A program made the translations under genes and the position numbers. The notes beneath the pieces were generated by a model. The model had not been told where the DNA came from, did no database searches, and saw only the letters and a list, made by a program, of their open reading frames with translations. Shown here in pieces: positions 1-64,000 of a stretch of 64,000 nt of DNA (the stretch's first letter is position 1; the number at the start of each line of letters is the position of its first letter). The stretch is from NCBI GenBank assembly GCA_965197585.1, contig OZ240215.1, forward strand, positions 1,760,001 through 1,824,000, read 5' to 3'. This stretch comes from Dehalococcoidia bacterium. Its GTDB lineage: Bacteria > Chloroflexota > Dehalococcoidia > Plut-88900.

Positions 1-573
1 GCCCGAGATCGCTTTCAGGAATCCTTGCGGGATCCCGCCTCCCTCCGCGCCGACATCAGGGGCGTCGTCTACTCCCTAGTCGCCCTGGACGCCGACCGCG
101 ACCTCTACGACACTCTCTGGGACATGGAAAAGAAGGCCACCCTCCAGGAAGAGAAGCGTCGCCTTCTCGGTGCCGTCTCCCGCCCCAGGGACCCGATTCT
201 CCTGCAGGATACCCTTAAACGTTCCCTCTCCGACGATGTCCGTTCCCAGGACACCCCCCTCGTAATCATCAGCGTCGCCGCTAACCGATTCGGCCGGGAC
301 CTGACCTGGGACTTCGTCAAGGAGAACTGGTCCGAATTCGACCACCGCTATGGCAAAGGCGGCTTCATGATAATGCGCCTCGTCTCCATCACTGAAGACT
401 TCACCACACTAGAGAGAGCTGACGAAGTAGAGGCCTTCTTCGAGGCCAACCCGGTTGCCGGCGCCCAGCGCACCGTACAACAGTCCCTGGAGAGCATCCG
501 CCTCAACGCCCGTTGGCTAGACCTAAACGCCGACCCAATCACCAACTGGCTAAACACCCACCCCTCCATGTAG
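1..573 (+). CDS. M1-family aminopeptidase, C-terminal (ERAP1-like) domain; 5' end lies outside the window
   Basis: Frame open from base 1 to TAG at 571-573; VRSQD, WDFVKENW, QQSLESIRLNARW resemble the C-terminus of puromycin-sensitive/PepN aminopeptidases. Confidence 0.8.
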   Translation, partial: ARDRFQESLRDPASLRADIRGVVYSLVALDADRDLYDTLWDMEKKATLQEEKRRLLGAVSRPRDPILLQDTLKRSLSDDVRSQDTPLVIISVAANRFGRDLTWDFVKENWSEFDHRYGKGGFMIMRLVSITEDFTTLERADEVEAFFEANPVAGAQRTVQQSLESIRLNARWLDLNADPITNWLNTHPSM

Positions 574-803
574 GGGCAGCCGTTGCCCTCGGCACCGTGG
601 AATGGCTCTTATCCCCTCTCCCTCGATGAGATCCTTGAATAACCCATTTGGGAGGAACTGGGGCCGCTCGTGCTGAGGCACTCGAAGTATGAGCGGGGGG
701 AGGGAGGTAAGGTGATCAGGATGGCGGCACTGGCGTGAGAGGCTAGGTCAGAAGACTCGCCAAGGAGAGTGAGGGTGACCCCCTACTCCCCCTGACAAAA
801 TAA

Positions 804-836
804 AATATGGGAACCTGCCAAGCAGGTTCCCATATT
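804..836 (-). terminator. Intrinsic terminator of the minus-strand redoxin operon
   Basis: Perfect 15-bp stem AATATGGGAACCTGC-CAA-GCAGGTTCCCATATT, followed on the minus strand by TTATTTTG. Confidence 0.7.
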
Positions 837-875
837 CCTAAATGCATGTGCGGGCGAGTCAAACTTATCCCCGTC

Positions 876-1847
876 TCACAGCACTTCCTTCAACCCTTCC
901 TCCAGCTCGTCCAAAGATGCGTATCCCTCGTACTTCGCTCTTATCAACCCATCCTCGTCGATGATGAACACCCAAGATTCATTCAGGTATTCATCGGGCT
1001 CAGTTAAGCCCCAGTCCACTACCACGGGTGAGTATATCCCCATATCGAGGCTCGACTGGATTTCTACCGGGTTGTCGTAGATTTCAACGTGAATGAAGTT
1101 GGCCTGCTCTGCATACAGGTTTTTCAGCTCAGTGACGGTGTCAACCTGAGGCCCACACGTCGGCGATGTGCAGAACCCGGGGCTCGACATCACCACTACA
1201 GACGGCATCCCCGATTCTAGTGCCTCCGCTATGGTTAGTTGGTACAGGTCGATATCTGCCCGAGGCCAGGTTGTTATCTCCGTCAATCCCGCCTCGTCCA
1301 TCGCCGTTTTGTTAACCGTAAGAGGTGGTGTAGAGCCAATAGTCGGCGTGAAGGTTGCCTCTTTGACCTCTACATCCATCACCGCGGAAGCCAAAGTCTC
1401 CTCACCCCGAGCTATCACGGCTTCGACCTGCCAGTCGCCGACCTTGTCGAAAGTCATCTCCGAGACATAGTTCCCCCGGGTTCCGAACGGCCACAAGTGG
1501 AACCTCCCCGTCACCTTTTCCACCTCATCCCCATCGTACAGGCTCCTCACCTGAATCTGGGGCAGCGTCACCAGTCCCTCAGAAGTTTGAAGCACGAAGG
1601 AAATTCTGTTGGTCCCGACACCCAGGTCTTTGGTTCCCAACAGCCCTTCTAGGTCCGGGAAAGTAAGCGCTGCCATTGCCGCTGGGGTTTCCGTGGGAGC
1701 CTCCGAAATAGCCTCAGTGGGGGTTGTCGGTGGCGTCGCAGTCGCGGGTGTTGCTCCTCCACCACAGGCCTGCAATGCTAGCAGGCCGGCTGCTAGGGCG
1801 AGTACAAGAATGGCCAGTCTCCTGGCCCTTCGAGTCTTCTGACCCAT
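876..1847 (-). CDS. Lipoprotein with C-terminal thioredoxin-like fold
   Basis: Lipobox LQAC, Pro/Thr linker, FCTSPTCGP and FIHVEIY...WVFIIDEDG motifs; ATG at 1847 chosen because it abuts the upstream stop. Confidence 0.7.
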   Translation of the reverse strand: MGQKTRRARRLAILVLALAAGLLALQACGGGATPATATPPTTPTEAISEAPTETPAAMAALTFPDLEGLLGTKDLGVGTNRISFVLQTSEGLVTLPQIQVRSLYDGDEVEKVTGRFHLWPFGTRGNYVSEMTFDKVGDWQVEAVIARGEETLASAVMDVEVKEATFTPTIGSTPPLTVNKTAMDEAGLTEITTWPRADIDLYQLTIAEALESGMPSVVVMSSPGFCTSPTCGPQVDTVTELKNLYAEQANFIHVEIYDNPVEIQSSLDMGIYSPVVVDWGLTEPDEYLNESWVFIIDEDGLIRAKYEGYASLDELEEGLKEVL

Positions 1848-1848
1848 T

Positions 1849-3117
1849 TTAGAAGCCCGTGGCGTAGGATCCGAACGTGAATGCAAAGACATTGAAGTCC
1901 TCTGAATTGGAGCTAAGTTTCAGTTCGTGGCTCCCGTACGCCGGTAACCGTATCAGGCTGTACAACCTCGGCTCGTCCACTGTAATCACCGTCATATCTT
2001 CCCCGTTCAGACGCAAGTCATCGCCCCAAGCTTCCTGTGTTACAGGTTTATCGTCAATGGTTATAACCACGTCGTATGGGTCCGCACCCTCGGTGTTGAT
2101 TACGACATTTACAGACGTGCCGAAGAACTTAAGGGCTATGTAGTCCTCCAGGTTCTCAGTTGCCCTGCCGTGCTCAATGCTCTCCGGGCCGTTAACCCAG
2201 AGCCCCTCCAAGTACAGGTAGTGGTTCCTGTGCTGGCCCGGGTCTTCGTATTCATTTGAGGTGTTAAAGTCCGTGAAGAAGTACTCATTGTTGCCGTAAT
2301 ACGGTATCTGCGCTCCCATGTTCCGGTCGGTGCCGGCATACAGCTCTCGAGTCTGGAGAACCCTGCCATCCTCGTCGAAGGCCCCTTCGTCTAGCTCCGG
2401 CCCTGCGTCCCTATTCGCCTGGATGTCGGACACGTCAGCCCCGATCTCCTCAAGCAGGTCCCGGATCCATTCTTCAGTCTCGTCATACCGACCTTCTCCG
2501 AAGTGCCGGTAACGGATCACACCTTCGTGGTCTATCAGGTATTTGGCCGGCCAGTACCGGTTGTTATACGACCGCCACGTCCTGAAGTCGTTGTCCTGCG
2601 CCATCCGCCAGCCCAGGTCGTGCTGTTCTACCGCCGCCACGACGTTGTCGAAGTCTTTCTCGAACTCGAACTCCGGCGTGTGTACTCCGACTATATTCAG
2701 GCCCAAGTCGGCATACTTCTCATGCCATTCTCTAAGGTAAGGCAGCGTCCTGAGACAGTTGACGCAGGTGTATGTCCAAAAGTCGACTAGAACAACCTCT
2801 CCCCGAAGGCTGGCCAGGGTGAACTCATCGGTGTTGACCCACCCGGATATGCCACTCAGGTCAGGCGCGAGGCTTCCCACCTCTCCAGCCACTTCCGAGA
2901 ACACTTTCGGCGTGGGCGTCTCCACCGACCCCGAGGGCGTAGCAGTAGGATCTGTCGTGGCTGTGGGGTCCTGCGTATCCTCTTCCGTGGCTGTAGCAGT
3001 ATTGTCCTCACCCGCAGGGGCGCTCTCATTTCCGCACGCAGCCGCTGTTACTGCCAGAATCAGCAGAACGGCAACCAATCCCAGCCCCATCCTCGTCAAT
3101 CGGAGATATTTCCTCAT
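1849..3117 (-). CDS. DipZ-like redoxin lipoprotein (TlpA-type thioredoxin plus DipZ C-terminal domain)
   Basis: Lipobox AAAC, LVDFWTYTCVNC, VHTPEFEFEK, NRYWPAKYLID, HFGEGRY and C-terminal AFTFG, all typical of DipZ. Confidence 0.85.
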   Translation of the reverse strand: MRKYLRLTRMGLGLVAVLLILAVTAAACGNESAPAGEDNTATATEEDTQDPTATTDPTATPSGSVETPTPKVFSEVAGEVGSLAPDLSGISGWVNTDEFTLASLRGEVVLVDFWTYTCVNCLRTLPYLREWHEKYADLGLNIVGVHTPEFEFEKDFDNVVAAVEQHDLGWRMAQDNDFRTWRSYNNRYWPAKYLIDHEGVIRYRHFGEGRYDETEEWIRDLLEEIGADVSDIQANRDAGPELDEGAFDEDGRVLQTRELYAGTDRNMGAQIPYYGNNEYFFTDFNTSNEYEDPGQHRNHYLYLEGLWVNGPESIEHGRATENLEDYIALKFFGTSVNVVINTEGADPYDVVITIDDKPVTQEAWGDDLRLNGEDMTVITVDEPRLYSLIRLPAYGSHELKLSSNSEDFNVFAFTFGSYATGF

Positions 3118-3259
3118 ATTGGCCCTCTCAATGGTCTACCTGGATGTTCGGCCCCTGGCCCGCGCCCCAGTCTTGAAGTTCCGCACCATACATCATCATC
3201 TTGTCCAGATTAGATAACGTTCAGGATCGGCAAAGGTAATGTGTAAAATCGCATCTACC

Positions 3260-4546
3260 TTAATTTTGCCATATTACGCCGGCCACTGAGACCAAAGACC
3301 CACCCATAGGGTCCGCCGGACACTGATCATACGCCGTAACCTTCCCCGACACCCCCTCTCCCAGCACCCGAAGCGCCAGGTATATAGGCGTCAATCCGCA
3401 AATGCGCCTCTGGTCCTGCTCTTTCCGTATCCCTTCCAGGAAACCCTCGGCATCTCCATTACAGGCAGCCTCCAGAGACAGGTCGTCGGCTCTCTTGAGA
3501 GCCGCACGTTCACTCCGAGCCCACGGCGCGGGATCCCCGAAAGCCGGGCCCACGTGCGCCAGGTCCCCCGCTGCTATCACCAAGGTCTTTCGACTCGCCA
3601 TCACCCCTCGCAACTCCGACACCACAAAATCAAACGCCGCTTCCCCCTCCACCACCCCACCCCCGTGAACGTACCTACCCATATGACCGCACAATACTGG
3701 CAGCACGTAAGGCACACACCCCTTGGGATTTCCCTTCCTAACCAGGTAGTGCAGCCAGACCAGTGCCAACTCTATCGAGTGCTCCTTGATGTGGTGTTCT
3801 TCTTCCTCAAACGCAGACTCCCCACCCAACCCCGTCACCAAAGACTTCACCAGCCCCTTGTCCGTGGGAAGCGAGCCCCACGGTGTCGCGTAATTTTGAA
3901 GCGTAGGAGTTATCTTGCAGTCTCCCCCTGCATGGTCCGTCCCGAGAATTATCGCCAATTCACACTCTGCCGCCGCAGCGGAAACATGCCGCCAAGTCTT
4001 CGCATAGCTCCGGTGACCCCGGTGATAATCAATATGCGGACTCAACACCCCTACAATCCCAGCGTTCATCCCCTCTCCCTTGACGGGAGAGGGCAAGGGT
4101 GAGGGTGAGTTTTTGGGCTCCTCCCCCACCTCCTCCATGTACCCATCCAACGTCTCCTCCAAAGCAACCGGGTCCGCCGGATAGCTGGGCCCGGCCAAAG
4201 CTGAAGCCCTGTACGGCAAACCTCGGTACGTCTCCACAACCCGCGCGCGAGCCTCCTCGAACCGGGGCCCTTCCAGCAGCAGAGCCTCGTCCAGGCGGCC
4301 AAAGAACGCATCCACCTGCTCCTGAGTAATCGAAAGCCTGTGAAGCAGCATAGCCGCCGTTCTGATGCGTGGTAGGTCCCTCTGCCCGTCGCTGAGAGCC
4401 AAGAGAGGAATCAACTGCACCGGTACAATAAGCTCCTCCCCCGAAAGCGACATCGGGTCCCGCAAATGCAGATACTCCCGACCACCCTGCTGCACCCTTT
4501 TAATATCCAAGGCCCTGAGCTTGGGCCGCAGTTCCAAGCCTCTCAT
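3260..4546 (-). CDS. amrB: AmmeMemoRadiSam system protein B (MEMO1 family), long form
   Basis: AGPSYPADP, SPHIDY, EHSIELAL, GDLAHVG, ICGLTPI motifs. Confidence 0.88.
   Translation of the reverse strand: MRGLELRPKLRALDIKRVQQGGREYLHLRDPMSLSGEELIVPVQLIPLLALSDGQRDLPRIRTAAMLLHRLSITQEQVDAFFGRLDEALLLEGPRFEEARARVVETYRGLPYRASALAGPSYPADPVALEETLDGYMEEVGEEPKNSPSPLPSPVKGEGMNAGIVGVLSPHIDYHRGHRSYAKTWRHVSAAAAECELAIILGTDHAGGDCKITPTLQNYATPWGSLPTDKGLVKSLVTGLGGESAFEEEEHHIKEHSIELALVWLHYLVRKGNPKGCVPYVLPVLCGHMGRYVHGGGVVEGEAAFDFVVSELRGVMASRKTLVIAAGDLAHVGPAFGDPAPWARSERAALKRADDLSLEAACNGDAEGFLEGIRKEQDQRRICGLTPIYLALRVLGEGVSGKVTAYDQCPADPMGGSLVSVAGVIWQN
4069..4108 (+). repeat. Palindromic repeat family 2 (TCCCCTCTCCCT-N4-GGGAGAGGGCTAGGGTGAGGGTGA), copy inside the amrB CDS
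   Basis: 38/40 identical to the intergenic copy at 15325-15364; further copies at 9293-9332, 23419-23458, 24732-24772 and a partial at ~612. Confidence 0.9.
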
Positions 4547-4551
4547 TCAGA

Positions 4552-4896
4552 TCATGACCCTAGCAGGACACGGACCTTCTCCACGACCTCTACAACAACT
4601 TGCATCGGAGCCTTGCCTGCCGGGCGTGCATTCCTTGTTATCCAGTCTAGACTCTTGATGTGATCGGCCAGCACCACACCCGAAATGGCGCTTGAGTCAG
4701 GAAGGCGCACTTCAAATGGGTAACCTTTCGCCTTAGACGTAACTGGACAGAAAAACGCAAGACCAGTCCTTCTGTTGAATCCCTCGGGACTAAGTACCAG
4801 AGCAGGCCGATATCCGCTTTGCTCTCGTCCTGCTGAAGGTTCAAAATCCAGCCAAACAAAGTCGCCCCGCGTGGGAATGTATGGACTCTCTACCAC
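4552..4896 (-). CDS. mazF: MazF/PemK endoribonuclease toxin
   Basis: YIPTRGDFVWLDFEPSAGREQSGYRPALVLSP, CPVTSKAKGYPFEV, DHIKSLDW. Confidence 0.95.
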   Translation of the reverse strand: MVESPYIPTRGDFVWLDFEPSAGREQSGYRPALVLSPEGFNRRTGLAFFCPVTSKAKGYPFEVRLPDSSAISGVVLADHIKSLDWITRNARPAGKAPMQVVVEVVEKVRVLLGS

Positions 4897-5129
4897 CCTT
4901 CACGTCCCACCGCGGGTCCCGTGTCCCATTCGGGATGGAGGTTACTTGGGTCGATTTGCTCCAACATCTCCTCCAAGTCATAAACTCTCTTCCGCAGCAC
5001 AACACGGTCGCCTTCGGAGAACATCTCGATGGCTGAACCTTCTTGAACACCCCACTGTTCTGCGACAGGTTTAGGGATACGAATCGCAAGGCTTCCTCCC
5101 CACTTGGAAACGCGACTATTGGCACCCAT
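4890..5129 (-). CDS. mazE: AbrB/MazE antitoxin
   Basis: SKWGGSLAIRIP N-terminus and PAVGREGW C-terminus; AGGAGG upstream of ATG 5129; overlaps the mazF start. Confidence 0.92.
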   Translation of the reverse strand: MGANSRVSKWGGSLAIRIPKPVAEQWGVQEGSAIEMFSEGDRVVLRKRVYDLEEMLEQIDPSNLHPEWDTGPAVGREGW

Positions 5130-5163
5130 ACAATTACCTCCTAGATAGACATATAATATATCA

Positions 5164-5544
5164 CTATATCTGTTCCCTCTCCCACTCCCACTCCCCCTCA
5201 CAAATCGTCTCCAGCCACGACACTATCCCCGACAACTTCTCATACGCCACAAGTCTCGCACTATCTTCCCCCGACTCCTCCGCCTCCGACACCACCGCCG
5301 CCATCTGCCCCACCACCCTAGGCCCTACCTCCATCACACCCTCACTCCCCGATGTCGCCCATTTAACCAACACGTACCGGGCTATCGCACCAACAGGCAG
5401 GCCCAGGCTTCGGCTCATCCCCTTCAGTGTGGGCATCGGATCTATCTGGCTATAGAGCGCCACATCCCGCTTGAAATTAGCGTCGGGATCAGCCTCGTCT
5501 ATCGAATCTTCGAAAATATCAAGCCTGATCGTCGGGTGTTCCAT
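5164..5544 (-). CDS. Conserved hypothetical protein (DUF6027-like)
   Basis: DPDANFKRDVALYS..DPMPTL..LGLPVGAIARYVLVKWATSGSEG pattern; family name recalled, not searched. Confidence 0.6.
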   Translation of the reverse strand: MEHPTIRLDIFEDSIDEADPDANFKRDVALYSQIDPMPTLKGMSRSLGLPVGAIARYVLVKWATSGSEGVMEVGPRVVGQMAAVVSEAEESGEDSARLVAYEKLSGIVSWLETICEGEWEWEREQI

Positions 5545-5619
5545 GCTGCATGCCTTTCTGTCTTATCTCGCAACCAATGATATAATGCGCCAACTTTCCC
5601 CGTCCCCACCCCGCCCCTC

Positions 5620-6618
5620 ATGACACCCGGCGACTACAACTCTACCCAGCTAATACTTGGCATCGACATAGGTGGCACGTCTCTTCGCGCCGCCCTCGCC
5701 GACTCCCCATCTTCCATCCTCGCCAAGACCCGTCGCCCTGCCCCCGCCGACCAACCCCCCGAGGCCATGGTCGAAGCAATCAGTTCTATGTACCATAGTC
5801 TCCTGGAACAGGTCGGATCCAATGGTGTGGTCGCCGTCGGAGTATCCTCTCCTGGCCCCGTCGACACCGTGGCCGGAGCCCTCGTCGATCCCCCCAACCT
5901 CCCTCAATTCACCACCGTGCCCCTCAGGGATATGCTCCAACGAGAGTTGGCCCTCTCTGTTTCACTCGAAAACGACGCCAACGCCGCCGCCATCGCCGAG
6001 CATCGAGTTGGCGTGGGCAAAGGGACTCGGCACATGGTATACGTGACCCTCAGCACCGGCATCGGAGCAGGCATCATTTCCGATGACCGATTGGTCCGAG
6101 GCGCAAGGGGCGCCGCAGGAGAAGTGGGTCACATCAAGCTGATGGTCGATGGCCCCCCATGCGGTTGCGGACAAAACGGCTGCTGGGAAGCCCTCGCTTC
6201 CGGCTCCGCGATTCGCAAGGAGGTTCTCCGTCAAATCAATGAAGGCCGCGAATCAACATTAAGCCGCTTCGACCCCTCCACCATCGACGCCCAAGCCGTC
6301 TTCCAGGCTGCTCAGTCAGGCGACCTCCTTGCCTCCGAGGTCATAGACAGAGCTGCCTATTTCACCGGCATTGGGCTCGCCGCCGTGGTAGACGTCCTGA
6401 ACCCCGAAATGGTAATTGTCGGTGGAGGGCTGACAAACATGGGAGACCGGCTACTCGGCCCCGCATTCAAGACCTGCCACAATCACATCTTCCCCCTCCA
6501 CGAAAGATCTCTCCGATTAGAGGTCAGCAACCTCGGTGACGATGTATCATTGATCGGAGCCCTAGTCCTCGCCGATGAATTGGCCCGTTCAAACGAAGTC
6601 CCGACAGGGAACACGTAG
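5620..6618 (+). CDS. ROK family sugar kinase (glucokinase-like)
   Basis: GIDIGGT, ENDANAAA, STGIGAG, GEVGH, CGCGQNGCWE. Confidence 0.93.
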   Translation: MTPGDYNSTQLILGIDIGGTSLRAALADSPSSILAKTRRPAPADQPPEAMVEAISSMYHSLLEQVGSNGVVAVGVSSPGPVDTVAGALVDPPNLPQFTTVPLRDMLQRELALSVSLENDANAAAIAEHRVGVGKGTRHMVYVTLSTGIGAGIISDDRLVRGARGAAGEVGHIKLMVDGPPCGCGQNGCWEALASGSAIRKEVLRQINEGRESTLSRFDPSTIDAQAVFQAAQSGDLLASEVIDRAAYFTGIGLAAVVDVLNPEMVIVGGGLTNMGDRLLGPAFKTCHNHIFPLHERSLRLEVSNLGDDVSLIGALVLADELARSNEVPTGNT

Positions 6619-6634
6619 GTAGGAGTGCCGACAT

Positions 6635-7936
6635 ATGAACTTCGAAAAGTCCATTGAACTTCACGAAAGGTCCAGCCGATCACTGGCGGGCGGGGTCAGC
6701 AGCCATCACCGCCGCGGCGAGCTCCCTGTGCCCCTCTTCTTCGAAAGGGCCAAGGGGTCCCGACTCTTCGACGTGGACGGCAATGAGTTTATCGATTACA
6801 TCATGGGCAACGGCGCAGCCATCTTCGGCCACTCCCCCGACTTCCTCCTTGACTCCGTCCGCCGGATGCTCGATCGCGGCCAAATCATCGCCGGTCAGCA
6901 CGACCTGGAGATAACAGTCGCCGAGCTAATTAACGCCTCTGTCCCTTCCTCCGAGATGGTCAGGTTCGGCAGCTCGGGCACCGAGGCCGTCCTCGCCGCC
7001 GTCAGAATCGCTCGTGCCTACACCAACCGCTCCCTAATCATCAAGTTCGAGGGCCATTACCACGGCTGGGCAGACCCCGTCCTCTATAGCGTCGCCCCTA
7101 ACACCCAGGACGCCGGCCCCTACGACTCCCCCCTCCCCGTCCCCGAGTCCGAAGGCCAGTCTCCCGGGTCCGCAGAAGAAGTTGTTGTCCTCCCCTGGAA
7201 CGATCTCGACGTGCTCTCCACTGCAATCCGTAAACACCCCGGAGAGATCGCCGCCATCATCATGGAACCCGTGCCCGTCAACACCAACAGCGCCTTCCCC
7301 AAGCCCGGTTACCTGGAGGGCGTCCGCAAGCTCTGCGACGAAAATGGCATAGTTCTCATCTTCGACGAGGTCATCACCGGCTTCCGACTCGCCGTCGGTG
7401 GCGCTCAGGATCTTCTTGGCGTAACTCCCGACCTGACAACCTTGGCCAAGGCCGCGGCCGGTGGCTTCCCCTTCTCCGTTGTTACCGGTAAGCGAGAAGT
7501 CATGCAGCCCGTATCTCAAGGCCGAGTCATGCACGCAGGCACCGCCAGCGGCAACCTCGTATCTCTCGCCGCATCCGAGACCACAATCAACAAGCTTAAA
7601 GAAAACGACGGTGAGGCCATCCGACGCATGCACCACGTCGGCGAGCTTCTCATGGACGGCCTCCGAGACCTAGCCCGCAAGCACGAGGAGGATGTCCTCC
7701 TACAGGGCCCATCATCCATTTTCACCATGGCCTTCACCCCCGAGTCCTCCCTCCCCGACTACAGAACCTTCTACGAAAAGGTGGACCACGAGCGTTACGT
7801 CACCTTCCGCCAGAAGCTCCTGGAGGGCGGCATAAGGGCCAACATGCACGGCAAGTGGTTTCTTTCCTGCGCCCACACGGAGCAAGACGTCGAACAAACC
7901 CTCGCCGCCGCCGACCAAGCCTTCCGCGCCCTCTAA
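6635..7936 (+). CDS. Class III PLP aminotransferase (glutamate-1-semialdehyde aminomutase-like)
   Basis: SGTEA, KFEGHYHG, FDEVITGFR, LAKAAAGG. Confidence 0.88.
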   Translation: MNFEKSIELHERSSRSLAGGVSSHHRRGELPVPLFFERAKGSRLFDVDGNEFIDYIMGNGAAIFGHSPDFLLDSVRRMLDRGQIIAGQHDLEITVAELINASVPSSEMVRFGSSGTEAVLAAVRIARAYTNRSLIIKFEGHYHGWADPVLYSVAPNTQDAGPYDSPLPVPESEGQSPGSAEEVVVLPWNDLDVLSTAIRKHPGEIAAIIMEPVPVNTNSAFPKPGYLEGVRKLCDENGIVLIFDEVITGFRLAVGGAQDLLGVTPDLTTLAKAAAGGFPFSVVTGKREVMQPVSQGRVMHAGTASGNLVSLAASETTINKLKENDGEAIRRMHHVGELLMDGLRDLARKHEEDVLLQGPSSIFTMAFTPESSLPDYRTFYEKVDHERYVTFRQKLLEGGIRANMHGKWFLSCAHTEQDVEQTLAAADQAFRAL

Positions 7937-8144
7937 CACAGACCCCCAAATCCTTGACCCCCGTCACTCCCAGGCCCTCGGCCGTGTTCTACCGAGGCCC
8001 TTAACGCCGTCATTCCGGCCCTCGAGCCGGAATCCATCCCCGCCCCTTCCCGTATGGGCAGGTCTCGTGCCTGCTCCATCTTTACCTCCCACCCTCCAAG
8101 CAGATTTAACCTCGCCATTCCGAGCCCTTACCCCCTGTCATTCC

Positions 8145-9200
8145 TGTAAGTGTTAGGTAATTCGTTGACAGATTGGTATAAGAGGCCAACACCAATCTGG
8201 AGGCGAGAATGCGAGACAATAGCAAGGACCTCACCCTTGAACGTAACTACATTCAGAAGTGGCGGTTCCTCATCCATGAGTATCAACTGGTCAAGGCAGG
8301 GAAGCATCCCCGTTTCCGCTTCGCCCAGGACTTCTACTCCTTCCACGGCACTAGCCGTCAGACCTTCGCCAAGTACTACAACCGGTTCCTCCTTTCCCCC
8401 TCCGACAACGCCTTCCTCCCCCGTAAGCGGGGTCCCGGGTGGAAGTCCCGCCGCACCCTGCCCTACATTGAGCAGAAGGTCATCAACGAGCGCCTTAACG
8501 GTACCAACCGTTACGAGATCTATGCCATACTCAAACCCATCCTTAAACACAACACCCCTAAGCCCTCCACCATCTACGCCATCACCAGACGCCACGGTTT
8601 CAATAGGCTCACAAAGCCGATGCAGCAGTCGAAGCGCAAGATCATCAAGACCCGGGCAGGAGAGCTGGGCCACCTGGACAGCCACTACCTCAGCCGGGAT
8701 ACCATCGTGGGCACCAAGCACCGCTACTACCTGGTGGGCCTCATCGACGCCTACACCCGTCTGGCCTGGGCCGAAGTGGTCGGAGACATCAAGAGTCTCT
8801 CCGTTATGTTTGCTACTCTGAAGTCCATCAATTTCCTTAACGTGGAGTACGGCATCCAATTCGAGGCCATCCTCACCGACAACGGCCCCGAGATGGCCTC
8901 CCCAAGGAACACCGAGGGCCACCCCATGGAACGGATGCTCAATGAGCTGGGCATAAAGCACCGCTACACCCGACCCTATAGGCCCCAGACCAACGGGAAG
9001 ATAGAGCGGTTCTGGAGAACCTTGAACGAGGACCTGCTGGAGGGGACAACCTTCGAATCGGTCTCGGAACTGAAGGACGAGCTTCAGCAATACCTGATCT
9101 ACTACAATACTCAGAGACCCCACCAGGCAATGGACGGAAAGACCCCTTTGGAGACCCTTAAATCCACCTAATTCTGTCAACGAATTACCTGACATCCACA
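8145..9200 (+). mobile_element. Complete IS481-family insertion sequence (1056 bp)
   Basis: TGT...ACA ends; 28-bp terminal inverted repeats with 4 mismatches (8145-8172 and 9173-9200); 5-bp direct repeat ATTCC at 8140-8144 and 9201-9205. Confidence 0.92.
8209..9171 (+). CDS. IS481-family DDE transposase (rve integrase core)
   Basis: GHLD, IDAYTR, TDNGPE, RPYRPQTNGKIERFWRT, YYNTQRPHQ. Confidence 0.95.
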   Translation: MRDNSKDLTLERNYIQKWRFLIHEYQLVKAGKHPRFRFAQDFYSFHGTSRQTFAKYYNRFLLSPSDNAFLPRKRGPGWKSRRTLPYIEQKVINERLNGTNRYEIYAILKPILKHNTPKPSTIYAITRRHGFNRLTKPMQQSKRKIIKTRAGELGHLDSHYLSRDTIVGTKHRYYLVGLIDAYTRLAWAEVVGDIKSLSVMFATLKSINFLNVEYGIQFEAILTDNGPEMASPRNTEGHPMERMLNELGIKHRYTRPYRPQTNGKIERFWRTLNEDLLEGTTFESVSELKDELQQYLIYYNTQRPHQAMDGKTPLETLKST

Positions 9201-9426
9201 ATTCCGAGGCTCCGCGAGGAATCTAAGGCATATTTCTCTCCCAACTAGACAATTGATTACCCCATCCACACCAAGCAGGCGTCTTGATCCTATCCCCGTT
9301 TCCTCGACGAGAGAGGGCTAGGGTGAGGGTGATCCCATTCATGCAAACCGCCCACCTGTCTGCTTGGCAGACAGGTGGGCGGTTGAACATCTTCCTTGGT
9401 GCTAGAACTTTTCGAAGCGAGTCCCT

Positions 9427-11004
9427 CTACAACCGGGTCCCGTACCTCGCCTTCTTCCCCAAGTTGCTCCTTATCGCCCCCTGAGCCGCCGCTATAAAAC
9501 GATATACGTAGTACCGCGTCTCCACAGGATCGATCATCTCCTCCAGGCCAAATGCCTCCGCCGTCTTCCACGGTGACGAGTCTGCCAGAAGCTTGGCCTC
9601 AATCTGGCTCCGTCTGGCATTTGGGTCATCCGCCGACTCTATCTCCCGTCGGAACGCCGCGAAGACACCGCCTTCCACCGGCATGTCCCCGAACTCTCCC
9701 GTCGCCCAGCCAATCCGCAGGTGCAGCCGGTCCGGGTTAGCCGTCGAGTTGCACGCCATCCCGAACGCTTTTCGCATGTGTACCGTAACCATCGGCACCG
9801 TAGACTCCATCATCGCCTGCAAGGCCCGCATCCCTTTCCTTAGCGTCCCCTCTCTCTCCGCCACCTCACCGATCATGAATCCCGGAACGTCCACCAGGTA
9901 GACAATGGGCAGGTTGAAGGTGTCGCATAGCTCTATGAATCGGGCCTGCTTCTGCGATGCCTGCGCGTCCAGCGCTCCACCGATGTACATCGGGTTGCTT
10001 GCCAGCACTCCTACCGAGTATCCCCCGATCCTGGCCATGCCCACCACCAGGGAGCGGCCCCAATCAGGTCCAATCTCGAAGAACGAGTCCCGGTCGAAAA
10101 TCACATCTATGACCCCGTGGGAATCGTAGGCCTGCCTCCGGTCTTCGGGCACCAGGCTCAGGAGTATTTCGTCCTGCCTGTCGGGCGGGTCCCCTGTCTC
10201 TACGAAGGGCGGCATCTCCCAAACGTTCTGCGGCATATAGCTCAGGAACCGCCTCATTTGGTATATGGCGTCCGCCTCATCCTCGGCAACGTTGTCGATT
10301 GTGCCGGAGAGTTGTGTGTGAACGTGAGCGCCCCCCAGATCGAACTTGTTGACTCTGCGCCCCAGGGCTCTTTCCACGACCGGTGGTCCCCCTGCAAAAA
10401 CGCACCCCGTATCTCGCGTCATTATCGAAAAGTGTGAAATCACCAGCCGTCCCGCCGAGCCTCCCGCACATGCTCCCATCCCCGCGGCGATTACCGGCAC
10501 CTCACCCAATAGCTGGTAGCTGCGCCCAAAGCTGGACGAGCTCACTATGGGGGCGTGGCCTGTGGTCTGCTGCATGCTGACACCGCCCCCCACCCCTTCC
10601 ACGAAAATCATCAATGGGATCCTGTACTCGTGGGCCAGGTCCTCCAGGAAACCGCCCATCCCACCCTTCTTTCGGTCCAGCCCGATGGTGTGGCCCGCGC
10701 TCACCGTGAAGTCCTCGCCCCCGAGTGCCACTGGCCGGCCATCGACTTCCGCCAGGCCCATGATGTAGCTCGCCGGAGTTGGCTCCAATTCGTTGCCTTC
10801 GGAATCGAAACGGTGGTCGATAGCCATCGTCCCGACCTCTAGGAAGCTTTCCGGATCGGCCAGCATGCCTATCCTGTCCCTCACCAGCCCCCCTCCCCGT
10901 GATCGCTGCTTCTCCACGGCGCGATCGCCGCCGTGGGTCATCGCCCGGTTTCTCCGGTATAAGAGCTCTTCTCTGGCCTTTTCCCATGTGAACGACTGGG
11001 CCAT
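9427..11004 (-). CDS. Acyl-CoA carboxylase carboxyltransferase subunit
   Basis: EDFTVSAG, FAGGPPVV, LCDTFNLPIVYLVDVPGFMIG, MIDPVETR. Confidence 0.9.
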   Translation of the reverse strand: MAQSFTWEKAREELLYRRNRAMTHGGDRAVEKQRSRGGGLVRDRIGMLADPESFLEVGTMAIDHRFDSEGNELEPTPASYIMGLAEVDGRPVALGGEDFTVSAGHTIGLDRKKGGMGGFLEDLAHEYRIPLMIFVEGVGGGVSMQQTTGHAPIVSSSSFGRSYQLLGEVPVIAAGMGACAGGSAGRLVISHFSIMTRDTGCVFAGGPPVVERALGRRVNKFDLGGAHVHTQLSGTIDNVAEDEADAIYQMRRFLSYMPQNVWEMPPFVETGDPPDRQDEILLSLVPEDRRQAYDSHGVIDVIFDRDSFFEIGPDWGRSLVVGMARIGGYSVGVLASNPMYIGGALDAQASQKQARFIELCDTFNLPIVYLVDVPGFMIGEVAEREGTLRKGMRALQAMMESTVPMVTVHMRKAFGMACNSTANPDRLHLRIGWATGEFGDMPVEGGVFAAFRREIESADDPNARRSQIEAKLLADSSPWKTAEAFGLEEMIDPVETRYYVYRFIAAAQGAIRSNLGKKARYGTRL

Positions 11005-11059
11005 TGCCTCTCCCCCTGCGCGAGTTATTGTTATCTCTGTTTCTTTCCTTGCACCTGGC

Positions 11060-12220
11060 CTACTTGACCACCAGGTCCAACGGCATCCGGGACAATCTTT
11101 CGCATCCCGTCTCCGTCACCAGCACCGTCTCTCCCGGCGACATCGTAATGCCCCTGGTGCTGTCCAGCAATATCATGTGCATGAATATAACCATATTCGG
11201 CTGAATAACCACCGGGTTGCCGGTGAACAGCATCGGGTAGTCCATCCATGTCGGCGGGTACAGGGCCCCGAGACTGTAGCCGCAGGCATTCAGCCTGTGC
11301 TCCCTGAACCCCGCGTCGTCGAACGCCTTGGCGTGCGCATCGAATACGTCCCCGAAGGTTGCGCCCGGCTTACAAGTGCCCTGGGCTGCCTGGAGTGCAT
11401 TCACCCCGGCCTCGTGCATCTTGTAGTATTGCGGGTCCGGGGTCCCGGTCAACGCCGTCCTCATCAGGCACGAGTGATAGTGCCGATACGCCGCCCCGAA
11501 CTCCAGCTGCACTTGGTCGTTTTCTCCAATGTCACCGTGGCCCGTGATGTGTCTTACCATCAAGGCCCTCTCCCCAGACCCGATTATCCACCGCCCCGCC
11601 GGGTAGTCTCCACCCCCGCGGAATATCGCCGAGTGCATCCCAGCGAATAGCTCCAACTCCGGCACCCCCGGAGCGAACAGGTCGTATGCCACTTCCAGGG
11701 CATCATCCGCTAGAGAGGCCGCCTTCCTCACATATTCGACCTCCTGGGGACTCTTGACTAGCCGAAGCTCGCTCACCAGGTGCGACGCGTCCTCCCAGCT
11801 GCAGAAACCATCCAACGCGCTCTTCATCATCTCCCACCGACGCCCCGTCAACGTCCAAGCCTCCAACTCAACCCCCAGCCTCTTGCCCCGGCACCCCTTC
11901 TCTTCAAGCACCTTCTTCACGTCCAGACCGGGATTCGCGTCCCCGCTGTCCATCCAGATCCGCACGTCTTCGATTATCGACGTGAACCCCGACTGCCGCA
12001 GGTCCGCCGACCTCGTCACCAAGGTCATGTCCCCGTCCGCGCCCATGTAGAGACACTGGAACTGGGTGTAGCCCATGGTGTCGTAGCCCGTAAGGTAATA
12101 CATGGTCTCCTGGCGGAAGATCAGCAGCCCGTCCAGCCCCTTCGCCGCCATCGACTCACACGTCCTCCGCCTCCGCCCCGCGAGCTCTTCCTCGCTAAAA
12201 TGCAGGTGCTTGGCCATCAA
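11060..12220 (-). CDS. M24 Xaa-Pro peptidase family protein (creatinase/ectoine hydrolase-like)
   Basis: YYLTGYD N-domain, LRLVKSPQE, YHSCLMRT, FMHMIL, GETVLVTETGCERL. Confidence 0.85.
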   Translation of the reverse strand: MMAKHLHFSEEELAGRRRRTCESMAAKGLDGLLIFRQETMYYLTGYDTMGYTQFQCLYMGADGDMTLVTRSADLRQSGFTSIIEDVRIWMDSGDANPGLDVKKVLEEKGCRGKRLGVELEAWTLTGRRWEMMKSALDGFCSWEDASHLVSELRLVKSPQEVEYVRKAASLADDALEVAYDLFAPGVPELELFAGMHSAIFRGGGDYPAGRWIIGSGERALMVRHITGHGDIGENDQVQLEFGAAYRHYHSCLMRTALTGTPDPQYYKMHEAGVNALQAAQGTCKPGATFGDVFDAHAKAFDDAGFREHRLNACGYSLGALYPPTWMDYPMLFTGNPVVIQPNMVIFMHMILLDSTRGITMSPGETVLVTETGCERLSRMPLDLVVK

Positions 12221-12302
12221 GTCTTATCCTTTCTTCATTCCTATCCGACTCTTAATTTTCAATCGACCCCTACCCCCCGTCACGCCTCCCGAGGGGAGCC
12301 TG

Positions 12303-12317
12303 TCCGCCAAAGGCGGA
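12303..12317. repeat. Palindromic repeat family 5 (TCCGCC-N2-3-GGCGGA)
   Basis: Copies at 12303-12317, 40901-40929 (double) and 55864-55898 (double). Confidence 0.6.
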
Positions 12318-14066
12318 TCACACCGGTATCACCGGCAGCGTCACCCGAGACGCATAACTGTCATTGTGAAGAACAGTCTGCGATGCAGGCTTGGCCTCCG
12401 TCCCCTTACCCAGCGCACCCCCCGTATTCGGGTTCCTGTCAAACCGCGGGAAGTTGCTGCTCGAAATCTCCACCCGGATCCTGTGCCCCGCCTTGAACAG
12501 GTTGCTCGTCGCCCACAAGTCGATCTTGTACTCATACACCTCGCCGGGTGTTATCAACTTTGCCTCGCTCGTCGACTCCCGGTACCGCGCCCTCACTATC
12601 CCGTCCGCCAGGTTAACCGCTCCCCCACACGGGCACGCATCCACCAGCTTCGCCGTGAAGTCCGTATCCACCGCCGACGATGCTGCGTAAAGCGTCACCG
12701 TCACCGGCCCCGTGACCTCGACGGGTTGCTCCAACACCGCCGTCGAGTAGACCAGCACGTCCTCCCTCGCCTCAATCGCACTCTGATCGAACGAACCCGG
12801 CGGTGAAACAGCCTCGTTGCAGCACAGCCCCCCGCCCCGAGTCGGCACCGGGTTGTTCGGGTTATAAAGATAGGCGTCGTAGGGCTCGTCACCCGGCGCC
12901 TCGATGCCGAGCATCCCGTCTCCCCGCGCGCTGTTCGCCCGACCCCCGCTGTGGAGGTAGTAGTCTGTGTACTGTGTCCGGGCCAGCGGCCATTCCTTCT
13001 CACTGCGCCACTCATTGGCCCCCATCACGAATATCCGTACCGGGTCCTCCTCCCCAACCCCGTTGTCCTCTCCCTTCAGCCAGTAGTCGTACCAGCGCAG
13101 CTTCGTACCCTGGAAATCAAACGAGACCGCGCTTGCGCTCGGCCCGAAATTCACTTCGCCCCCAACACTGCCCGGCGTATCGTCGTGGAACCAGGGTCCG
13201 ATTATCAGCCGTTGCCCGTTCCTTGCCGCGTCCGTTGCCCCGTTCTCCCTCATCCCCACGAAGTTGCGAATCGCCCCACCCAGGAAAATGTCGTACCAGC
13301 CCGACATGCTGTAGGCCGGAACCTCAACCGTCGAATGCCGCTCCCTGATGTTCACCGACTTCCAGTATGAGTCGTCATCCGAATGCTGCACCCAGTCGTT
13401 GAAATACTGGGCAAGCGCCGGGTTCCTGAACAACGGGTGCTCTGCAAAGTTCAGTGTTTCGAATGACCCATCCAGGTCCTTCAGTGCCTCCATCATCCGC
13501 GCCGAGTCTGCCGAAACATCCCCATGGTCACGTTCGATATGATCTATGTTGGCCATCGCCAGTGACACTGCCCAGCTAAGTGTGAAGAACAGCTGGAATG
13601 CCCCGCCCTGGTACGTCCATCCCTCGTAGTAGTCGTCGCTGGTTATGGAAGGAATGATGCACTTCAAATGCGGAGGCCTGGAAATCGCCGCCAGCCACTG
13701 CGTAGCCCCGACATACGACCCCCCGTGCATCCCCACCGCCCCCGAGGACCAAGCCTGCGATGCCGCCCACTCCACAGTGTCGTACCCGTCGTTTATCTCG
13801 TTCTTGAAAGTGTAGAACGTCCCCTCGGAGTTGTATCGCCCCCGAACATTCTGCATAACGAAAGCGTATCCCTGCCTCGCCGCCCGGATCGGGTCCACGC
13901 TGTCAACTCTCGTCGAGAAGGCATCCTTGTCATACGGAGTCCGGCACAAAATAACCGGATACCGACCCGGCGTATCCGGCCGATAAACATCACTATAAAG
14001 AACTGTCCCGTCCCGCATCCGGGCCGGAACATCCTGCTCTACCCTAACCGTAACCGGCTTCGTCAT
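12318..14066 (-). CDS. CocE/NonD family hydrolase
   Basis: MRDGTVLYSDVYRP, RTPYDK, GGSYVG nucleophile, GWYD, IGPWFH, SSSNFPRFDRN. Confidence 0.95.
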   Translation of the reverse strand: MTKPVTVRVEQDVPARMRDGTVLYSDVYRPDTPGRYPVILCRTPYDKDAFSTRVDSVDPIRAARQGYAFVMQNVRGRYNSEGTFYTFKNEINDGYDTVEWAASQAWSSGAVGMHGGSYVGATQWLAAISRPPHLKCIIPSITSDDYYEGWTYQGGAFQLFFTLSWAVSLAMANIDHIERDHGDVSADSARMMEALKDLDGSFETLNFAEHPLFRNPALAQYFNDWVQHSDDDSYWKSVNIRERHSTVEVPAYSMSGWYDIFLGGAIRNFVGMRENGATDAARNGQRLIIGPWFHDDTPGSVGGEVNFGPSASAVSFDFQGTKLRWYDYWLKGEDNGVGEEDPVRIFVMGANEWRSEKEWPLARTQYTDYYLHSGGRANSARGDGMLGIEAPGDEPYDAYLYNPNNPVPTRGGGLCCNEAVSPPGSFDQSAIEAREDVLVYSTAVLEQPVEVTGPVTVTLYAASSAVDTDFTAKLVDACPCGGAVNLADGIVRARYRESTSEAKLITPGEVYEYKIDLWATSNLFKAGHRIRVEISSSNFPRFDRNPNTGGALGKGTEAKPASQTVLHNDSYASRVTLPVIPV

Positions 14067-14392
14067 CCGTTACCTCCCATATCTAGGTCCCGTCCGCCAA
14101 CCATTAGCATTCTCTCAATGACATTCCGCTACGTACACCGCACCATACCAACATCCTTACGCGTCATTCCGGCATGAGTCTAGTGTCAAACCAAGGCCCG
14201 TTTCTGTGTCACCCCTTGGTCCATCTCAATGTCATACCGAGGCCCATTTATAGGTCATTCCGAGGCTCCGCGAGGAAGCTAAGGCGTCTGCCCTCAACCA
14301 TCCATTAACGAGCCCAATACGTTCGAATACGGTGTAGGGGGAAATCATTCCCGCATCCTGCAAAGCATACCCATTGGAATGGAGCTCCCACC

Positions 14393-15190
14393 TCACGAAC
14401 GCAGAAACTCCTTCACAATAGCCGAAACCTTCTCACGCTGTTCCAACTGTGGAATGTGACCCGCTCCATCAAGTATCTCCGTCCGCACAGTCGTGTTTAC
14501 CATCCTGTCGGAAAACTCCTTGGCATACTCCGGAGGGACGAGGGCATCCTGTTTGCCCCACAATATCAACGCCGGCGCCGACACCCGATAGATCCGGTTC
14601 TTCAACCCCTTGTCCGGTATCGGCCACGTGAATTTGGATGTACAGGCGATGGCCCACGTCCTTGCAATAGTGAAGTTTTGGAACTCCTCCTCATCCTCCG
14701 GTGCCTCGAGGAAACCCTTGGCAAATTGACCCTCGGGGTCCGAGAACAGCGCTTTGACCAACGCATCCTGGCTCATCGCCGTCCAGTCCAACACCGGGTA
14801 TTCATCCAGCCAGAACCCGATGGGATTCATCAGCGTCAACTTGCTAACCCTGTCTGGGCTGCTCGCCGCAATCTCGGCCGCCAGCATTCCGCCGTAAGAA
14901 TGCCCAATCACCGCCGGAGACTCTAGCCCCAATGCATCGAACAGGTCGTAGTGGTACAGCACCAGGTCCCACAGGCTGTCGATCTTCCGGATGTCGTCAG
15001 GGTCATGGAGCCCGGGGTGAAGTGGTGCGTACACCGTGAATTCGGAAGAGAGGTCATCCAGGAAACCGTCCCATCGCAGGCCTCCTGCCCCGTGCAGGAA
15101 CACGACGGGTGGGCCTTCCCCTGCAGTCATCACCTTCGGGTTGAGCAGCCCGTCCCTGATCTTTGGGAACCGGTCTTCCACAGTGACCAT
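14393..15190 (-). CDS. Alpha/beta hydrolase
   Basis: FLHGAGG, GHSYGG, WGKQDAL, GAGH. Confidence 0.9.
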   Translation of the reverse strand: MVTVEDRFPKIRDGLLNPKVMTAGEGPPVVFLHGAGGLRWDGFLDDLSSEFTVYAPLHPGLHDPDDIRKIDSLWDLVLYHYDLFDALGLESPAVIGHSYGGMLAAEIAASSPDRVSKLTLMNPIGFWLDEYPVLDWTAMSQDALVKALFSDPEGQFAKGFLEAPEDEEEFQNFTIARTWAIACTSKFTWPIPDKGLKNRIYRVSAPALILWGKQDALVPPEYAKEFSDRMVNTTVRTEILDGAGHIPQLEQREKVSAIVKEFLRS

Positions 15191-15424
15191 TTACTTCTCC
15201 TATTAAGGTTGATCGAAAGACATCTGCGCACCTATGAATAAACCCCCGTCGGTTTCACAGCTTCCCCCTCCCTCAACGAGTGTTTTGCATAACGGTCATT
15301 CCCGGCGGCCGAGGGGAGGTCCAGTCCCCTCTCCCTTGATGGGAGAGGGCTAGGGTGAGGGTGAATTTCGGTTACTCAGGTTTCTCTTCTGTCACGCGCC
15401 TTTCGAGTCTTTACGAAATCCCCG

Positions 15425-16660
15425 CTAACCCGCCACCGGGGCGGGTGCCTTCGTCTTCAAGGTCTCGGGCCACCAATGGTTCTCCCATTCGTCGTCCCAG
15501 ATGTTCCGGATGTGAGGGAGCACCTCTTTGGCAAATATCTCGATGTTCTTCAGCGTCAGTTCGTGCGGCATGGACCCGATCTGCAGCAGCACCATCAAGT
15601 TTCCGACCCGCAGCCGCTTCACCGCATCCTTAAGCTGGTCCACCACCGACTCCGGTCCACCGCTGATCACGTACTGTTTATCTACGAAGTCCTTGAACTT
15701 CCACTCTTTCCACTGTCCCATCTGGTCGGTCCTGCCGCCTCCAAGCTGCTTGATCCGGTTGACCATGCTCTTGTAGTCCTGATATCCCGGCGCGGCCAGG
15801 AACTCGGGGGCCGTGGCCATGCACTTGTTGAAGAAGTACTGGATGTGTTTTTCGTAGTCCTTTTCCGCCTGTACATCCGTCTCCGACACCGCCACAAGCT
15901 GTAGGAACCCTGCTCGGTACGGGTTGGCATCCAGCCCGTTGTAATCGACTCTTTCCCAGAACTTCTCCATGATCTTCGTAGCGAACAGGTTGCCGTAGTA
16001 GCTCAGGTAGCAATAGCAATAGTTCTTTTCGCATACGAAGTCCCACGTACTGCTGCTGCCCCCGCCCGGCACCCATATTGGGGGGTGAGGCTTCTGTATC
16101 GGCTTCGGCCAGACGTTCACGTAGCGCAACTGTGTGTACTTGCCGTTAAACGCGAACATCTCATCCCGGGTCCACGCATCCACGATCAGGTCGTGCGCCT
16201 CCCTGTACCTCTCCCGTTGTACTATCGGCGGTATTCCGTAGCAGAAGTTAGCGTCCGCCGACGTGCCCAGCGGCATCCCGGCAACCAGCCGACCCCCGCT
16301 TATGCAGTCCAGCATTGCGTACTCCTCAGCGATGCGGACGGGAGGGTGGGTGGTGGGCAGCGTGGCCCCCATCTGCACCAGGGCCGCGTTCTTCGTGCTC
16401 CGCGCCAGCACCGACCCCATGAGGTTCGGGTTCGGCATGAAACCGTAGGCGTTCTGGTGGTGCTCGTTAACGCATATCCCGTCCATCCCCATCTTGTCGG
16501 CGTAGATCAGCTCGTCCAGCGTCCAGTTGTAGTACTGACCTACCCGTTCCGGGTCCGCGAGCTCCGACCAAGGCGGGTCCACCCACACCGAGTGATACCT
16601 GTCCTCAAAGTCATCGGGAAGCTCTCTGTGGGGCATCAGGTGGAACATGGATACCTTCAA
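15425..16660 (-). CDS. LLM-class flavin-dependent oxidoreductase
   Basis: NEHHQ, RIAEEYAMLDCISGGRL, PKPIQKPHPPIW, FAKEVLP. Confidence 0.92.
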   Translation of the reverse strand: MKVSMFHLMPHRELPDDFEDRYHSVWVDPPWSELADPERVGQYYNWTLDELIYADKMGMDGICVNEHHQNAYGFMPNPNLMGSVLARSTKNAALVQMGATLPTTHPPVRIAEEYAMLDCISGGRLVAGMPLGTSADANFCYGIPPIVQRERYREAHDLIVDAWTRDEMFAFNGKYTQLRYVNVWPKPIQKPHPPIWVPGGGSSSTWDFVCEKNYCYCYLSYYGNLFATKIMEKFWERVDYNGLDANPYRAGFLQLVAVSETDVQAEKDYEKHIQYFFNKCMATAPEFLAAPGYQDYKSMVNRIKQLGGGRTDQMGQWKEWKFKDFVDKQYVISGGPESVVDQLKDAVKRLRVGNLMVLLQIGSMPHELTLKNIEIFAKEVLPHIRNIWDDEWENHWWPETLKTKAPAPVAG

Positions 16661-16871
16661 GATTGCACCTCCGGGGTATGAAAACCCGCCATTTACTCAG
16701 GCCTAGTCCTCGCTAATTGAGGAGCCTCAACGTCTGCGCATATTAGCACAATGTTTCCCTTATTTGTCCTTTCTCCAGCCCATTACCCCCTACGGCCACT
16801 TCTATATAACTCGAGGCTTTTCTCCAGTTATTTCGATGCTTTTTCATTGTCATAGCGAGCCCCCTTTGATT

Positions 16872-16898
16872 GTCATTCCGAGGCTCCGCGAGGAATCT
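16872..16898 (+). repeat. Palindromic repeat family 1 (GTCATTCCGAGGCTCCGCGAGGAATCT, REP/dRS3-like)
   Basis: Copies or variants at 8009-8035, 8137-9224 (split by the IS), 14163, 14231, 14254-14280, 16872-16898, 24560-24584, 24691-24717, 28650-28676. Confidence 0.88.
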
Positions 16899-16954
16899 AA
16901 CGCGCTACTCCCTCAATCGACCTCCAGAAACTACCTGCCACGTACAAAAACAAC

Positions 16955-16983
16955 ATGGCGCAAGTGCAAGACACTTACGCCAT
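16955..16983 (-). terminator. Intrinsic terminator
   Basis: Minus-strand stem ATGGCGTAAGTG/CACTTGCGCCAT followed by GTTGTTTTT, just after the hydrolase stop. Confidence 0.7.
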
Positions 16984-17012
16984 ATCTTCCCTAAAGTCTA
17001 GGAAACTCTGAC

Positions 17013-17786
17013 TCAGTCCAGCTTCTCCAAAAACCTCAGCATCAGGTCATTCAGAATATCCGGGTGCTCGATCATTATCGGATGCCCGCACGCCGAGATA
17101 AGGTCGTACTGCGCCCCCTGCACCTTCTCCGCCGCCAGCTCCGACCCCGGAATAGACATCGCATCCTCGTCTCCCACTACCACCATTAACGGCACCGTCA
17201 CCTTGCTGAAGTCCGGGTTAGGGTCGAACGTGCCACAAGCCGCAAGGTCTGAATAGCATACCTCTCCCGGCGTCCCCGACATCTCCCTCGTCGCCCATTC
17301 CTTGACCTCAGACGACGTCTGCCGCGAATACATTTCATCCGAGTCCCGCCTCATCTTGTCCGGGTCAGTTTTCCACGGTTCAATTTCTTCGTCGCCTATC
17401 TCCCAACTGGGGCTCGACCCCACCATGATCGCACCTTTTAGCATCTCCCCATGGTGCACGGCGAAGTCCAGTGCCATGGATCCGCCCATAGAGTGACCCG
17501 CAAACACGAACGGGGCCAAATTTAGGGCATCTGCCAAACCTTTCACAAAAGCCCGATACCCTTCCGCGTTGTCGATCCCCTCCCCACCGGAGTCCAGGTG
17601 GCCGGGCAGGTCTACCGACACGGGACTATGGTCTTTGGACAACGCCTCCATCTGGTGGTGCCAGATTTTGTGGTTGTCCGTGGCTCCGTGGATCAACAGT
17701 ACCGTGTTACCCTTCCGGTTGCCCTCCGCGAATCCTTCCGCCGCATCGAAGTTAACTTTGCTGCCATTGACAGTTACGCTGCCCAT
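17013..17786 (-). CDS. Alpha/beta hydrolase
   Basis: LIHGA, DLPGH, GHSMGG, GDEDAM, CGH. Confidence 0.9.
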   Translation of the reverse strand: MGSVTVNGSKVNFDAAEGFAEGNRKGNTVLLIHGATDNHKIWHHQMEALSKDHSPVSVDLPGHLDSGGEGIDNAEGYRAFVKGLADALNLAPFVFAGHSMGGSMALDFAVHHGEMLKGAIMVGSSPSWEIGDEEIEPWKTDPDKMRRDSDEMYSRQTSSEVKEWATREMSGTPGEVCYSDLAACGTFDPNPDFSKVTVPLMVVVGDEDAMSIPGSELAAEKVQGAQYDLISACGHPIMIEHPDILNDLMLRFLEKLD

Positions 17787-17833
17787 TACCCCTCCTTACT
17801 TGTCGAAACCTGAGGCCCCGATATCGTGGCCGG

Positions 17834-18271
17834 TTACTCGGACGGTGCTACTACCAGGGCCTGTCCCGTGACCGCCCTCCGCCCCTCCGGGTTCTCGATA
17901 TACACGTCTACGTCTATGCAGTTCTCCCCGTCCCGCACCTCTTTGTCCGTCACCACACCCACGCATTGGATCGGCTCTTCGTGCTTCACCGGCGCCCGGA
18001 AGATGATGTCCAGTTTCTTCAGTGTTATGTTGGGCGCCCAGTCGGTTATCAGCTGGGACAGGTAGGCCATGCTCATGATCCCGGGAATAATCATCTCGTC
18101 GACGCCCTCGCTCCGGGCCGTCTCAAGGTCCGTGAACCGGGTCTTCTCCTCCAACCCGTAGGCCCTGCAAAACGCTTTCACCTGCTCCAGCGTAGGCTTT
18201 TTGTCCAGGGGCCCTATCTCATCCCCTACGTCCACCTGGTCGAAATAGACCGCATTGCTCTGTTCACTCAT
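17834..18271 (-). CDS. MaoC-family hot-dog fold dehydratase subunit
   Basis: YFDQVDVGDEIGP, IIPGIMSMAYL, FRAPV, GVVTDK. Confidence 0.82.
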   Translation of the reverse strand: MSEQSNAVYFDQVDVGDEIGPLDKKPTLEQVKAFCRAYGLEEKTRFTDLETARSEGVDEMIIPGIMSMAYLSQLITDWAPNITLKKLDIIFRAPVKHEEPIQCVGVVTDKEVRDGENCIDVDVYIENPEGRRAVTGQALVVAPSE

Positions 18272-18279
18272 TGGTCTTC

Positions 18280-18696
18280 TTACTTCCTCCTTACGGTGGA
18301 CATTCCCACTCTGGCGACCGTCTCGCCCCGTTGGTTGGTAAAAGTGTGCTCCCTCACCACGAAGGCCATCGGTCCCGACCGCCCTGTCTTTTTGTAGACC
18401 GACTTCACCCGGGCAACGCAGGTCAGCACGTCCCCCGCCCTCACCGAGGCCTCGGGCTCAATGTACTGACCGGCCATATAGTCAAACCCCTCGAAAGCGA
18501 GGTTCAGGTCGTCCGGGCCCTCGAACTTGGCGAAGATGGTGGCTATCAAGGCCGAGGCATCATCCCCGCTGTCCGCTCCCTCTCCCGTGCCATCGTTGAA
18601 GTCCCGGATCATCTTCGCTGTCACTTCGAAAGATCCCAGGTTGTACTCCTCGTCGAGTACGCGCTTGTTGAAGGTCACCTCGTCCTGTTGTGTCAT
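18280..18696 (-). CDS. MaoC/FAS1-like dehydratase N-terminal-type subunit (partner of the adjacent MaoC)
   Basis: FEVTAKMIRDF, VRAGDVL, KTGRSGPMAFVV, NQRGETVA. Confidence 0.82.
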   Translation of the reverse strand: MTQQDEVTFNKRVLDEEYNLGSFEVTAKMIRDFNDGTGEGADSGDDASALIATIFAKFEGPDDLNLAFEGFDYMAGQYIEPEASVRAGDVLTCVARVKSVYKKTGRSGPMAFVVREHTFTNQRGETVARVGMSTVRRK

Positions 18697-18835
18697 CTAG
18701 ATCCCTGTCTCGCGTTTATGTCGGTTTGCCGTGTGCTAGGGCCATTTGAAGCCTTCATTTCGGAGTTGGATGATAAGCCACGCACTCTCCCCTGTCCAGA
18801 CGTTCATCCCTTCCCAGCGTTCGAGGATAAACGCT

Positions 18836-20698
18836 CTAGGCATCGGACTCCCCGTCCTCTATGTCCGGCAAAAATGTGCGGATTAGCCCCCTGGCAATTA
18901 CCTTGTATATCTTTCTGGATACATAAAGCCCCGCAACCGAGATGATTCCCAGTACGGCAAGCGTCACAGGCGTGGCTATGCTCCCCAGGAATAGCAGTTG
19001 TGACAGCAGGGGAATGCTCCAGATGAATAGTACGATCATCAGCATCAGCAGGAGGCCGTCCCGCATGATCATCGCGAAACCTCTCCTGTAAACACTGCTG
19101 GCAGGCAACCCTCCCCCCGGGACCCGACGGGCAAGACTGCTGTTTATGTAGTTGCCCACTTCATTAGTTAGTCTCCTCAATGACCACCACGTCCCGATCG
19201 ATGCAGGTAGGGCTAGAGCCAGTACTCCGCCGCCTATGATGAGCCCTACGGTTTCCTGACTTATGCGCATTAGTTCGGCAATGTCTCCGCTGAACCGTAT
19301 CACCACATTCCCGACAGCCAGCAGGAGAATTATGACGCCCACGTTAACCAGTGTGAGCCGCGTGTGATGCCGTACCCGCAACGCTTCCTCACTCTTCAGC
19401 TGTAATAGGCTTCTCGTTGCCCTTATCCATTCAGTGATGTAGCTCATGTACTGACGCGCCACTTTCGGAGTCCACCTTTGCAACACATTGGCCAGCAGGT
19501 CTCCGCTGCGGAAGATGAAGGGGTACAGTAGGGATGTGATGCCCGTGGCCACTGCAACCACCGGGTATAGAAACGGCCCCACCGCCCCGTGAAGCGCCCC
19601 CGCACTCACTATTGCTAGGGAGAACTCACCTATCTGCGTCATCCCGGTCCCGACCTTGATCGCAGTCCGACCGTCTTCTCCCGTCGCGAACGTCGCGACG
19701 GTGTCCGCTATGAATTTCCCTCCTATGAACACCCCGGAAACTATCAGCGCCGGCCAGATGTGGTCTGTCATGTCCGATAGATTCACCAGCATGCCTATGG
19801 AAATGAAAAACAGCGCCGCAAAGAAGTCCTTAACCGGAGATACTAGCCGGACTAGCCTTTCCGACTCCCTTGTATCTCCCAGTACCGCCCCCACCAGGAA
19901 TGCTCCCGCCGCCGGTGAAACACCCAGCTGTTGGGCAATCAGCGCCAGCCCGAAGCACATGGCCAGAGTGGCCAGCAGCATGATCTCGTCCGACTTGTAC
20001 CTAGATATGAATCGTACCGTTCCGGGTGCGACTATCGCACCTACCCCTAACGCCGCAAATCCGAAGATGCCCAGCTTCAGTACTAGCGACCCCACTGCCC
20101 CGGCTTCCACTGTTCCGGTGGTTGCTACCCCGGAAAGAACCGTTAGCAGAATTACCGCCGCCACGTCTTCTATCACCAATATCCCGACGATTATCCGCCC
20201 ATGAGCTTGATGCAGTTGCCCCGTGTCCCTCAGCATCTTGTATAGGATCGCCGTGCTGGATATCGCAATCGCCGCCCCGAGATAGATCGACTCAGTCCCC
20301 GTCCACCCCAGCAGCGTCCCAATCTCATATCCCAGAGACATCATCAAAGTAATTTCCAGCGCCCCGATAACCAGCACCCGTAGCCCTACGCTGCTCAACC
20401 TCTTCCACCCTAGGTCCAGCCCCAGCGAAAACAACAGGATGATCAGCCCAAGGTCCGCCAGCGCGCTTATCAGTTCGACGTTTTCCACTGGCGGATTGGG
20501 AAGCGTGTACGGCCCGATAAGCAGTCCACCCAGCAGGTATCCCAGAATCGGGGGTTGCTTCAGGACACGGAACAACACCACCGCCCCACCCCCCACCGCC
20601 ATCACTATTGCGAAGTCGCGCAGTAGCGCAAAGTGCTCCGTCGAAGACTCTTCAGTCTCCGCAAGAAACGGCAACAATGTGCTCAGTAAATATTCCAT
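18836..20698 (-). CDS. CPA2 cation:proton antiporter with extended hydrophobic C-terminus
   Basis: KQPPILGYLLGG, ISSTAI, GILVIED, DFFAALFFISIG, QIGEFS. Confidence 0.9.
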   Translation of the reverse strand: MEYLLSTLLPFLAETEESSTEHFALLRDFAIVMAVGGGAVVLFRVLKQPPILGYLLGGLLIGPYTLPNPPVENVELISALADLGLIILLFSLGLDLGWKRLSSVGLRVLVIGALEITLMMSLGYEIGTLLGWTGTESIYLGAAIAISSTAILYKMLRDTGQLHQAHGRIIVGILVIEDVAAVILLTVLSGVATTGTVEAGAVGSLVLKLGIFGFAALGVGAIVAPGTVRFISRYKSDEIMLLATLAMCFGLALIAQQLGVSPAAGAFLVGAVLGDTRESERLVRLVSPVKDFFAALFFISIGMLVNLSDMTDHIWPALIVSGVFIGGKFIADTVATFATGEDGRTAIKVGTGMTQIGEFSLAIVSAGALHGAVGPFLYPVVAVATGITSLLYPFIFRSGDLLANVLQRWTPKVARQYMSYITEWIRATRSLLQLKSEEALRVRHHTRLTLVNVGVIILLLAVGNVVIRFSGDIAELMRISQETVGLIIGGGVLALALPASIGTWWSLRRLTNEVGNYINSSLARRVPGGGLPASSVYRRGFAMIMRDGLLLMLMIVLFIWSIPLLSQLLFLGSIATPVTLAVLGIISVAGLYVSRKIYKVIARGLIRTFLPDIEDGESDA

Positions 20699-20819
20699 AG
20701 CTCTGTATCACGTTCTCCGACTCTCCATTATATGACCTGGCCCCCTCAATAAACCTACCCTGTCTCTCTCCTCTTTCCGCATAATTCCCCCGCTCCGATT
20801 CTAAAACCCATCCCCTCCC

Positions 20820-20842
20820 GTAGGGGCGACCGGCGGTCGCCC
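20820..20842 (+). repeat. Palindromic repeat family 4 (GTAG-type REP, GTAGGGGCGACCGGCGGTCGCCC)
   Basis: Copies at 570-588, 20820-20842, 20891-20916, 25644-25667; GTAG followed by a GC hairpin is the RAYT-associated REP pattern. Confidence 0.75.
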
Positions 20843-20932
20843 TCCCACCCACCGCACCAAAGGACTAGCGAGATGGTGGTGGTCCTCCCCGTAGCGGCAA
20901 TCCCTGGTGGTTGCCCATGTCCCCCACTCTCA

Positions 20933-20963
20933 CCGCTCGTGCTGAGCCCGTCGAAGTATGAGC
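20933..20963 (+). repeat. Palindromic repeat family 3 (CCGCTC-GTGCTGAG..TCGAAGTAT-GAGCGG)
   Basis: Copies at 664-696, 20933-20963, 24600-24633 (inner stem GTGCT/AGTAT replaced by ACCCT/AGGGT); partials at ~24792 and ~40875. Confidence 0.75.
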
Positions 20964-21074
20964 TTGCTTAAGAGCGCCAGGGCATCCGCAGATCCTCCTC
21001 CCCCCTCCCTCCCCCGAATCCTATATAATCCTCCCCGCCACCCCTACCACCTATTCCTCTACCGGAGGTTCGAC

Positions 21075-22208
21075 ATGGCAGACTACAAAATCGTCTCCGC
21101 CGACTCCCACGCTGAGGAGCCGGGCAGCATCTACGAAAAGCTCCCTGAGCAGTTTCGTCACCGCAAGCCCCACGTCGAAGTCGTAGACGGACGTAAGTAC
21201 CAGGTTCTCGACGGTCAGCAGCCCATCCTCCTCGACACCCCCAACCCGCTAACCGAAAAAGACCTGCGCAAGGAGTTCCGGGGCGGCGAGGACGTGGGGC
21301 TAGGCGTCAACCGTGAATGGGGCACCGACGTTGATATCCGCCTCAAGGACCAGGTCGAGGACGGAGTCTCCGCCGAGGTCATCTACCCAAACGGCATATT
21401 CGAAGCCTTCTCCTCCCCCGAGCCCGGCTACCAGATGGCCGTCTGCTCCCTTTACAACGACTACTACTGGGACGTTTTCTCTACCCACTCAGATGTCTGC
21501 ATCCCTTCCGCCACCATACCCACCATCAACGTTGACGCCGCCGTCACCGAAGCCCGACGCATCGGCGCATTGGGCTACCGTTCCGTATCCGTGCCCGTCA
21601 ACGTCGCTTCTACCCCCTACAACCTCCCCGTCTACGAGCCTTTATGGTCCACCCTCGCCGACCTTGGCCTCCCTCTCAGCTTCCACGTCTTCACCAAGAC
21701 CGAACCCGTTTCCGACGACGAACCCCGCAAGTACCGCACCAAAGAAGAAACCCACGGCCAGGACCTCACCGGCATGGTCCTCGGCATGGCCGAGGCTATG
21801 GCCCCCATGACCGCACTCACCGCCGCCGGAGTCTTCGACCGCAACCCTGATCTCCGCATAGTCCTGGTCGAATGCGGTATCGGCTGGCTCGCCTGGGCCC
21901 TCTACGCTATGGACGACGTCTACCACGCCCGACACATGTGGCAGTACCCCAATCTAGATAGGCTTCCCAGCGAGTATTTCAAGACCAACGGCTTTATCAC
22001 CTTCGGCGACGACCCCATCGGCCTTAACAATATCGAGTTCACCGGCGTCGAGGGCCTCATGTGGGGAAGCGACTACCCCCACGACGAAGGCACCTTCCCC
22101 CACTCCCGAGAAGTCATCGAGCGCACTTTCGCCAACATTTCGGAAGAGGACAAGATCAAGATTGTCGGCGAAAACGCCGCCCGGCTCTACGGCATAAACC
22201 TCAACTAA
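21075..22208 (+). CDS. Amidohydrolase family 2 protein
   Basis: VSADSH, SFHV, VECGIGW, MWGSDYPHDEGTFP; GGAGG before ATG 21075. Confidence 0.9.
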   Translation: MADYKIVSADSHAEEPGSIYEKLPEQFRHRKPHVEVVDGRKYQVLDGQQPILLDTPNPLTEKDLRKEFRGGEDVGLGVNREWGTDVDIRLKDQVEDGVSAEVIYPNGIFEAFSSPEPGYQMAVCSLYNDYYWDVFSTHSDVCIPSATIPTINVDAAVTEARRIGALGYRSVSVPVNVASTPYNLPVYEPLWSTLADLGLPLSFHVFTKTEPVSDDEPRKYRTKEETHGQDLTGMVLGMAEAMAPMTALTAAGVFDRNPDLRIVLVECGIGWLAWALYAMDDVYHARHMWQYPNLDRLPSEYFKTNGFITFGDDPIGLNNIEFTGVEGLMWGSDYPHDEGTFPHSREVIERTFANISEEDKIKIVGENAARLYGINLN

Positions 22209-22235
22209 TCCTCATATCCTACTGGAGTTTCTTAA

Positions 22236-23375
22236 ATGCCTGACAAAGAAAGCGCCGACATATATCAGGAGCTCGGCATCCGAAAGGTAGTCAACGCCGT
22301 CGGAACCGCCACCGTCATGGGCGGAGCGGTCCTTAGCCCCCGAGTCCAGACCGCAATGGACCAGGCCGGCCAGGCCTTTGCCAGCATGGAGGAGGTCGTG
22401 ACCCGTGCCGGCGAAGCTATCGCCTCCGACCTCGGCGCAGAAGCTGCCTTTGTCACCTCCGGCTGCTTCGCCGCCCTAGCCATCAGCTGCGCCGCCGTCA
22501 TGACCGGCCCCGACACCGATCTCATAGCCCAGCTCCCCGATACCTCCGGCCTCCGAGACGAGTTCCTGATCCAGAACCGCCACCGCTACCATTACGACCG
22601 ATCCGTCTCCGTCCCCGGTGGCAAGCTCGTGGAGATTGGTGACGAAAACGGCGTTACGAAAACCCAGTTCGAGGAGGCCATAGGCCCCGACACCGCCGGA
22701 GTCCTGTATCCGGCCCACATGGACGGTATGGAGGGCACCCTATCCCTGGCCGAGGTGATCTCCATCTCCGAAGCCCGAGGCATCGCCGTAGTCGTAGACG
22801 CCGCCTTCCAAGTCTATCCCGTCCAGCGTATGAAAGATATCGCCTCCTGCGGCGCCGATTCCGTCTGCTTCAGTGCCAAGTACATGGGCGGCCCCAATTC
22901 CGTCGGATTCATGGTCGGCAAGAAACACTTTGTAGAATCCGCCCGGCTCCACGGCTTCACCGCATTCGAATTGGAAGACAACCGGGCCTTCGGTCGCGGC
23001 TTTAAGGTAGATAGGGGAGAGGCGGTGGCAATGGTCGCCGCCATGCGTGAGTGGTTCACTCTGGATCACGATGAGCGAGCCCGAGACCAGGAGCGCCGCT
23101 TCCAGGTCCTCGTCGAGCTCCTTGGAGACATCCCACACGTCACGCTCCAGCAGGGCTGGTTCGGCCAAATCCCCTGGATGCAGCTTCGAGTCGTCCTCGA
23201 CGAAGAAGCTCTCGGCATGACCGTAACCCAAGCCGCCGACGCCCTCAAAGCCCTAGACCCATCCATCTGGACCCGCCCCGACGGCGACGCCCTATCCATC
23301 GCAGTAGTCACCCTCCAACCCGGCGAAGAACAGCTCGTAGCCCGAGCCGTCCGCCAAGTCCTAGCCAGCCAATAA
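22236..23375 (+). CDS. SelA/DgaE-like PLP-dependent enzyme
   Basis: LGIRKVVNAVGTAT..GGA, VVVDAA, FSAKYMGGP (PLP lysine), GRGFKV. Confidence 0.8.
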   Translation: MPDKESADIYQELGIRKVVNAVGTATVMGGAVLSPRVQTAMDQAGQAFASMEEVVTRAGEAIASDLGAEAAFVTSGCFAALAISCAAVMTGPDTDLIAQLPDTSGLRDEFLIQNRHRYHYDRSVSVPGGKLVEIGDENGVTKTQFEEAIGPDTAGVLYPAHMDGMEGTLSLAEVISISEARGIAVVVDAAFQVYPVQRMKDIASCGADSVCFSAKYMGGPNSVGFMVGKKHFVESARLHGFTAFELEDNRAFGRGFKVDRGEAVAMVAAMREWFTLDHDERARDQERRFQVLVELLGDIPHVTLQQGWFGQIPWMQLRVVLDEEALGMTVTQAADALKALDPSIWTRPDGDALSIAVVTLQPGEEQLVARAVRQVLASQ

Positions 23376-23583
23376 ACCCTCACACAATCCCCATCTAAAG
23401 GAGCAGGGAGGGGTCCAATCCCCTCTCCCTCGATGGGAGAGGGCTAGGGTGAGGGTGATTCCAATTGGCAGCAGACCATGATATGAAATCACACTAACCC
23501 CCCATATTGGCATAACCTCCTCCCAGCGCATATCATGCCAATATCATCTCGCAAGGGGGTGGGGGTAAATCCCCCTCAACACC

Positions 23584-24543
23584 ATGCCAAAAATCAACTC
23601 AGTCCTCGGCCCCCTAGACACCGCCGACATGAGCTTCACCCTCTCCCACGAGCACGTCCTCGTATCCTCCGCCGGCATCCAGCAAATCTACCCCGAGTTC
23701 ATACCCCGTGATGCCATAATCGAGCGAGGCATCAACGACCTGAAAGTCGCCCACGCCGAGGGCGTCCGGACCATCATTGACGTCACCACCATCGACCTCG
23801 GCCGAGACATCCGTATGCTCGAAGATGTCTCCCGAGGCTCCGGCGTCAACATCATCGCCGCCACCGGTACTTGGCGAGACATTCCTCGCGTCTTCTGGGA
23901 AGCCTCCCCCGACGCCATCGCCGCCCTCTACATTCGCGAGATCGAGCAGGGCATCGAAGGCACCGACATTAAGGCCGGTGTCATCAAAGTCGCCAACGAC
24001 AAGGGAGGCGTAACACCTCAGGGTGAGATCATCCTTCGCGCCGCCGCCCGAGCCCACAAGGCCACCGGCGTTCCTATCTCAACTCACACCTGGGCCCCCG
24101 AGAGGGTCGGACTCCAGCAAGCCCGCATCTTCGAAGAGGAGAGTGTCGATCTAAACCGCGTCTACGTCGGCCACAGCAATGACACCACCAACGTCTCCTA
24201 CCTTATCGAGCTCCTCGAAAAAGGCGCCTGGATCGGCCTCGACCGCTATCCCGGCTTCACCTCTGAAGGCTCCGACACCCCCGACTGGCAAGACCGCACC
24301 CGCACCGCGGTCCGGCTCATCGAGGCCGGGTACGGCCACAAGATAATGCTCAGCCACGACTGGTCCATCCCCATCTCCCGCCCCAGCGAGGAAGAAATCG
24401 CCCGACGTGAAGCCCGCAACGCAGACGGATACCTCTTCATCCACCGTCACGTCATCCCCCTCCTCCGAGATCTCGGCATCTCCCAGGACGCCATAGACCA
24501 AATGATGGTCCACAACCCCCGCAACTTCTTCTCCGCCGTCTAA
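23584..24543 (+). CDS. Phosphotriesterase-family protein
   Basis: TLSHEH, GVIKVA, ISTHT, VGHS, LSHD, NPRNFF. Confidence 0.92.
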   Translation: MPKINSVLGPLDTADMSFTLSHEHVLVSSAGIQQIYPEFIPRDAIIERGINDLKVAHAEGVRTIIDVTTIDLGRDIRMLEDVSRGSGVNIIAATGTWRDIPRVFWEASPDAIAALYIREIEQGIEGTDIKAGVIKVANDKGGVTPQGEIILRAAARAHKATGVPISTHTWAPERVGLQQARIFEEESVDLNRVYVGHSNDTTNVSYLIELLEKGAWIGLDRYPGFTSEGSDTPDWQDRTRTAVRLIEAGYGHKIMLSHDWSIPISRPSEEEIARREARNADGYLFIHRHVIPLLRDLGISQDAIDQMMVHNPRNFFSAV

Positions 24544-24958
24544 CACCCCACCCTCCCCCGTCATTCCCGACCCCGAAGGAATCCATCCCCGGGGCGGGGC
24601 CGCTCACCCTGAGGCACTCGAAGGGTCGAGCGGGATGCGGCCCCCCATCAATCCGTCGCACCCTCCTCCACCCCAACCCCCTTCGCCCCTGTCATTCCGA
24701 TGCCCCGCGAGGAATCTGGGGAGGAGTCCTATCCCCTCTCCCTACGACGGGAGAGGGCTAGAGTGAGGCTGATCCCCTCCTTGGGGCGGAGCCGCTCACC
24801 CCTTCCTAGCCTTTCTGCCCCTCCCCCTTGATAACGATATATGAGCCATGTTGCAGAGCAACATGGCTCATATATCAATAAAACAGGGCGGGTGGGCGGG
24901 ACTCAATATATCCCTGAGGATGGTGAGGGTACCCCCTCCCATATGTGACACGAACCCC

Positions 24959-24988
24959 TTGACCCAAGGTGTACACATGTACTATATT
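24959..24988 (+). promoter_or_regulatory. Sigma70-type promoter with LexA-like box (element A)
   Basis: TTGACC (24959)-18 nt-TATATT (24983); GTAC-ACAT-GTAC at 24971-24982. Confidence 0.55.
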
Positions 24989-24994
24989 CACCCT

Positions 24995-25630
24995 CGACTA
25001 GCTCGTCACTCACCCCAAACCCAAGGAGGAACCAAAACACAGGGGGAACACCATCCCCGGCCCCCGAGGACTCAACATCTAAGCCCATCCCAAAGGGCGG
25101 CATTAGCCGCTCCTAGGCTCAAGCGAAAGCCGCCATCTCCTCATACCAAAGGCCCCGGCTCACCCTTCCCCCACCAACCATCAGGCGATGGAGGGTCCGT
25201 AGACTATAAGCGGCATGCCCTGTCCAAGGGCCCCTGCCGATACAACGCTCCCCTCATCAGGAGCGTATACCTCGCCCTCACAGGCGAATACCCTGACCCC
25301 GCCATTGGCCGGACTCAGATACAGGGCCTTTGAGCCCATAACCGACTCCCCCGCCGACGCCTTCGGAGAGGCAAGCGCACCCCTCGGCGGCTCCGAGTCA
25401 CGCTCCCATCCCTCCGCATGGTCGAGCACTTCTGGTGGTCGGGACGCCCCACGCCGAGAATCCCTCGGGTCCCCTCCCCATCCTCTCAGAAGCTAGGGGC
25501 TGCCCTGTGCAGACAGTAGATGTCCACAGGCACCGGCACAGGCCTAACCGCCTCCCTGCCCAACACTCTCGGACCTTCCGTCGCCACCCTCCCACTCAAC
25601 AAACAAACCCAGACCCCCAACCCCAACTGA
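24995..25630 (+). ncRNA. Candidate large structured non-coding RNA, copy A
   Basis: Shares ordered sequence blocks and covarying stems with 55144-55835; 16-bp helix 25184-25199/25570-25585; no ORF conserved between copies; ends approximate. Confidence 0.6.
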
Positions 25631-25844
25631 ATATCCCTCCCCCGTAGAGGCGACCGGCCAGTCGCCCTGGAGTAGGGCATTTCGCTCGCATCCTCCTGGG
25701 AAACGCACAATAATTCCCCCCAAACAATCATACAGGTGTGAACTTTTGATTGGATCAATTAAAAGTCTCACCTCTCACAGTGTATAGGCGCCACTCAACG
25801 GGCCGTCCCCCGACACCCTGCCATCCCTGCCTCCATCACTCCCC

Positions 25845-25894
25845 TTGACACCCGGCACATTCATCGCTAATATTAGCAACTGCAACTGATTGCA
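25845..25894 (+). promoter_or_regulatory. Promoter of the metal ABC operon with a metal-regulator-like box
   Basis: TTGACA (25845)-17 nt-TAATAT (25868); palindrome TGCAA-CTGA-TTGCA at 25881-25894 resembling Fur-family (Mur/Zur-type) boxes. Confidence 0.65.
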
Positions 25895-25927
25895 ACAACA
25901 CTTCATCGCATTAAGCGCTTCTCTACC

Positions 25928-26923
25928 ATGCCCAAGCTCCTTACTCTTCTCCTCATCACCCTCACCGTCGTCACCATCGCCTGCGGCCCTACCTCCAACC
26001 CCTCCTCTGGCAAGCTCAACGTAGTGACCACCGTCGCACCCATCACCAGCATCGTCGAGAACATCGGCGGCAACCGCATCCAACTCCAGGGTATAGTCCC
26101 CGAGGGAACCAACTCCCATACCTATGAGCCCTCTCCCTCAATAGCCAAGACCCTCACCAAGGCCGACCTCATAATCGCCAATGGCCTCTTCCTCGAAGAA
26201 CCTACCCTCAACCTCGCTGAAAGCGTCAAACAGGACGACACACCCATCCTCCTACTCGGCGACAACACCATCTCCCAAGACCAATGGGCCTTCGACTTCA
26301 GCTTCCCCGAATCCGGCGAGCACCCCAACCCTCACCTCTGGCCCGACCCCAACCTCGCCCTCCATTATGCCCAACTTGTCCACGACTCCCTCGTCTCCCT
26401 CGACACTTCCAACAAGGACTACTACGGCGACAACCTCACTGCCTTTACCGTTAGAATAGACCACCTCGACAACGCCATCCGCGAAGGTATATCCACTATT
26501 TCTCCCGACAACCGCAGACTCCTCACCTACCACGACTCCTGGGCCTATTTCGCCCGCACCTACGACATCGAGATCATAGGCGCCATCCAGCCATCCGATT
26601 TCAGCGAGCCCTCCCCCCAGGAAATGGCCCGCCTCATCCTCCAGGTCCGAGACCTCGGCGTACCCGCCGTTTTCGGCTCCGAGGTCTTCCCCAGCAAGGC
26701 CCTCGAGCAGATCGCCCGGGAGGCCGACGCTCTATACAGCGATGAGCTCGCCGACGATGACCTGCCTGGCCTCCCTGGTGACCCCGACCATTCCTACCTT
26801 GGCCTCATGACCCGGAACATGATCACCATGATCGGGGCTCTCGGCGGCGACGTTTCACCCTTCCACAACCTCGACTCATCCCTCGTGTTCGAAGGCCCCT
26901 CTACCGCCATTTACCCGCAGTAG
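25928..26923 (+). CDS. Zn/Mn ABC transporter substrate-binding lipoprotein (ZnuA/TroA family)
   Basis: Lipobox TIAC, NSHTYEP, NPHLW, YHDSWAYF. Confidence 0.93.
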   Translation: MPKLLTLLLITLTVVTIACGPTSNPSSGKLNVVTTVAPITSIVENIGGNRIQLQGIVPEGTNSHTYEPSPSIAKTLTKADLIIANGLFLEEPTLNLAESVKQDDTPILLLGDNTISQDQWAFDFSFPESGEHPNPHLWPDPNLALHYAQLVHDSLVSLDTSNKDYYGDNLTAFTVRIDHLDNAIREGISTISPDNRRLLTYHDSWAYFARTYDIEIIGAIQPSDFSEPSPQEMARLILQVRDLGVPAVFGSEVFPSKALEQIAREADALYSDELADDDLPGLPGDPDHSYLGLMTRNMITMIGALGGDVSPFHNLDSSLVFEGPSTAIYPQ

Positions 26924-26931
26924 GAAACTCT

Positions 26932-27795
26932 TTGCTTCATCCCGGCTCTCATCCACCAACCACCGGCACTCCCATCGTGGCCCTGGATAATGTCTCCTGT
27001 GGCTACGATGGGCAGCCCGTCATGACCGGCATGGACCTAAGAGTCATGCCAGGTGATTTCGTCGGACTGCTCGGACCCAGCGGTTCCGGTAAGACCACTC
27101 TGCTCCGTGTCATCCTCGGTGCCGTCCGACTCTTCTCCGGCCGCGTCCTGCTCGATGGCATCCCCGTAGGCCCGAGACGGCCTCCCATTGGCTACGTTCC
27201 CCAGCTCGAGACCATCGACTGGAACTTCCCTGTCACCGTACAGGAAGTAGTCCTCATGGGTGCCGCCATGCGCAAGCCCCTCTTCCCTTGGCACTCTTCC
27301 CAGCAGGGCCGCAACGCTAGGGTGATCATGGAGCGCCTCGGCATTGCCCATCTCGCCCACAGGCACATAAGGCAGCTATCCGGCGGGCAGCAGCAACGCG
27401 TCTTCCTCGCTAGAGCCCTCATCAGCAACCCTAGACTCCTTCTCCTCGACGAGCCAACCGCCGGAGTCGACATCAAGACCCGGGACGACATCATGCACCT
27501 CCTTCACGAGCTTAACCACCAGGGCGTGACCATCGTGATGACAACCCACGAGATTAACTCCGTCGCCGCCCACCTGCCGCAAGTAGTCTGCATCAACGGT
27601 GGCATCGTTGCCCAGGGCCCTCCCACCGACATCTTCACCCCCGACATCCTCAGGCGCACCTACGGCGCGGACATGCCCGTTATCCGCTATCAGGGCCTCG
27701 CCCTCGTCGCCGAGCGTCCCCACGTCTTCAGCCCCACCGCCGACCAGCACACCGGAAAGGAACCTCACCTCCACACCCATGCCCCCGATTCTTGA
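26932..27795 (+). CDS. Zn/Mn ABC transporter ATP-binding protein
   Basis: GPSGSGKTT, GYVPQ, LSGGQQQR, LLDEP. Confidence 0.93.
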   Translation: MLHPGSHPPTTGTPIVALDNVSCGYDGQPVMTGMDLRVMPGDFVGLLGPSGSGKTTLLRVILGAVRLFSGRVLLDGIPVGPRRPPIGYVPQLETIDWNFPVTVQEVVLMGAAMRKPLFPWHSSQQGRNARVIMERLGIAHLAHRHIRQLSGGQQQRVFLARALISNPRLLLLDEPTAGVDIKTRDDIMHLLHELNHQGVTIVMTTHEINSVAAHLPQVVCINGGIVAQGPPTDIFTPDILRRTYGADMPVIRYQGLALVAERPHVFSPTADQHTGKEPHLHTHAPDS

Positions 27796-28624
27796 ACCCT
27801 TCCAGTTCGAATTCTTCATCAAGGGCCTGGTAGCCGCCACCCTTGCCGGAGGCCTGTGCGGCCTGATCGGCGTCTACATCGTCCTCCGCGGCATGGCCTA
27901 CATCGGCCACGGCCTCTCTCATGCCGTATTCGGCGGCGCCGTAGTCAGTTACGTTATGTCTATCAACTTCTTCGTCGGGGCCAGCATCTGGGGGTTCCTC
28001 TCCGCCCTTCTCATCACCCTGACCACCCGCAAGAGGGTGATAGGCGCTGACGCTGCTATCGGCATCGTAACCACCGCCAGCTTCGCCCTCGGCGTCGCCA
28101 TCATTAGCACGCAGCGCACCTTCACCCGCAGCTTCGAGGCCGCACTGATCGGCGATATACTCGGCGTCGAACGAGGCGACCTCGTGGCCCTTGTCGCCGT
28201 ATCAATTGGCACGGTCCTCTTGGTACTTCTCGGCTACAAGCTCATCCTTTTCACCACCTTCGACCCCGAGGTAGCCCGCTTCTACGGCGTCCCCACCGCC
28301 TGGGTAGATACCGCCTTCTCCCTGGTCCTCGCCGGCGTCATCGTCGTGTCGATGCAGATTCTCGGCGTCACCATGATCGCCGCTGCCATCGTCATACCTC
28401 CCATCGTCGCCCGGCTAATCACCAACAAGTTCTCCCATATGCTGCTCCTGTCTACCGCCATCGGGACCTTCTGTGGCTTCTTCGGTATCTACATCAGCTA
28501 CTGGGTCGACGTTTCGTCGGGCGCCACCATCGTCCTCTTCGCCGCCGCGCTCTTCCTCTTGGCCATGGCGTGGAACACCTTCTGGCGAAGGTTGCCCTTC
28601 TCTCGTCGCCCCCGCCTTCCTTAA
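27779..28624 (+). CDS. Zn/Mn ABC transporter permease
   Basis: IVLRGMAYIGHGLSHA, DAAIG, TFDPE, SSGATIV; ATG 27779 overlaps the ATPase end. Confidence 0.92.
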   Translation: MPPILEPFQFEFFIKGLVAATLAGGLCGLIGVYIVLRGMAYIGHGLSHAVFGGAVVSYVMSINFFVGASIWGFLSALLITLTTRKRVIGADAAIGIVTTASFALGVAIISTQRTFTRSFEAALIGDILGVERGDLVALVAVSIGTVLLVLLGYKLILFTTFDPEVARFYGVPTAWVDTAFSLVLAGVIVVSMQILGVTMIAAAIVIPPIVARLITNKFSHMLLLSTAIGTFCGFFGIYISYWVDVSSGATIVLFAAALFLLAMAWNTFWRRLPFSRRPRLP

Positions 28625-28808
28625 ATGCAATCCCGACCCCTTTCCTACTGTCATTCCGCGGCCCCGCGAGGAATCTAGGACTTGCCCACTCACACTTCTC
28701 TCCTGCCCCACCCCCCCCACCCGGGTACTGGTCATCCGACTCCTCATGGTGTAACTTGAACTTCACCCGCATAGAGTGCCCAATGGGGCTCAATAACAGG
28801 AGACACCG

Positions 28809-29555
28809 GTGAAGCTAAAGGACAAGGTAGTCATTGTCACGGGAAGCAGCAGGGGCATAGGCAAGGGTCTTGCTATCGGTTTCGCCAAAGAGGGAGCGAA
28901 GGTCGTAGTTATGGCCCGCACCGACGCCCCAGGCCAGAGCAGACTCCCCGGCACCATCCACGAAACCGCAGAACAGATCAGAGCCGCAGGCGGCGAGTGC
29001 CTCCCGATACGCTGTGACCTTACCAGCCCGGAAGACCGTACTGCCCTCATCCACCAGGTCATCGACGCCTATGGCAGGATCGACGTCCTGATAAACAACG
29101 CCGCAATCATCCTCCATACCAGCGTCGCCGACACCAGCGTCAAGCGCTGGGGCCTCATGGCCGAGATCAACGTCCGTGCCCCCATCGAACTCTGCATGTT
29201 GGTCTTGCCCCATATGATGAGGCAGAAGTCAGGCTCCATTATCAACGTCACCTCAGGCGCCGCTCACGATCTTGAAGGCCTTACACTCTACGGTGCTTCC
29301 GATGCCGCCCTTGACCGCTTCACACAGGGCCTCGCCCTCGAAATGAAAGGCCACAACGTCGCCGTCAACGGCCTCGATCCCGGCAGAGTGAAGACCGAGG
29401 GCGCCCTCTTCACCTACCCCGAAGGCACCGACTGGTCCGAATGGAAGGAACCTGCCGCTGTCGTACCTTCCGCCGTCTACCTAGCCGCCCTCCCCGACAC
29501 CTCTTTCACCGGCCGCATAGTCGAGACCGACTTCTTCGGCCAGTCCTGGCCATAG
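28809..29555 (+). CDS. SDR oxidoreductase with atypical catalytic motif
   Basis: TGSSRGIG, NNAA; YGASD where YxxxK is expected. Confidence 0.88.
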   Translation: MKLKDKVVIVTGSSRGIGKGLAIGFAKEGAKVVVMARTDAPGQSRLPGTIHETAEQIRAAGGECLPIRCDLTSPEDRTALIHQVIDAYGRIDVLINNAAIILHTSVADTSVKRWGLMAEINVRAPIELCMLVLPHMMRQKSGSIINVTSGAAHDLEGLTLYGASDAALDRFTQGLALEMKGHNVAVNGLDPGRVKTEGALFTYPEGTDWSEWKEPAAVVPSAVYLAALPDTSFTGRIVETDFFGQSWP

Positions 29556-29571
29556 CCCCGGCTCCAATACC

Positions 29572-30456
29572 ATGCCGTCTCCAACCAGCGTCAGGACTGT
29601 CGTTGTTCCCGCTGCCGGGTGGGGGACTCGCTTCCTCCCCACCACCAAGGCCGTCCCGAAGGAACTCCTCCCACTAATCGATAAGCCGGTCATCCAGTAC
29701 GGCATGGAGGAGGCCGCCGACTCCGGTCTGACGCGCGCAGTACTCGTCACCTCTCCCGGCAAAAATGCCCTTGAGGACTACTTCCGTCCTCGCCCCGCGC
29801 TCAACGACTTCCTCGATTCGAAGGGGAAGTCCGACCTCATCTCCAGCGTTGCCCGCATCACCGACCATCTCGACATCTCTTCAGTCATCCAGTACGAGCA
29901 GTTGGGCCTCGGCCACGCCGTCCTAACCGCTCGCGAGGCCGTGGGCCCCGAGCCTTTCGCCGTCCTCCTCCCCGACGACGTCATCCACTCCCGCACCCCC
30001 GCCCTCCAACAGCTTCTACAAGTCTTCAACTCCCGGCAAGCCTCTGTTCTTGCCGTGCAGAGGATCCCACGAGACCGGATATCAGGTTACGGAGTCATTG
30101 AACAAGAAGAGATAAGCCCCGGCCTCCACAGGGTCAAGGCTCTCGTTGAAAAGCCCCGCCCCGAAGACGCCCCCTCCGACCTCGGCATCGTCGGACGCTA
30201 CATCCTTACATCCACTATCTTTGAAGCCCTGGCGGCGACCAAACCCGGTGCCCTCGGCGAAATCCAACTCACCGACGCCATCGCCATTCTGCTGGAGAGC
30301 GAGCCGGTATACGCCCTTGAATTTAAAGGTGACCGCTACGACGCCGGCAATCCCCTCGGCCTGATCCAGGCCTCGGTTTGCATGGGACTCGCCCACCCGG
30401 ACATCGGCCCCGACTTGCGGGCCTTCCTCGCCCGCCTCGATCTCCCTAGCGGTTAG
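29572..30456 (+). CDS. galU: UTP--glucose-1-phosphate uridylyltransferase
   Basis: [45 protein letters not shown]. Confidence 0.95.
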
Positions 30457-32293
30457 ACCCGTCCTGTTTCCCCACCTTAAGCACCGCCATGAACGCTTCC
30501 TGCGGAATCTCGACGTTCCCCACCCGCTTCATCCGCTTCTTCCCCTCGGCCTGCTTCTGCAGCAGCTTCCTTTTACGTGACACGTCGCCCCCATAGCATT
30601 TCGCTAGAACGTTCTTCCGAAGGGCCTTGATCGTCTCTCGGGCGATCACCCGGTTCCCGATCGCCGCCTGTATAGGCACGTCGAAAAGCTGACGCGGGAT
30701 TATGCCCCTAAGCGAATGTACCAACCCCTTGCCCCTCCGATACGCCTGGTCCGCATGCACTATCAGCGAAAGCGCATCCACCGGTTGCTCGTTCACCAGG
30801 AGGTCCAGTTTAACCAGCGGTGCAGCCACGTACCCAGTTAGCGAATAGTCCATCGATGCGTAGCCCTTAGTCCTCGATTTCAACTGGTCGTAGAACTCCA
30901 GCAGCATCTCGGCCAACGGCATCTGAAACTCCAGCGACACCCGCCCCCGCCCCCCCGACGCCCCATTTCCCTGCCCAGAGTTCAAATACTCCATCTTGGA
31001 ATACTTCCCCCTGTGTTCCTGAACCAACTCCATCACGGTGCCTATGAAGCTGTCCGGCGTTATGATCGTCAGGTTCAGCCAAGGTTCCTCTATCGAATCT
31101 ATATCCCCTCCAGGAGGCAGGTCCGTCGGACTCTCAACCAACTGCAGACCGCCGCTTCTCAAGTTAACCCTGTACTCCACGCTCGGCGACGTAGTGATCA
31201 GGTCTAGGCCGTACTCCCGTTCCAGCCGTTCCTGAACTATGTCCATGTGAAGCAGACCCAGGAAACCGCACCGGAAACCCGGGCCAAGAGCCAGGCTATC
31301 CTCAGGTTCGTAGGACAGCGAGGCGTCGTTCAGTGTCAGCTTGTCCAGCGCGTCCCTTAAGGAAGTGTACTCCCGCGTGTCGACGGGATACAGCCCTGCG
31401 AAAACCATAGGCTTCAGGGGCCGATACCCGGGCAGTGCCTCCGAGGCGGGCGTTCCCGCACTGGTCAGCGTGTCCCCGACTCGGCACCTCCTCACCTCTT
31501 TCAGCCCCGTGGCTATTCCCCCCACCTCCCCGCTGCTTAGGCCGACCACCGCCTTGGGCCAGGGTGTGAACACCGTAAGTTCCTGCCCTTCGAACTCCAC
31601 CCCGTTCGACATCAGCTTCAGATCTTCACCACTCGAAACTTCCCCATCGAACACCCTTACGTACGCGATCACGCCCTTGTAAGAATCGTATTTCGAGTCA
31701 AAGATCAGCGCCCGCAGCTGCCCTGAGCCGTTCCGCCTTGGCGGTGGCACCCTTTCGACAATCGCGTCCAGCACGCCCTTCGTCCCCAGCCCCTCCTTCG
31801 CCGAGACCTGCAGCACTTCGGAGGCCGAGAAGCCGAGCGCATCACACATCTCCTCAATGATCCTCTCCGGCTCTGCGTTTGGCAGGTCTATCTTGTTCAG
31901 TACCGGGATTAGTTCCAAGTCCTGGTCCAACGCCATGTACACGTTCGCCAGCGTCTGTGCCTGTATCCCCTGCGAAGCATCCACCACCAGCACGGCCCCC
32001 TCGCAGGCGCTCAGACTCCGTGACACCTCGTAAGTGAAGTCCACGTGTCCCGGAGTGTCGATCAGGTTCAGCTCGTAGGCATTGCCATCCTCGTATCCGT
32101 ACTGGAGCCGCACCGCCTTTGCCTTGATGGTGATCCCCCGCTCCCGCTCCAGGTCCATGTCATCCAGCAGCTGCTCCTTCATATCCCGCGCCGAGATCGT
32201 GCCCGTGTACTCCAACATGCGGTCCGCCAACGTAGACTTTCCATGGTCTATGTGGGCGATGATGCAGAAGTTACGAATATATTCCAAGTCCAT
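30446..32293 (-). CDS. lepA: Translation elongation factor 4
   Basis: [53 protein letters not shown]. Confidence 0.99.
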
Positions 32294-32302
32294 GTATCTA
32301 TC

Positions 32303-32686
32303 TTACCTCTGTGCAGACCCGACCGCTTTTAGCCTTACCGCCGGTAGTCTCTTGAAACTCTGGTTGCGCGGGTCCACTTCTATGCCCACCGACTCTAGCG
32401 CCGTAACCCCAAGCAGCGGTTCGGCATCCTGGTCACCGAATATAATAGTAGTTCCTGCAAAATCTCCCATGAACTCTATCTGACCAATCGTGACGTCCAT
32501 GCGTATTTCACTGCCATCGGCCAGTTCGTAAATCCTCTGCCCCTTGGGTTCCAGACCTATGGACTCCAGGCATTGCCGTGGAACAAGGCAGTCGGTCGCG
32601 CCTGTATCTACCAGAAACAAACCCTCCCATGTCCTATCCGGCTCAGCCGGGTTACGAACTACGGCTGTCACGTGCGCTACTCCCAT
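32303..32686 (-). CDS. Clan AA (retroviral-like) aspartic protease
   Basis: FLVDTGA, YELADG, PLLGVTALE. Confidence 0.88.
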   Translation of the reverse strand: MGVAHVTAVVRNPAEPDRTWEGLFLVDTGATDCLVPRQCLESIGLEPKGQRIYELADGSEIRMDVTIGQIEFMGDFAGTTIIFGDQDAEPLLGVTALESVGIEVDPRNQSFKRLPAVRLKAVGSAQR

Positions 32687-32826
32687 GTCAGATCAGTTCT
32701 CCTCAACCCTTGGATTTTCGATCTCCGTGCTTCTACACTCACAATTCAACTGAATATAGTGACGTGTAAACTCTCCCTTACCTCCGTTATAACACATACG
32801 CATTTACTATGAATCCCTGACCCTCC

Positions 32827-33624
32827 CTACGCCCCTCCCGTCACCTCTATCGTCGCCCCCGACACAAAGCTCGCCCCATCCGAGCACAAAAACCCGATAA
32901 CCGACGCTACTTCCTCCGCCCTCCCCACCCTGCCTAGCGGTATCGAGCCCACCATTAGCTCCTTCTCCTCCTCCGAAAGAACCCTGAACCGCTCTGCTAC
33001 CCGTGTCCCTGGCTCTGTCACTATCACACCCGGCATCACTGCATTCACCGTTATCCCCCAGGGACCCAGGTCTTTAGCCAGCTGATTGGTCAGCCCGATG
33101 ATCCCCGCCTTGGCCCCGGCATACGGCAACCTCGCCGCCGACGGCCCTCTCGCCCCAAACGCTCCCTTCGCAGATATCGAAGACAAATTCACTACCCTCC
33201 CGTACCGACGTTCCTTCATCACTGGTGCAGCCGTCCTTGTGCACAGGAACGCGCTCTTCAGGTTTCCGTCCACCACCCTTTCGAAGATTTCATCCGTCAC
33301 ATCTTCTATGTGATCGATCCCGACGTGTCCGCTCCCACCCGCGTTATTCACCAATATATCGAGCCTCCCGAACCGCTCCAGTGTCCGGGCCAACATCTCT
33401 TCCACCTGCTCCGTAGAGGTCACATCCACTTCCATAGTCATTACCCAATCCCCACTTGCGTCCAATTCCGCCATCGACTCCCGCACCTTGTCCCCTTGCA
33501 GATCTACCGCGCACACCCGACACCCACGTCCCAACAGTTCCGCCACCGTAGCCCTCCCGATACCCTGTGCCCCGCCCGTCACGATTGCCACCCTTCCTTC
33601 CATCTCCCTTGGCTTTATTTCCAC
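32827..33624 (-). CDS. SDR oxidoreductase (FabG-like)
   Basis: TGGAQGIG, NNAG, YAGAK, IPLGRVG; true start may be ATG 33603. Confidence 0.9.
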   Translation of the reverse strand: MEIKPREMEGRVAIVTGGAQGIGRATVAELLGRGCRVCAVDLQGDKVRESMAELDASGDWVMTMEVDVTSTEQVEEMLARTLERFGRLDILVNNAGGSGHVGIDHIEDVTDEIFERVVDGNLKSAFLCTRTAAPVMKERRYGRVVNLSSISAKGAFGARGPSAARLPYAGAKAGIIGLTNQLAKDLGPWGITVNAVMPGVIVTEPGTRVAERFRVLSEEEKELMVGSIPLGRVGRAEEVASVIGFLCSDGASFVSGATIEVTGGA

Positions 33625-33696
33625 GGTTGTGTCCCCTCTCTATGCGTCCTGTTTCGGCGAGCCAACTATAATGTAACCCTAGCGAAGGGGGTAGCC

Positions 33697-34497
33697 TTGC
33701 GAGTAGATGTACACACCCACGTCTGGCCCGAGACCATAGCCAAGACCGTAGAACGTCACGCCACCAGCGCTCTCCACTTGGATATGCCCTTCGATAACAC
33801 CGTTCCGGGCCTTAAGTCCCACATGAATGATTCAGGCTGCGACAAGTCCGTTGTCATGGGCATCGCCGAACGCCCCGATCAGGTGGAAGGAGTCAACGAC
33901 TGGCTGATCGGCATCCAAGACCGGTCCATCGTATCCTTCGGGGCCATTCACCCCGCTCTCGAAGACAAGCCCGCCGAGATCCGGCGCATCCGCTCCCGAG
34001 GCCTGAAAGGGATCAAGCTCCACCCTATCCTCAACCGCTTCCACCCCGATGACCCCATCATGTTCCCTCTCTACGAGGAAATCGGAGACTCAATGGTCGT
34101 CGCCATTCACTGCGGCTCTATGCCGCACCTGAAGAACGAACGCCCCGACTTTGCCGCCCCACGCCGCATCGCCAATCTTGCCCGTCAATTCCCCAACCTA
34201 AAGATCATCGCTCTCCATCTTGGCGGCTTCTACATGCTCGACGAGGCCGAAGAGCAACTGGTAGGGCTCCCCAATCTCCTCATTGACACCGCTTGGCCCC
34301 CGACCGTAAAAGAGCTCGCCTCTGACACCCTCATGAATATCGTAAACAACCACGGCGCCGATAAAATCTGCTTCGGCACCGACTTCCCATTCGCCTCTCA
34401 GACCTCAGACACCGAACACCTCTCCTCCCTTCCCCTCTCATCCACCCAGCTCGATATGGTCCTCGGCAACAACGCTGCCGAATTTATCGGCCTCTAA
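33697..34497 (+). CDS. Amidohydrolase family 2 protein
   Basis: DVHTH, KGIKLHP, IHCG, LHLGG, FGTDFP; TTG start after AAGGGGG. Confidence 0.85.
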   Translation: MRVDVHTHVWPETIAKTVERHATSALHLDMPFDNTVPGLKSHMNDSGCDKSVVMGIAERPDQVEGVNDWLIGIQDRSIVSFGAIHPALEDKPAEIRRIRSRGLKGIKLHPILNRFHPDDPIMFPLYEEIGDSMVVAIHCGSMPHLKNERPDFAAPRRIANLARQFPNLKIIALHLGGFYMLDEAEEQLVGLPNLLIDTAWPPTVKELASDTLMNIVNNHGADKICFGTDFPFASQTSDTEHLSSLPLSSTQLDMVLGNNAAEFIGL

Positions 34498-34521
34498 CCA
34501 CAGTCCCTTCTCTGCGAAAGC

Positions 34522-34555
34522 AAGAGGCCCGGCGCCAATTGGCGCCGGGCCTCTT
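34522..34555. terminator. GC-rich hairpin between convergent genes (probable terminator)
   Basis: Perfect 34-bp palindrome AAGAGGCCCGGCGCCAATTGGCGCCGGGCCTCTT; near-identical copy at 36419-36450. Confidence 0.75.
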
Positions 34556-34607
34556 CGAATCTTCTGTTTGTCTTCGTTCCGTCTAGCTTATCCGGTATAC
34601 CGGATTT

Positions 34608-35990
34608 CTAGCTGCCTACGCCCTGCTGGTATTCCAGCCAGAGGTCGGTCCACTCACTGTTCTTTTCACCGCTGTACTGCTCGCTCTCAATGATCGCGTA
34701 CGGCGCATTTGCCGGCGATGTTGGCAGCGCCGGTCGTACCGCGTCGAAGCTCGCATCATCCTGGAAGCCGGCAGCCCTTAGGTTCGTGGGCCCATAGGTG
34801 ATGAACTTGGAAATGTTGGCGTTAATTTCTGGATGCCCTGTCCAGGCTATGAACAGCTGTCCAAGGTCAAACGCCTCGGGGTTGGCGTCTCTCAGGCCTC
34901 TCGCCATCACGAAGGTGCCCGTGCCCACCAGGTGTCCGCACTCCCAGCAGATTGCAAGGGGAGCGTCCTCGACCTGGGCATTGTAGATCCTGCCATTCCA
35001 CGCAGTGCACATGTCGTTGTCGCCGGATATTAGCAGCTGCGGGCAGTCAGATCCCGTGTGCCAGAAGTGGTTGGGAGGGTTGGCTTCCCAGAGCGCCAGC
35101 GCCTCTTGTACGTCCTCATCCGTCGGTGCCCCGAGCCGCGTCCTCCACTCGGTGTTTTCCAGCCTGCTGGAGTCATTGGCTAGTAGAGCCGAGAACCAGC
35201 TGCCTCTGTAGGCATCCCTTACACTTCTCGTTCCAGGGTAGTTCTCTCGGTCGAAGAAAGCGCTCCAGCTGGTGATGCTGCCCTCGTCGTATACATCCGA
35301 GTTGTATGCCAGCACCGTTGACCAGGTGATTCCGCCACCGCCCGCGTACGGGGTGTTAACCGTCTCTAGGTGGTTGCGGTTGTCCACTACGCTTTGGTCC
35401 ATCGCTTCTAGTGCGCCGATCTTGATGTGGTTCCACAGTTCCCGTCCGCCCACGTCCATCACGTGCCACTTGTAGTTGCCCGTGTCCACCATCACCCGGA
35501 TTACTGCGTACTCCATCGGGCTCTCTTCAACGATATCAATCCCGAACTGCTCGCTGAAGGGCACTACGTAAGCCTGCCGTTGGGCAGCCTGGTAGGCGCC
35601 GCCCCAAGACGTGAACACAAAGCTCGCGCCTCGGTACTTCTCAATCTCCGCTTCCAACTCTTCCAGGGTGGCAGGGTTCTCGGGAGTCCACTCAGACCTG
35701 TCCCTCATACCCGTGTCATCCATGGCTTCTGGCGTCGCAGTGGCTTCCGGCATCGCATCATCAGGTTCGTCCGCCATCGCCGTGGGTTCCATCGCGTCAT
35801 CCGGCTCTTCGTCATCCGCCATCGCCGTGGGTTCCGGCATCGCCGTCGGTTCTTCCATTGCTTCCGGCGTCGCGGTGGCGGCTTCGCCACATGCCGCTAG
35901 CACCAATAGTGCTACTAGAAGAATGCCGACAGCAGCGAGTATTCCCCGCTGCTTCGTCAGCCTCTTCCGCCAATACTTTCCGTCTATCAT
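34608..35990 (-). CDS. Extracellular solute-binding lipoprotein (PotD/PotF polyamine-type), paralog 1
   Basis: Lipobox LAAC, EPTAM repeat linker, SWGGAYQAAQR, AWNGR, ITYGPTN. Confidence 0.85.
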   Translation of the reverse strand: MIDGKYWRKRLTKQRGILAAVGILLVALLVLAACGEAATATPEAMEEPTAMPEPTAMADDEEPDDAMEPTAMADEPDDAMPEATATPEAMDDTGMRDRSEWTPENPATLEELEAEIEKYRGASFVFTSWGGAYQAAQRQAYVVPFSEQFGIDIVEESPMEYAVIRVMVDTGNYKWHVMDVGGRELWNHIKIGALEAMDQSVVDNRNHLETVNTPYAGGGGITWSTVLAYNSDVYDEGSITSWSAFFDRENYPGTRSVRDAYRGSWFSALLANDSSRLENTEWRTRLGAPTDEDVQEALALWEANPPNHFWHTGSDCPQLLISGDNDMCTAWNGRIYNAQVEDAPLAICWECGHLVGTGTFVMARGLRDANPEAFDLGQLFIAWTGHPEINANISKFITYGPTNLRAAGFQDDASFDAVRPALPTSPANAPYAIIESEQYSGEKNSEWTDLWLEYQQGVGS

Positions 35991-36260
35991 AGCTGCTCCT
36001 TGACTATTTCTTTGGGCCCAGTTTTTGCTCAGGCCTGATTTGTGGTTGCAGGCCTATCACATAGTTCCGATCCGATATACGAATAGACTCACCTCCAAAT
36101 TTCAGGCAATGCTCTTGGCTTTCTTGTGGAGAATTGCGGTCACCGTTAAAACGCCGACAGTGTTCCAAGTAAGGATGCAGTAAAAGTATAACGTCGCAGA
36201 TGCTCAAAGACCAACTGCGGCGTTAATCAGGTTACCAAACTTATGTGATTATTGAGGGGC

Positions 36261-36288
36261 ATTATATCTGAGCCAAACCCCTTGTCAA
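36261..36288 (-). promoter_or_regulatory. Consensus sigma70 promoter for SBP paralog 1
   Basis: Minus strand TTGACA (36288-36283)-16 nt-TATAAT (36266-36261); homologous TTGACA at 38149-38144 for paralog 2. Confidence 0.75.
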
Positions 36289-36418
36289 GAGCCCCAAATT
36301 CTCCTTGCCTCCGAGCGAATACCGGGCAATCACTGGGAGATCTGCCTATGGCCGTACGCACTCCGTACTGGGTAATGGGCTTACAGCATGCGCGGTTAAA
36401 CGAAGCACCAAGAAAGTC

Positions 36419-36450
36419 AGAGGCCCGGCGCCAAATGGCGCCGGGCCTCT
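36419..36450 (-). terminator. Probable terminator of SBP paralog 2
   Basis: 15-bp stem AGAGGCCCGGCGCCA/TGGCGCCGGGCCTCT, duplicate of 34522-34555. Confidence 0.7.
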
Positions 36451-36503
36451 TCGATTCTTCCCCTTATCTTAGTTCCGTTTAGCTTATCCGGTAGACCGGC
36501 CTC

Positions 36504-37844
36504 TTAGCTATCTACATTCTGCAGGAATCCTAGCCAGAGCTCGGCCCACTGGTCGTTGTATTCGCCCGAATACCTCTCATTCTCGATTACTCCGTACGAT
36601 ACATTGGCTTCAGACAACGGGAGGGCGGGGCGCACCTCGTCAAATTCCGGCTCACTGAGGTACGGAATTGACCTTAGGTTGAGAGGGCCGTAGGAGATGA
36701 ACTTCGACTGCTGTGCATTGATCTGAGGCTGTCCCGTCCATGCAATGAACAGCTCCCCGTTTTCGAACGCCACCGGGTCCGCTTCATCCAGCCCCTTGGC
36801 CATTACGAAAGCTCCGGTCCCGATCAGGTGTCCACACTCCCAGCAGATGGCAAGGGGCGCGTCTTCCTGCTTCTGTGCATCGTAGATCCTGCCGTTCCAC
36901 GCCGTGCAGATATCCACCTCGCCGCTGATCAGCAGCTGCGGGCAGTCCGATCCTGTGTGCCAGAAGTGGTCGGGAGGATTAGCTTCCCAGTAAGCCAGCG
37001 CTTCCTGCACGTCTTCCTCGTTCGGCGCTCCCAGACGCTTCTTGAGTTCGGTATCATCGTACCAGTCTGGATGCAGCACTGAGAGGGCCACAAACCAGCT
37101 TGCCCTGTAGGCGTCTCTGACGCTCCGGCGGCCGGGGAAGTTCTCCCTGTCGAAGTAGTCCGCCCAGGTTGTGATGCTTCCTTCAGGGTAGCTGTCGGTG
37201 TTGTAGGCCAGCACGGTGGACCAGGTGATTCCGCCGCCACCACCATATGTCGGGCCCCCAACGTTCCTTACCGAGTCCACGTGGTTACTAGTGTCGACCA
37301 CGCTCGGGTCCAACTCTGCCAGGCTGCCAACTTTGATCTCTGCCCACAGTGCCCGTCCACCGACGTCCATGACGTTCCACTTGTAGTTCCCGGTCTCTAC
37401 CATGGCACGGATTATCGGGTACTCCATGGGGCTCTCTTCAACCACGTCGATTCCGAACTGCGCCTCGTAAGGTTCAATGTATGCCTGGCGCTGGGCCGAC
37501 TGGTAGGCGCCGCCCCAGGACGTGAACACAAAGCTCTCGCCTCGGTGCTTCTCAATTTCCGCCTCCAGCTCTTCGAACGTGACGGGCTCCTCCTCAGTCC
37601 ACTCTGACCGCGGTCTCAAGCCCGTTTCCGGCATCGCCGTCGGTTCGTCTGGCATCGCTGTCGGCTCATCCACCATCGCCGTCGGTTCCGGCATCGCGGT
37701 CGGTTCTTCCATCGCTTCCGGCGTAGCTGTAGCTGCCTCGCCACACGCCGCCAGAATCATCAGTGTTACCAGAAGAAGGCTTACAACAGCGATAATCCCC
37801 CGCTGCTTAGTCAGCCTCTTCCCCCTATATTTTCTGTCTATCAT
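36504..37844 (-). CDS. Extracellular solute-binding lipoprotein (PotD/PotF polyamine-type), paralog 2
   Basis: Same motifs as 34608-35990, with long identical stretches such as FWHTGSDCPQLLISG and APLAICWECGHL. Confidence 0.85.
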   Translation of the reverse strand: MIDRKYRGKRLTKQRGIIAVVSLLLVTLMILAACGEAATATPEAMEEPTAMPEPTAMVDEPTAMPDEPTAMPETGLRPRSEWTEEEPVTFEELEAEIEKHRGESFVFTSWGGAYQSAQRQAYIEPYEAQFGIDVVEESPMEYPIIRAMVETGNYKWNVMDVGGRALWAEIKVGSLAELDPSVVDTSNHVDSVRNVGGPTYGGGGGITWSTVLAYNTDSYPEGSITTWADYFDRENFPGRRSVRDAYRASWFVALSVLHPDWYDDTELKKRLGAPNEEDVQEALAYWEANPPDHFWHTGSDCPQLLISGEVDICTAWNGRIYDAQKQEDAPLAICWECGHLIGTGAFVMAKGLDEADPVAFENGELFIAWTGQPQINAQQSKFISYGPLNLRSIPYLSEPEFDEVRPALPLSEANVSYGVIENERYSGEYNDQWAELWLGFLQNVDS

Positions 37845-38251
37845 AGCTACTCCTTGCTATTTCCTTGGACTTCTTCCTTGGATAGGCCTGGTCTCGCTTC
37901 ACAGGCCCTCTAGTAGTTTGTGTCCGCTTTGTTTATAGACTCACCTCCAAGAGTCCTGCGAAGCTCGTGGTTCCTTACAACCCAACGCAATTACTGCCTA
38001 AAATGCCGCGGCCCCCAGAGGGTAAATGGGGCTACAACAGATAACGTCGCAGTAATAAAAAGGTTACCTGCGGCGTTAAGGCAGAACGCACTGGGTTATC
38101 CGAGTAATAGCAGAATAGTAGGGTATAGCCGAGTCGAGCCCCTTGTCAAGTCGGCACTACGCATTAGGCTTAGATAGCCCTGTGTTTGGCCACAGTCCTC
38201 ACCATATTCTTGCCCGCTTGCAAGGCCAGAGTTTATATTGGCGCCGAAAAT

Positions 38252-39523
38252 ATGACTCCTCCCTTCGAAAACGGTCGACCACCCCAGGCCCTCGGCTCGA
38301 TGAATGTCCTTGACCTCACCCAATACGTCGCCGGGCCTTTTTGCACCAAGCTCCTCGCCGACTATGGCGCCGAAGTCATCAAGGTCGAAAGGCCGGGTCA
38401 GGGAGACCCGGGGCGCAGGCTCGGGCCTTTCCCCAATGACTCCCCACATCCCAACGCCAGCGGCCTGTTCCGACACCTGAACGGCAACAAGCTGGGTGTC
38501 ACTCTGGACTTGAAGCACACGACGGGCGTCAAGATATTCGAGGAGTTAGTCCGGTGGGCCGACGTTGTCGTCGAGAGTTTCAGGCCCGGCGTGATGGCCG
38601 GTTTTGGCCTTCCCTACTCGCGCCTCTCGGAGGTTCACCCGGGCGTGGTTATGACTTCCATCTCCAATTTCGGTCAGACAGGGCCCTACAACCACAACAA
38701 GGCCACCGAGATAATAGAGTACGCCATCGGCGGCCCGATGCTCTTTACTGGCACCTCAGCCAAAGAACCTTTGAAGCTCGGGGGTCGCGTGGGAATGATC
38801 TTCGCTGGTCAAGAGGCTGCAACGGCAACCCTCATGGCCTTCTACAGAAGTATGGGACGTGAATGTGCCGGTGAACACGTCGATGTCTCGATAATGGAGA
38901 CCCAGGCCGGATCCATCGATAGGCAGACCGCGCTGTTGCTCAATTATCAATACACCGGAAACAGGTTCTCCCGACTTGATGCCTCAGAGGCGTACCTGGG
39001 GGGCGTATACCCTGCACATGACGGTAACCTGGACGTTCAGGTCATAGAGAGATTTACCCAGCTCTTAGCTGGCATCGGCCAGCCCGACACCATCACCCCA
39101 TCTGAAGCTGTCGTCTTGACCCAATTTCTCGACAAATGGGAAAACGCAGATGGCAACCCGCTGGAGAGTAAAGAGCTTATCCGTGAGCTCGGTGATATTT
39201 TGGAGGAGTGGGTCCTGGCCCGCCCCGTGGGCCCGGCCTTGGCCCAACTCCAGAGGCATGGTACTTTGTCGGCCCCCTTCTACGATGCCGCAGGTGTGCA
39301 TTCTGACCCTAGTTTCAGACTGCGAGGCCTGTGGACCGCGGTCGAGAGTGCCAACTCGAGCCAAAGCAGATTCCCCGGTCGCCATACCATAATGGAGCGT
39401 ACACCGTGGCAACTACGGAGGCCCGCGCCCGGACTCGGTGAGCATAATGCCCATGTCTATGGCGAGATGCTCGGATACAACCGACGAGACCTGGCGAGGC
39501 TACGGCAGATGGGGACAATCTAG
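38252..39523 (+). CDS. CaiB/BaiF family III CoA-transferase
   Basis: VLDLTQYVAGPF, GAEVIKVERP, SNFGQTGPY, APGLGEHN. Confidence 0.92.
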   Translation: MTPPFENGRPPQALGSMNVLDLTQYVAGPFCTKLLADYGAEVIKVERPGQGDPGRRLGPFPNDSPHPNASGLFRHLNGNKLGVTLDLKHTTGVKIFEELVRWADVVVESFRPGVMAGFGLPYSRLSEVHPGVVMTSISNFGQTGPYNHNKATEIIEYAIGGPMLFTGTSAKEPLKLGGRVGMIFAGQEAATATLMAFYRSMGRECAGEHVDVSIMETQAGSIDRQTALLLNYQYTGNRFSRLDASEAYLGGVYPAHDGNLDVQVIERFTQLLAGIGQPDTITPSEAVVLTQFLDKWENADGNPLESKELIRELGDILEEWVLARPVGPALAQLQRHGTLSAPFYDAAGVHSDPSFRLRGLWTAVESANSSQSRFPGRHTIMERTPWQLRRPAPGLGEHNAHVYGEMLGYNRRDLARLRQMGTI

Positions 39524-39528
39524 CAGCC

Positions 39529-40851
39529 ATGACCTCTACCAAGCTTCCTCTTGATGGTGTGCGGATCGTGGACCAGACCCTTGCGTGGGCAGGGCCCTTC
39601 GGCACGCAGCTTCTGGCCGATTGGGGAGCCGAGGTGATTCGGGTCGAGCCTCTCCAATTCATGCAACGCGCAACCCGTGCCCCGAATATCAGGCCCTTCA
39701 AAAGGCCTACCTCCAACTGGGCAAACGATTATCCCGATGGCATACCGGGAGAGCGGCATTGGAACAGACACTTGATGTTCCAGGTCCATGGCCGGAATAA
39801 GCTAAGCATGACTTCCGATCTCCCAGATCCCGACTGCCTGGAGGCATACCTCAAACTCGTCGCCATCTCAGACGTTGTCATGGAGAACAACGTCCCTCAG
39901 ACCTATGCCAAGATCGGGGCCAGCTATGAGATGCTCCGTCAGGCCAGGCCCGACATCATCATGGTTAGGCTGCCCGCCTACGGCCTCCACGGGCCCTACG
40001 CCAAATTCCGAGCAGCTGGGCGTCAAATGGAGTCCATGGCTGGCCACAACTGGATTCGAGGGTACAGGGACGAGTCCCTATCCGATTCAAAGGACTTGAT
40101 ATCCATCAGAGGCACGACCTACCTCGCCGACGCCGTCGGCGGGGCTAGCGTAGCCTTTGCCACCCTCGCGGCCTTGTGCCACCGCAGGGAGACGGGGGAG
40201 GGTCAGTTAGTGGAGGTGGCGACAGCCGAGGCAGTGGTACATTATGTGCCTGAGTCGGTAATAGACTACGAACTAAATGGTCGTATCCAGGGTCCACTGG
40301 GTAACTCCAACCCTTCGAGGGTGCCCCAGGGCTGCTACCGATGCCAAGCCGACGACAACTGGCTGGTCATATCCATCGGAAGCGACGACGAGTGGTTGGG
40401 GTTGGTTCGGGTAATGGGCGACCCACCCTGGGCCCGAGAACGCCGCTTCGCTACTGTACTGGGCAGGTATCGTTTGCAGGAGGAGATTGATGAACACATC
40501 TCGGTCTGGACGCGGGACAAAGACCACGTCGAGCTGATGAACCTGCTGCAGTCCGAAGGTGTGCCCGCTGCCCCTGTCTACGACCAAAGAGAATTATTCG
40601 ACGATCCTCACATGAGGTCTCGAGAATTCTTCCAGGAGCTGCATCAACCATCAACAGGTACCCATCTGTATTCCGGCATGTCATGGAAAATGACTCAGAC
40701 CCCAAATGCCATCAGGCTGCCGGCCCCGATGTTGGGCGAACACAACGAGATGCTCTACAAGGAACTCTTGGGCCTCACCGAGCAGGAATACAAGAAGCTT
40801 GAGGACGCCGGCCACATCGGCAGGGACTACCCGCCCCACCTCTACACCTAA
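39529..40851 (+). CDS. CaiB/BaiF family III CoA-transferase (second subunit or paralog)
   Basis: WAGPF, GAEVIRVE, RNKLS, YGLHGPY, APMLGEHN. Confidence 0.92.
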   Translation: MTSTKLPLDGVRIVDQTLAWAGPFGTQLLADWGAEVIRVEPLQFMQRATRAPNIRPFKRPTSNWANDYPDGIPGERHWNRHLMFQVHGRNKLSMTSDLPDPDCLEAYLKLVAISDVVMENNVPQTYAKIGASYEMLRQARPDIIMVRLPAYGLHGPYAKFRAAGRQMESMAGHNWIRGYRDESLSDSKDLISIRGTTYLADAVGGASVAFATLAALCHRRETGEGQLVEVATAEAVVHYVPESVIDYELNGRIQGPLGNSNPSRVPQGCYRCQADDNWLVISIGSDDEWLGLVRVMGDPPWARERRFATVLGRYRLQEEIDEHISVWTRDKDHVELMNLLQSEGVPAAPVYDQRELFDDPHMRSREFFQELHQPSTGTHLYSGMSWKMTQTPNAIRLPAPMLGEHNEMLYKELLGLTEQEYKKLEDAGHIGRDYPPHLYT

Positions 40852-41045
40852 CCCTGCCACCCTTTCTCATTCCCCCGCTCACCCTATCACGGATGGAGCA
40901 TCCGCCTGTGGAGGATCCGCCGAGGCGGATGCGGAGTCGATGGGTCTAACGTGGGGAGACGTAGCGCACATGTCAACGGCAAAGAGAACTTGCCGCCAAA
41001 GATTTTAGCCCTGCCGCGAGCATATCTCCCGATAAAGTGAATGTG

Positions 41046-41978
41046 CTACCTAACCCGAGGCAGCACCTCTTTGGCAAAAGCCTCGTACATCTCCTCCAAC
41101 TGCTCGGCTGGGCATTTCATCGAAATCACGATGTGCGTCAACCCGACATCGATGTACCGCTGGATACCTTCTATACAGTCATCCACCGAGCCAAAAGCGT
41201 AGCAGCCCTCGTCCCCATCGGTTACCTCTCTTCCAGACCCTTGGCGGATTACGGAACTGAGAGTCTGCCACGCATCCTCTCTGGACGGCCCTATGCAGCC
41301 GTACATTAGACAACCCCACTCAATGGCCTCGAGGTCCCGACCGAAGGAGGCTGCATAGTCCGATATCTTATCCTTACACTCTTTGTATAAACGTGGAGGT
41401 GCCCTGTTCAGGAATCCATCGCCGAAACGCCCGGCCCGCCTCAACGGGCCCTCTAAGACTTTCCCGTCCCAATATGCTGAGGTCCAGATCGGCAGGCTGT
41501 CTTCTCGTACTGGCCTGGGTAAAATCGTCAAGCTATCAAAGTTAAAATATTCGCCCTGGTAGCTCACGTTCGTTTCATGCACCAGCAGACGAAGCACATC
41601 AAGAGCTTCATCGTTCAACTTTGCTCGAGAAATATGACCCACTTGGGCCGCCCTCAGGTCGGTCCGTAATATCCCCAGCCCCGTCCCCAGTATCAGCCTT
41701 CCGTTGGACATGGCGTCCAGGGACAACGCGGTTTTCGCCAGTTGCACAGGGGGTCTCGCCGGAAGAATCAGGACGCTGGTGCCGAGCCGAATGCGCTTCG
41801 TCCGGGTAGCCGCCCCCGACAGAATTACCAGGGGGTCCAGGTCCGGCGTCGTCAGCAGGTCGGGCACCCAGAACGAGTCATAGCCCCAGCCCTCAGCCTT
41901 CTCCGCTAGAGATGCAGGCTCGACTACGTCTAGCGCAGTGCTCCTGGGGTATGTGACCCCATACTTAACCCGAGCCAT
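41046..41978 (-). CDS. LLM-class (F420/FMN-dependent) oxidoreductase
   Basis: GYDSFWVPD, RIRLGTSV, LDAMSNGRL, FAKEVLP. Confidence 0.9.
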   Translation of the reverse strand: MARVKYGVTYPRSTALDVVEPASLAEKAEGWGYDSFWVPDLLTTPDLDPLVILSGAATRTKRIRLGTSVLILPARPPVQLAKTALSLDAMSNGRLILGTGLGILRTDLRAAQVGHISRAKLNDEALDVLRLLVHETNVSYQGEYFNFDSLTILPRPVREDSLPIWTSAYWDGKVLEGPLRRAGRFGDGFLNRAPPRLYKECKDKISDYAASFGRDLEAIEWGCLMYGCIGPSREDAWQTLSSVIRQGSGREVTDGDEGCYAFGSVDDCIEGIQRYIDVGLTHIVISMKCPAEQLEEMYEAFAKEVLPRVR

Positions 41979-42002
41979 GTCCGAATGCCGTGGCCCGCGT
42001 CC

Positions 42003-43697
42003 CTACCCGACCATATCACTGCTGCGCAGCAGCTTGCCGGGCAATGCCCCCGTGCAGTCATTCCCCTCGAAAGTGACGGTGCCGTTGACTATCGTGTAGC
42101 GCAGGCCCGTAGGCTTCTGGATTAGACGGCGCTCATCCCCCGGGAAATCGTTGGCGAAGATTGCCTTGTCATACATGAACCCCAATTCGTCGAGGTTGTA
42201 GATCATTATGTCGGCCCATGACCCTACTTTCAGGGTGCCACGGTCTTTGAAATCGGCGAACCAGGCGGGTAGGGCGCTCATCTTGTAGTGGGCCTGTTCC
42301 AGGCTCATGATCTCCCTGTCCCTGATCCAGAACTGTAGCCAGTACACGGGCCACGTGCTTCCTGTAGCGAACTTGGTGTGGGCGCCGCCGTCTGAGACGG
42401 AGATGTGGCCGTAGGGATCATTGAATCGCCTTGCCGCTTTCTGGATTACGTCTTCACCTCGCAGGGTGGGCAGGGCGAACGTCGTCTCTAAGTCCTCATC
42501 CAGCGCCAGGTCAATAAAAGCGTCTACGGGGTGCTTGCCCGTCATTTCGGCCACCTCGCTGATGGGCCTTCCTTCAAATTGGACATTCCGTTCGTGGGCT
42601 GTTTCCAACACCTTGAGGATGGTCCAGGTAGTCCGGAAGTGCGGCACTCTCTCTACATCTTCCTTCATGGCCTGTCGAGTCTCGGGCACCCTAAGCTTGG
42701 CGGCTCTCTCCTCGGCGCTGCCCACCAGGGGCTGCACCCAGTTGGGCATGTAGTCGTATAGATTGTACTCGGAAAGTTTGAATTCACTGTCGAAAGGCGT
42801 ACACACTAGCTGCGTCACCAACGGGAGCCCCTCGGCACGGCACGCCTTCAACCAGTCCCGACCCTCGCCCAGTTGGGCATCCAGTATATGAAGTGGACGT
42901 CCGCTCTTCCTCATCAACTGCGTAGTCATGTTTCGCACGGCAGTACGCTCGTCCAATTCCAGACCCGACCCAATAGTCACCCCTATGTGGCCAACTCCGA
43001 ACCCGCGCATGACATCCGCCATCGCCAGGAACTCTTCGTCAGAAGCAACCACAGTGGGCAGTACGCTCCCATCCTCTGCCCTGTCTTCCAGGTTCTTGTC
43101 CAGGGCAAAGCCAAAAGCCCCCGCCTCCATGCTCTCATGAAACATCCGTTTCATCTCGTTCAGCTCTACATCCGTTACGGAAGTCCTCTCCCGAGCTGCG
43201 TACATTCCCAGCACATAGCCCCTCATAGGCGAAAATGGGAACAGCGCCCCTACGTTCAGCCCGAGCCCCTGCCTGTCTAGGCTATCCAGATACTCTGGGA
43301 AAGTCTCCCAGTCCCAGCGCATTCCCAGTCTCATGGACTTCAGCGGTATGGCCTCGATTCGGTCCATCATCCGCATGTTCAGGTCCCGGTCTTCGGGCCT
43401 CGTAGGTGCGAAACCGAAGCCGCATTGGCCGATGGTAAGGGAAGTTACCCCGAACCACCCGGACAGAGAGGCGTACGGGTCCCAGTTGAGCTGGGCGTCA
43501 TAGTGGGTATGCAGATCGACTGCCCCGGGCGCTACAAAGCAGCCGGACGCATCGATCTCTTTGGCGGCGCCCACCGGAATGTTGCCGCTGATCATTGCCA
43601 CCCGGCCATCCTTCACCGCCACGTCAGCCTGACGACGGGGGACGCCTGTACCGTCTATGACCGTTCCGCCCCTTATTACCAGATCGTACTCTCTCAT
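42003..43697 (-). CDS. N-acyl-D-amino-acid deacylase-type amidohydrolase
   Basis: IRGGTVIDGTG, DLHTHYD, SDGGAH, DRGTL, TGALPG. Confidence 0.9.
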   Translation of the reverse strand: MREYDLVIRGGTVIDGTGVPRRQADVAVKDGRVAMISGNIPVGAAKEIDASGCFVAPGAVDLHTHYDAQLNWDPYASLSGWFGVTSLTIGQCGFGFAPTRPEDRDLNMRMMDRIEAIPLKSMRLGMRWDWETFPEYLDSLDRQGLGLNVGALFPFSPMRGYVLGMYAARERTSVTDVELNEMKRMFHESMEAGAFGFALDKNLEDRAEDGSVLPTVVASDEEFLAMADVMRGFGVGHIGVTIGSGLELDERTAVRNMTTQLMRKSGRPLHILDAQLGEGRDWLKACRAEGLPLVTQLVCTPFDSEFKLSEYNLYDYMPNWVQPLVGSAEERAAKLRVPETRQAMKEDVERVPHFRTTWTILKVLETAHERNVQFEGRPISEVAEMTGKHPVDAFIDLALDEDLETTFALPTLRGEDVIQKAARRFNDPYGHISVSDGGAHTKFATGSTWPVYWLQFWIRDREIMSLEQAHYKMSALPAWFADFKDRGTLKVGSWADIMIYNLDELGFMYDKAIFANDFPGDERRLIQKPTGLRYTIVNGTVTFEGNDCTGALPGKLLRSSDMVG

Positions 43698-43846
43698 CGC
43701 ATAACCCTTCGTTTACAGATTTGATTGCTTGCTATCTTTTGTATGCTATCGACTGGTCATCCTTACACAGATCAACCTTCCGCAAGTCGCTGAGGCACTA
43801 GAACTATGACTCAGGTCTGATGTTACATCATATGCAGTCGCAGACT

Positions 43847-44911
43847 CTACCAGGACTTCAATACCGGCAGGACTTCTTTCGCAAAGAGCCTCAAGCCTCG
43901 CTCCGCAACAGGAAGAGGCGTACCGCCGAAGCGGAAGGCGATGTTCAACTCGAAATCGCCAAGCAGGGCTCTGCGTTCCTCAAGCCCGCGTAGAATCTTG
44001 TCCGGCGTGCCCCAGCTAGCCGCCTTCATGAAACCCTTGACCGCCCCTTCAAGACCCGCCGAACGAGCGATTTCAGCTTTCTGCTGATACGCGTTGTATC
44101 CCTTCACCGACTTAAAGTGGTCGCTAAGAAACTCGTAGTGATAAAAGTTGCTCTCGACAAATTTGCCCTGGTATTGGAGCGCATCTTCTTCGGCCTCTGC
44201 CAGATCGGGGCCGCATATGGCGAATTCGGTGAGCAGCAAGGTTGGTGGCTCCGTACCGTGAAATTCACGGTGCAAGGCTCGGCCGCGCTCAATCCCCTCC
44301 ATCCGCATTTCCCAGGGACGATCAGCAAACATAATAATGTGTGCGCCAAGTTTGGCCGCCGAGAGAATAGAATCGTCGCTAGCGGCAACGGCGTAGATGC
44401 GCCCATCGAAGGAATGCTGCGGTCGAGGCCTGAGCTCCGTTCGAGGTTGTTTGAAGTAGGTCCCGTCTCCCTCAATGAACCCTGTCCGTAAGGCATCAAC
44501 GATCATGGGCGCCGCTTCGTCGAAACGGCCCCGAGACTCATCCATACTGATCCCAAAGGCCTGGAACTCCCGGCGCGCCAGACCTCGCCCAAGCCCCAGC
44601 CGTAGCCTGCCATTGCTCAACATGTCGAGAACGGCAGCGTTTTCCGCCACCCGCACCGGGTCATGCCAGGGAAGTATCACGGCGGCCGTGCCCACGTCGA
44701 TGTTGGGGTGCTTGGCAGCCAGATGGGTCATAAGCTGGAGATTGTCCGGTACGAAGGAATAATCGTTGAAATGGTGCTCCGTCGACCAGAGGCAGTCGAA
44801 CCCCAGGTCCGCAGCTATATCAGCAAGGTACAGGTCTTCTTTCCACATCTGACCGTCCGAGCCATCGTCCCAGCCGTAGCTGGAAAAGATCATCATCATT
44901 CCGACATCCAT
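43847..44911 (-). CDS. LLM-class flavin-dependent oxidoreductase
   Basis: WSTEHHF, LPWHDPVRVAE, LDMLSNGR, FAKEVLP. Confidence 0.92.
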   Translation of the reverse strand: MDVGMMMIFSSYGWDDGSDGQMWKEDLYLADIAADLGFDCLWSTEHHFNDYSFVPDNLQLMTHLAAKHPNIDVGTAAVILPWHDPVRVAENAAVLDMLSNGRLRLGLGRGLARREFQAFGISMDESRGRFDEAAPMIVDALRTGFIEGDGTYFKQPRTELRPRPQHSFDGRIYAVAASDDSILSAAKLGAHIIMFADRPWEMRMEGIERGRALHREFHGTEPPTLLLTEFAICGPDLAEAEEDALQYQGKFVESNFYHYEFLSDHFKSVKGYNAYQQKAEIARSAGLEGAVKGFMKAASWGTPDKILRGLEERRALLGDFELNIAFRFGGTPLPVAERGLRLFAKEVLPVLKSW

Positions 44912-44964
44912 CTGAGTTCTCCTTCAGATTCATTCAATTTGCTGACCCGCCCGAGTGATACGTG

Positions 44965-45807
44965 TCAAAAGCTCGGCTTGGTGGAAAAGGGGGTCAATTG
45001 GAGTTCGTGGCTCCAGCAGGACTTGTCCTGAGTGTACAGATAATAGAAGGCTTCGGCGATCTTAACTGGATTCATCAGCAATTCAGGCTGTTGCTGTGCC
45101 CGTGGCAGGGCTCGGGTGCCGGGAGAATCAATGAGGCCGTCGATCACCACATTGGCAACATGTACTCCATGCTCGGAATATTCCTCCGTCAACGCCTGCG
45201 CCAGCGTCCGCATCAACACCCTCGGATAGTATAGTGATTGTCCCGTGTACCGCTTTTTACCCCGCAACGACGCCGGATTGTTGGAAAACAGAATAGAGCC
45301 TTCGCCTCGCTCCCGCATGGCAAGCAGCACTTCCTTAACGACCAGGAACGGGCCGCTGCTGGATATGTGCTGTGCCGTTTCGAACATTTCGAAGGGAATG
45401 TGTTCCAACAATTCCTTTTCCGGCGGAAGGTCACGCCCCTCCAGATACCCCGCGTTATAGACCAAAACATGCGGGTCGCCGACCTTATCTCGGATCTGTG
45501 CGAACGCTTCCGTTATGGACTCCTGAGACGCGAGGTCCAGTTCCACGATCATGCTTTCGCCGCGCTGTTCCCGAATCGCTTCCTCCAATGCAGCCGCGTT
45601 GGCAGCCTTTCGGGTAGTCAACACGACGAAGAATCCCTCCCTTGCAAACTTTAGGGATATGGCTCCCCCAACCCCCCAGCGCACGTCAACGGGCAGCTCG
45701 CTGTCATCGATCGCCCCGCCGTGTACCAAATGGGTGTTCCGTCCGTCTGACTGCCACTTGGATGTCGCCCCCACCACTACGGCGACCGGCTTTCGGGTTG
45801 AGTTCAT
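44965..45807 (-). CDS. SDR oxidoreductase (divergent)
   Basis: VAVVVGA...GVGGAI with a ~27-aa insertion, YNAG, HVANVVIDGLID; ATG 45807 after AAGGA. Confidence 0.8.
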   Translation of the reverse strand: MNSTRKPVAVVVGATSKWQSDGRNTHLVHGGAIDDSELPVDVRWGVGGAISLKFAREGFFVVLTTRKAANAAALEEAIREQRGESMIVELDLASQESITEAFAQIRDKVGDPHVLVYNAGYLEGRDLPPEKELLEHIPFEMFETAQHISSSGPFLVVKEVLLAMRERGEGSILFSNNPASLRGKKRYTGQSLYYPRVLMRTLAQALTEEYSEHGVHVANVVIDGLIDSPGTRALPRAQQQPELLMNPVKIAEAFYYLYTQDKSCWSHELQLTPFSTKPSF

Positions 45808-45963
45808 GTTGGATTCCTTTCGTGGAGATGTATGCTGCCGGTGATCATCGAAAGTCTTTCCTGCTGGCAATGATCACTCCGCCCACCTGCGCTATAAGCA
45901 ATTCCAAATATAGGAGGATTGTTTCAATAGAGCCCAAGGAGGGTTTAGCTCCTTGGCACGGGT

Positions 45964-47946
45964 CTAACCGGTCTTCAATCCTGTCAACTTGCCGTCGATA
46001 GTCTCCGCCTCCAACGACAACCTCGCCCACTCCTCCCAGAGGGAGTCCGTCTCCTCTTTGAGTATGCGGTACTGCTCTCCTGAGGCGGCTATCTGGTCCG
46101 GCTCGTCAAACAAGTCGGGATTGGAGAACTTTGCCTCCAACTCCGCCATGCGGGCCTCGTGGTTGGCTAGGGAACCGTTTATTTTATCAATCAGCCTCGC
46201 CAGTCTGCGGGCCTCTTTGCTAAGTGACCGGCGCTGCAGTTCCTCAGCGCTGGTCGCCCGACCATTGCGGTTCCCACTCAGCTCCTGTACCAAGGAATCA
46301 ACATCCGCTCCGTTGGCCGTTGAATTGGCGCTCCCCTTGTTGGTGTTAGTTTGCTTTTGATACAGATAGCTGTCGTAGTCCCCCGGGAAAACCGTGGGTT
46401 GGCCCCCATCTATTTCTACAATCTTGTTTGCGACCTGCCGCATTAGTGTCCGGTCGTGAGTTATGAAACAGATAGTGCCGTGATAGTCACCAAGTGCGTC
46501 CGCAAGAATCTCCCTGGAAGCGATGTCAAGGTGATTTGTCGGCTCGTCCATGAGGAGCAGATTGCTTGGCTGTAACAGCAGCTTGGCCAAGGCCACCCTG
46601 GCCTTTTCACCACCGGACAGTACGGAAATGGGCTTGAGGACATCGTCACCGCTGAACAGGAATCCCCCGAGAGTCGTGCGCAGGTTCTGCTCCGTTTCCG
46701 CTGGTGCCGACTTCTGCACCTCTTCAATCATCGTGTTGCCCGGGTCCAGAAGTTCAAGCACGTGCTGTGCGTAGTAAGTAGTGATTACGTTATGACCGGT
46801 CTTTCTCTCCCCACTGTCAAATTGAATCACGTTTGCGAGTATCTTCAGCATCGTTGTCTTGCCCGCGCCGTTGGGCCCGACCAACGCAACACGATCTCCC
46901 CGCGAAAGTGTCAGACTAATGCCTTGGTAGACCACGTTTTTACCGTAAGACTTGCTTAGGTTTCTCAGTGAAATAACCTCGGAACCGCTGCGCGGGGGCT
47001 CCGGGAATGAATAGCGGACCTTTTTGGTGGCCCTCGGCAACTCGATGATCTTAATTTTTTCCAGCTGCTTCACACGGCTCTGCACCTGGGTGGCCTTCCT
47101 GGCCTTGGATCGAAAACGATCGATAAAGCGCATTTGTTTCTGTATCTGGCGCTCCTGCCTCGCCGAGGCCGCCACCTTGACCTGGAGGTTGCGCTCCCGT
47201 GCAAACAGGTAATCGTCATAGTTGCCCTTGTGAAGCACGGCTTCGTCCGTCTCAATGGCAAGTACCTTTGTTGCGGTCTGGTTCAGAAAGGCACGGTCGT
47301 GAGATGTGACAAGCACACCACCCTGAAAAGAGGCTAGATACTTCTCAAACCAGAGGTTTGCATCCAGGTCAAGGTGATTGGTTGGCTCATCAAGGAGCAA
47401 CAGGTTGGGCTTCCTGAACAGTATTCTGGCTAGTCCAGCCCGCATGACCCATCCACCGCTGAACTCGCTCATAGGCCGGAGAAAGTCGGCCTGCTTGAAA
47501 CCAAGGCCCGATAGCACAGCCTTGGCTTCGTGTTCTCTGTCGTTTCCGCCGGCCGCCTCCAACTCCATGTCAAGCTTGCCGAGGCGCTCCAGCAGGTAGC
47601 CCTGCTGCACAGGGTCGGCTTCCGATGACAGGACCTCCTGTACGGCGGCAATTTCACTCACTAAAGCGTTCACTTCCGATCCGGCGTCCAACACCTCTTG
47701 GAGAAGAGGCTTGCCGGTAAACGAATCGGGCTCCTGCTTGAGATAGCCCACGGTAACGTTGCGCTGCCTGGATACGCTCCCTGTGTCCGGAGCCATTTCA
47801 CCCGCCAGGATATCCATGAGCGTGGTCTTACCGGAGCCGTTTGGGCCAATCAGCGCAATACGGTCCCCGGCGGTCAGGTTCAATGTGAGGCCACTGAACA
47901 GGGTCCTGTCTGAATAGGTCTTGCTGATGTCGGATCCAACTAGCAT
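45964..47946 (-). CDS. ABC-F family ATPase
   Basis: Two NBDs ([16 protein letters not shown]), [13 protein letters not shown] twice, no membrane domain, C-terminal coiled coil. Confidence 0.95.
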
Positions 47947-48159
47947 GTCGTTTTGCCTTGTCTATCATCCTATCCGCACGATGCAACTGCAAGGTGCGGG
48001 CACGGGTTTTCATAACAGTTTAAAATAAGTGCGCCTAACTTGACGGTATGCAATTGGAACAGCCGCTTGAGCGACTCCTAAAAGAGCCCTCCCGTCAGAC
48101 CTTGTTTAGACACCTACCGAATCCAAGGACACTTGAATGCCAACCGTGATAAGAAATCT

Positions 48160-51100
48160 ATGAGCGCGAAGTTGAAGTCAGCATTAGTCCTCACCTCTAT
48201 CACTCTGATGTTAGTTGTGTTAGTAGCTTGCGGCTCACAACCCTCCCCCACTGCAGGCCCTGGACCCGTGGCAACGCCCACTCTGGTGCCCACACCAACC
48301 GCTTCGCCGGCGGTACCCACCCCCACCACAACCCCCGAGCCCACGCCTACTCCTGTGCCGGCGGTACCCACCCCCACCCCAACTCCCGAGCCCACGCCTA
48401 CGCCAACTCCTATGCCCACCGAGCCGGTCGAGCCGGAAACTGAGGTAGAGGAACCCCTGGACTTCGACCCCCTGGTGGTCCGCGGTACTCTTTCCAACGG
48501 CCTGAGCTACTACATCAGACACAACGAAGAGCCGCGCGACCGCGCCCAGATAGCCCTGGCGATAAAGGCGGGTTCGGTGCTCGAGGAGGAGAATCAGCGC
48601 GGGCTGGCTCACTTCGTAGAGCACATGGCATTCAACGGCACCGAGCGCTTCGCCAAGCAAGAGATAATCGAATACATCGAGTCCATCGGCAGTACCTTTG
48701 GCCCCGACCTGAACGCCTACACCGGTTTCGACGAAACCCTGTATTTTCTGGAGATTCCGACAAACGATCCCGAAATCACCGAAAACGCTTTCCAGATCCT
48801 AAGTGACTGGGCTTATGCAATAAGCTTCGACCCGGAGGAGGTTGAGCTGGAGCGTGGCGTGGTGCTGGAAGAGTGGCGTTTGAGCCAGGGATTCAACTCC
48901 CGCCTCCAGGATAACTTGCTCTCACTGCTCTTCGGGTCCTCTCGCTACGCCGACCGGGCCCCTATTGGACTCACGGAAATCATTGAAAACGCGCCCGTAG
49001 AGCGCCTGATCGAATACTACCAGCGTTGGTACAGGCCCGACTTGATGGCCGTCGTCGCCGTGGGTGATTTCGATATTGTGGAGATGGAAGCCAAGGTGAA
49101 GCAGCACTTCGCCCCCCCTCCCGAAGGCGAGGCTTACCAGGAGCGCGCTGTCATCGCACCCTCCACCGAAAGGCCCACTTTCGATGTCCCCGGCTACGAC
49201 GAGACGCGTATCGAGGTCTTTACCGATGCAGAATCCCCCGGATCCCAGTTCATCCTCATCCGAAACCACACTCCCGACAAGGGTCAAGACTTGTTGGCAT
49301 TCCGGCGCTATGTCGTGGAAAGCCTTGCCTTCATGATGCTCAACGCACGACTCTTTGAGCGCACTCAATCCGCCGATCCACCCTACCTGTGGGCCGGAAG
49401 CGGACGTTCAGCATATGTAGAGTCCCTGGATATTTTGACGTTCCAGGCATGGGTGGAGCCCGATGGCATCGAAACTGGTCTGGGTGCGGTACTGGAGGAA
49501 ATGCAGCGCGTACGGCAGCACGGCTTCACTGAAGGCGAACTGGCCCGAGAAAAGAGCAACCTGCTCAGCTCGGTGGAAAGCGCGTACAAGCAACGGGAAC
49601 AGACATCGTCAGGTACCCTCGTCGACGAGTACGTAGACCACTTTTTCAGCGGAACGCCCGTTCCCGGCATAGAAGCTGAATGGGAGCTCTACCAGGAAGT
49701 GCTGGCGCAGATTTCCTTGGCAGAGTTCGGTGAAGTGGCGGAATCCTGGACTCAGTCCGGGAACACAGGGCTGCTGGTCGTACGCCCCGAAGAAACTGAA
49801 GCCAACTCGGATGCGGACTTGGCAGTAGCCACGCTGGCTCAAATCAAGGGAGCCCCAGCACTGACGGTAGATCCCTACGCAGATGACGTAGGAGATGTTC
49901 CCCTGCTGGCAACTATCCCGACCCCGGGAAGCATAACCGCAGAAGAGCAAATAGAGTCTATCGACACCGTAAAGTGGACGCTGTCCAACGGCATTACCGT
50001 AATAGCCAAACAGACCGACTTCAAAAACGACGAGGTCGTATTCAGGGCCTTCAGCCCAGGCGGGCACTCCCTCGTGTCCGATGATGACCACGTGTCCGCT
50101 ACCTACGCCGCACAATTGGTTTCCGGAAGCGGCGTAGGCCCGCACGACAATGTGACTCTGGACAAGCTGCTAGCCGGCCAGAGGGTCTCAGTATCTCCAT
50201 ATATAGAGGAGTTGTTTGAAGGCTTTAGTGGCAGTGGCTCACCGGAGGACATGGAGACCCTGTTCCAACTAATCACGTTGTATGCAACCGAACCTCGGCT
50301 GGATCCGGCTTTTTTCTCGAATTACGAATCGAGGCTGCGCAGCGTCGCCGAGATCAACGCCGCCGAGCCGGACTCAGTCCTTTTTGATACCGTAAACGCC
50401 CTGCTGGCCCAGAACCACTTCCGTGCCCGCCCTCTTTCAGTAGAACTGCTGGAAGAGCTGAGCATTGAACAGGCCGAGGCCGTCTACGCGGAACGGTTCG
50501 CAGACTTGAGCGATTCAACCTTCGTATTTGTGGGCGCGTTCGACTGGGATGAACTCCGCTCGTTGACTGCCACCTACCTGGCCAGCTTGCCAAGCACAGG
50601 TCGGTCCGAACAGTGGCAAGACCACGGGATTGACCCGCCGCCCGGTCTGGTAGACCACGCTGTTTACAGTGGGACTGAGCCCCGCAGCAACACATTAGTG
50701 CTTTTCGCCGGAGATATGGAGTGGAGCCACCAGGAGGCCCTCACTCTTAACGTGGTCGGCGAGGTGCTCGGGATTCGATTGCGGGAACGAGTCCGCGAAC
50801 AATTGGGCGGCACGTACAGCATTGGTGTAAGCGCGAGTGGCTCCAGCCTCCCAGACCAGGAGTACTTGGCCTACGTCATCTTTGGCAGCGATCCCACCCG
50901 CGTCGAAGAGCTTTTCGCCGAGGTGATTGCGGAAATTGACTGGCTGCGTGAGGGAGGTGAACAGAGCTACCTGGACACCGTCAAGGAGCTCATGCGAACC
51001 TCCCGAGAGGAACAGCTGCGGGACAACGGGTTCTGGCTTGGTCAGATCCAGGCCGCGGCCCAGCGGGTTGAACCTTTCACGGAAATCACCGGCTTCGACG

Positions 51101-51204
51101 AACGGCTGGAGGCATTAACGCTGGAGGAAGTCGCGTCCGCAGCTGAACGCTACCTGACCACGGACCGATACCTGCGGGTAGTGCTGTTCCCCGTAGAGGA
51201 ATAA
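48160..51204 (+). CDS. M16 (insulinase/PqqL-like) zinc protease, lipoprotein with Pro/Thr linker
   Basis: Lipobox LVAC, HFVEH zinc motif, LNAYTGFDET, ERGVVLEE, second half LSNGI and RLRERVRE..GGTY. Confidence 0.92.
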   Translation: MSAKLKSALVLTSITLMLVVLVACGSQPSPTAGPGPVATPTLVPTPTASPAVPTPTTTPEPTPTPVPAVPTPTPTPEPTPTPTPMPTEPVEPETEVEEPLDFDPLVVRGTLSNGLSYYIRHNEEPRDRAQIALAIKAGSVLEEENQRGLAHFVEHMAFNGTERFAKQEIIEYIESIGSTFGPDLNAYTGFDETLYFLEIPTNDPEITENAFQILSDWAYAISFDPEEVELERGVVLEEWRLSQGFNSRLQDNLLSLLFGSSRYADRAPIGLTEIIENAPVERLIEYYQRWYRPDLMAVVAVGDFDIVEMEAKVKQHFAPPPEGEAYQERAVIAPSTERPTFDVPGYDETRIEVFTDAESPGSQFILIRNHTPDKGQDLLAFRRYVVESLAFMMLNARLFERTQSADPPYLWAGSGRSAYVESLDILTFQAWVEPDGIETGLGAVLEEMQRVRQHGFTEGELAREKSNLLSSVESAYKQREQTSSGTLVDEYVDHFFSGTPVPGIEAEWELYQEVLAQISLAEFGEVAESWTQSGNTGLLVVRPEETEANSDADLAVATLAQIKGAPALTVDPYADDVGDVPLLATIPTPGSITAEEQIESIDTVKWTLSNGITVIAKQTDFKNDEVVFRAFSPGGHSLVSDDDHVSATYAAQLVSGSGVGPHDNVTLDKLLAGQRVSVSPYIEELFEGFSGSGSPEDMETLFQLITLYATEPRLDPAFFSNYESRLRSVAEINAAEPDSVLFDTVNALLAQNHFRARPLSVELLEELSIEQAEAVYAERFADLSDSTFVFVGAFDWDELRSLTATYLASLPSTGRSEQWQDHGIDPPPGLVDHAVYSGTEPRSNTLVLFAGDMEWSHQEALTLNVVGEVLGIRLRERVREQLGGTYSIGVSASGSSLPDQEYLAYVIFGSDPTRVEELFAEVIAEIDWLREGGEQSYLDTVKELMRTSREEQLRDNGFWLGQIQAAAQRVEPFTEITGFDERLEALTLEEVASAAERYLTTDRYLRVVLFPVEE
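48306..48401 (+). repeat. 51-bp-period tandem duplication in the Pro/Thr linker
   Basis: GCCGGCGGTACCCACCCCCACC...CCCGAGCCCACGCCTAC at 48306 and 48357. Confidence 0.85.
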
Positions 51205-51393
51205 CAGTCCGGGTAATCCCCCAGACCACCCCCGACGCCTTTGCTCCCCCTGTTCAGCCAAGAGTTGAGCCCGAATGGAGGCGCATAAGGCCTTGGCACA
51301 ATGTCCCCCGCAACCAATGGGGCAACAAAGCATGGTGCTTAGTCCAATCAAGGTATATCCTCTTGGATACTATGTTGCCCGGAGGAGGCTGTT

Positions 51394-52431
51394 ATGAAGT
51401 TGGACTTTAGCGTCGGCCTGGGCCGTACCGAATCAGTCCACGAGATAGGGGAGTATGCAAGGTTTGCAGAGGACAGTGGGTTCAAGCAATTAACCCTTAT
51501 AGACATGCCCTTCGTCGGCCGCGACGTACATACTTTGATGGCCCTCTCCGCTCAGAGCACCAGATCAATCCTTATAGGCCATGGGGTAACCACCCCGATA
51601 ACCTTCCACCCGATGTCAATTGCCAACGCCACCGCCAGCATTAACGAGCTGTCCGGGGGTCGTGCCTTTGTCGGCCTGGGAGTCGGCGGGCCTTTCGAAA
51701 CTGTCCTGAAGCGGCCTGCTCCAGTCAAGGAAATGCGTGAAGCCGTGAATTTCATCCGAAATTTCATGTCTGGGGAGGAAGCGGAATACCGAGGAGCGAA
51801 AGCACACTCGGAGTGGATACGGGACCCGGTGCCCATCTACTTGGCTGCAGAGCGTCCGAGGATGTTGCAGCTTGCCGGCGAAATCGCCGACGGAGTGATC
51901 TCAATCGGGACCAATCCGGAGTGGGTCAGGTGGAAGATGGCGCAGGTTGAGAAGGGAGCGCTCAGGGTTGGCAGGGATCCTGCAGAGGTGGAGTTCTGGG
52001 TCCGCACCATGATATATGTCGCCGACAACAAAGAGGACGCCCGAGAGGAGGTTGCTCCTTATCCCCTTGCCTATGGCCACCTACATACGCTTTTCGAACA
52101 GGATACCCCCGAGGTAAACGAGCTACGCCGAGGACTGGAACGGGCAAATCCGGGACTGATCGAGGAACTTGCCTCCGATTCTAGACGGGTCGCCGACGCT
52201 TATGAGCCCTACGGTGTCGAGCGGCTCGATGCGCCCTGGGCGAAACATGTCACTGCTACCCTGATTGATTATTTTCATCTGACAGGTAAACCGGATGACA
52301 TCAACGAAAGAATCTCCCTTTTAGGGGAGATGGGAGTAAAGAACATCTCCACCGTGATGTTCACAATCCTGGACAAGAAAGGAATGATGCGGTCAATTAG
52401 AGACGAGATCATGCCCCACTTCCAAGCCTAG
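51394..52431 (+). CDS. LLM-class oxidoreductase (Mer-like)
   Basis: GHGVTTP, INELSGGRAFVGLG, PIYLAA..PRML.LAGEIADG. Confidence 0.9.
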   Translation: MKLDFSVGLGRTESVHEIGEYARFAEDSGFKQLTLIDMPFVGRDVHTLMALSAQSTRSILIGHGVTTPITFHPMSIANATASINELSGGRAFVGLGVGGPFETVLKRPAPVKEMREAVNFIRNFMSGEEAEYRGAKAHSEWIRDPVPIYLAAERPRMLQLAGEIADGVISIGTNPEWVRWKMAQVEKGALRVGRDPAEVEFWVRTMIYVADNKEDAREEVAPYPLAYGHLHTLFEQDTPEVNELRRGLERANPGLIEELASDSRRVADAYEPYGVERLDAPWAKHVTATLIDYFHLTGKPDDINERISLLGEMGVKNISTVMFTILDKKGMMRSIRDEIMPHFQA

Positions 52432-52526
52432 GATTATCCCTGGAGACATTTCCGGCCCGCCAACCAACGCGAACTGCATATAGAACTGCGCCACTCCAAC
52501 ATGCGCTGACTCTCAGGAGGAACACA

Positions 52527-53690
52527 ATGACAACAGTAACCAGCGGTTCAATTCCTATGACTGCCCCTCCCTTCTCTCAAGAGGAATACCAACGACGCCA
52601 GAGCGCGGTGATGGCAAAACTTGAGTCGCAGGGGATGGATGCGATTGCGGTGACGGCTTACAGCCGCCAGGAATATCTCTCCGGCTATGATGGTGCCGGC
52701 GGATACTTCGCCCCCTTCCCATTGATTCTGGCCCCCGGCCGCCCGCCGACATACGTGGTCCGCGAGTACGATGAAGACGCAGTCAGGACCGAAAGCTGCA
52801 TAACGGAAGTTGTCACCTACACTCAGGAGGGTGACCAGGCAAAAGCCGTGGCCGACGTGCTCCGAAGCTTCGGGCTGGAGCAATGTAGGCTTGGGATGGA
52901 GTTGGCTTGCTGGAACCTCGCCCCGAGGGACGTAGCCGCACTGCAGTCTGAACTGCCCAACCTAAAGATCGTCGATGCCACTGGGGTTGTCGCTTCCGTA
53001 GCCGCCGCAAAAAGCGATGTGGAAATTGCAACCATGCGCAAAGCCATGAGTTTCACACGAATAGCCGTCGAGACAATGAACGCATCACTTCGAGAAGGCA
53101 TCACCGAACACGAGGTTGCCCAGGCAATCACTGCCGCCGTGGAAAACGCCGGTGGTGAGATACGTCCCTTCACCCTGCTGTTTGGGCCCCGAACGGCCCT
53201 GCCCCACGGCCTCCCGACTTCCTACGCCCTTCAAAATGACCAGCCGATTTTTACAGAGATGGGCGGCTGGGCCAACGGTTACGCCGGCAGTATCTGCCGC
53301 TCGGCGTTACTGGGTAGCCACGCGGGTGCAGAGTCCCTCCACTCCCTTGCCGAGGAAGCGCTGCAGGCGGCCATCGATGCTATACGTCCCGGCGAGAAAA
53401 CGGGAGACGTCGACGCCGCCTGCCGAGGTGTCATCGAAAGATCAGGACGCCCCGAAGTCTTTCGGCATCGCACCGGGTACCAGAACGGAATCATGTGGTC
53501 CGATCGAGGAAACTTGAGCCTGGAACCCAACTCTGAAGATGTGCTCGCTCCTGGCATGACTTTCCACATGCCCATCATCCTCTTCGAATCAGGCCAGTAC
53601 GGAGTCGGATTGAGTGAGACCGTCCTGGTAACTGATCAGGGTTGCGAAGTGCTCAGCGGATTGCCCCGTGCGATTCATAAAGTGGAGTAG
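52527..53690 (+). CDS. M24 Xaa-Pro peptidase family protein (creatinase-like)
   Basis: YLSGYD, KSDVEI, PHG, RHRTGY, TFHMP, SETVLVT. Confidence 0.85.
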   Translation: MTTVTSGSIPMTAPPFSQEEYQRRQSAVMAKLESQGMDAIAVTAYSRQEYLSGYDGAGGYFAPFPLILAPGRPPTYVVREYDEDAVRTESCITEVVTYTQEGDQAKAVADVLRSFGLEQCRLGMELACWNLAPRDVAALQSELPNLKIVDATGVVASVAAAKSDVEIATMRKAMSFTRIAVETMNASLREGITEHEVAQAITAAVENAGGEIRPFTLLFGPRTALPHGLPTSYALQNDQPIFTEMGGWANGYAGSICRSALLGSHAGAESLHSLAEEALQAAIDAIRPGEKTGDVDAACRGVIERSGRPEVFRHRTGYQNGIMWSDRGNLSLEPNSEDVLAPGMTFHMPIILFESGQYGVGLSETVLVTDQGCEVLSGLPRAIHKVE

Positions 53691-53755
53691 ACAAGCCGAC
53701 CATAGGTCTCCGTACGCAATGATTTGCTACCGGCACTCTTCCTCCGACCATTCAG

Positions 53756-54571
53756 TCACGGGACCCGAGTCACGCGGACTGCGAAATTGCGGACATCCGG
53801 GGCACCGACGCGCGCTGCGTCAATCACGGTAGCTAGCGCCCACCCCACAGCGCTCGCCGTCCACTCAGGCAACATGACCGACACCCCGAGACCCGAGCGG
53901 GCAGGGGAGATGGGGCGCTCGGGCCAGTCGAACGACGCCTTGATCGAGTGCTGCTCAGGCACCGCTGCAACCGGTCCGAACTTGAATAGTCCAGTGTTCC
54001 TCCACTGGAGACCGGCGACCAACTCTTCCTCGGTTTGACCTCCGAGCAGCTCCTGGTTGAAGGCGATGAGCGCATCTGCTTTTCCCTTCAGGGTGGTGTT
54101 AAACCAATTGAGCGCAGAGACCAAGTCCCCTGCCGGGGATCGTATGCCGGGATCTAGGTCATATGCCGTCACCTGTATCCCAGACAACTCTACGTCTCCA
54201 AAGCGGCGGAGCGCATCATCGAAGCACTGTACCAACGCCGGCAACACCATTGCCGGCTCGGCAGGGCGTCGGCGAACCCCGAGCGCTGCATACCCCCAAC
54301 CTGTAACCGGTGCCGGAGGCGCCCTGGTTGGCTTGAGGTCACCAACGTTCAGTCCGACCTGCACCCACCCAATCCGGGATGCCTCAACGCCGACGGTTAG
54401 TTCCGCCTCGTTCATATCCCAGAGCATCGGGCGGCGACGATTCGACGTGGTTGACCAACCCATCAGTTCAGCACGCGCTCTAAAGACGCTATAGAGGTCC
54501 TCCTCCTCGGCATCAATCAGGTTCGTGCCCGGAGAAAGCTGTCCGAAAGCCTCAAGGAAAAGGGTCGACAT
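53756..54571 (-). CDS. Hypothetical protein
   Basis: 271-aa ORF with AGGAG before the ATG; no family recognised. Confidence 0.6.
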   Translation of the reverse strand: MSTLFLEAFGQLSPGTNLIDAEEEDLYSVFRARAELMGWSTTSNRRRPMLWDMNEAELTVGVEASRIGWVQVGLNVGDLKPTRAPPAPVTGWGYAALGVRRRPAEPAMVLPALVQCFDDALRRFGDVELSGIQVTAYDLDPGIRSPAGDLVSALNWFNTTLKGKADALIAFNQELLGGQTEEELVAGLQWRNTGLFKFGPVAAVPEQHSIKASFDWPERPISPARSGLGVSVMLPEWTASAVGWALATVIDAARVGAPDVRNFAVRVTRVP

Positions 54572-54580
54572 GGCAACTCC

Positions 54581-54930
54581 TCACCACCAACAAGTCCATA
54601 GACTGTCGCGGTGTACGTATCTGGACAATAGGCGGAACAATCTTCGAGACGTGACTTGGTAGACTGTTAACATCAGCAACCTCACGATGCGGTATGTACT
54701 ACGCCACCCATCAGGCTTTTTGGTCAAGTCGTTATACAGCCACTGGAACGGCCGGCCAACGTGCACGACAGGCACAATCGCGATCCCAAGCGCAACGGTC
54801 CACGCCATTTAGTCATCCAGGATGCCGAGCACTGCGGGAGGGATGGAAACGGTGGGTATGACAACGACCAAACCAGATATACACTTTCCTCTGCGCTTCA
54901 CGGTAAAGTAGCTCCCGGCAAGATTTTAAC
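54581..54930 (-). pseudogene. Possible degraded membrane-protein gene
   Basis: The 54581-54808 frame continues upstream past an in-frame TAA into more hydrophobic sequence (GLVVVIPTVSIPPAVLGILDD*MAWTVALGIAIV). Confidence 0.3.
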
Positions 54931-55108
54931 AGCCGAAACGGGAGACTCGAGGTACGAGCGCTGCGTGGCACGAATGCAGGACCTGTAGAGCCAACTGCGT
55001 AGACCCGACACCTATGAGTCTAATTGGCTGACACGGCAAAGGAGGCACCCCGATCAAATCAGAGAGCCTCCCATGATCTCGTTCAGATAGAGGAGTGACA
55101 CCAACCCC

Positions 55109-55137
55109 TTGACCCGTATGAACATTAGTGCTATTAT
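55109..55137 (+). promoter_or_regulatory. Sigma70-type promoter with LexA-like box (element B)
   Basis: TTGACC (55109)-17 nt-TATTAT (55132) with extended -10 TG; GAAC-ATTA-GTGC at 55120-55131. Confidence 0.65.
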
Positions 55138-55143
55138 CCCCAC

Positions 55144-55835
55144 CGTTCGAACACCAACCTAACTATTTCAAGGAGGAACCAAAAACTAGGGAAGCCCACT
55201 AGACCCACCCGAGGACTCAACGTCCAAGCCCATCCCAACGGCCCGCGCGCAGGCCCGCGGCTCAAGCAAACGCCGCCATCTCCTCATCCCACCGGGTCCC
55301 GTGACCCCTTCCCTGACCCCCAGGCGATGGAAAGACGCCCTGGTTCGCTATCGTTCCATGTGTGCCCCCTCTAAGACGCCCTCAGCCTCTTACAGGGATT
55401 CCCTCCCCCGGGAGGGTTCCCGCTCTTTCGAGCGGGGCGGTTGGGTAAGCCCGGCGCCGAGGTCCTCTCGGCTCCTCGACCGCTTAACAAGTCGGGCGCC
55501 GGTGAACCGTGCGCTCCGGGTCACACCGGCAAACTCAAACATACTACGCCTGCATGAGCCCCGACGACCCACGCCGGACGCCGGGTCTCCTCCCCGCCCC
55601 TGCGGGGTGCAGCCGACCCTCGGGAGCAGGGCTCGGACTGTCGGCTCTGACGGTCCCTGCCTTGTCCGGCGTGTCAGGGCCTTAGGCCGCAGCAGCGGCA
55701 GGCGGGCCGGATGCCCTTGCCCCAGGGCCTCGTCGGAATACCCGCAACACAGGAACGGGGGCAGCGTCCAGCCAGCGTCTTCCATCGCCAATCCCCTCCC
55801 AACAGACAGAACCGAAACCCACAAACCCCACAATC
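55144..55835 (+). ncRNA. Candidate large structured non-coding RNA, copy B
   Basis: Homologous to copy A; helix 55323-55338/55775-55789 extended by further paired segments; many internal hairpins; ends approximate. Confidence 0.6.
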
Positions 55836-56232
55836 GAAGATGGAACACCCGCCGTGCTGAAAGTCCGCCTTTGGCGGAGAGGATCCGCCTCAGGAGGACT
55901 GAATAAAACCCCGGCGTGTCACGAATCTACCAAACGAGTACATCCCTTAGCATTCATCATCCAAAACTCTGTATTATTAGTCCCGAACCATGAATTCGAA
56001 GGGAATTTCCTTCTAGCAGCGTCATCTACAATGGTAGTCCGGCTCCGGGGTGACACTTAAGACCGCATCGTGTAAAGCTAGACAACTAAGACAAGAGTAC
56101 GGCGTATCAGCCAAATGGCTCCAACAACGAGTTATCACGCCGCCTATAATTAGGAACTCTATCAATGGAGACAGGCAGTTTTCCATTGTTGATATGATGC
56201 ACCCTATAGAGGGCAGACAGAGGGAGGAACGA

Positions 56233-57399
56233 ATGGATTACAAAGTGATATCGGCAGACACCCATCTGGACGTTGCATGGCTTCCGGGTGACCTCTTCAC
56301 GAACAACGCCCCGGCACATCTCAAGGACAAAATGCCATATGTGGCCGACCAGAAAAACGGCGGCAAGGCATGGGAAATCGAGGGAGAATATATGTGCGGC
56401 GCCGGTGTAGGAGGAAATCTGACGAAGGATTTCGCAGCCTACGTACCTGGTCAGTCTCACCATCTTGACCGTATGGCTGAAGTGGGTTTCTTTGACGGCA
56501 TAGCGAACGGCATCTACCACCCCTCGGATGCACAGCTGCGCATCAAAGACCAGGACATCGACGGTGTAGACGCCGAGGTGATGTACGGCATCCTGGGCAT
56601 AGGTGGAGGCGGATTTTCGGGGCCCGGATTCAAGGATGTTGAGGTTACAACCGCCATCTATAATGCCTACAACGAATGGGTGTCCGGCTTTGTTCGACCC
56701 CACTCCGATCGCATCGCCGCCCTCGGTTGCCTCAGCAGCCACGATCCCGAAGTAGCAGCCCGACAGGTGAGACGCTGCGCCGAATTGGGATTACGAGGCG
56801 CGGAAATCAATGCTGGCAAAATGCCTAACCCCGCATATCACAAAAACTGGGAGCCGTTGTGGGAAGCCGCATCGGAGACCCGTATGCCAGTATCTTTCCA
56901 TACGTTGGGCTATCCCCATAGAACTCCTTCACCTGCCGACCAGGACGATTACGGATGGCTGAGCATGGGCCTTGGATTCATCATGTTCCAGCTATCGGGC
57001 ATCGAGTTCCTTGTAAGCATGGTTCTCTCCGGGGCCTGCGAGCGAAATCCAGACTTCCAATTCGTCCTCGGCGAGTGTGGAATCGGATGGATCCCCTACG
57101 TAATCGAAAGGACCGATTCAAAATACGATGACCGTCTGTTCCACCTAGGGTTCAACATGAAGCCTAGCGAGTACTGGCAGAGACAGGGCTACTCAACCTT
57201 CCAGCAGGAATACGTCTCAACCGATGAGATTGAGCGGATCGGCATCAACAACATAATGTGGGGCTCGGACTATCCCCACCCCGACGGCGTGTTCCCCGAT
57301 TCTGCCAAGGCCATCGCAGAAGGCATGGGACACCTGGACGACGCGGTTCGGCAGAAGTTGATATGTGACAATGCTGCGAGAGTGTACCGATTCAACTAG
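56233..57399 (+). CDS. Amidohydrolase family 2 protein
   Basis: ISADTH, SFHT, GECGIGW, MWGSDYPHPDGVFP; GGAGG before ATG 56233. Confidence 0.92.
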   Translation: MDYKVISADTHLDVAWLPGDLFTNNAPAHLKDKMPYVADQKNGGKAWEIEGEYMCGAGVGGNLTKDFAAYVPGQSHHLDRMAEVGFFDGIANGIYHPSDAQLRIKDQDIDGVDAEVMYGILGIGGGGFSGPGFKDVEVTTAIYNAYNEWVSGFVRPHSDRIAALGCLSSHDPEVAARQVRRCAELGLRGAEINAGKMPNPAYHKNWEPLWEAASETRMPVSFHTLGYPHRTPSPADQDDYGWLSMGLGFIMFQLSGIEFLVSMVLSGACERNPDFQFVLGECGIGWIPYVIERTDSKYDDRLFHLGFNMKPSEYWQRQGYSTFQQEYVSTDEIERIGINNIMWGSDYPHPDGVFPDSAKAIAEGMGHLDDAVRQKLICDNAARVYRFN

Positions 57400-57434
57400 A
57401 TGATGACACGATTAGCAAACAGTAGGAGAAGCAC

Positions 57435-58589
57435 ATGAAATACAATCTGATTTCCGCCGACACCCACATGGATCTGGTCTATATGCCGCCAGAGATGTTC
57501 GTAGAGAATGCTCCCTCTGCGCTCAGGGATAAGATGCCCCGGGTGGAGGACACGGAAGAAGGTCCTTACTGGATGTTGGAAGGCAAGAAAGTTGTGCCCT
57601 CTGGCAGCGGTGGCCTGACCAGCGGCCACTATCAGGAAGGGGAAGCCAAACATCTGGACCGGATGGCCGAAGTCGGGTTCTTCGATAGTATGGCTCACGG
57701 AGTCTATCATCCCAGCGATCCCGACCTCCGCGTGAAAGACTTGGATATAGACGGCGTGGATGCCGAAATCATGTACGGCATCCTGGAGATCGGTGCCGGT
57801 GGCCGCCTTGGCCCCGAGGTCGAAGACGCAGCGATTCTTAACTCCACCTACCAAGTCTACAACCAGTGGGTCGCCGATTTCGTCGGTAAGAATCCCGCGC
57901 GGATGAACGCACTCGCTTGCCTGACTCACCGAGACCCTCAGACCGCCGCCGACCAGCTTCGCCAGGCAGCAGAGTTGGGCCTAAGAGGCGCGGAGATCCT
58001 CGTACCGCAGATGAACAAGCCCCTGTACCACAAAGACTGGGATATATTGTGGCAAACCTCTGGCGAGTGCCAAATACCGATCTCCTTTCACACCGTGGGT
58101 GGCACCTTCGCCAGGCCGCAGCCTAAGGAAGAAGCGGAATACCGGTACGTGGTCAGGGGGTTGGGGGAAGCCCTGTTCCAGATCACTGGTTCAGAGTTCC
58201 TGATCAGTGTCATACTTTCCGGGGCTTGCCAGAGATTCCCTGACTTCAACTGGGTGCTGGGCGAATGCGGTATCGGATGGATACCCTACATCGTCGAGAG
58301 GACGGACATCGAATACGCCGACAGGTTATTCCAACTCGGCCTCGAGATGAAACCGAGCGACTACTGGCGTCGACAGGGACACTCCACCTTCCAGGAGGAG
58401 TACGTCTCGATGGACGAGATTGAGAGAATTGGTATAGACAGCATTATGTGGGGCTCCGACTACCCTCACCCCGACGGCGTATTCCCCGATTCCAAGTCGG
58501 TCATCCAGACTAACCTGGGACACCTCCCCAAGGACGTGATACAGCAGATAACCTGCGAAAACGCCGCCAAGGTGTACCGGTTCAATTGA
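57435..58589 (+). CDS. Amidohydrolase family 2 protein, tandem paralog
   Basis: Shares HLDRMAEVGFFD, DIDGVDAE.MYGIL and WGSDYPHPDGVFPDS with the preceding gene. Confidence 0.92.
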   Translation: MKYNLISADTHMDLVYMPPEMFVENAPSALRDKMPRVEDTEEGPYWMLEGKKVVPSGSGGLTSGHYQEGEAKHLDRMAEVGFFDSMAHGVYHPSDPDLRVKDLDIDGVDAEIMYGILEIGAGGRLGPEVEDAAILNSTYQVYNQWVADFVGKNPARMNALACLTHRDPQTAADQLRQAAELGLRGAEILVPQMNKPLYHKDWDILWQTSGECQIPISFHTVGGTFARPQPKEEAEYRYVVRGLGEALFQITGSEFLISVILSGACQRFPDFNWVLGECGIGWIPYIVERTDIEYADRLFQLGLEMKPSDYWRRQGHSTFQEEYVSMDEIERIGIDSIMWGSDYPHPDGVFPDSKSVIQTNLGHLPKDVIQQITCENAAKVYRFN

Positions 58590-58775
58590 TCTGATTGCGA
58601 TTGGCCTTTGCCCCTCTTGACCTGCACATGGACACGTAAGCGTCTCGGCATCTTAGATGAGGGCACAATTGGCGCTGAGGTCAACCGGTTTCGAATTTAC
58701 CCTACGAGAACGCGTGTGACACATCTATTGAGGGCAACGGGCACAAGCTGCTAGCGAAATGGAGAAGTTGACCAA

Positions 58776-59594
58776 ATGCTTAGCGAGTACAGTTTGGAAG
58801 GCAAATCCGCCCTCATTACCGGTGGGGGCCGGGGTATTGGCAAGGTTATCGCTTTGGTGTTGGCCGAGGCCGGCGCCGACATCGCAGTCGCTTCTCGCAC
58901 CCTGGACCAGGTTGAACAGGTTGCCAATGAAATACGGTCGCTAGGCCGAAACTCCGTCGCTGTGCAGTTAGACGTATCCGACTCGGCCCAGGCTGAGCAG
59001 GCGGTGTCCCAGGCCACCGCCGCCCTGGGGAAAATCGATATCCTGGTCAACAACGCTGGCATAAGCTACGGCGCCGTACCCCTAATACCAATTGAGAGGC
59101 TCCCCGAGGAAAAGATCTCCGGTGACCTTAAGGCCGGGCTCACCGATGACCAATGGAGCCGCCTCCTGAACATTAACCTCAGCGGAGCTTTCTACTGCTG
59201 CCGAGCCGTAGCCGGTCAGATGTTGGAACGGCGCAGCGGCAAGATCATCAACGTCTCATCGATGACTGGCATCCTCGCCGAGGCCTACTACACCGCCTAC
59301 GACAGCTCCAAGGCTGCCCTGAACATGCTTACCAAGTGCCTTGCCCTGGAGTGGGGCCGGTTCAACATCAACGTCAACGGCATCGGCCCCGGCTGGTTCA
59401 TGACCGAGATGACCAGGCCCGGTTTCATCGATCAGGCCGTCCACGAGGCCCGTGTTAAAGGCGTTCCCCTCCAACGCCTCACCGACGCCCGGGACATCGG
59501 GCTGTTGGCCGTCTACCTGGCCAGCCCGGCCTCGGACTGGATGACAGGTCAGGTGATCTATCTGGACGGTGGACAGTCGGCGATACATGCCTAG
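58776..59594 (+). CDS. SDR oxidoreductase (gluconate 5-dehydrogenase/KduD-like)
   Basis: TGGGRGIG, NNAG, YDSSK, GPGWF, YLASPASDWMTGQ. Confidence 0.9.
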   Translation: MLSEYSLEGKSALITGGGRGIGKVIALVLAEAGADIAVASRTLDQVEQVANEIRSLGRNSVAVQLDVSDSAQAEQAVSQATAALGKIDILVNNAGISYGAVPLIPIERLPEEKISGDLKAGLTDDQWSRLLNINLSGAFYCCRAVAGQMLERRSGKIINVSSMTGILAEAYYTAYDSSKAALNMLTKCLALEWGRFNINVNGIGPGWFMTEMTRPGFIDQAVHEARVKGVPLQRLTDARDIGLLAVYLASPASDWMTGQVIYLDGGQSAIHA

Positions 59595-59684
59595 ACAGAC
59601 GTCGCCCTGAAGTTGCAATCAAGCCACCCGACTCCGGCGCTCTCCGTACCATCATTCCGGGGACCGAGTGCCGTGGCTCGTAGA

Positions 59685-61127
59685 TTAGCTAACAACCGGC
59701 CACCCGAGTCCCAGGTCAACCCCGAGCCGTCCCGCCCGAGCAACTACCGAGTCAGAGACTGTCCGGTAGACCTCCTGCTCGTCCACTCGGGTCGAGTGTC
59801 CTTCACTGAAGACCATCTCTCCGTTAACCAGGACAGTATTCACACTCCCGGTTCCCATAGTTAACGCCAGCAAGTGCAATGGGTTGTTTGAGGGATAGGC
59901 TTCGGCCGCGCCCGCAGACCTCACAACGACGTCCGCGCGCTTGCCGGATTCCAGGCTTCCCAGCTCCGCATCCATTCCGGCAGCCGAGGCCGCATTGATG
60001 GTCTGCATTTCGAGTAACGCTCCGGGGGAAAGAGGGTCCGCATAGGTTTGTGACGCGTAGTGTGCAGCGAGCATTATCCCACCCGGAGTGCATCCGATAG
60101 CGCCGTCGGTGCCTAGAGAGACACGGGTTCCTCGTTGGTACCGCTGCGCCATCTTGAAGTTCGCACTTCCTCCGAACCCGAGCGAGAAGAAGGCAGCCGG
60201 GCACCATACTATCTGGCAGCCCGATTCCTGGACCACTCTCTCCTCCTCTTCGTCCAGCACGTTTGCATGGACTATTACGGTGTGCTCGTCGAGTACACCG
60301 AGCTCTTTCAGGTGCATGATGTGGCTGGTGCCGTTTATGGCGCGATAGATCGCGGGCTCTCCTGGAACGTAACCGGCATGAAGCTGAAAGGGCACGTTAT
60401 TGTCGCGGGCACATGCGTGTGCCGCCTGCAACAGTTCGGGCGAGGCAGTCCCTGCGCCGTAGACGAATATGTAACCCCGGACCAACGCTTCGGGGTCTCT
60501 GTTCCGGTGAAGCTCCACGTCCAATTGCCCCAGTGAATGGTCTAGATCGATGGGCGCACGAGCCATCAGGCTCGGACTTATTAGCGAGGGTACAGCATCA
60601 AAGCACTCGCTCCTGTCCCACAGATAGAGCGGGGCGAAAAGGGCCCTCATGCCCACACGCTCTACCGCCTCAGCCCCAGCCTCGGTCGAGAACAGTGAGC
60701 CCGGTTCTATAAACATCGTAAAGCCGCTTCGAAGCATTTCGAGACTGGCCGTGGCAGTGGCAGCAGCCTCGTCCTCATCGGTAACTCCGGCTTTCCAATC
60801 TGCGAAGTTGACGGGCCCTGGATTTGCATCGCGGATATTTCCAACCCCCCGACATGAAGTGTGGACGATATGATTGTGAGCATCGATGAAGCCAGGATGC
60901 ACGATGCCGCCTTCGGCATCTATCGTCTCCTTTGCATCAAAGCGTTGTCTCATATCGGCATCGGTGCCTACCTCTACAATGCGCGAACCCGTAATCGCCA
61001 CCGCGCCCGTGCGATAGATTCTGCGCTCCGAGTCCATGGTGATGATCTGACCGTTGTGAATGAGAACGTCACACGTGCTCTTGTTCATCTGATTGTGCTC
61101 CAAGTTAATACGTGGGTTGAGACTCAT
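59685..61127 (-). CDS. Metal-dependent amidohydrolase (MTA/SAH deaminase or AtzA-like)
   Basis: PGFIDAHNH, QLHAG, VHAN, LGTDG, GSLESGKRADVV. Confidence 0.88.
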   Translation of the reverse strand: MSLNPRINLEHNQMNKSTCDVLIHNGQIITMDSERRIYRTGAVAITGSRIVEVGTDADMRQRFDAKETIDAEGGIVHPGFIDAHNHIVHTSCRGVGNIRDANPGPVNFADWKAGVTDEDEAAATATASLEMLRSGFTMFIEPGSLFSTEAGAEAVERVGMRALFAPLYLWDRSECFDAVPSLISPSLMARAPIDLDHSLGQLDVELHRNRDPEALVRGYIFVYGAGTASPELLQAAHACARDNNVPFQLHAGYVPGEPAIYRAINGTSHIMHLKELGVLDEHTVIVHANVLDEEEERVVQESGCQIVWCPAAFFSLGFGGSANFKMAQRYQRGTRVSLGTDGAIGCTPGGIMLAAHYASQTYADPLSPGALLEMQTINAASAAGMDAELGSLESGKRADVVVRSAGAAEAYPSNNPLHLLALTMGTGSVNTVLVNGEMVFSEGHSTRVDEQEVYRTVSDSVVARAGRLGVDLGLGWPVVS

Positions 61128-61320
61128 AGTGATACGGCAATAGACTGTGCCGCCTCCATCGAATGTATCAGGACGCGCATCCCATGGCCCGGATTAGACC
61201 ATCTTTAGACCGCAACGTTCTGACTGGCCATGGGATTGCCAATCCGTAGAAGATCCCCCGGCCTTCACCTGATTCAGCGCTCTTAATCACACTCGGCAGG
61301 TAAGTATCTCGAAGGCGTAG

Positions 61321-63777
61321 CTAGTCCTTTATCTTCTCGCTTTTCGGGTCGTAGGGCGGGCTGAGCCGTACACTGGCCGAAAAACGCTCGGTAGCAACCT
61401 CTATTGCATAGGAGCCTGAGCGTATCCAGCCGGGAGTCGACCCTTCTTCATTTTCCAGGTAGCCCATAGCCACGGACCGACCCAGTGCGTGACCATAATT
61501 CCCTGAAGTTGTGCGGCCCACAATAACCCCATCTCGATAGATGGGCTCATCGCCCAGCAGGAGCGGCTCCGGGTCTTCCAGTACGAATATGGCCAGCCGC
61601 TTTTCCAGTCCCTTCTCCCTTTGGCGCAGTAGAGCATCTCTCCCGATGAAATCGACCCCCTTGTCGAAAGCCACCGCAAATCTAAGCCCGGCCTCCAGTG
61701 GAGTATCGACGCTCGTGATGTCGTGACCCCAGCTTCGGTACGCCTTTTCTAAACGCAGCGAGTCCAGCGCATGGTAGCCGGCATGCTTCAACCCAAATTC
61801 TCCGCCTTCTTCGACTATGGAATCGTACACGTTGCAGGCGTACTCACTAGGGACGTAGAGCTCCCAGCCCAGCTCGCCCACATAGGTAATCCGCGAGGCC
61901 CGCACCGGCGCATAACCGAGATAGATCTCCTTCGAAGTTAGAAACGGAAAAGCCTCGTTTGAAAGGTCGGCGTCGGTAAGGCGGGATAACAGGTCCCGGG
62001 ACCGAGGCCCCATCACACTCAACACAGCGTAGGATGACGAGACGTCTGTAAGCGTCGCTCTCGCATCATCGGGAATGTGCCTTCTCATCCAGGTGTAGTC
62101 CCGGGTCACCGACCCCGCTGACGTGACAATCATATACGTGTCTTCCGATATACGGTTTACCGTCAAGTCCGACACTATTCCGCCCTTCGCATTCAGCATG
62201 GCGGTGTAGACCAGACTGCCTGGTGCCACGGCTACGTCGTTGGCCATCAGGCGTTGCAGGACAGATTCGGCGTCGGCTCCTTGAAGCAGGAACTTGGCAA
62301 AGGAGGTCTGGTCGAACAAGCCTACGGCTTGCCGCACTGCCAAGTGCTCCTTGGCAGAATGGTCAAACCAATTCTGTCGCCCCCAGGAGTACTCGTAAAC
62401 GGGGTCAACTCCCTCTGGGGCGTACCAGTTGGGCCGCTCCCATCCGGCAACAACACCAAAGCACGCTCCCCGCGAAACGAGTCGTTCGTGCAGAGGAGAT
62501 TGTCGTACGTTTCGGGCCGATTCCGGCTGCCTGTGAGGCCAGTGCATGGCGTAGAGCAGACCCAGGGCCTCCCCGGTTCGGTCCCGCAGGTAGGCGGGAT
62601 TGTTTGCCCAACTCTGGAAGCGACCGATGTCCACCTCCGAGAGGTCCTCGGTCATTTCCCCCTCCGTGATCCATTCCGCCATAGCCTTCCCCGCCCCTGC
62701 CGCCGATGCTACGCCGCTGGAGTTGAAACCGGCTGCCACGAAGAAGTTGCGCAGTTCGGGAGCCTCACCCATGATGTAGCGGGTGTCAGGCGTAAAGCTT
62801 TCTGGCCCGACAAGTTTGATGCGCACTCCTGCATCGGCTATGGCCGGGACGCGGTCCATGGCATTTTCCATCAAGATGTCGTAGTGGCTCCAGTCACGGT
62901 TGAGCATGTGGAGGGAAAAGTCGTCTGGTATGCCGTCCATCCCCCACGGTACCCCCTCGGGCTCAAAGCCGCCTATTAGTATTCCACCAGCTTCGAAGGG
63001 GTATCGCCGTACGTAGATGTAACCATCGGGGTCGCGAAGTGAGGGCATGTCCTCCGAGGCCCCAGGCACCGGTTCGGTGACAAAGTAGGCGTGATCGGCA
63101 GCGTGCAGAGGAATGGATACTCCACACGACAGCCCGATCTCCCGTGCCCACATACCTGCGCAGTTCACCACTACTTCACATCTAATGTCTCCCCGTGATG
63201 TGGCCACGCCCGACACCGCTCCACCGCTGGTCAAAATGTTGTTCACAGGGGTGTTCTCGATGATTTGCGCGCCACGTCTCGTGGCCCCTGTCGCCAGTGC
63301 GTTAGCCGTGCTGTCCGGCACCGTTTCACCATCGTAGGGCAGGTGTACCGCTCCCACTAGCCCTTCGATGCTCATCAGGGGCCAGAGCTCTTTCGCCTCG
63401 TCCAGGCCAATCTCGTTCATCTCCACGCCGAAGCTCTTGGCCATGGATATCATTCGCCGAAGCTCGTCCATGCGGCCCTGGGTCCGGGCTACGCTTATGC
63501 TTCCCGTCTGTCGAAAACCGGTGTCCAGGCCGGTCTCATCCTTGAGCTCCTGGTAAAGCTGCACGCCATAGCGAGAGATATCCGTCAATGCGCGGGTATG
63601 GCGCAGCTGGGTTACCAGTCCCGCCGAGTGAGCGGTGGTTCCGCTGATAATGGCGCTTCGTTCCAGTACCACCACGTCTTTCCACCCCATTTTGGCAAGG
63701 TGATAGGCGACGCTGCACCCCACGATACCCGCGCCAATGACTACGACTTCGGCGTGTTGTGGTAAGTTCTTAGCCAT
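61321..63777 (-). CDS. FAD-dependent oxidoreductase with GcvT domain (sarcosine/dimethylglycine dehydrogenase-like)
   Basis: IGAGIVG, GPESFTPD, GWERPNW, TYVGELGWELY, SLRLEKAY, PYDP. Confidence 0.93.
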   Translation of the reverse strand: MAKNLPQHAEVVVIGAGIVGCSVAYHLAKMGWKDVVVLERSAIISGTTAHSAGLVTQLRHTRALTDISRYGVQLYQELKDETGLDTGFRQTGSISVARTQGRMDELRRMISMAKSFGVEMNEIGLDEAKELWPLMSIEGLVGAVHLPYDGETVPDSTANALATGATRRGAQIIENTPVNNILTSGGAVSGVATSRGDIRCEVVVNCAGMWAREIGLSCGVSIPLHAADHAYFVTEPVPGASEDMPSLRDPDGYIYVRRYPFEAGGILIGGFEPEGVPWGMDGIPDDFSLHMLNRDWSHYDILMENAMDRVPAIADAGVRIKLVGPESFTPDTRYIMGEAPELRNFFVAAGFNSSGVASAAGAGKAMAEWITEGEMTEDLSEVDIGRFQSWANNPAYLRDRTGEALGLLYAMHWPHRQPESARNVRQSPLHERLVSRGACFGVVAGWERPNWYAPEGVDPVYEYSWGRQNWFDHSAKEHLAVRQAVGLFDQTSFAKFLLQGADAESVLQRLMANDVAVAPGSLVYTAMLNAKGGIVSDLTVNRISEDTYMIVTSAGSVTRDYTWMRRHIPDDARATLTDVSSSYAVLSVMGPRSRDLLSRLTDADLSNEAFPFLTSKEIYLGYAPVRASRITYVGELGWELYVPSEYACNVYDSIVEEGGEFGLKHAGYHALDSLRLEKAYRSWGHDITSVDTPLEAGLRFAVAFDKGVDFIGRDALLRQREKGLEKRLAIFVLEDPEPLLLGDEPIYRDGVIVGRTTSGNYGHALGRSVAMGYLENEEGSTPGWIRSGSYAIEVATERFSASVRLSPPYDPKSEKIKD

Positions 63778-64000
63778 GATTTAGCTGCGTAGGCTAGCAT
63801 TACCCTTCTGAGTGGTCAAACTTGACTGGTCTATCAACACCATAACAAGGAAGGTGTTTCACAAAGCCGCTTTCCTGTCTTGGAGACTGCGCAGATTGCT
63901 TGAACCATCCGATCGAGGTTGCCAAGTCCAGCTCCCCATAGACTGCATCACCCAGAAAGATATCGACTTTGAGGATTCCCGTGATCCACTCTATGGTTCC

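Follow-up and report, generated by a model that had tools for sequence, protein, structure and literature searches.

Copies A and B, two intergenic spacers of the 64,000-nucleotide stretch of DNA analysed here (the window), belong to a high-copy, genus-specific, MITE-like family of mobile cassettes and do not represent the two-copy RNA gene proposed in the initial annotation. The family probably consists of non-autonomous DNA transposons, of the kind known as MITEs or mobile insertion cassettes, with an RNA as cargo. Non-autonomous bacterial transposons usually contain short filler between two ends; the present family is unusual for its kind in its RNA cargo, which is long and conserved and is probably transcribed and folded, and in its base-precise, one-way placement by -35 hexamers. 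Copy A is an immobilised family member, its own inverted repeats and duplication being absent.

Copies A and B and the extent of the family

The resemblance between the two spacers is far above chance. Direct reading and pairwise alignment (mean column identity 71%) located in both, in identical order, all of the shared blocks that had been listed, together with the nested pairings GAGGA/TCCTC and others. The 16-bp helix described for A is exact, with two G-U pairs on the + strand. In the equivalent helix of B the outer ten pairs are as in A and the inner part differs from A yet is complementary, so that the change is compensatory. The C/A-rich tail reported to follow the closing helix is present in A, and the notion of a variable body closed by a helix can be extended to the family, since the helix is retained in nearly all copies. 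Two elements of the earlier description required revision. The 5' module is conserved and apparently folded, but its GTGACAC..TTGACC.. block is a sigma70-type promoter, not RNA; and the sequence taken for a first variable hairpin more probably supplies the 5' sides of the long-range stems P1 and P2, whose 3' sides lie in the segment immediately before GGCGATGG.

The non-coding character of the spacers was borne out by 5-7 frame-breaking indels per pair inside one body subfamily and by the lack of a Pfam match (E up to 1) for all five of the longest ORFs. The flanking genes are unrelated, as stated before, being PTE and ZnuA around A and an unknown protein and Amidohydro_2 around B. No part of the window reached the gathering score of any of 4227 Rfam models, in agreement with the claim that no known family is represented; the E-value mode, applied to 24700-25900, returned far-sub-threshold noise only, the best scores inside A being 13.6 and 17.3 bits against gathering thresholds of 34 and 100.

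The number of copies is far from two. Iterated nhmmer searches of the window's own genome (G000; 3.43 Mb, one contig) yielded 71 matches to the 5' module, 57 of them full length and 14 partial, the partial relatives having only the first ~85 nt in common and then continuing as a second, related family. A DNA search with the first 256 nt of A gave 44 matches in the same genome, of whose 3.4 Mb the family makes up ~1.2%. A profile of the conserved C/A-rich tail detected it 630-820 nt downstream of the head in 51 of the 57 full copies, the tail of A itself being too divergent to score with this profile. The repeat-depth profile showed sharp element boundaries, with a head common to ~56 copies, body subfamilies of 5-11 copies and tails common to 25-40.

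The family is confined to one genus among the 151 genomes of the class that were searched. With a covariance model of the head, hits were obtained in G000 and all five sampled genus-mates and in none of 145 other genomes of the class; at the DNA level all eight genus-mates contained dozens of copies each, and no match was obtained in 32 genomes of other genera. A motif scan of 185,579 species genomes found at least 80 loci, with 8 assemblies among the matches listed, all of these in long-read assemblies titled 'MAG: Dehalococcoidia bacterium', and a scan of JGI metagenomes recovered only 5 short contigs from one assembly. No match was present in the plasmids and phages searched, and no single-copy ancestral homologue was encountered in the class genomes, the species-genome motif scan or the JGI metagenomes. 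The host is an uncultured Dehalococcoidia lineage whose DNA appears in sponge metatranscriptomes.

Table 1. Features of copies A and B (positions in the window; paired strands are joined by "with")
Feature	Position	Strand	Remark
Copy A, whole	24945-25633	+	both inverted repeats lost, cargo kept
A upstream motif GTGACAC	24945-24951	+	sequence
A -35 TTGACC	24959-24964	+	sigma70-type; 18-nt spacer to -10
A -10 TATATT	24983-24988	+	promoter scan
A predicted 5' leader and Shine-Dalgarno-like motif	24995..25037	+	start inferred from -10 position
A leader short imperfect palindrome, variable between copies	within 24995..25037	+
A invariant Shine-Dalgarno-like CAAGGAGGAACCAAAA	25022-25037	+
A conserved head domain	25042..25172	+	consensus of 144 single-sequence MFE folds
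A P1	25042-25048 with 25166-25172	+	consensus fold
A invariant unpaired stretch	25063-25093	+	between P1/P3 strands
A P3 GAGGA / TCCTC	25066-25070 with 25138-25142	+	consensus fold
A variable-sequence hairpin	about 25095-25113	+	followed by GGCTCAAGC..GCCATCTCCTC
A closing helix	25184-25199 with 25570-25585	+	encloses ~370-nt hairpin-rich variable body
A C/A-rich, G-poor tail, 3' end CAACTGAATA	25586..25633	+	sequence
A REP-like hairpin where right inverted repeat would be	25634-25666		sequence
B left target-site duplication TCCCA	55069..55073	+	empty site in G002
Copy B, whole	55074-55942	+	complete copy
B left terminal inverted repeat TGATCTCGTTCAGATAGAGGAGTGACAC	55074-55101	+
B -35 TTGACC	55109-55114	+	17-nt spacer to -10
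B -10 TATTAT, preceded by TG	ends at 55137	+
B Shine-Dalgarno-like motif and head domain (P1-P5)	55169..55322	+
B closing helix	55323-55338 with 55775-55789	+	one bulged A; 436-nt body
B C/A-rich tail	55790-55833	+
B nested small hairpin module	55834-55899	+	followed by TGAATAAAA
B right inverted repeat GTGTCAC..GAGTACA	55916-55942	+
B right target-site duplication TCCCT	55943..55947	+	resident Amidohydro_2 promoter region directly after

Ends, empty sites and insertion at host promoters

Complete copies measure 0.73-0.89 kb and have the layout 5'-TGATCCCGTTCAC..(left inverted repeat)..promoter..RNA module..(right inverted repeat)..GAACGAGTACA-3', with TG..CA tips. The inverted repeats are imperfect, about 19 of 27 positions matching when the left end TGATCCCGTTCACATAGAGG..GTGACA is compared with the reverse complement of the right end TGTACTCGTTCGGTAGATTAGTGACA. 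In G000 about a quarter of the copies start with this left end and about 40% finish with the right-end sequence GTGTCAC..CCGAACGAGTACA, most copies being devoid of recognisable repeats; by a strict pattern the left repeat is retained in 15 and the right repeat in 24 of the 57 full copies of this genome. In a set of 173 distinct heads (57 from G000, the others from retrieved loci of relatives) the right repeat accompanied 46, the left repeat 29 and both repeats 24. The 5 nt outside both ends were identical at all five positions in 12 of these 24 two-ended copies, which include orthologues and correspond to ~18 independent insertions, and at four positions in a further 8; a control at offset +20 never exceeded three of five.

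Exact empty sites were found at two loci. At the B locus the genus-mate G002 reads GAGAGCC-TCCCT-TAGCATTC, and the same flanks surround an 869-bp insert in G000; in G005 the locus is filled (94% identity over 3.6 kb). The second locus (L030), upstream of tRNA-Pro, is filled in G002 and G005 and empty in G003, where ..GCATT-TGGACGGAAGCC..TATAAT.. contains a single GCATT followed by TGGACG..TATAAT; it is also empty in G001. The initial annotation had set a stand-alone RNA against a MITE, and it is the hallmarks of the latter that were observed in the family: terminal inverted repeats and 5-bp target duplications in complete members, and precise absence at two loci. As for A, the syntenic spacers of G001, G002, G003 and G005 lack it and contain other repeats; three of these four spacers hold a different small promoter-driven unit. 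The elements contain no transposase gene, as judged from the frame-breaking indels and the ORFs without Pfam match. An origin by retro-copying was rejected, since transcription is predicted to start downstream of both the left repeat and the promoter.

The position of the elements with respect to host genes follows a fixed geometry. The right end is followed by five variable bases (the duplication) and then by a host -35-like hexamer, the element always having the same orientation as the promoter. Counted from the right end, positions +6 to +10 hold T, T, G, A and C in 42, 39, 39, 31 and 30 of 46 copies, respectively. TTG occurs at exactly the +6 offset in 31 of the 46, against 0-1 at any other offset from 0 to 13, and TAnnnT lies 16-19 nt beyond it in 26 of those 31. 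The hexamer already exists in both empty sites and thus belongs to the target. The genes downstream are unrelated, tRNAs among them, and each retains its own promoter after the element. Since many other positions in the spacer would be tolerable under selection alone, the fixed offset is read as a target preference, and the one-way insertion adjacent to -35 boxes most likely reflects recognition of a TTGAC-like target sequence, which the transposase may perceive as resembling the element's own TGATC/TGTAC tips. It is tempting to speculate that the elements home to the -35 edge through the transcription machinery or their own RNA instead of by simple sequence preference, and that the ~60 RNAs next to host promoters, each made from one type of promoter with a common GTGACAY site, form a co-regulated layer on the neighbouring host promoters or bind a common protein; this proposal is at best doubtful. 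Homing of this type would be a bacterial counterpart of the promoter-targeted integration of Ty3.

An IS481-type (rve) transposase is suspected of mobilising the family in trans. G000 holds IS5, IS110, IS1182-like and IS30 elements and several members of the IS481 family (NCBIfam NF033577), which is characterised by TG..CA tips and duplications of 4-15 bp and is represented in eight of nine genomes of the genus. The IS481 elements of the genus share with the cassettes the TG..CA tips (TGTA..TACA) and the 5-bp duplications, and in a 1267-bp member internal ..CGG-N8-GTTACAC repeats loosely recall the ..CGG-N7-GTGACAC of the cassettes; the similarity of the ends is limited to the TGTAC tip and the ..CGG-N7-8-GTnACA pattern. 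No IS481 member with inverted repeats matching those of the cassettes was found, and the members examined insert into the loops of REP hairpins, not at -35 boxes. Their frequent proximity to cassette copies is explained by insertion into REP hairpins that flank some of the copies and was not counted as a sign of partnership. In G000 the search for an autonomous partner with matching inverted repeats was negative: the good matches to the left repeat were all these elements, one IS-disrupted copy or the groES promoter, and the termini of 14 repeated segments did not match the element ends. The copies in G000 include no near-identical ones, the best paralogue of A being 90% identical; the family therefore looks old, and its partner may be lost.

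Promoter, predicted folding and evolution of the RNA cargo

The promoters of A (TTGACC-18-TATATT) and B (TTGACC-17-TATTAT, with TG before the -10 box) each match the consensus at 10 of 12 positions, and a promoter scan of the A region gave 4 sites against 0.5 in shuffled sequences. The pattern GTGACAY-N3-9-TTGAC-N17-19-TAnnnT occurs 66 times in the genome, 60 times at these elements. The consensus of 144 single-sequence MFE folds begins with an unpaired AAGGAGG and comprises the stems P1 (CAGGGAAG with CTTCCCTG), P2 (interrupted), P3 (GAGGA with TCCTC), P4 (the variable hairpin) and P5 (short), followed by the closing helix. In this model the stem of the head has three tiers (P1-P3) and surrounds a multiloop whose unpaired sequence is near-invariant; in it CUCAACnUCnAAGCCCAUCCCAA, CAAGC and GCCAUCUCCUC hardly change among 125 copies from 9 genomes. 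The closing helix was predicted in 138 of the 144 copies; at least 9 contiguous pairs are formed in 78 of 86 copies and at least 14 in 27 of 86, with compensatory extensions specific to each subfamily. The body that it encloses is likewise subfamily-specific, hairpin-rich and 200-560 nt long.

In the 125 copies 88.1% of the positions of the model structure could pair, compared with 34-53% when the partners were slid. Cells changed on both sides numbered 116, against 34 in column shuffles (none of 500 shuffles as high), a count inflated by relatedness and gene conversion; most of the compensatory changes fall in P1 and P4, where they may represent one or two events only, P3 and the outer closing helix hardly varying. 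Default RNAalifold on 53 heads gave weak structure only. Mutual information computed over 153 heads mainly reflected non-complementary linkage between subfamilies and was for this reason set aside as support for covariation.

The preference for the + strand as RNA, stated in the initial annotation, was supported by folding energies, in which this strand beats shuffles and the opposite strand does not. For A the + strand gave z = -5.99 against dinucleotide shuffles, none of 20 being as good, and the - strand z = -0.44; for six random copies the values were -0.97 to -4.05 on the + strand and -2.26 to +1.61 on the - strand, the + strand being lower in all seven copies tested. In the outer ten pairs of the closing helix G-U outnumbered A-C by 34 to 10, although base composition favours A-C (copies with at least 8 contiguous pairs, G-U allowed, were included and at most 9 copies excluded). 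In the head helices 114 G-U and 134 A-C were counted, with no excess of G-U. For four body subfamilies the RNAalifold scores and compensatory counts were similar whichever strand was folded and thus carry no information on strand.

Contigs from four sponge metatranscriptome runs of one study span 55315/55333 to 55682/55791 of B at ~98% identity. The depth of the B-body contigs was 3.9-13.7, compared with 2.5-6 for pieces of neighbouring genes; these are contigs without strand or ends, DNA carry-over being possible, whose cover cannot rank expression and whose gaps (promoter, tail, spacers) are uninformative. The sense-only folding excess, the compensatory changes and the metatranscriptome contigs suggest that the cargo RNA is made and constrained. 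An RNA of ~600-750 nt would be transcribed from the + strand and would fold as modelled. No intrinsic terminator was predicted on the + strand of A and B, and termination is probably by Rho, judging from the composition of the tail: Rho would end the RNA on the rut-like, C/A-rich, G-poor segment, so that transcription would not run into the adjoining host promoter. A protein-binding or regulatory RNA, serving the element or co-opted by the host, is a tentative assignment for the product.

The comparison of orthologous loci showed that the parts of the element have different histories. Between G000 and G005 the flanks, body and tail of B are 95-98% identical and the left repeat, promoter and head 72-77%, which indicates that the head was replaced from another copy. 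The locus upstream of tRNA-Pro has in G005 a different body with the same head and flanks. The two cases show that heads, bodies and tails recombine at the conserved promoter, closing helix and tail. At the one locus compared, the B body is 97.5% identical (2.5% divergence), whereas the flanking genes show 88-94% identity at their third codon positions. Copies devoid of inverted repeats, such as A, still hold the complete layout of promoter, head, helix and tail. It is suggested that the RNA module is maintained by selection together with frequent gene conversion among copies, and that this is the reason why A keeps its promoter, head, closing helix and tail. Small repeats were also observed inside the elements: a small hairpin module is nested in tails and in a head loop, and a REP-like unit lies inside hairpin P4 in several genus-mates.

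Alternative readings and comparison with known systems

Three other readings of the family were considered. A family of stand-alone, trans-acting host RNA genes, spread by duplication and gene conversion and with merely incidental ends, could be proposed from the distribution of the parts: the promoter pattern is present in 60 of 71 elements and the closing helix in 138 of 144, and the repeats only in 15 and 24 of 57. The near-invariance of the unpaired head segments in 125 copies from 9 genomes, the restriction of the folding excess to the sense strand and a body better conserved than synonymous sites at one orthologous locus all agree with such genes. This reading is nevertheless rather unlikely, as it does not account for exact presence and absence at two loci bounded by inverted repeats and 5-bp duplications, for the fixed geometry of insertion relative to -35 boxes or for the mosaic of exchanged heads and bodies; the occurrence in a single genus among 151 genomes of the class and the lack of a single-copy ancestral homologue in the searches made also speak against it. 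Still less expected is a cis-acting leader or riboswitch of the next gene. The elements do lie upstream of that gene in the same direction, with no predicted intrinsic terminator in between; the downstream genes, however, are unrelated and include tRNAs, have their own promoters after the element and occur without it in sister genomes, which makes regulation in cis highly improbable.

The opposite extreme is a purely selfish repeat, in which the promoter would be left over from the promoter and leader of a lost transposase gene, the hairpins nested palindromic repeats, and the uniformity of the copies a result of concerted evolution. Small repeats are demonstrably nested in the tails, a head loop and the P4 of several genus-mates, and head replacement by gene conversion was observed; the AAGGAGG directly after the promoter resembles a relic ribosome-binding site, covariation events are few, and RNAalifold scores the bodies equally on either strand. 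A repeat without RNA function would not be expected to show a folding excess on the sense strand only, in seven of seven copies tested, nor an enrichment of G-U over A-C in the closing helix, nor invariant loops between variable stems; the full layout is kept in copies unable to move, of which A is an example, and the trace of a coding sequence is absent, given the indels and the five ORFs without Pfam match. The selfish repeat is for these reasons also unlikely. The reading retained here is that of non-autonomous transposons with an RNA cargo.

MITEs and mobile insertion cassettes, of which MIC231 of Bacillus cereus is an example, have in common with the element the inverted repeats, a duplication of fixed length, the lack of a transposase gene, many dispersed copies, presence/absence polymorphism and a passenger between the ends. 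The present family differs in its passenger, an apparently structured non-coding RNA of 600-750 nt with its own promoter in place of filler or a protein gene, in the loss of one or both ends from most copies with the passenger kept, and in insertion at a fixed 5 bp from -35 hexamers in a single orientation. The Correia elements of Neisseria, of ~100-160 bp and with a TA duplication, are comparable in being small and non-autonomous, in carrying promoter elements, in adjoining genes and in forming RNA hairpins; they have no long conserved RNA domain, and the element differs from them in being five times larger and in having a dedicated internal promoter.

Among large RNAs, OLE, GOLLD, ROOL and HEARO (the omega RNA of IscB) resemble the cargo in their length of several hundred nucleotides, conserved core and variable peripheral stems, and HEARO, in addition, occurs in multiple copies and in association with mobile DNA. 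In contrast to all of these, the element has neither an Rfam match nor an associated protein gene and reaches a far higher copy number within a single genus. Ty3, a eukaryotic retroelement that targets through transcription factors, integrates at fixed positions of Pol III promoters; it and similar eukaryotic elements resemble the present one in that they insert precisely with respect to a core promoter element and spare the host gene. The element differs in being bacterial DNA, and its targeting may be plain sequence preference. No such element was found in the literature covered by a search of limited scope.

A structured RNA that seems to exist in two copies can prove to be a small visible part of a repeat family, and in a genome scan a count of copies over the whole genome and a look for empty sites are best made at the outset. 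The family described here adjoins host promoters with single-base precision and leaves them intact. Should the targeting prove active, it would represent a new means by which bacterial mobile DNA finds safe sites and would offer a ready-made tool for insertion close to promoters; should the RNA prove functional, it would constitute a new class of large RNA spread by transposition.

Surroundings of copy A and a second family

A perfect 19-bp palindrome with a loop of 4 lies shortly upstream of copy A and is followed by a AAAACAGGGCGGGTGGGCGGGACTC module; this module also precedes seven or more further copies of the MITE-like element and occurs at the corresponding site of the genus-mate G002. 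The place held by copy A in its own genome (G000) is taken in three genus-mates by a further small unit, composed of a promoter-like start (GTGACATCACC..TCGAC..TATCTT) and then a C/A-rich stretch of about 190 nt.

G000 also contains a second family, whose members, about 14 in number, are non-coding and 0.9-1.0 kb long. Their promoter, GTGACAY/TTGAC, is the same as that of copy A's family, their 5' domain (CAGGCCCGAC..GTCGG.., AAGGAGTCCCATGAGTCGCAC..) is different, and a block of about 100 nt is common to their bodies and that of copy A (A positions 457-558). The + strand of the G000 contig, in which C exceeds G by 8% (1,056,597 versus 975,422), bears 41 of the 57 full copies of the MITE-like element.

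Locations of the repeats, insertion sequences and related features (C1, the single contig of G000)
Feature	Location	Remark
19-bp palindrome	window 24834-24878
REP-like unit	window 25634-25666
GGAACATCCGCCTCnGGnGGA hairpin module	window 55834-55899	in copy B
Small promoter-like unit	G000:C1:1327408-1327645; A-syntenic spacers of G001, G002, G005	loci L044, L046, L043
Second-family members	G000:C1 62860, 505610(-), 1445638, 1577663, 2280200, 3022084, 3035253(-), 3062928(-), 3386770(-) and others	outside window
~1.09-kb IS	window 8125-9225	and 20 other places
1267-bp IS481-family element	loci L212-L238	G000, G002, G005, G006, G008
1.3-kb IS	G000:C1:659330-660640	element head at 660641
groES-groEL promoter region	G000:C1:3404940-3405100	outside window

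Small repeats and insertion sequences

A REP-like unit, CCCC(G/T)TAG(A/G)GGCGACCGGC(C/G)..TCGCC, is dispersed among spacers and, in many genus-mate copies of the element, is nested within its own head hairpin P4 (e.g. loci L095, L130 and L159). Many element tails contain, between CACAA and TGAATA, a small hairpin module (..GGAACATCCGCCTCnGGnGGA.., 30-70 nt), inserted also in the CAAGC loop of some heads (L007, L009, L026 and others); the module probably represents a miniature repeat in its own right.

The ~1.09-kb insertion sequence (IS), encoding an rve-type transposase of 329 aa, has 21 copies in G000, most of them with 96-99% identity and three with about 89%; the one copy examined was located within a GTCATTCCGAGGCTCCGCGAGGAATC-type REP hairpin. 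The 1267-bp IS481-family element is a REP-targeting IS: in each of the 13 bounded copies, out of 14, at which the REP hairpin CCCTCTCCC..GGGAGAGGG is visible, it was inserted in the hairpin's loop, these insertions carrying 5-bp duplications, and one copy differed. One copy of the MITE-like element is split, between the left repeat and the -35, by a single-copy 1.3-kb IS encoding a 423-aa rve protein.

A solo left repeat at groES-groEL

The groES-groEL promoter region contains a solo left inverted repeat of the element together with GTGACAT and TTG, in all 37 nt identical to complete element copies; its own -10 and then a CIRCE-like inverted repeat are found 3' of it. The solo repeat looks like either a scar or the sequence from which the left end of the element arose.

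Follow-up and report, generated by a model that had tools for sequence, protein, structure and literature searches.

The copy B locus

Copy B is an intergenic unit in the 64-kb stretch of DNA that was analysed here (the window). Its neighbours, 1.5 kb apart, are a 271-aa ORF on the minus strand (53756-54571), which is single-copy and shows no link to other units, and an amidohydrolase gene (56050-57399). The window holds a second such unit, copy A. The 5′ 250 nt of the two copies are alike and the interiors are not: BLAST found no similarity between the interiors beyond the arms of the closing helix, as the earlier note had read from the letters. From 5′ to 3′, a unit consists of a sigma-70-type promoter, the sequence AAGGAGG, a C-rich 5′ domain closed by a helix (P0), a linker of about 8 nt, a long-range closing helix (P1) with the interior that it encloses, and a C/A-rich tail (Table 1). 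The span of the unit was defined by a copy inserted in another genome of the genus (G005), which aligns with copy B over window positions 55094-55948.

We drew this anatomy from 147 distinct units, which came from nine genomes of the genus and from further MAG loci. As the two P1 arms and also the motifs CGCCATCTCCTC and GAGGACTCAAC served as selection anchors, the conservation of these elements is partly by construction. The counts for the promoter, AAGGAGG, P0 and the tail are independent of the anchors.

Table 1. Features of copy B, in order along the plus strand, and position of copy A; coordinates are those of the window.
Feature	Position	Strand	Remark
GTGACAC motif, 7 nt 5′ of the -35 box	55095-55101	+	107/147 units; highly conserved in the 56-copy alignment
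Promoter TTGACC-17-nt spacer-TATTAT, with TG ahead of the -10 box	55109-55137	+	10/12 consensus positions
AAGGAGG, Shine-Dalgarno-like, start codon absent after it	55170-55176	+	exact in 145/147 units
P0 helix, 5′ strand (UAGGGAAG)	55187-55194	+	partner 55308-55315; in MFE folds
Conserved block GAGGACUCAACGYCYAAGCCCAUCCCAA	55211-55238	+	almost no variation in 51 diverse copies
Hairpin H2 of the 5′ domain	55240-55263	+	read from the alignment, no formal score
CGCCAUCUCCUC block, likeness to the 16S anti-Shine-Dalgarno	55274-55285	+	CCATCTCCT exact in 143/147 units, but a selection anchor
Small hairpin H3	55293-55303	+	two covarying pairs
P0 helix, 3′ strand (CUUCCCUG)	55308-55315	+	partner 55187-55194
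P1 closing helix, 5′ arm	55323-55338	+	fold, alignment, repeat search
B-type interior, stalk and multi-hairpin head	55339-55774	+	homologues in 7/9 genomes of the genus
P1 closing helix, 3′ arm	55775-55789	+	fold, alignment, repeat search
C/A-rich, G-poor tail	55790-55828	+	first 55 nt, 147 units: A 41%, C 39%, G 12%, T 8%
CACAAUCGAAGA (family motif CACAAYYGAAKA)	55829-55840	+	132/147 tails, median 37 nt past P1
Optional small hairpin modules CCGCC..GG(A/C)GG, then CUGAAUAAAA	55841-55908	+	0-3 times per copy
Optional 3′ module (..GUGUCACGAAUCUACCAAACGAGUACA..) and unit end	55909-55948	+	60/147 units
Copy A, second unit of the window, class II interior	24945-25650	+	P1 arms 25184-25199 and 25570-25585

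Copy number and taxonomic range

To count the units, we used a covariance model of the 5′ module, built from 51 diverse copies. It found 58 matches in this 3.43-Mb genome (G000) and 37, 42, 67, 41, 42, 52, 23 and 54 in eight other genomes of the genus. There were none in three sister genera, nor in 116 genomes that represent 93 further genera of the class, where stricter filters applied and at most 23 candidates were scored per genome; among the 121 class genomes sampled, the five with matches all belong to this genus. A BLAST search for the unit gave no match in 32 genomes, and one with the 5′ 250 nt marked about 58 places in this genome, full or partial. Motif anchoring returned 59 units with arms 200-750 nt apart, of which three (c02, c23 and c56) were dropped because the 5′ module is absent. 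This left 56 full units, a number that also leaves out nine further anchor hits without a 3′ arm; the 58 of the covariance model and the 56 of motif anchoring are separate counts, not paired locus by locus.

Exact-pattern scans with the conserved block 55211-55238 reached further. At least 80 loci matched among 185,579 species genomes, and all matches listed are titled 'MAG: Dehalococcoidia bacterium'. The viral contigs had no match to this pattern, and in the metagenome collection only five short contigs matched, all under a single accession prefix; these were left aside. One genus of uncultured Dehalococcoidia is thus the only place where the unit was found, with dozens of copies per genome and a family of hundreds. 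The units of G000 lie on the plus strand in 42 cases and on the minus strand in 14, and the prevailing strand changes near 2.6 Mb; the origin of this chromosome falls in different places by GC skew and by gene-strand bias.

The closing helix P1 is maintained as RNA

The long-range helix that the earlier note had proposed in copy B is present at exactly the coordinates given there, with GGCGATGGAAAGACGC as its 5′ arm and GCGTCTTCCATCGCC as its 3′ arm, and forms in the MFE fold as 10 pairs, a bulged A and 5 pairs. A repeat search returned its perfect 10-nt inverted pair (55323-55332 and 55780-55789, 447 nt apart) together with a second inverted pair inside the unit, CACGCCGGAC/GTCCGGCGTG, at 55570-55579 and 55664-55673. 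The helix is retained in the additional homologues: the same two arms flank 56 of the 56 full units of this genome, which excludes chance. The rod that had been drawn inward from P1 stood as a continuing stalk but not in its TGGTT/AGCCA register, as the alignment favours CUGG/CCAG (28-33 of 33 sequences paired per position). In the MFE fold, P1 and the stalk run to about 35-40 nearly continuous pairs (10 + 5 + 4 + 4 + 7 + 7, with small interruptions), so that a long-range helix of at least about 20 pairs surrounds a structured RNA, as in an rRNA-type RNase III stem.

Folding energies were compared with dinucleotide-shuffled controls. The segment 55323-55789 had a z-score of -4.80, with none of 100 shuffles as good, and the interior of copy A reached -6.26. 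Over the whole unit (55145-55935), z was -4.31 on the plus strand versus -2.73 on the minus strand (20 shuffles per strand). The 5′ module by itself did not fold better than chance (z -1.5).

Alternatively, the units may be selfish, non-autonomous repeats that spread or recombine as DNA and use the P1 arms at that level, with RNA and fold as by-products without a cellular role. The mismatches in P1 bear on this, and an A-C on the plus strand would read as G-U on the minus strand. Among 1323 cells of the nine outer P1 pairs, 1273 were Watson-Crick, 30 were G-U on the plus strand, 5 were A-C and 15 were other combinations. The units had been chosen by arm motifs with at most one mismatch; because any single mismatch was admitted, the asymmetry between G-U and A-C is not an artefact of this selection, and it counts against a selfish DNA repeat. 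The high Watson-Crick share is partly circular, as the outer nine pairs never covary and the arm motifs were used for selection. The evidence for P1 therefore consists only of this asymmetry and of the inner arms.

The inner arms favour their own partners. For the next 24 nt on each side, the pairing energy was -18.2 kcal/mol in cognate pairs (n=147) versus -13.9 kcal/mol with arms of other clusters (n=1470). When one representative per cluster was set against every other, the resulting 16 x 16 matrix separated into two blocks (-19.9 on the diagonal, -13.6 off it), and the covariation of the inner arms follows two classes. The contrast first seen between copies A and B, an outer part that is conserved and an inner part that is compensated, is thus real and general across the interior clusters. 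Among 33 B-type copies, the share of paired cells was 98.2% in P1 and 92.8% in the helix that follows it. These observations support selection on P1 as an RNA helix of the plus strand. The broader claim that structure, not sequence, is under selection is borne out in its first half, at the RNA level of P1, by the 30 G-U versus 5 A-C and the cognate inner arms. Its second half failed, as the outer nine pairs, the 5′ module and the interiors within a type are conserved in sequence.

Interiors and coding potential

The interiors are 225-553 nt long and fall into at least 16 sequence clusters (BLAST) of two classes. In the B-type interior, the CCCUCCC/GGGAGGG and CCCGCUC/GAGCGGG stems and the CCGGCGCC stem that the earlier note had listed are all in the MFE fold. 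Mean column identity was 76% across 33 B-type copies. When the fold was laid over their alignment, 81.9% of cells were paired versus 36-45% with partners slid by 1-3 columns, and 47 cells had double changes, a number that dropped to 14-24 when partners were slid. Counted by pairs, 17 showed any double change, no more than in shuffles (mean 16.7; 263 of 500 shuffles reach the observed value), the structure used for B-type covariation having been taken from one member. Conservation of the B-type fold is therefore clear, and covariation within the type is modest. The B-type members differ largely by gain or loss of whole hairpins, with indels that are hairpin-sized, and small dispersed repeats have inserted in some interiors, i.e. 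they are tolerated there.

Two roles for the interiors were rejected. Their 133 exact or near-exact matches outside the units were split between antisense (67) and sense (66) and consist of small dispersed repeats or partial units, which speaks against an antisense or guide role. None of the 43 B-type interior matches is inverted relative to the 5′ module; this rejects an invertible DNA segment and is also a point against a selfish repeat.

A protein-coding gene of unusual composition could have been missed on either strand, as long frames overlap the unit on the plus strand (55301-55906, 201 aa) and on the minus strand (55390-55848, 152 aa). Stop codons are, however, rare in a strand with 35-42% C. 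The ORFs that overlap the unit matched no Pfam family, the longest open frame has no constant strand or phase among 33 homologues, and the length of 303 of the 399 indel runs in B-type homologues is not a multiple of 3. We regard a coding gene as very improbable.

The promoter and the 5′ module

A promoter of the form TTGACn-16..18-TAnnnT is retained in 135 of 147 units, although the sequence of the spacer has diverged. In copy B, it would place the transcription start near 55145, and AAGGAGG then lies about 26 nt from this predicted start. AAGGAGG is complementary to the 16S 3′ end of this genome (GGATCACCTCCTTT; also given as CACCTCCTTT), and neither ATG, GTG nor TTG occurs 5-10 nt 3′ of it, in copy B or in the family alignment. 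The unit hence begins with a 5′-proximal, 16S-complementary sequence without a start codon, the feature by which a Shine-Dalgarno 5′ stabiliser is recognised. The retention of the promoter hexamers across diverged spacers counts against a selfish DNA repeat.

Helix P0 has the family form NAGGGAAG paired with CUUCCCUN. Its second pair varied among 132 units (A-U 78, G-C 29, G-U 10, A-C 8, other 7). Inside P0 lie C-rich single-stranded blocks, almost without variation, and the hairpins H2 and H3. H2 is kept by differing sequences (GGUCGC..GCGACC, GGGCGG..CCGCCC and GGCC..GGCC), and H3 covaries in 51 sequences at columns 147/157 (C-G 28, A-U 16) and 150/154 (G-C 32, C-G 14). The CGCCAUCUCCUC block is predicted to pair with GAGGA or GGAGG; this putative pairing is invariant and so offers no covariation. 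Pairing between leader and tail, and between other segments, had the same energy in cognate and non-cognate combinations (e.g., -13.0 versus -13.2), and the type of 5′ start showed no association with the presence of the 3′ module among units.

The promoter and leader of the 16S gene of this genome have no similarity to the unit except for a GTACA-N6-TTGAC arrangement. An origin of the unit from an rRNA leader was rejected for this reason.

Transcription, processing and termination

Parts of the stretch occur in four runs of RNA libraries, all from one study and labelled sponge metagenome. Contigs assembled from them cover the interior and, in many cases and from other copies too, the 5′ module. 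One RNA contig of 475 nt lies at 55317-55791 with 9 differences; its depth was 13.7 and that of a neighbouring-gene contig 3.8, in data that are assembled contigs without strand, ends or level and with possible DNA carry-over. Such contigs hint weakly at transcription. The case for transcription draws on them together with the promoter that is retained despite diverged spacers and with the downstream ORFs, most of which run in the same direction as the unit (see below).

The earlier note had suggested that the closing helix is a processing stem, cleaved at its base to release the inner domain or to let it circularise. The length and near continuity of P1 and its stalk fit this idea, the genome encodes RNase III (along with RNase J and Rho), and, like an rRNA gene, the unit runs from a leader through a long-range stem and a structured RNA to a trailer. 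Several RNA contigs, however, run from the 5′ module into the 5′ arm (e.g., 55238-55340 and 55256-55346), and one of 553 nt joins one 5′ module to another interior. The existence of these bridging contigs means that any processing at P1 is incomplete. The RNA contigs start at 55315 or 55317, stop at 55788-55791 and leave 55808-56055 uncovered; as these boundaries coincide with points where copies start or stop sharing sequence, assembly breaks explain them, and neither the boundaries nor the uncovered stretch carry weight here. Release by cleavage at the P1 stem would be plausible, while circularisation found no support: no back-splice joint was reported in the RNA-library contigs, and the archaeal route through the splicing endonuclease is not known from bacteria. 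Taken as a whole, a processing stem is a rather doubtful account of P1.

At the 3′ end, we found no intrinsic terminator in the tail of copy B. The C/A-rich, G-poor tail may instead load Rho, so that transcription would end ahead of the next gene.

Gain, loss and exchange of units

Orthologous loci show that units come and go. Copy B has an orthologue in G005, where both flanks are syntenic (94% over 3.5 kb) and the interior is 97% identical; its 5′ module is of a different subtype. G003 lacks window positions 53808-56041, i.e. both the 271-aa ORF and the unit are absent, and G001 has no unit at the copy B locus. In G007 and G008, a unit with another interior length lies upstream of the orthologous gene. 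At another locus, a B-type insertion in G005 puts 976 nt between flanks that are 160-314 nt apart in G000, G001, G003, G004, G006, G007 and G008. This insertion replaced about 140 nt, left neither a target duplication nor an A-tail at this single occupied/empty pair, and carries about 130 nt of other short repeats too. In two more G005 copies, the interior was swapped or units were rearranged with one another. The family thus gains, loses and recombines units between loci, and single copies are dispensable.

This mobility favours a selfish repeat: a unit inserted where seven genomes have only the short spacer, the copy B locus empty in two genomes, interiors and 5′ modules exchanged at orthologous loci, and 23-67 intergenic copies per genome that lie alongside other short repeats. 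The form of the unit does not suit it. The inverted repeats are internal, with about 230 nt of conserved sequence 5′ and 60-160 nt 3′ of them, and the one insertion that could be followed replaced about 140 nt without a target duplication; a MITE- or Correia-like transposon was rejected on the same two grounds. Furthermore, this genome had no match to any of the three families searched for, namely reverse transcriptase (RVT_1, PF00078), the TnpB zinc ribbon (PF07282) and Y1 transposase. Together with the strand-specific mismatches of P1, this makes a selfish repeat unlikely in our estimation.

The surroundings of the units raise another possibility, a cis-acting promoter-region module that alters the expression of downstream genes by read-through that starts at its strong promoter or by its 3′ module as an upstream promoter element. 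By a crude rule that considered ORFs of at least 150 aa, the downstream ORF was co-directional in 41 of 56 units, as expected if read-through matters, and the upstream neighbour was opposite in 37 of 56; 27 of 56 units lay between divergent genes, and in only 5 of 56 did both neighbours converge on the unit. Such an orientation would arise if units prefer promoter regions, and equally if antisense transcripts that run on from an active promoter are selected against. In G005, the inserted unit closes with its 3′ module 2-5 nt ahead of the -35 TTGACG of the next gene, and the GTACA-N6-TTGAC arrangement of the 16S promoter resembles it. However, the promoter of that next gene is present at the empty site too, without a unit; 15 of 56 units are not aimed at a co-directional gene; and fewer than half of the units carry the 3′ module. 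The genes downstream of units are unrelated to each other (a ZnuA-type binding protein, an amidohydrolase and tRNAs). Finally, a cis-acting module leaves the conserved 400-nt folded interior unexplained. We therefore consider this account quite unlikely, more so than a selfish repeat.

A probable dispersed family of structured RNA genes

What is observed is that each unit keeps its own promoter, a 5′ domain closed by P0 and a plus-strand P1 that clamps one of at least 16 interiors. The best reading is that the units form a dispersed family of stable structured RNAs. Specifically, copy B probably belongs to a high-copy family, restricted to one genus, of non-coding genes that are transcribed independently and specify a structured RNA of about 0.65-0.85 kb; we put the probability of this at roughly 0.62. 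The evidence for RNA structure consists of the G-U bias of P1, its cognate arms, the covariation in P0 and H3, the fold z-scores of -4.3, -4.8 and -6.3 and the 81.9% retention of the B-type fold.

How such an RNA might work can be sketched from sequence features and from the genes that this genome encodes. The exposed AAGGAGG near the 5′ end would dock a 30S subunit through the 16S 3′ end without initiating translation, and the docked subunit may shield the RNA from 5′-end-dependent decay in the manner of a Shine-Dalgarno 5′ stabiliser. P1 and the stalk would hold a variable head on a common scaffold and are a likely substrate of a double-strand-specific RNase such as RNase III. The stabiliser, Rho and RNase steps are all predictions of this kind. 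Going one step further, the family may be a protein-free RNA gene cassette that multiplies in bacterial genomes, in which a constant module of promoter, 5′ domain, P1 and Rho tail displays at least 16 heads exchanged by recombination. It could then be a counterpart of SINEs or a modular RNA display system, and may act on the ribosome through its exposed Shine-Dalgarno. We offer this only tentatively.

With 56-58 units of about 0.8 kb, we estimate that about 1.3% of the 3.4-Mb genome belongs to this non-coding family. Its genes rival those for tRNAs in number, and it is conserved in nine species-level genomes. Should the RNAs have a function, an uncultured lineage would have a novel layer of RNA biology; if they are selfish, an RNA gene can spread in a bacterium without reverse transcriptase or a recognisable transposase. 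Either way, the family provides hundreds of natural variants for structure probing and is a source of recombination that rearranges these genomes.

Comparison with known systems

No known RNA family accounts for the units. Rfam 15 (cmscan) gave no match at the gathering threshold in the 64-kb window, chance-level matches far under threshold for copies A and B at E up to 10, and only neighbouring tRNAs and two sub-threshold matches for 20 further copies. OLE, GOLLD, ROOL, raiA, HEARO, group II introns, RNase P, 6S and tmRNA were rejected as identities because the Rfam threshold was not reached. A search of the openly accessible literature turned up no account of a family of this kind.

OLE, GOLLD, ROOL and raiA were found by comparative sequence analysis ahead of any function. 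These RNAs resemble the present family in being non-coding, 0.5-0.8 kb long, rich in conserved helices and narrow in range, and differ in occurring in one or few copies per genome instead of 23-67. The constant scaffold with alternative interiors is a further difference. HEARO and omega RNAs are structured, a few hundred nt long, present in many copies and tied to moving DNA; their place is next to an IscB or TnpB gene, or within its end. An IscB/TnpB omega RNA was rejected here because PF07282 had no match in this genome and the neighbouring ORFs encode a peptidase, an amidohydrolase, a phosphotriesterase and a ZnuA-type protein, and a retron (msr-msd) because no reverse transcriptase is adjacent and PF00078 had no match genome-wide.

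Among dispersed repeats, Correia/NEMIS, ERIC, BOX and REP/BIME elements are likewise intergenic, often near promoters and foldable, and Correia hairpins are cleaved by RNase III. Unlike the present units, they are 30-300 bp long with terminal repeats, and have neither a conserved promoter nor a 5′ domain nor a large folded interior; this genome also has no RAYT or Y1 gene of the REP/BIME type. SINEs (Alu, tRNA-derived) are protein-free RNA genes with their own promoter and a high copy number, copied by the reverse transcriptase of LINEs. The genome studied here has no PF00078 match, and its relative's single insertion shows neither target duplication nor A-tail.

The rRNA operon shares a promoter, a leader, a long-range helix around a structured RNA and a trailer, with RNase III present; the enclosed RNA here is not rRNA, and cleavage at P1 is only predicted. 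A Shine-Dalgarno sequence without a start codon is reported to stabilise the 5′ end in organisms that rely on RNase J (PMC3997798). Leaders of this kind (STAB-SD; cryIIIA, ermC and aprE) share with the units a strong 5′-proximal Shine-Dalgarno without a start codon (PMC3997798), and the genome studied here has RNase J. Those leaders belong to Bacillus mRNAs, whereas here the sequence heads a non-coding RNA of Dehalococcoidia, for which stabilisation is putative.

The unit thus has single features in common with each known kind, but wherever a family could be tested, its defining features were missing. We rate it as a new kind of element, a rating that leaves room for both function and selfishness. 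Known large structured RNAs of bacteria are single-copy and known dispersed repeats are short; a high-copy, modular RNA gene of 0.8 kb with its own promoter fits neither group.

The copy B locus and its neighbours

Copy B, a promoter-bearing structured RNA unit of about 0.8 kb, lies together with a 271-aa ORF in a 2.2-kb block that is missing from another genome of the genus (G003), in which the M24 peptidase gene directly adjoins the amidohydrolase gene. The ORF, for which no Pfam family was found, occurs once in the source genome. Downstream of copy B, the amidohydrolase gene is one member of a large family of paralogues: five genomes of the genus each contain 8–12 matches to it at the DNA level.

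Small repeats in and around the units

The tail of copy B contains a small hairpin module, GGAACAUCCGCCUnnGGAGGA, which is present in 0–3 copies per unit tail and is also carried by some 5' modules of other copies. YYGAAGA direct repeats flank the hairpin on both sides, as if it had inserted independently. Upstream of copy A, a unit with a class II interior, the DNA is a patchwork of further short repeats of the dispersed kind (e.g., the repeat GTCATTCCGA..CGCGAGGAATCTGGGG and the hairpin CCCCTCTCCC..GGGAGAGGG). A perfect 41-nt palindrome in this DNA accounts for the only Rfam matches, which are weak and miRNA-like.

Coordinates of the features discussed
Feature	Location	Strand	Remark
Mosaic of repeats	window 24600-24900		upstream of copy A
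Perfect palindrome, 41 nt	window 24836-24876		upstream of copy A
271-aa ORF and copy B block	window 53808-56041
Small hairpin module	window 55841-55898		copy B tail
Amidohydrolase gene	window 56050-57399		downstream of copy B
16S gene	G000:C1:680161-681758	-	single
Second-family locus	G000:C1 62860	+	first of five listed here; about 9 more
Second-family locus	G000:C1 1590859	+
Second-family locus	G000:C1 2280200	+
Second-family locus	G000:C1 3022084	+
Second-family locus	G000:C1 3386770	-

A second family, strand composition and the 16S promoter

Elsewhere than in the window, the source genome (G000, contig C1) carries a second family, with about 14 loci, which shares the promoter GTGACACGAACCCCTTGAC..TACTATATT with the RNA units. 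Its 5' module differs from theirs and contains AAGGAG-N4-ATG and a conserved start, 'MSRTSL.RPRR.RAVW'; 3' of this module lie a closing helix of the A type and an interior that resembles A's. The reading frame continues for >200 codons without a stop, and as it sits in a C-rich strand, protein coding by this family seems doubtful.

The + strand of the source genome is C-rich along almost its whole length and holds 42 of the 56 units. Cumulative GC skew drops to -15 and has its extremes at 1.06 and 2.65 Mb. The genes show a weak strand bias, which implies an origin that differs from the one given by GC skew. No 23S gene lies in the 500 nt downstream of the single 16S gene. The 16S promoter is TTGACT-17-TAGATT, and the upstream GTACATTAGC resembles the GAGTACA-N5-TTGAC junction at the optional 3' modules of the units.
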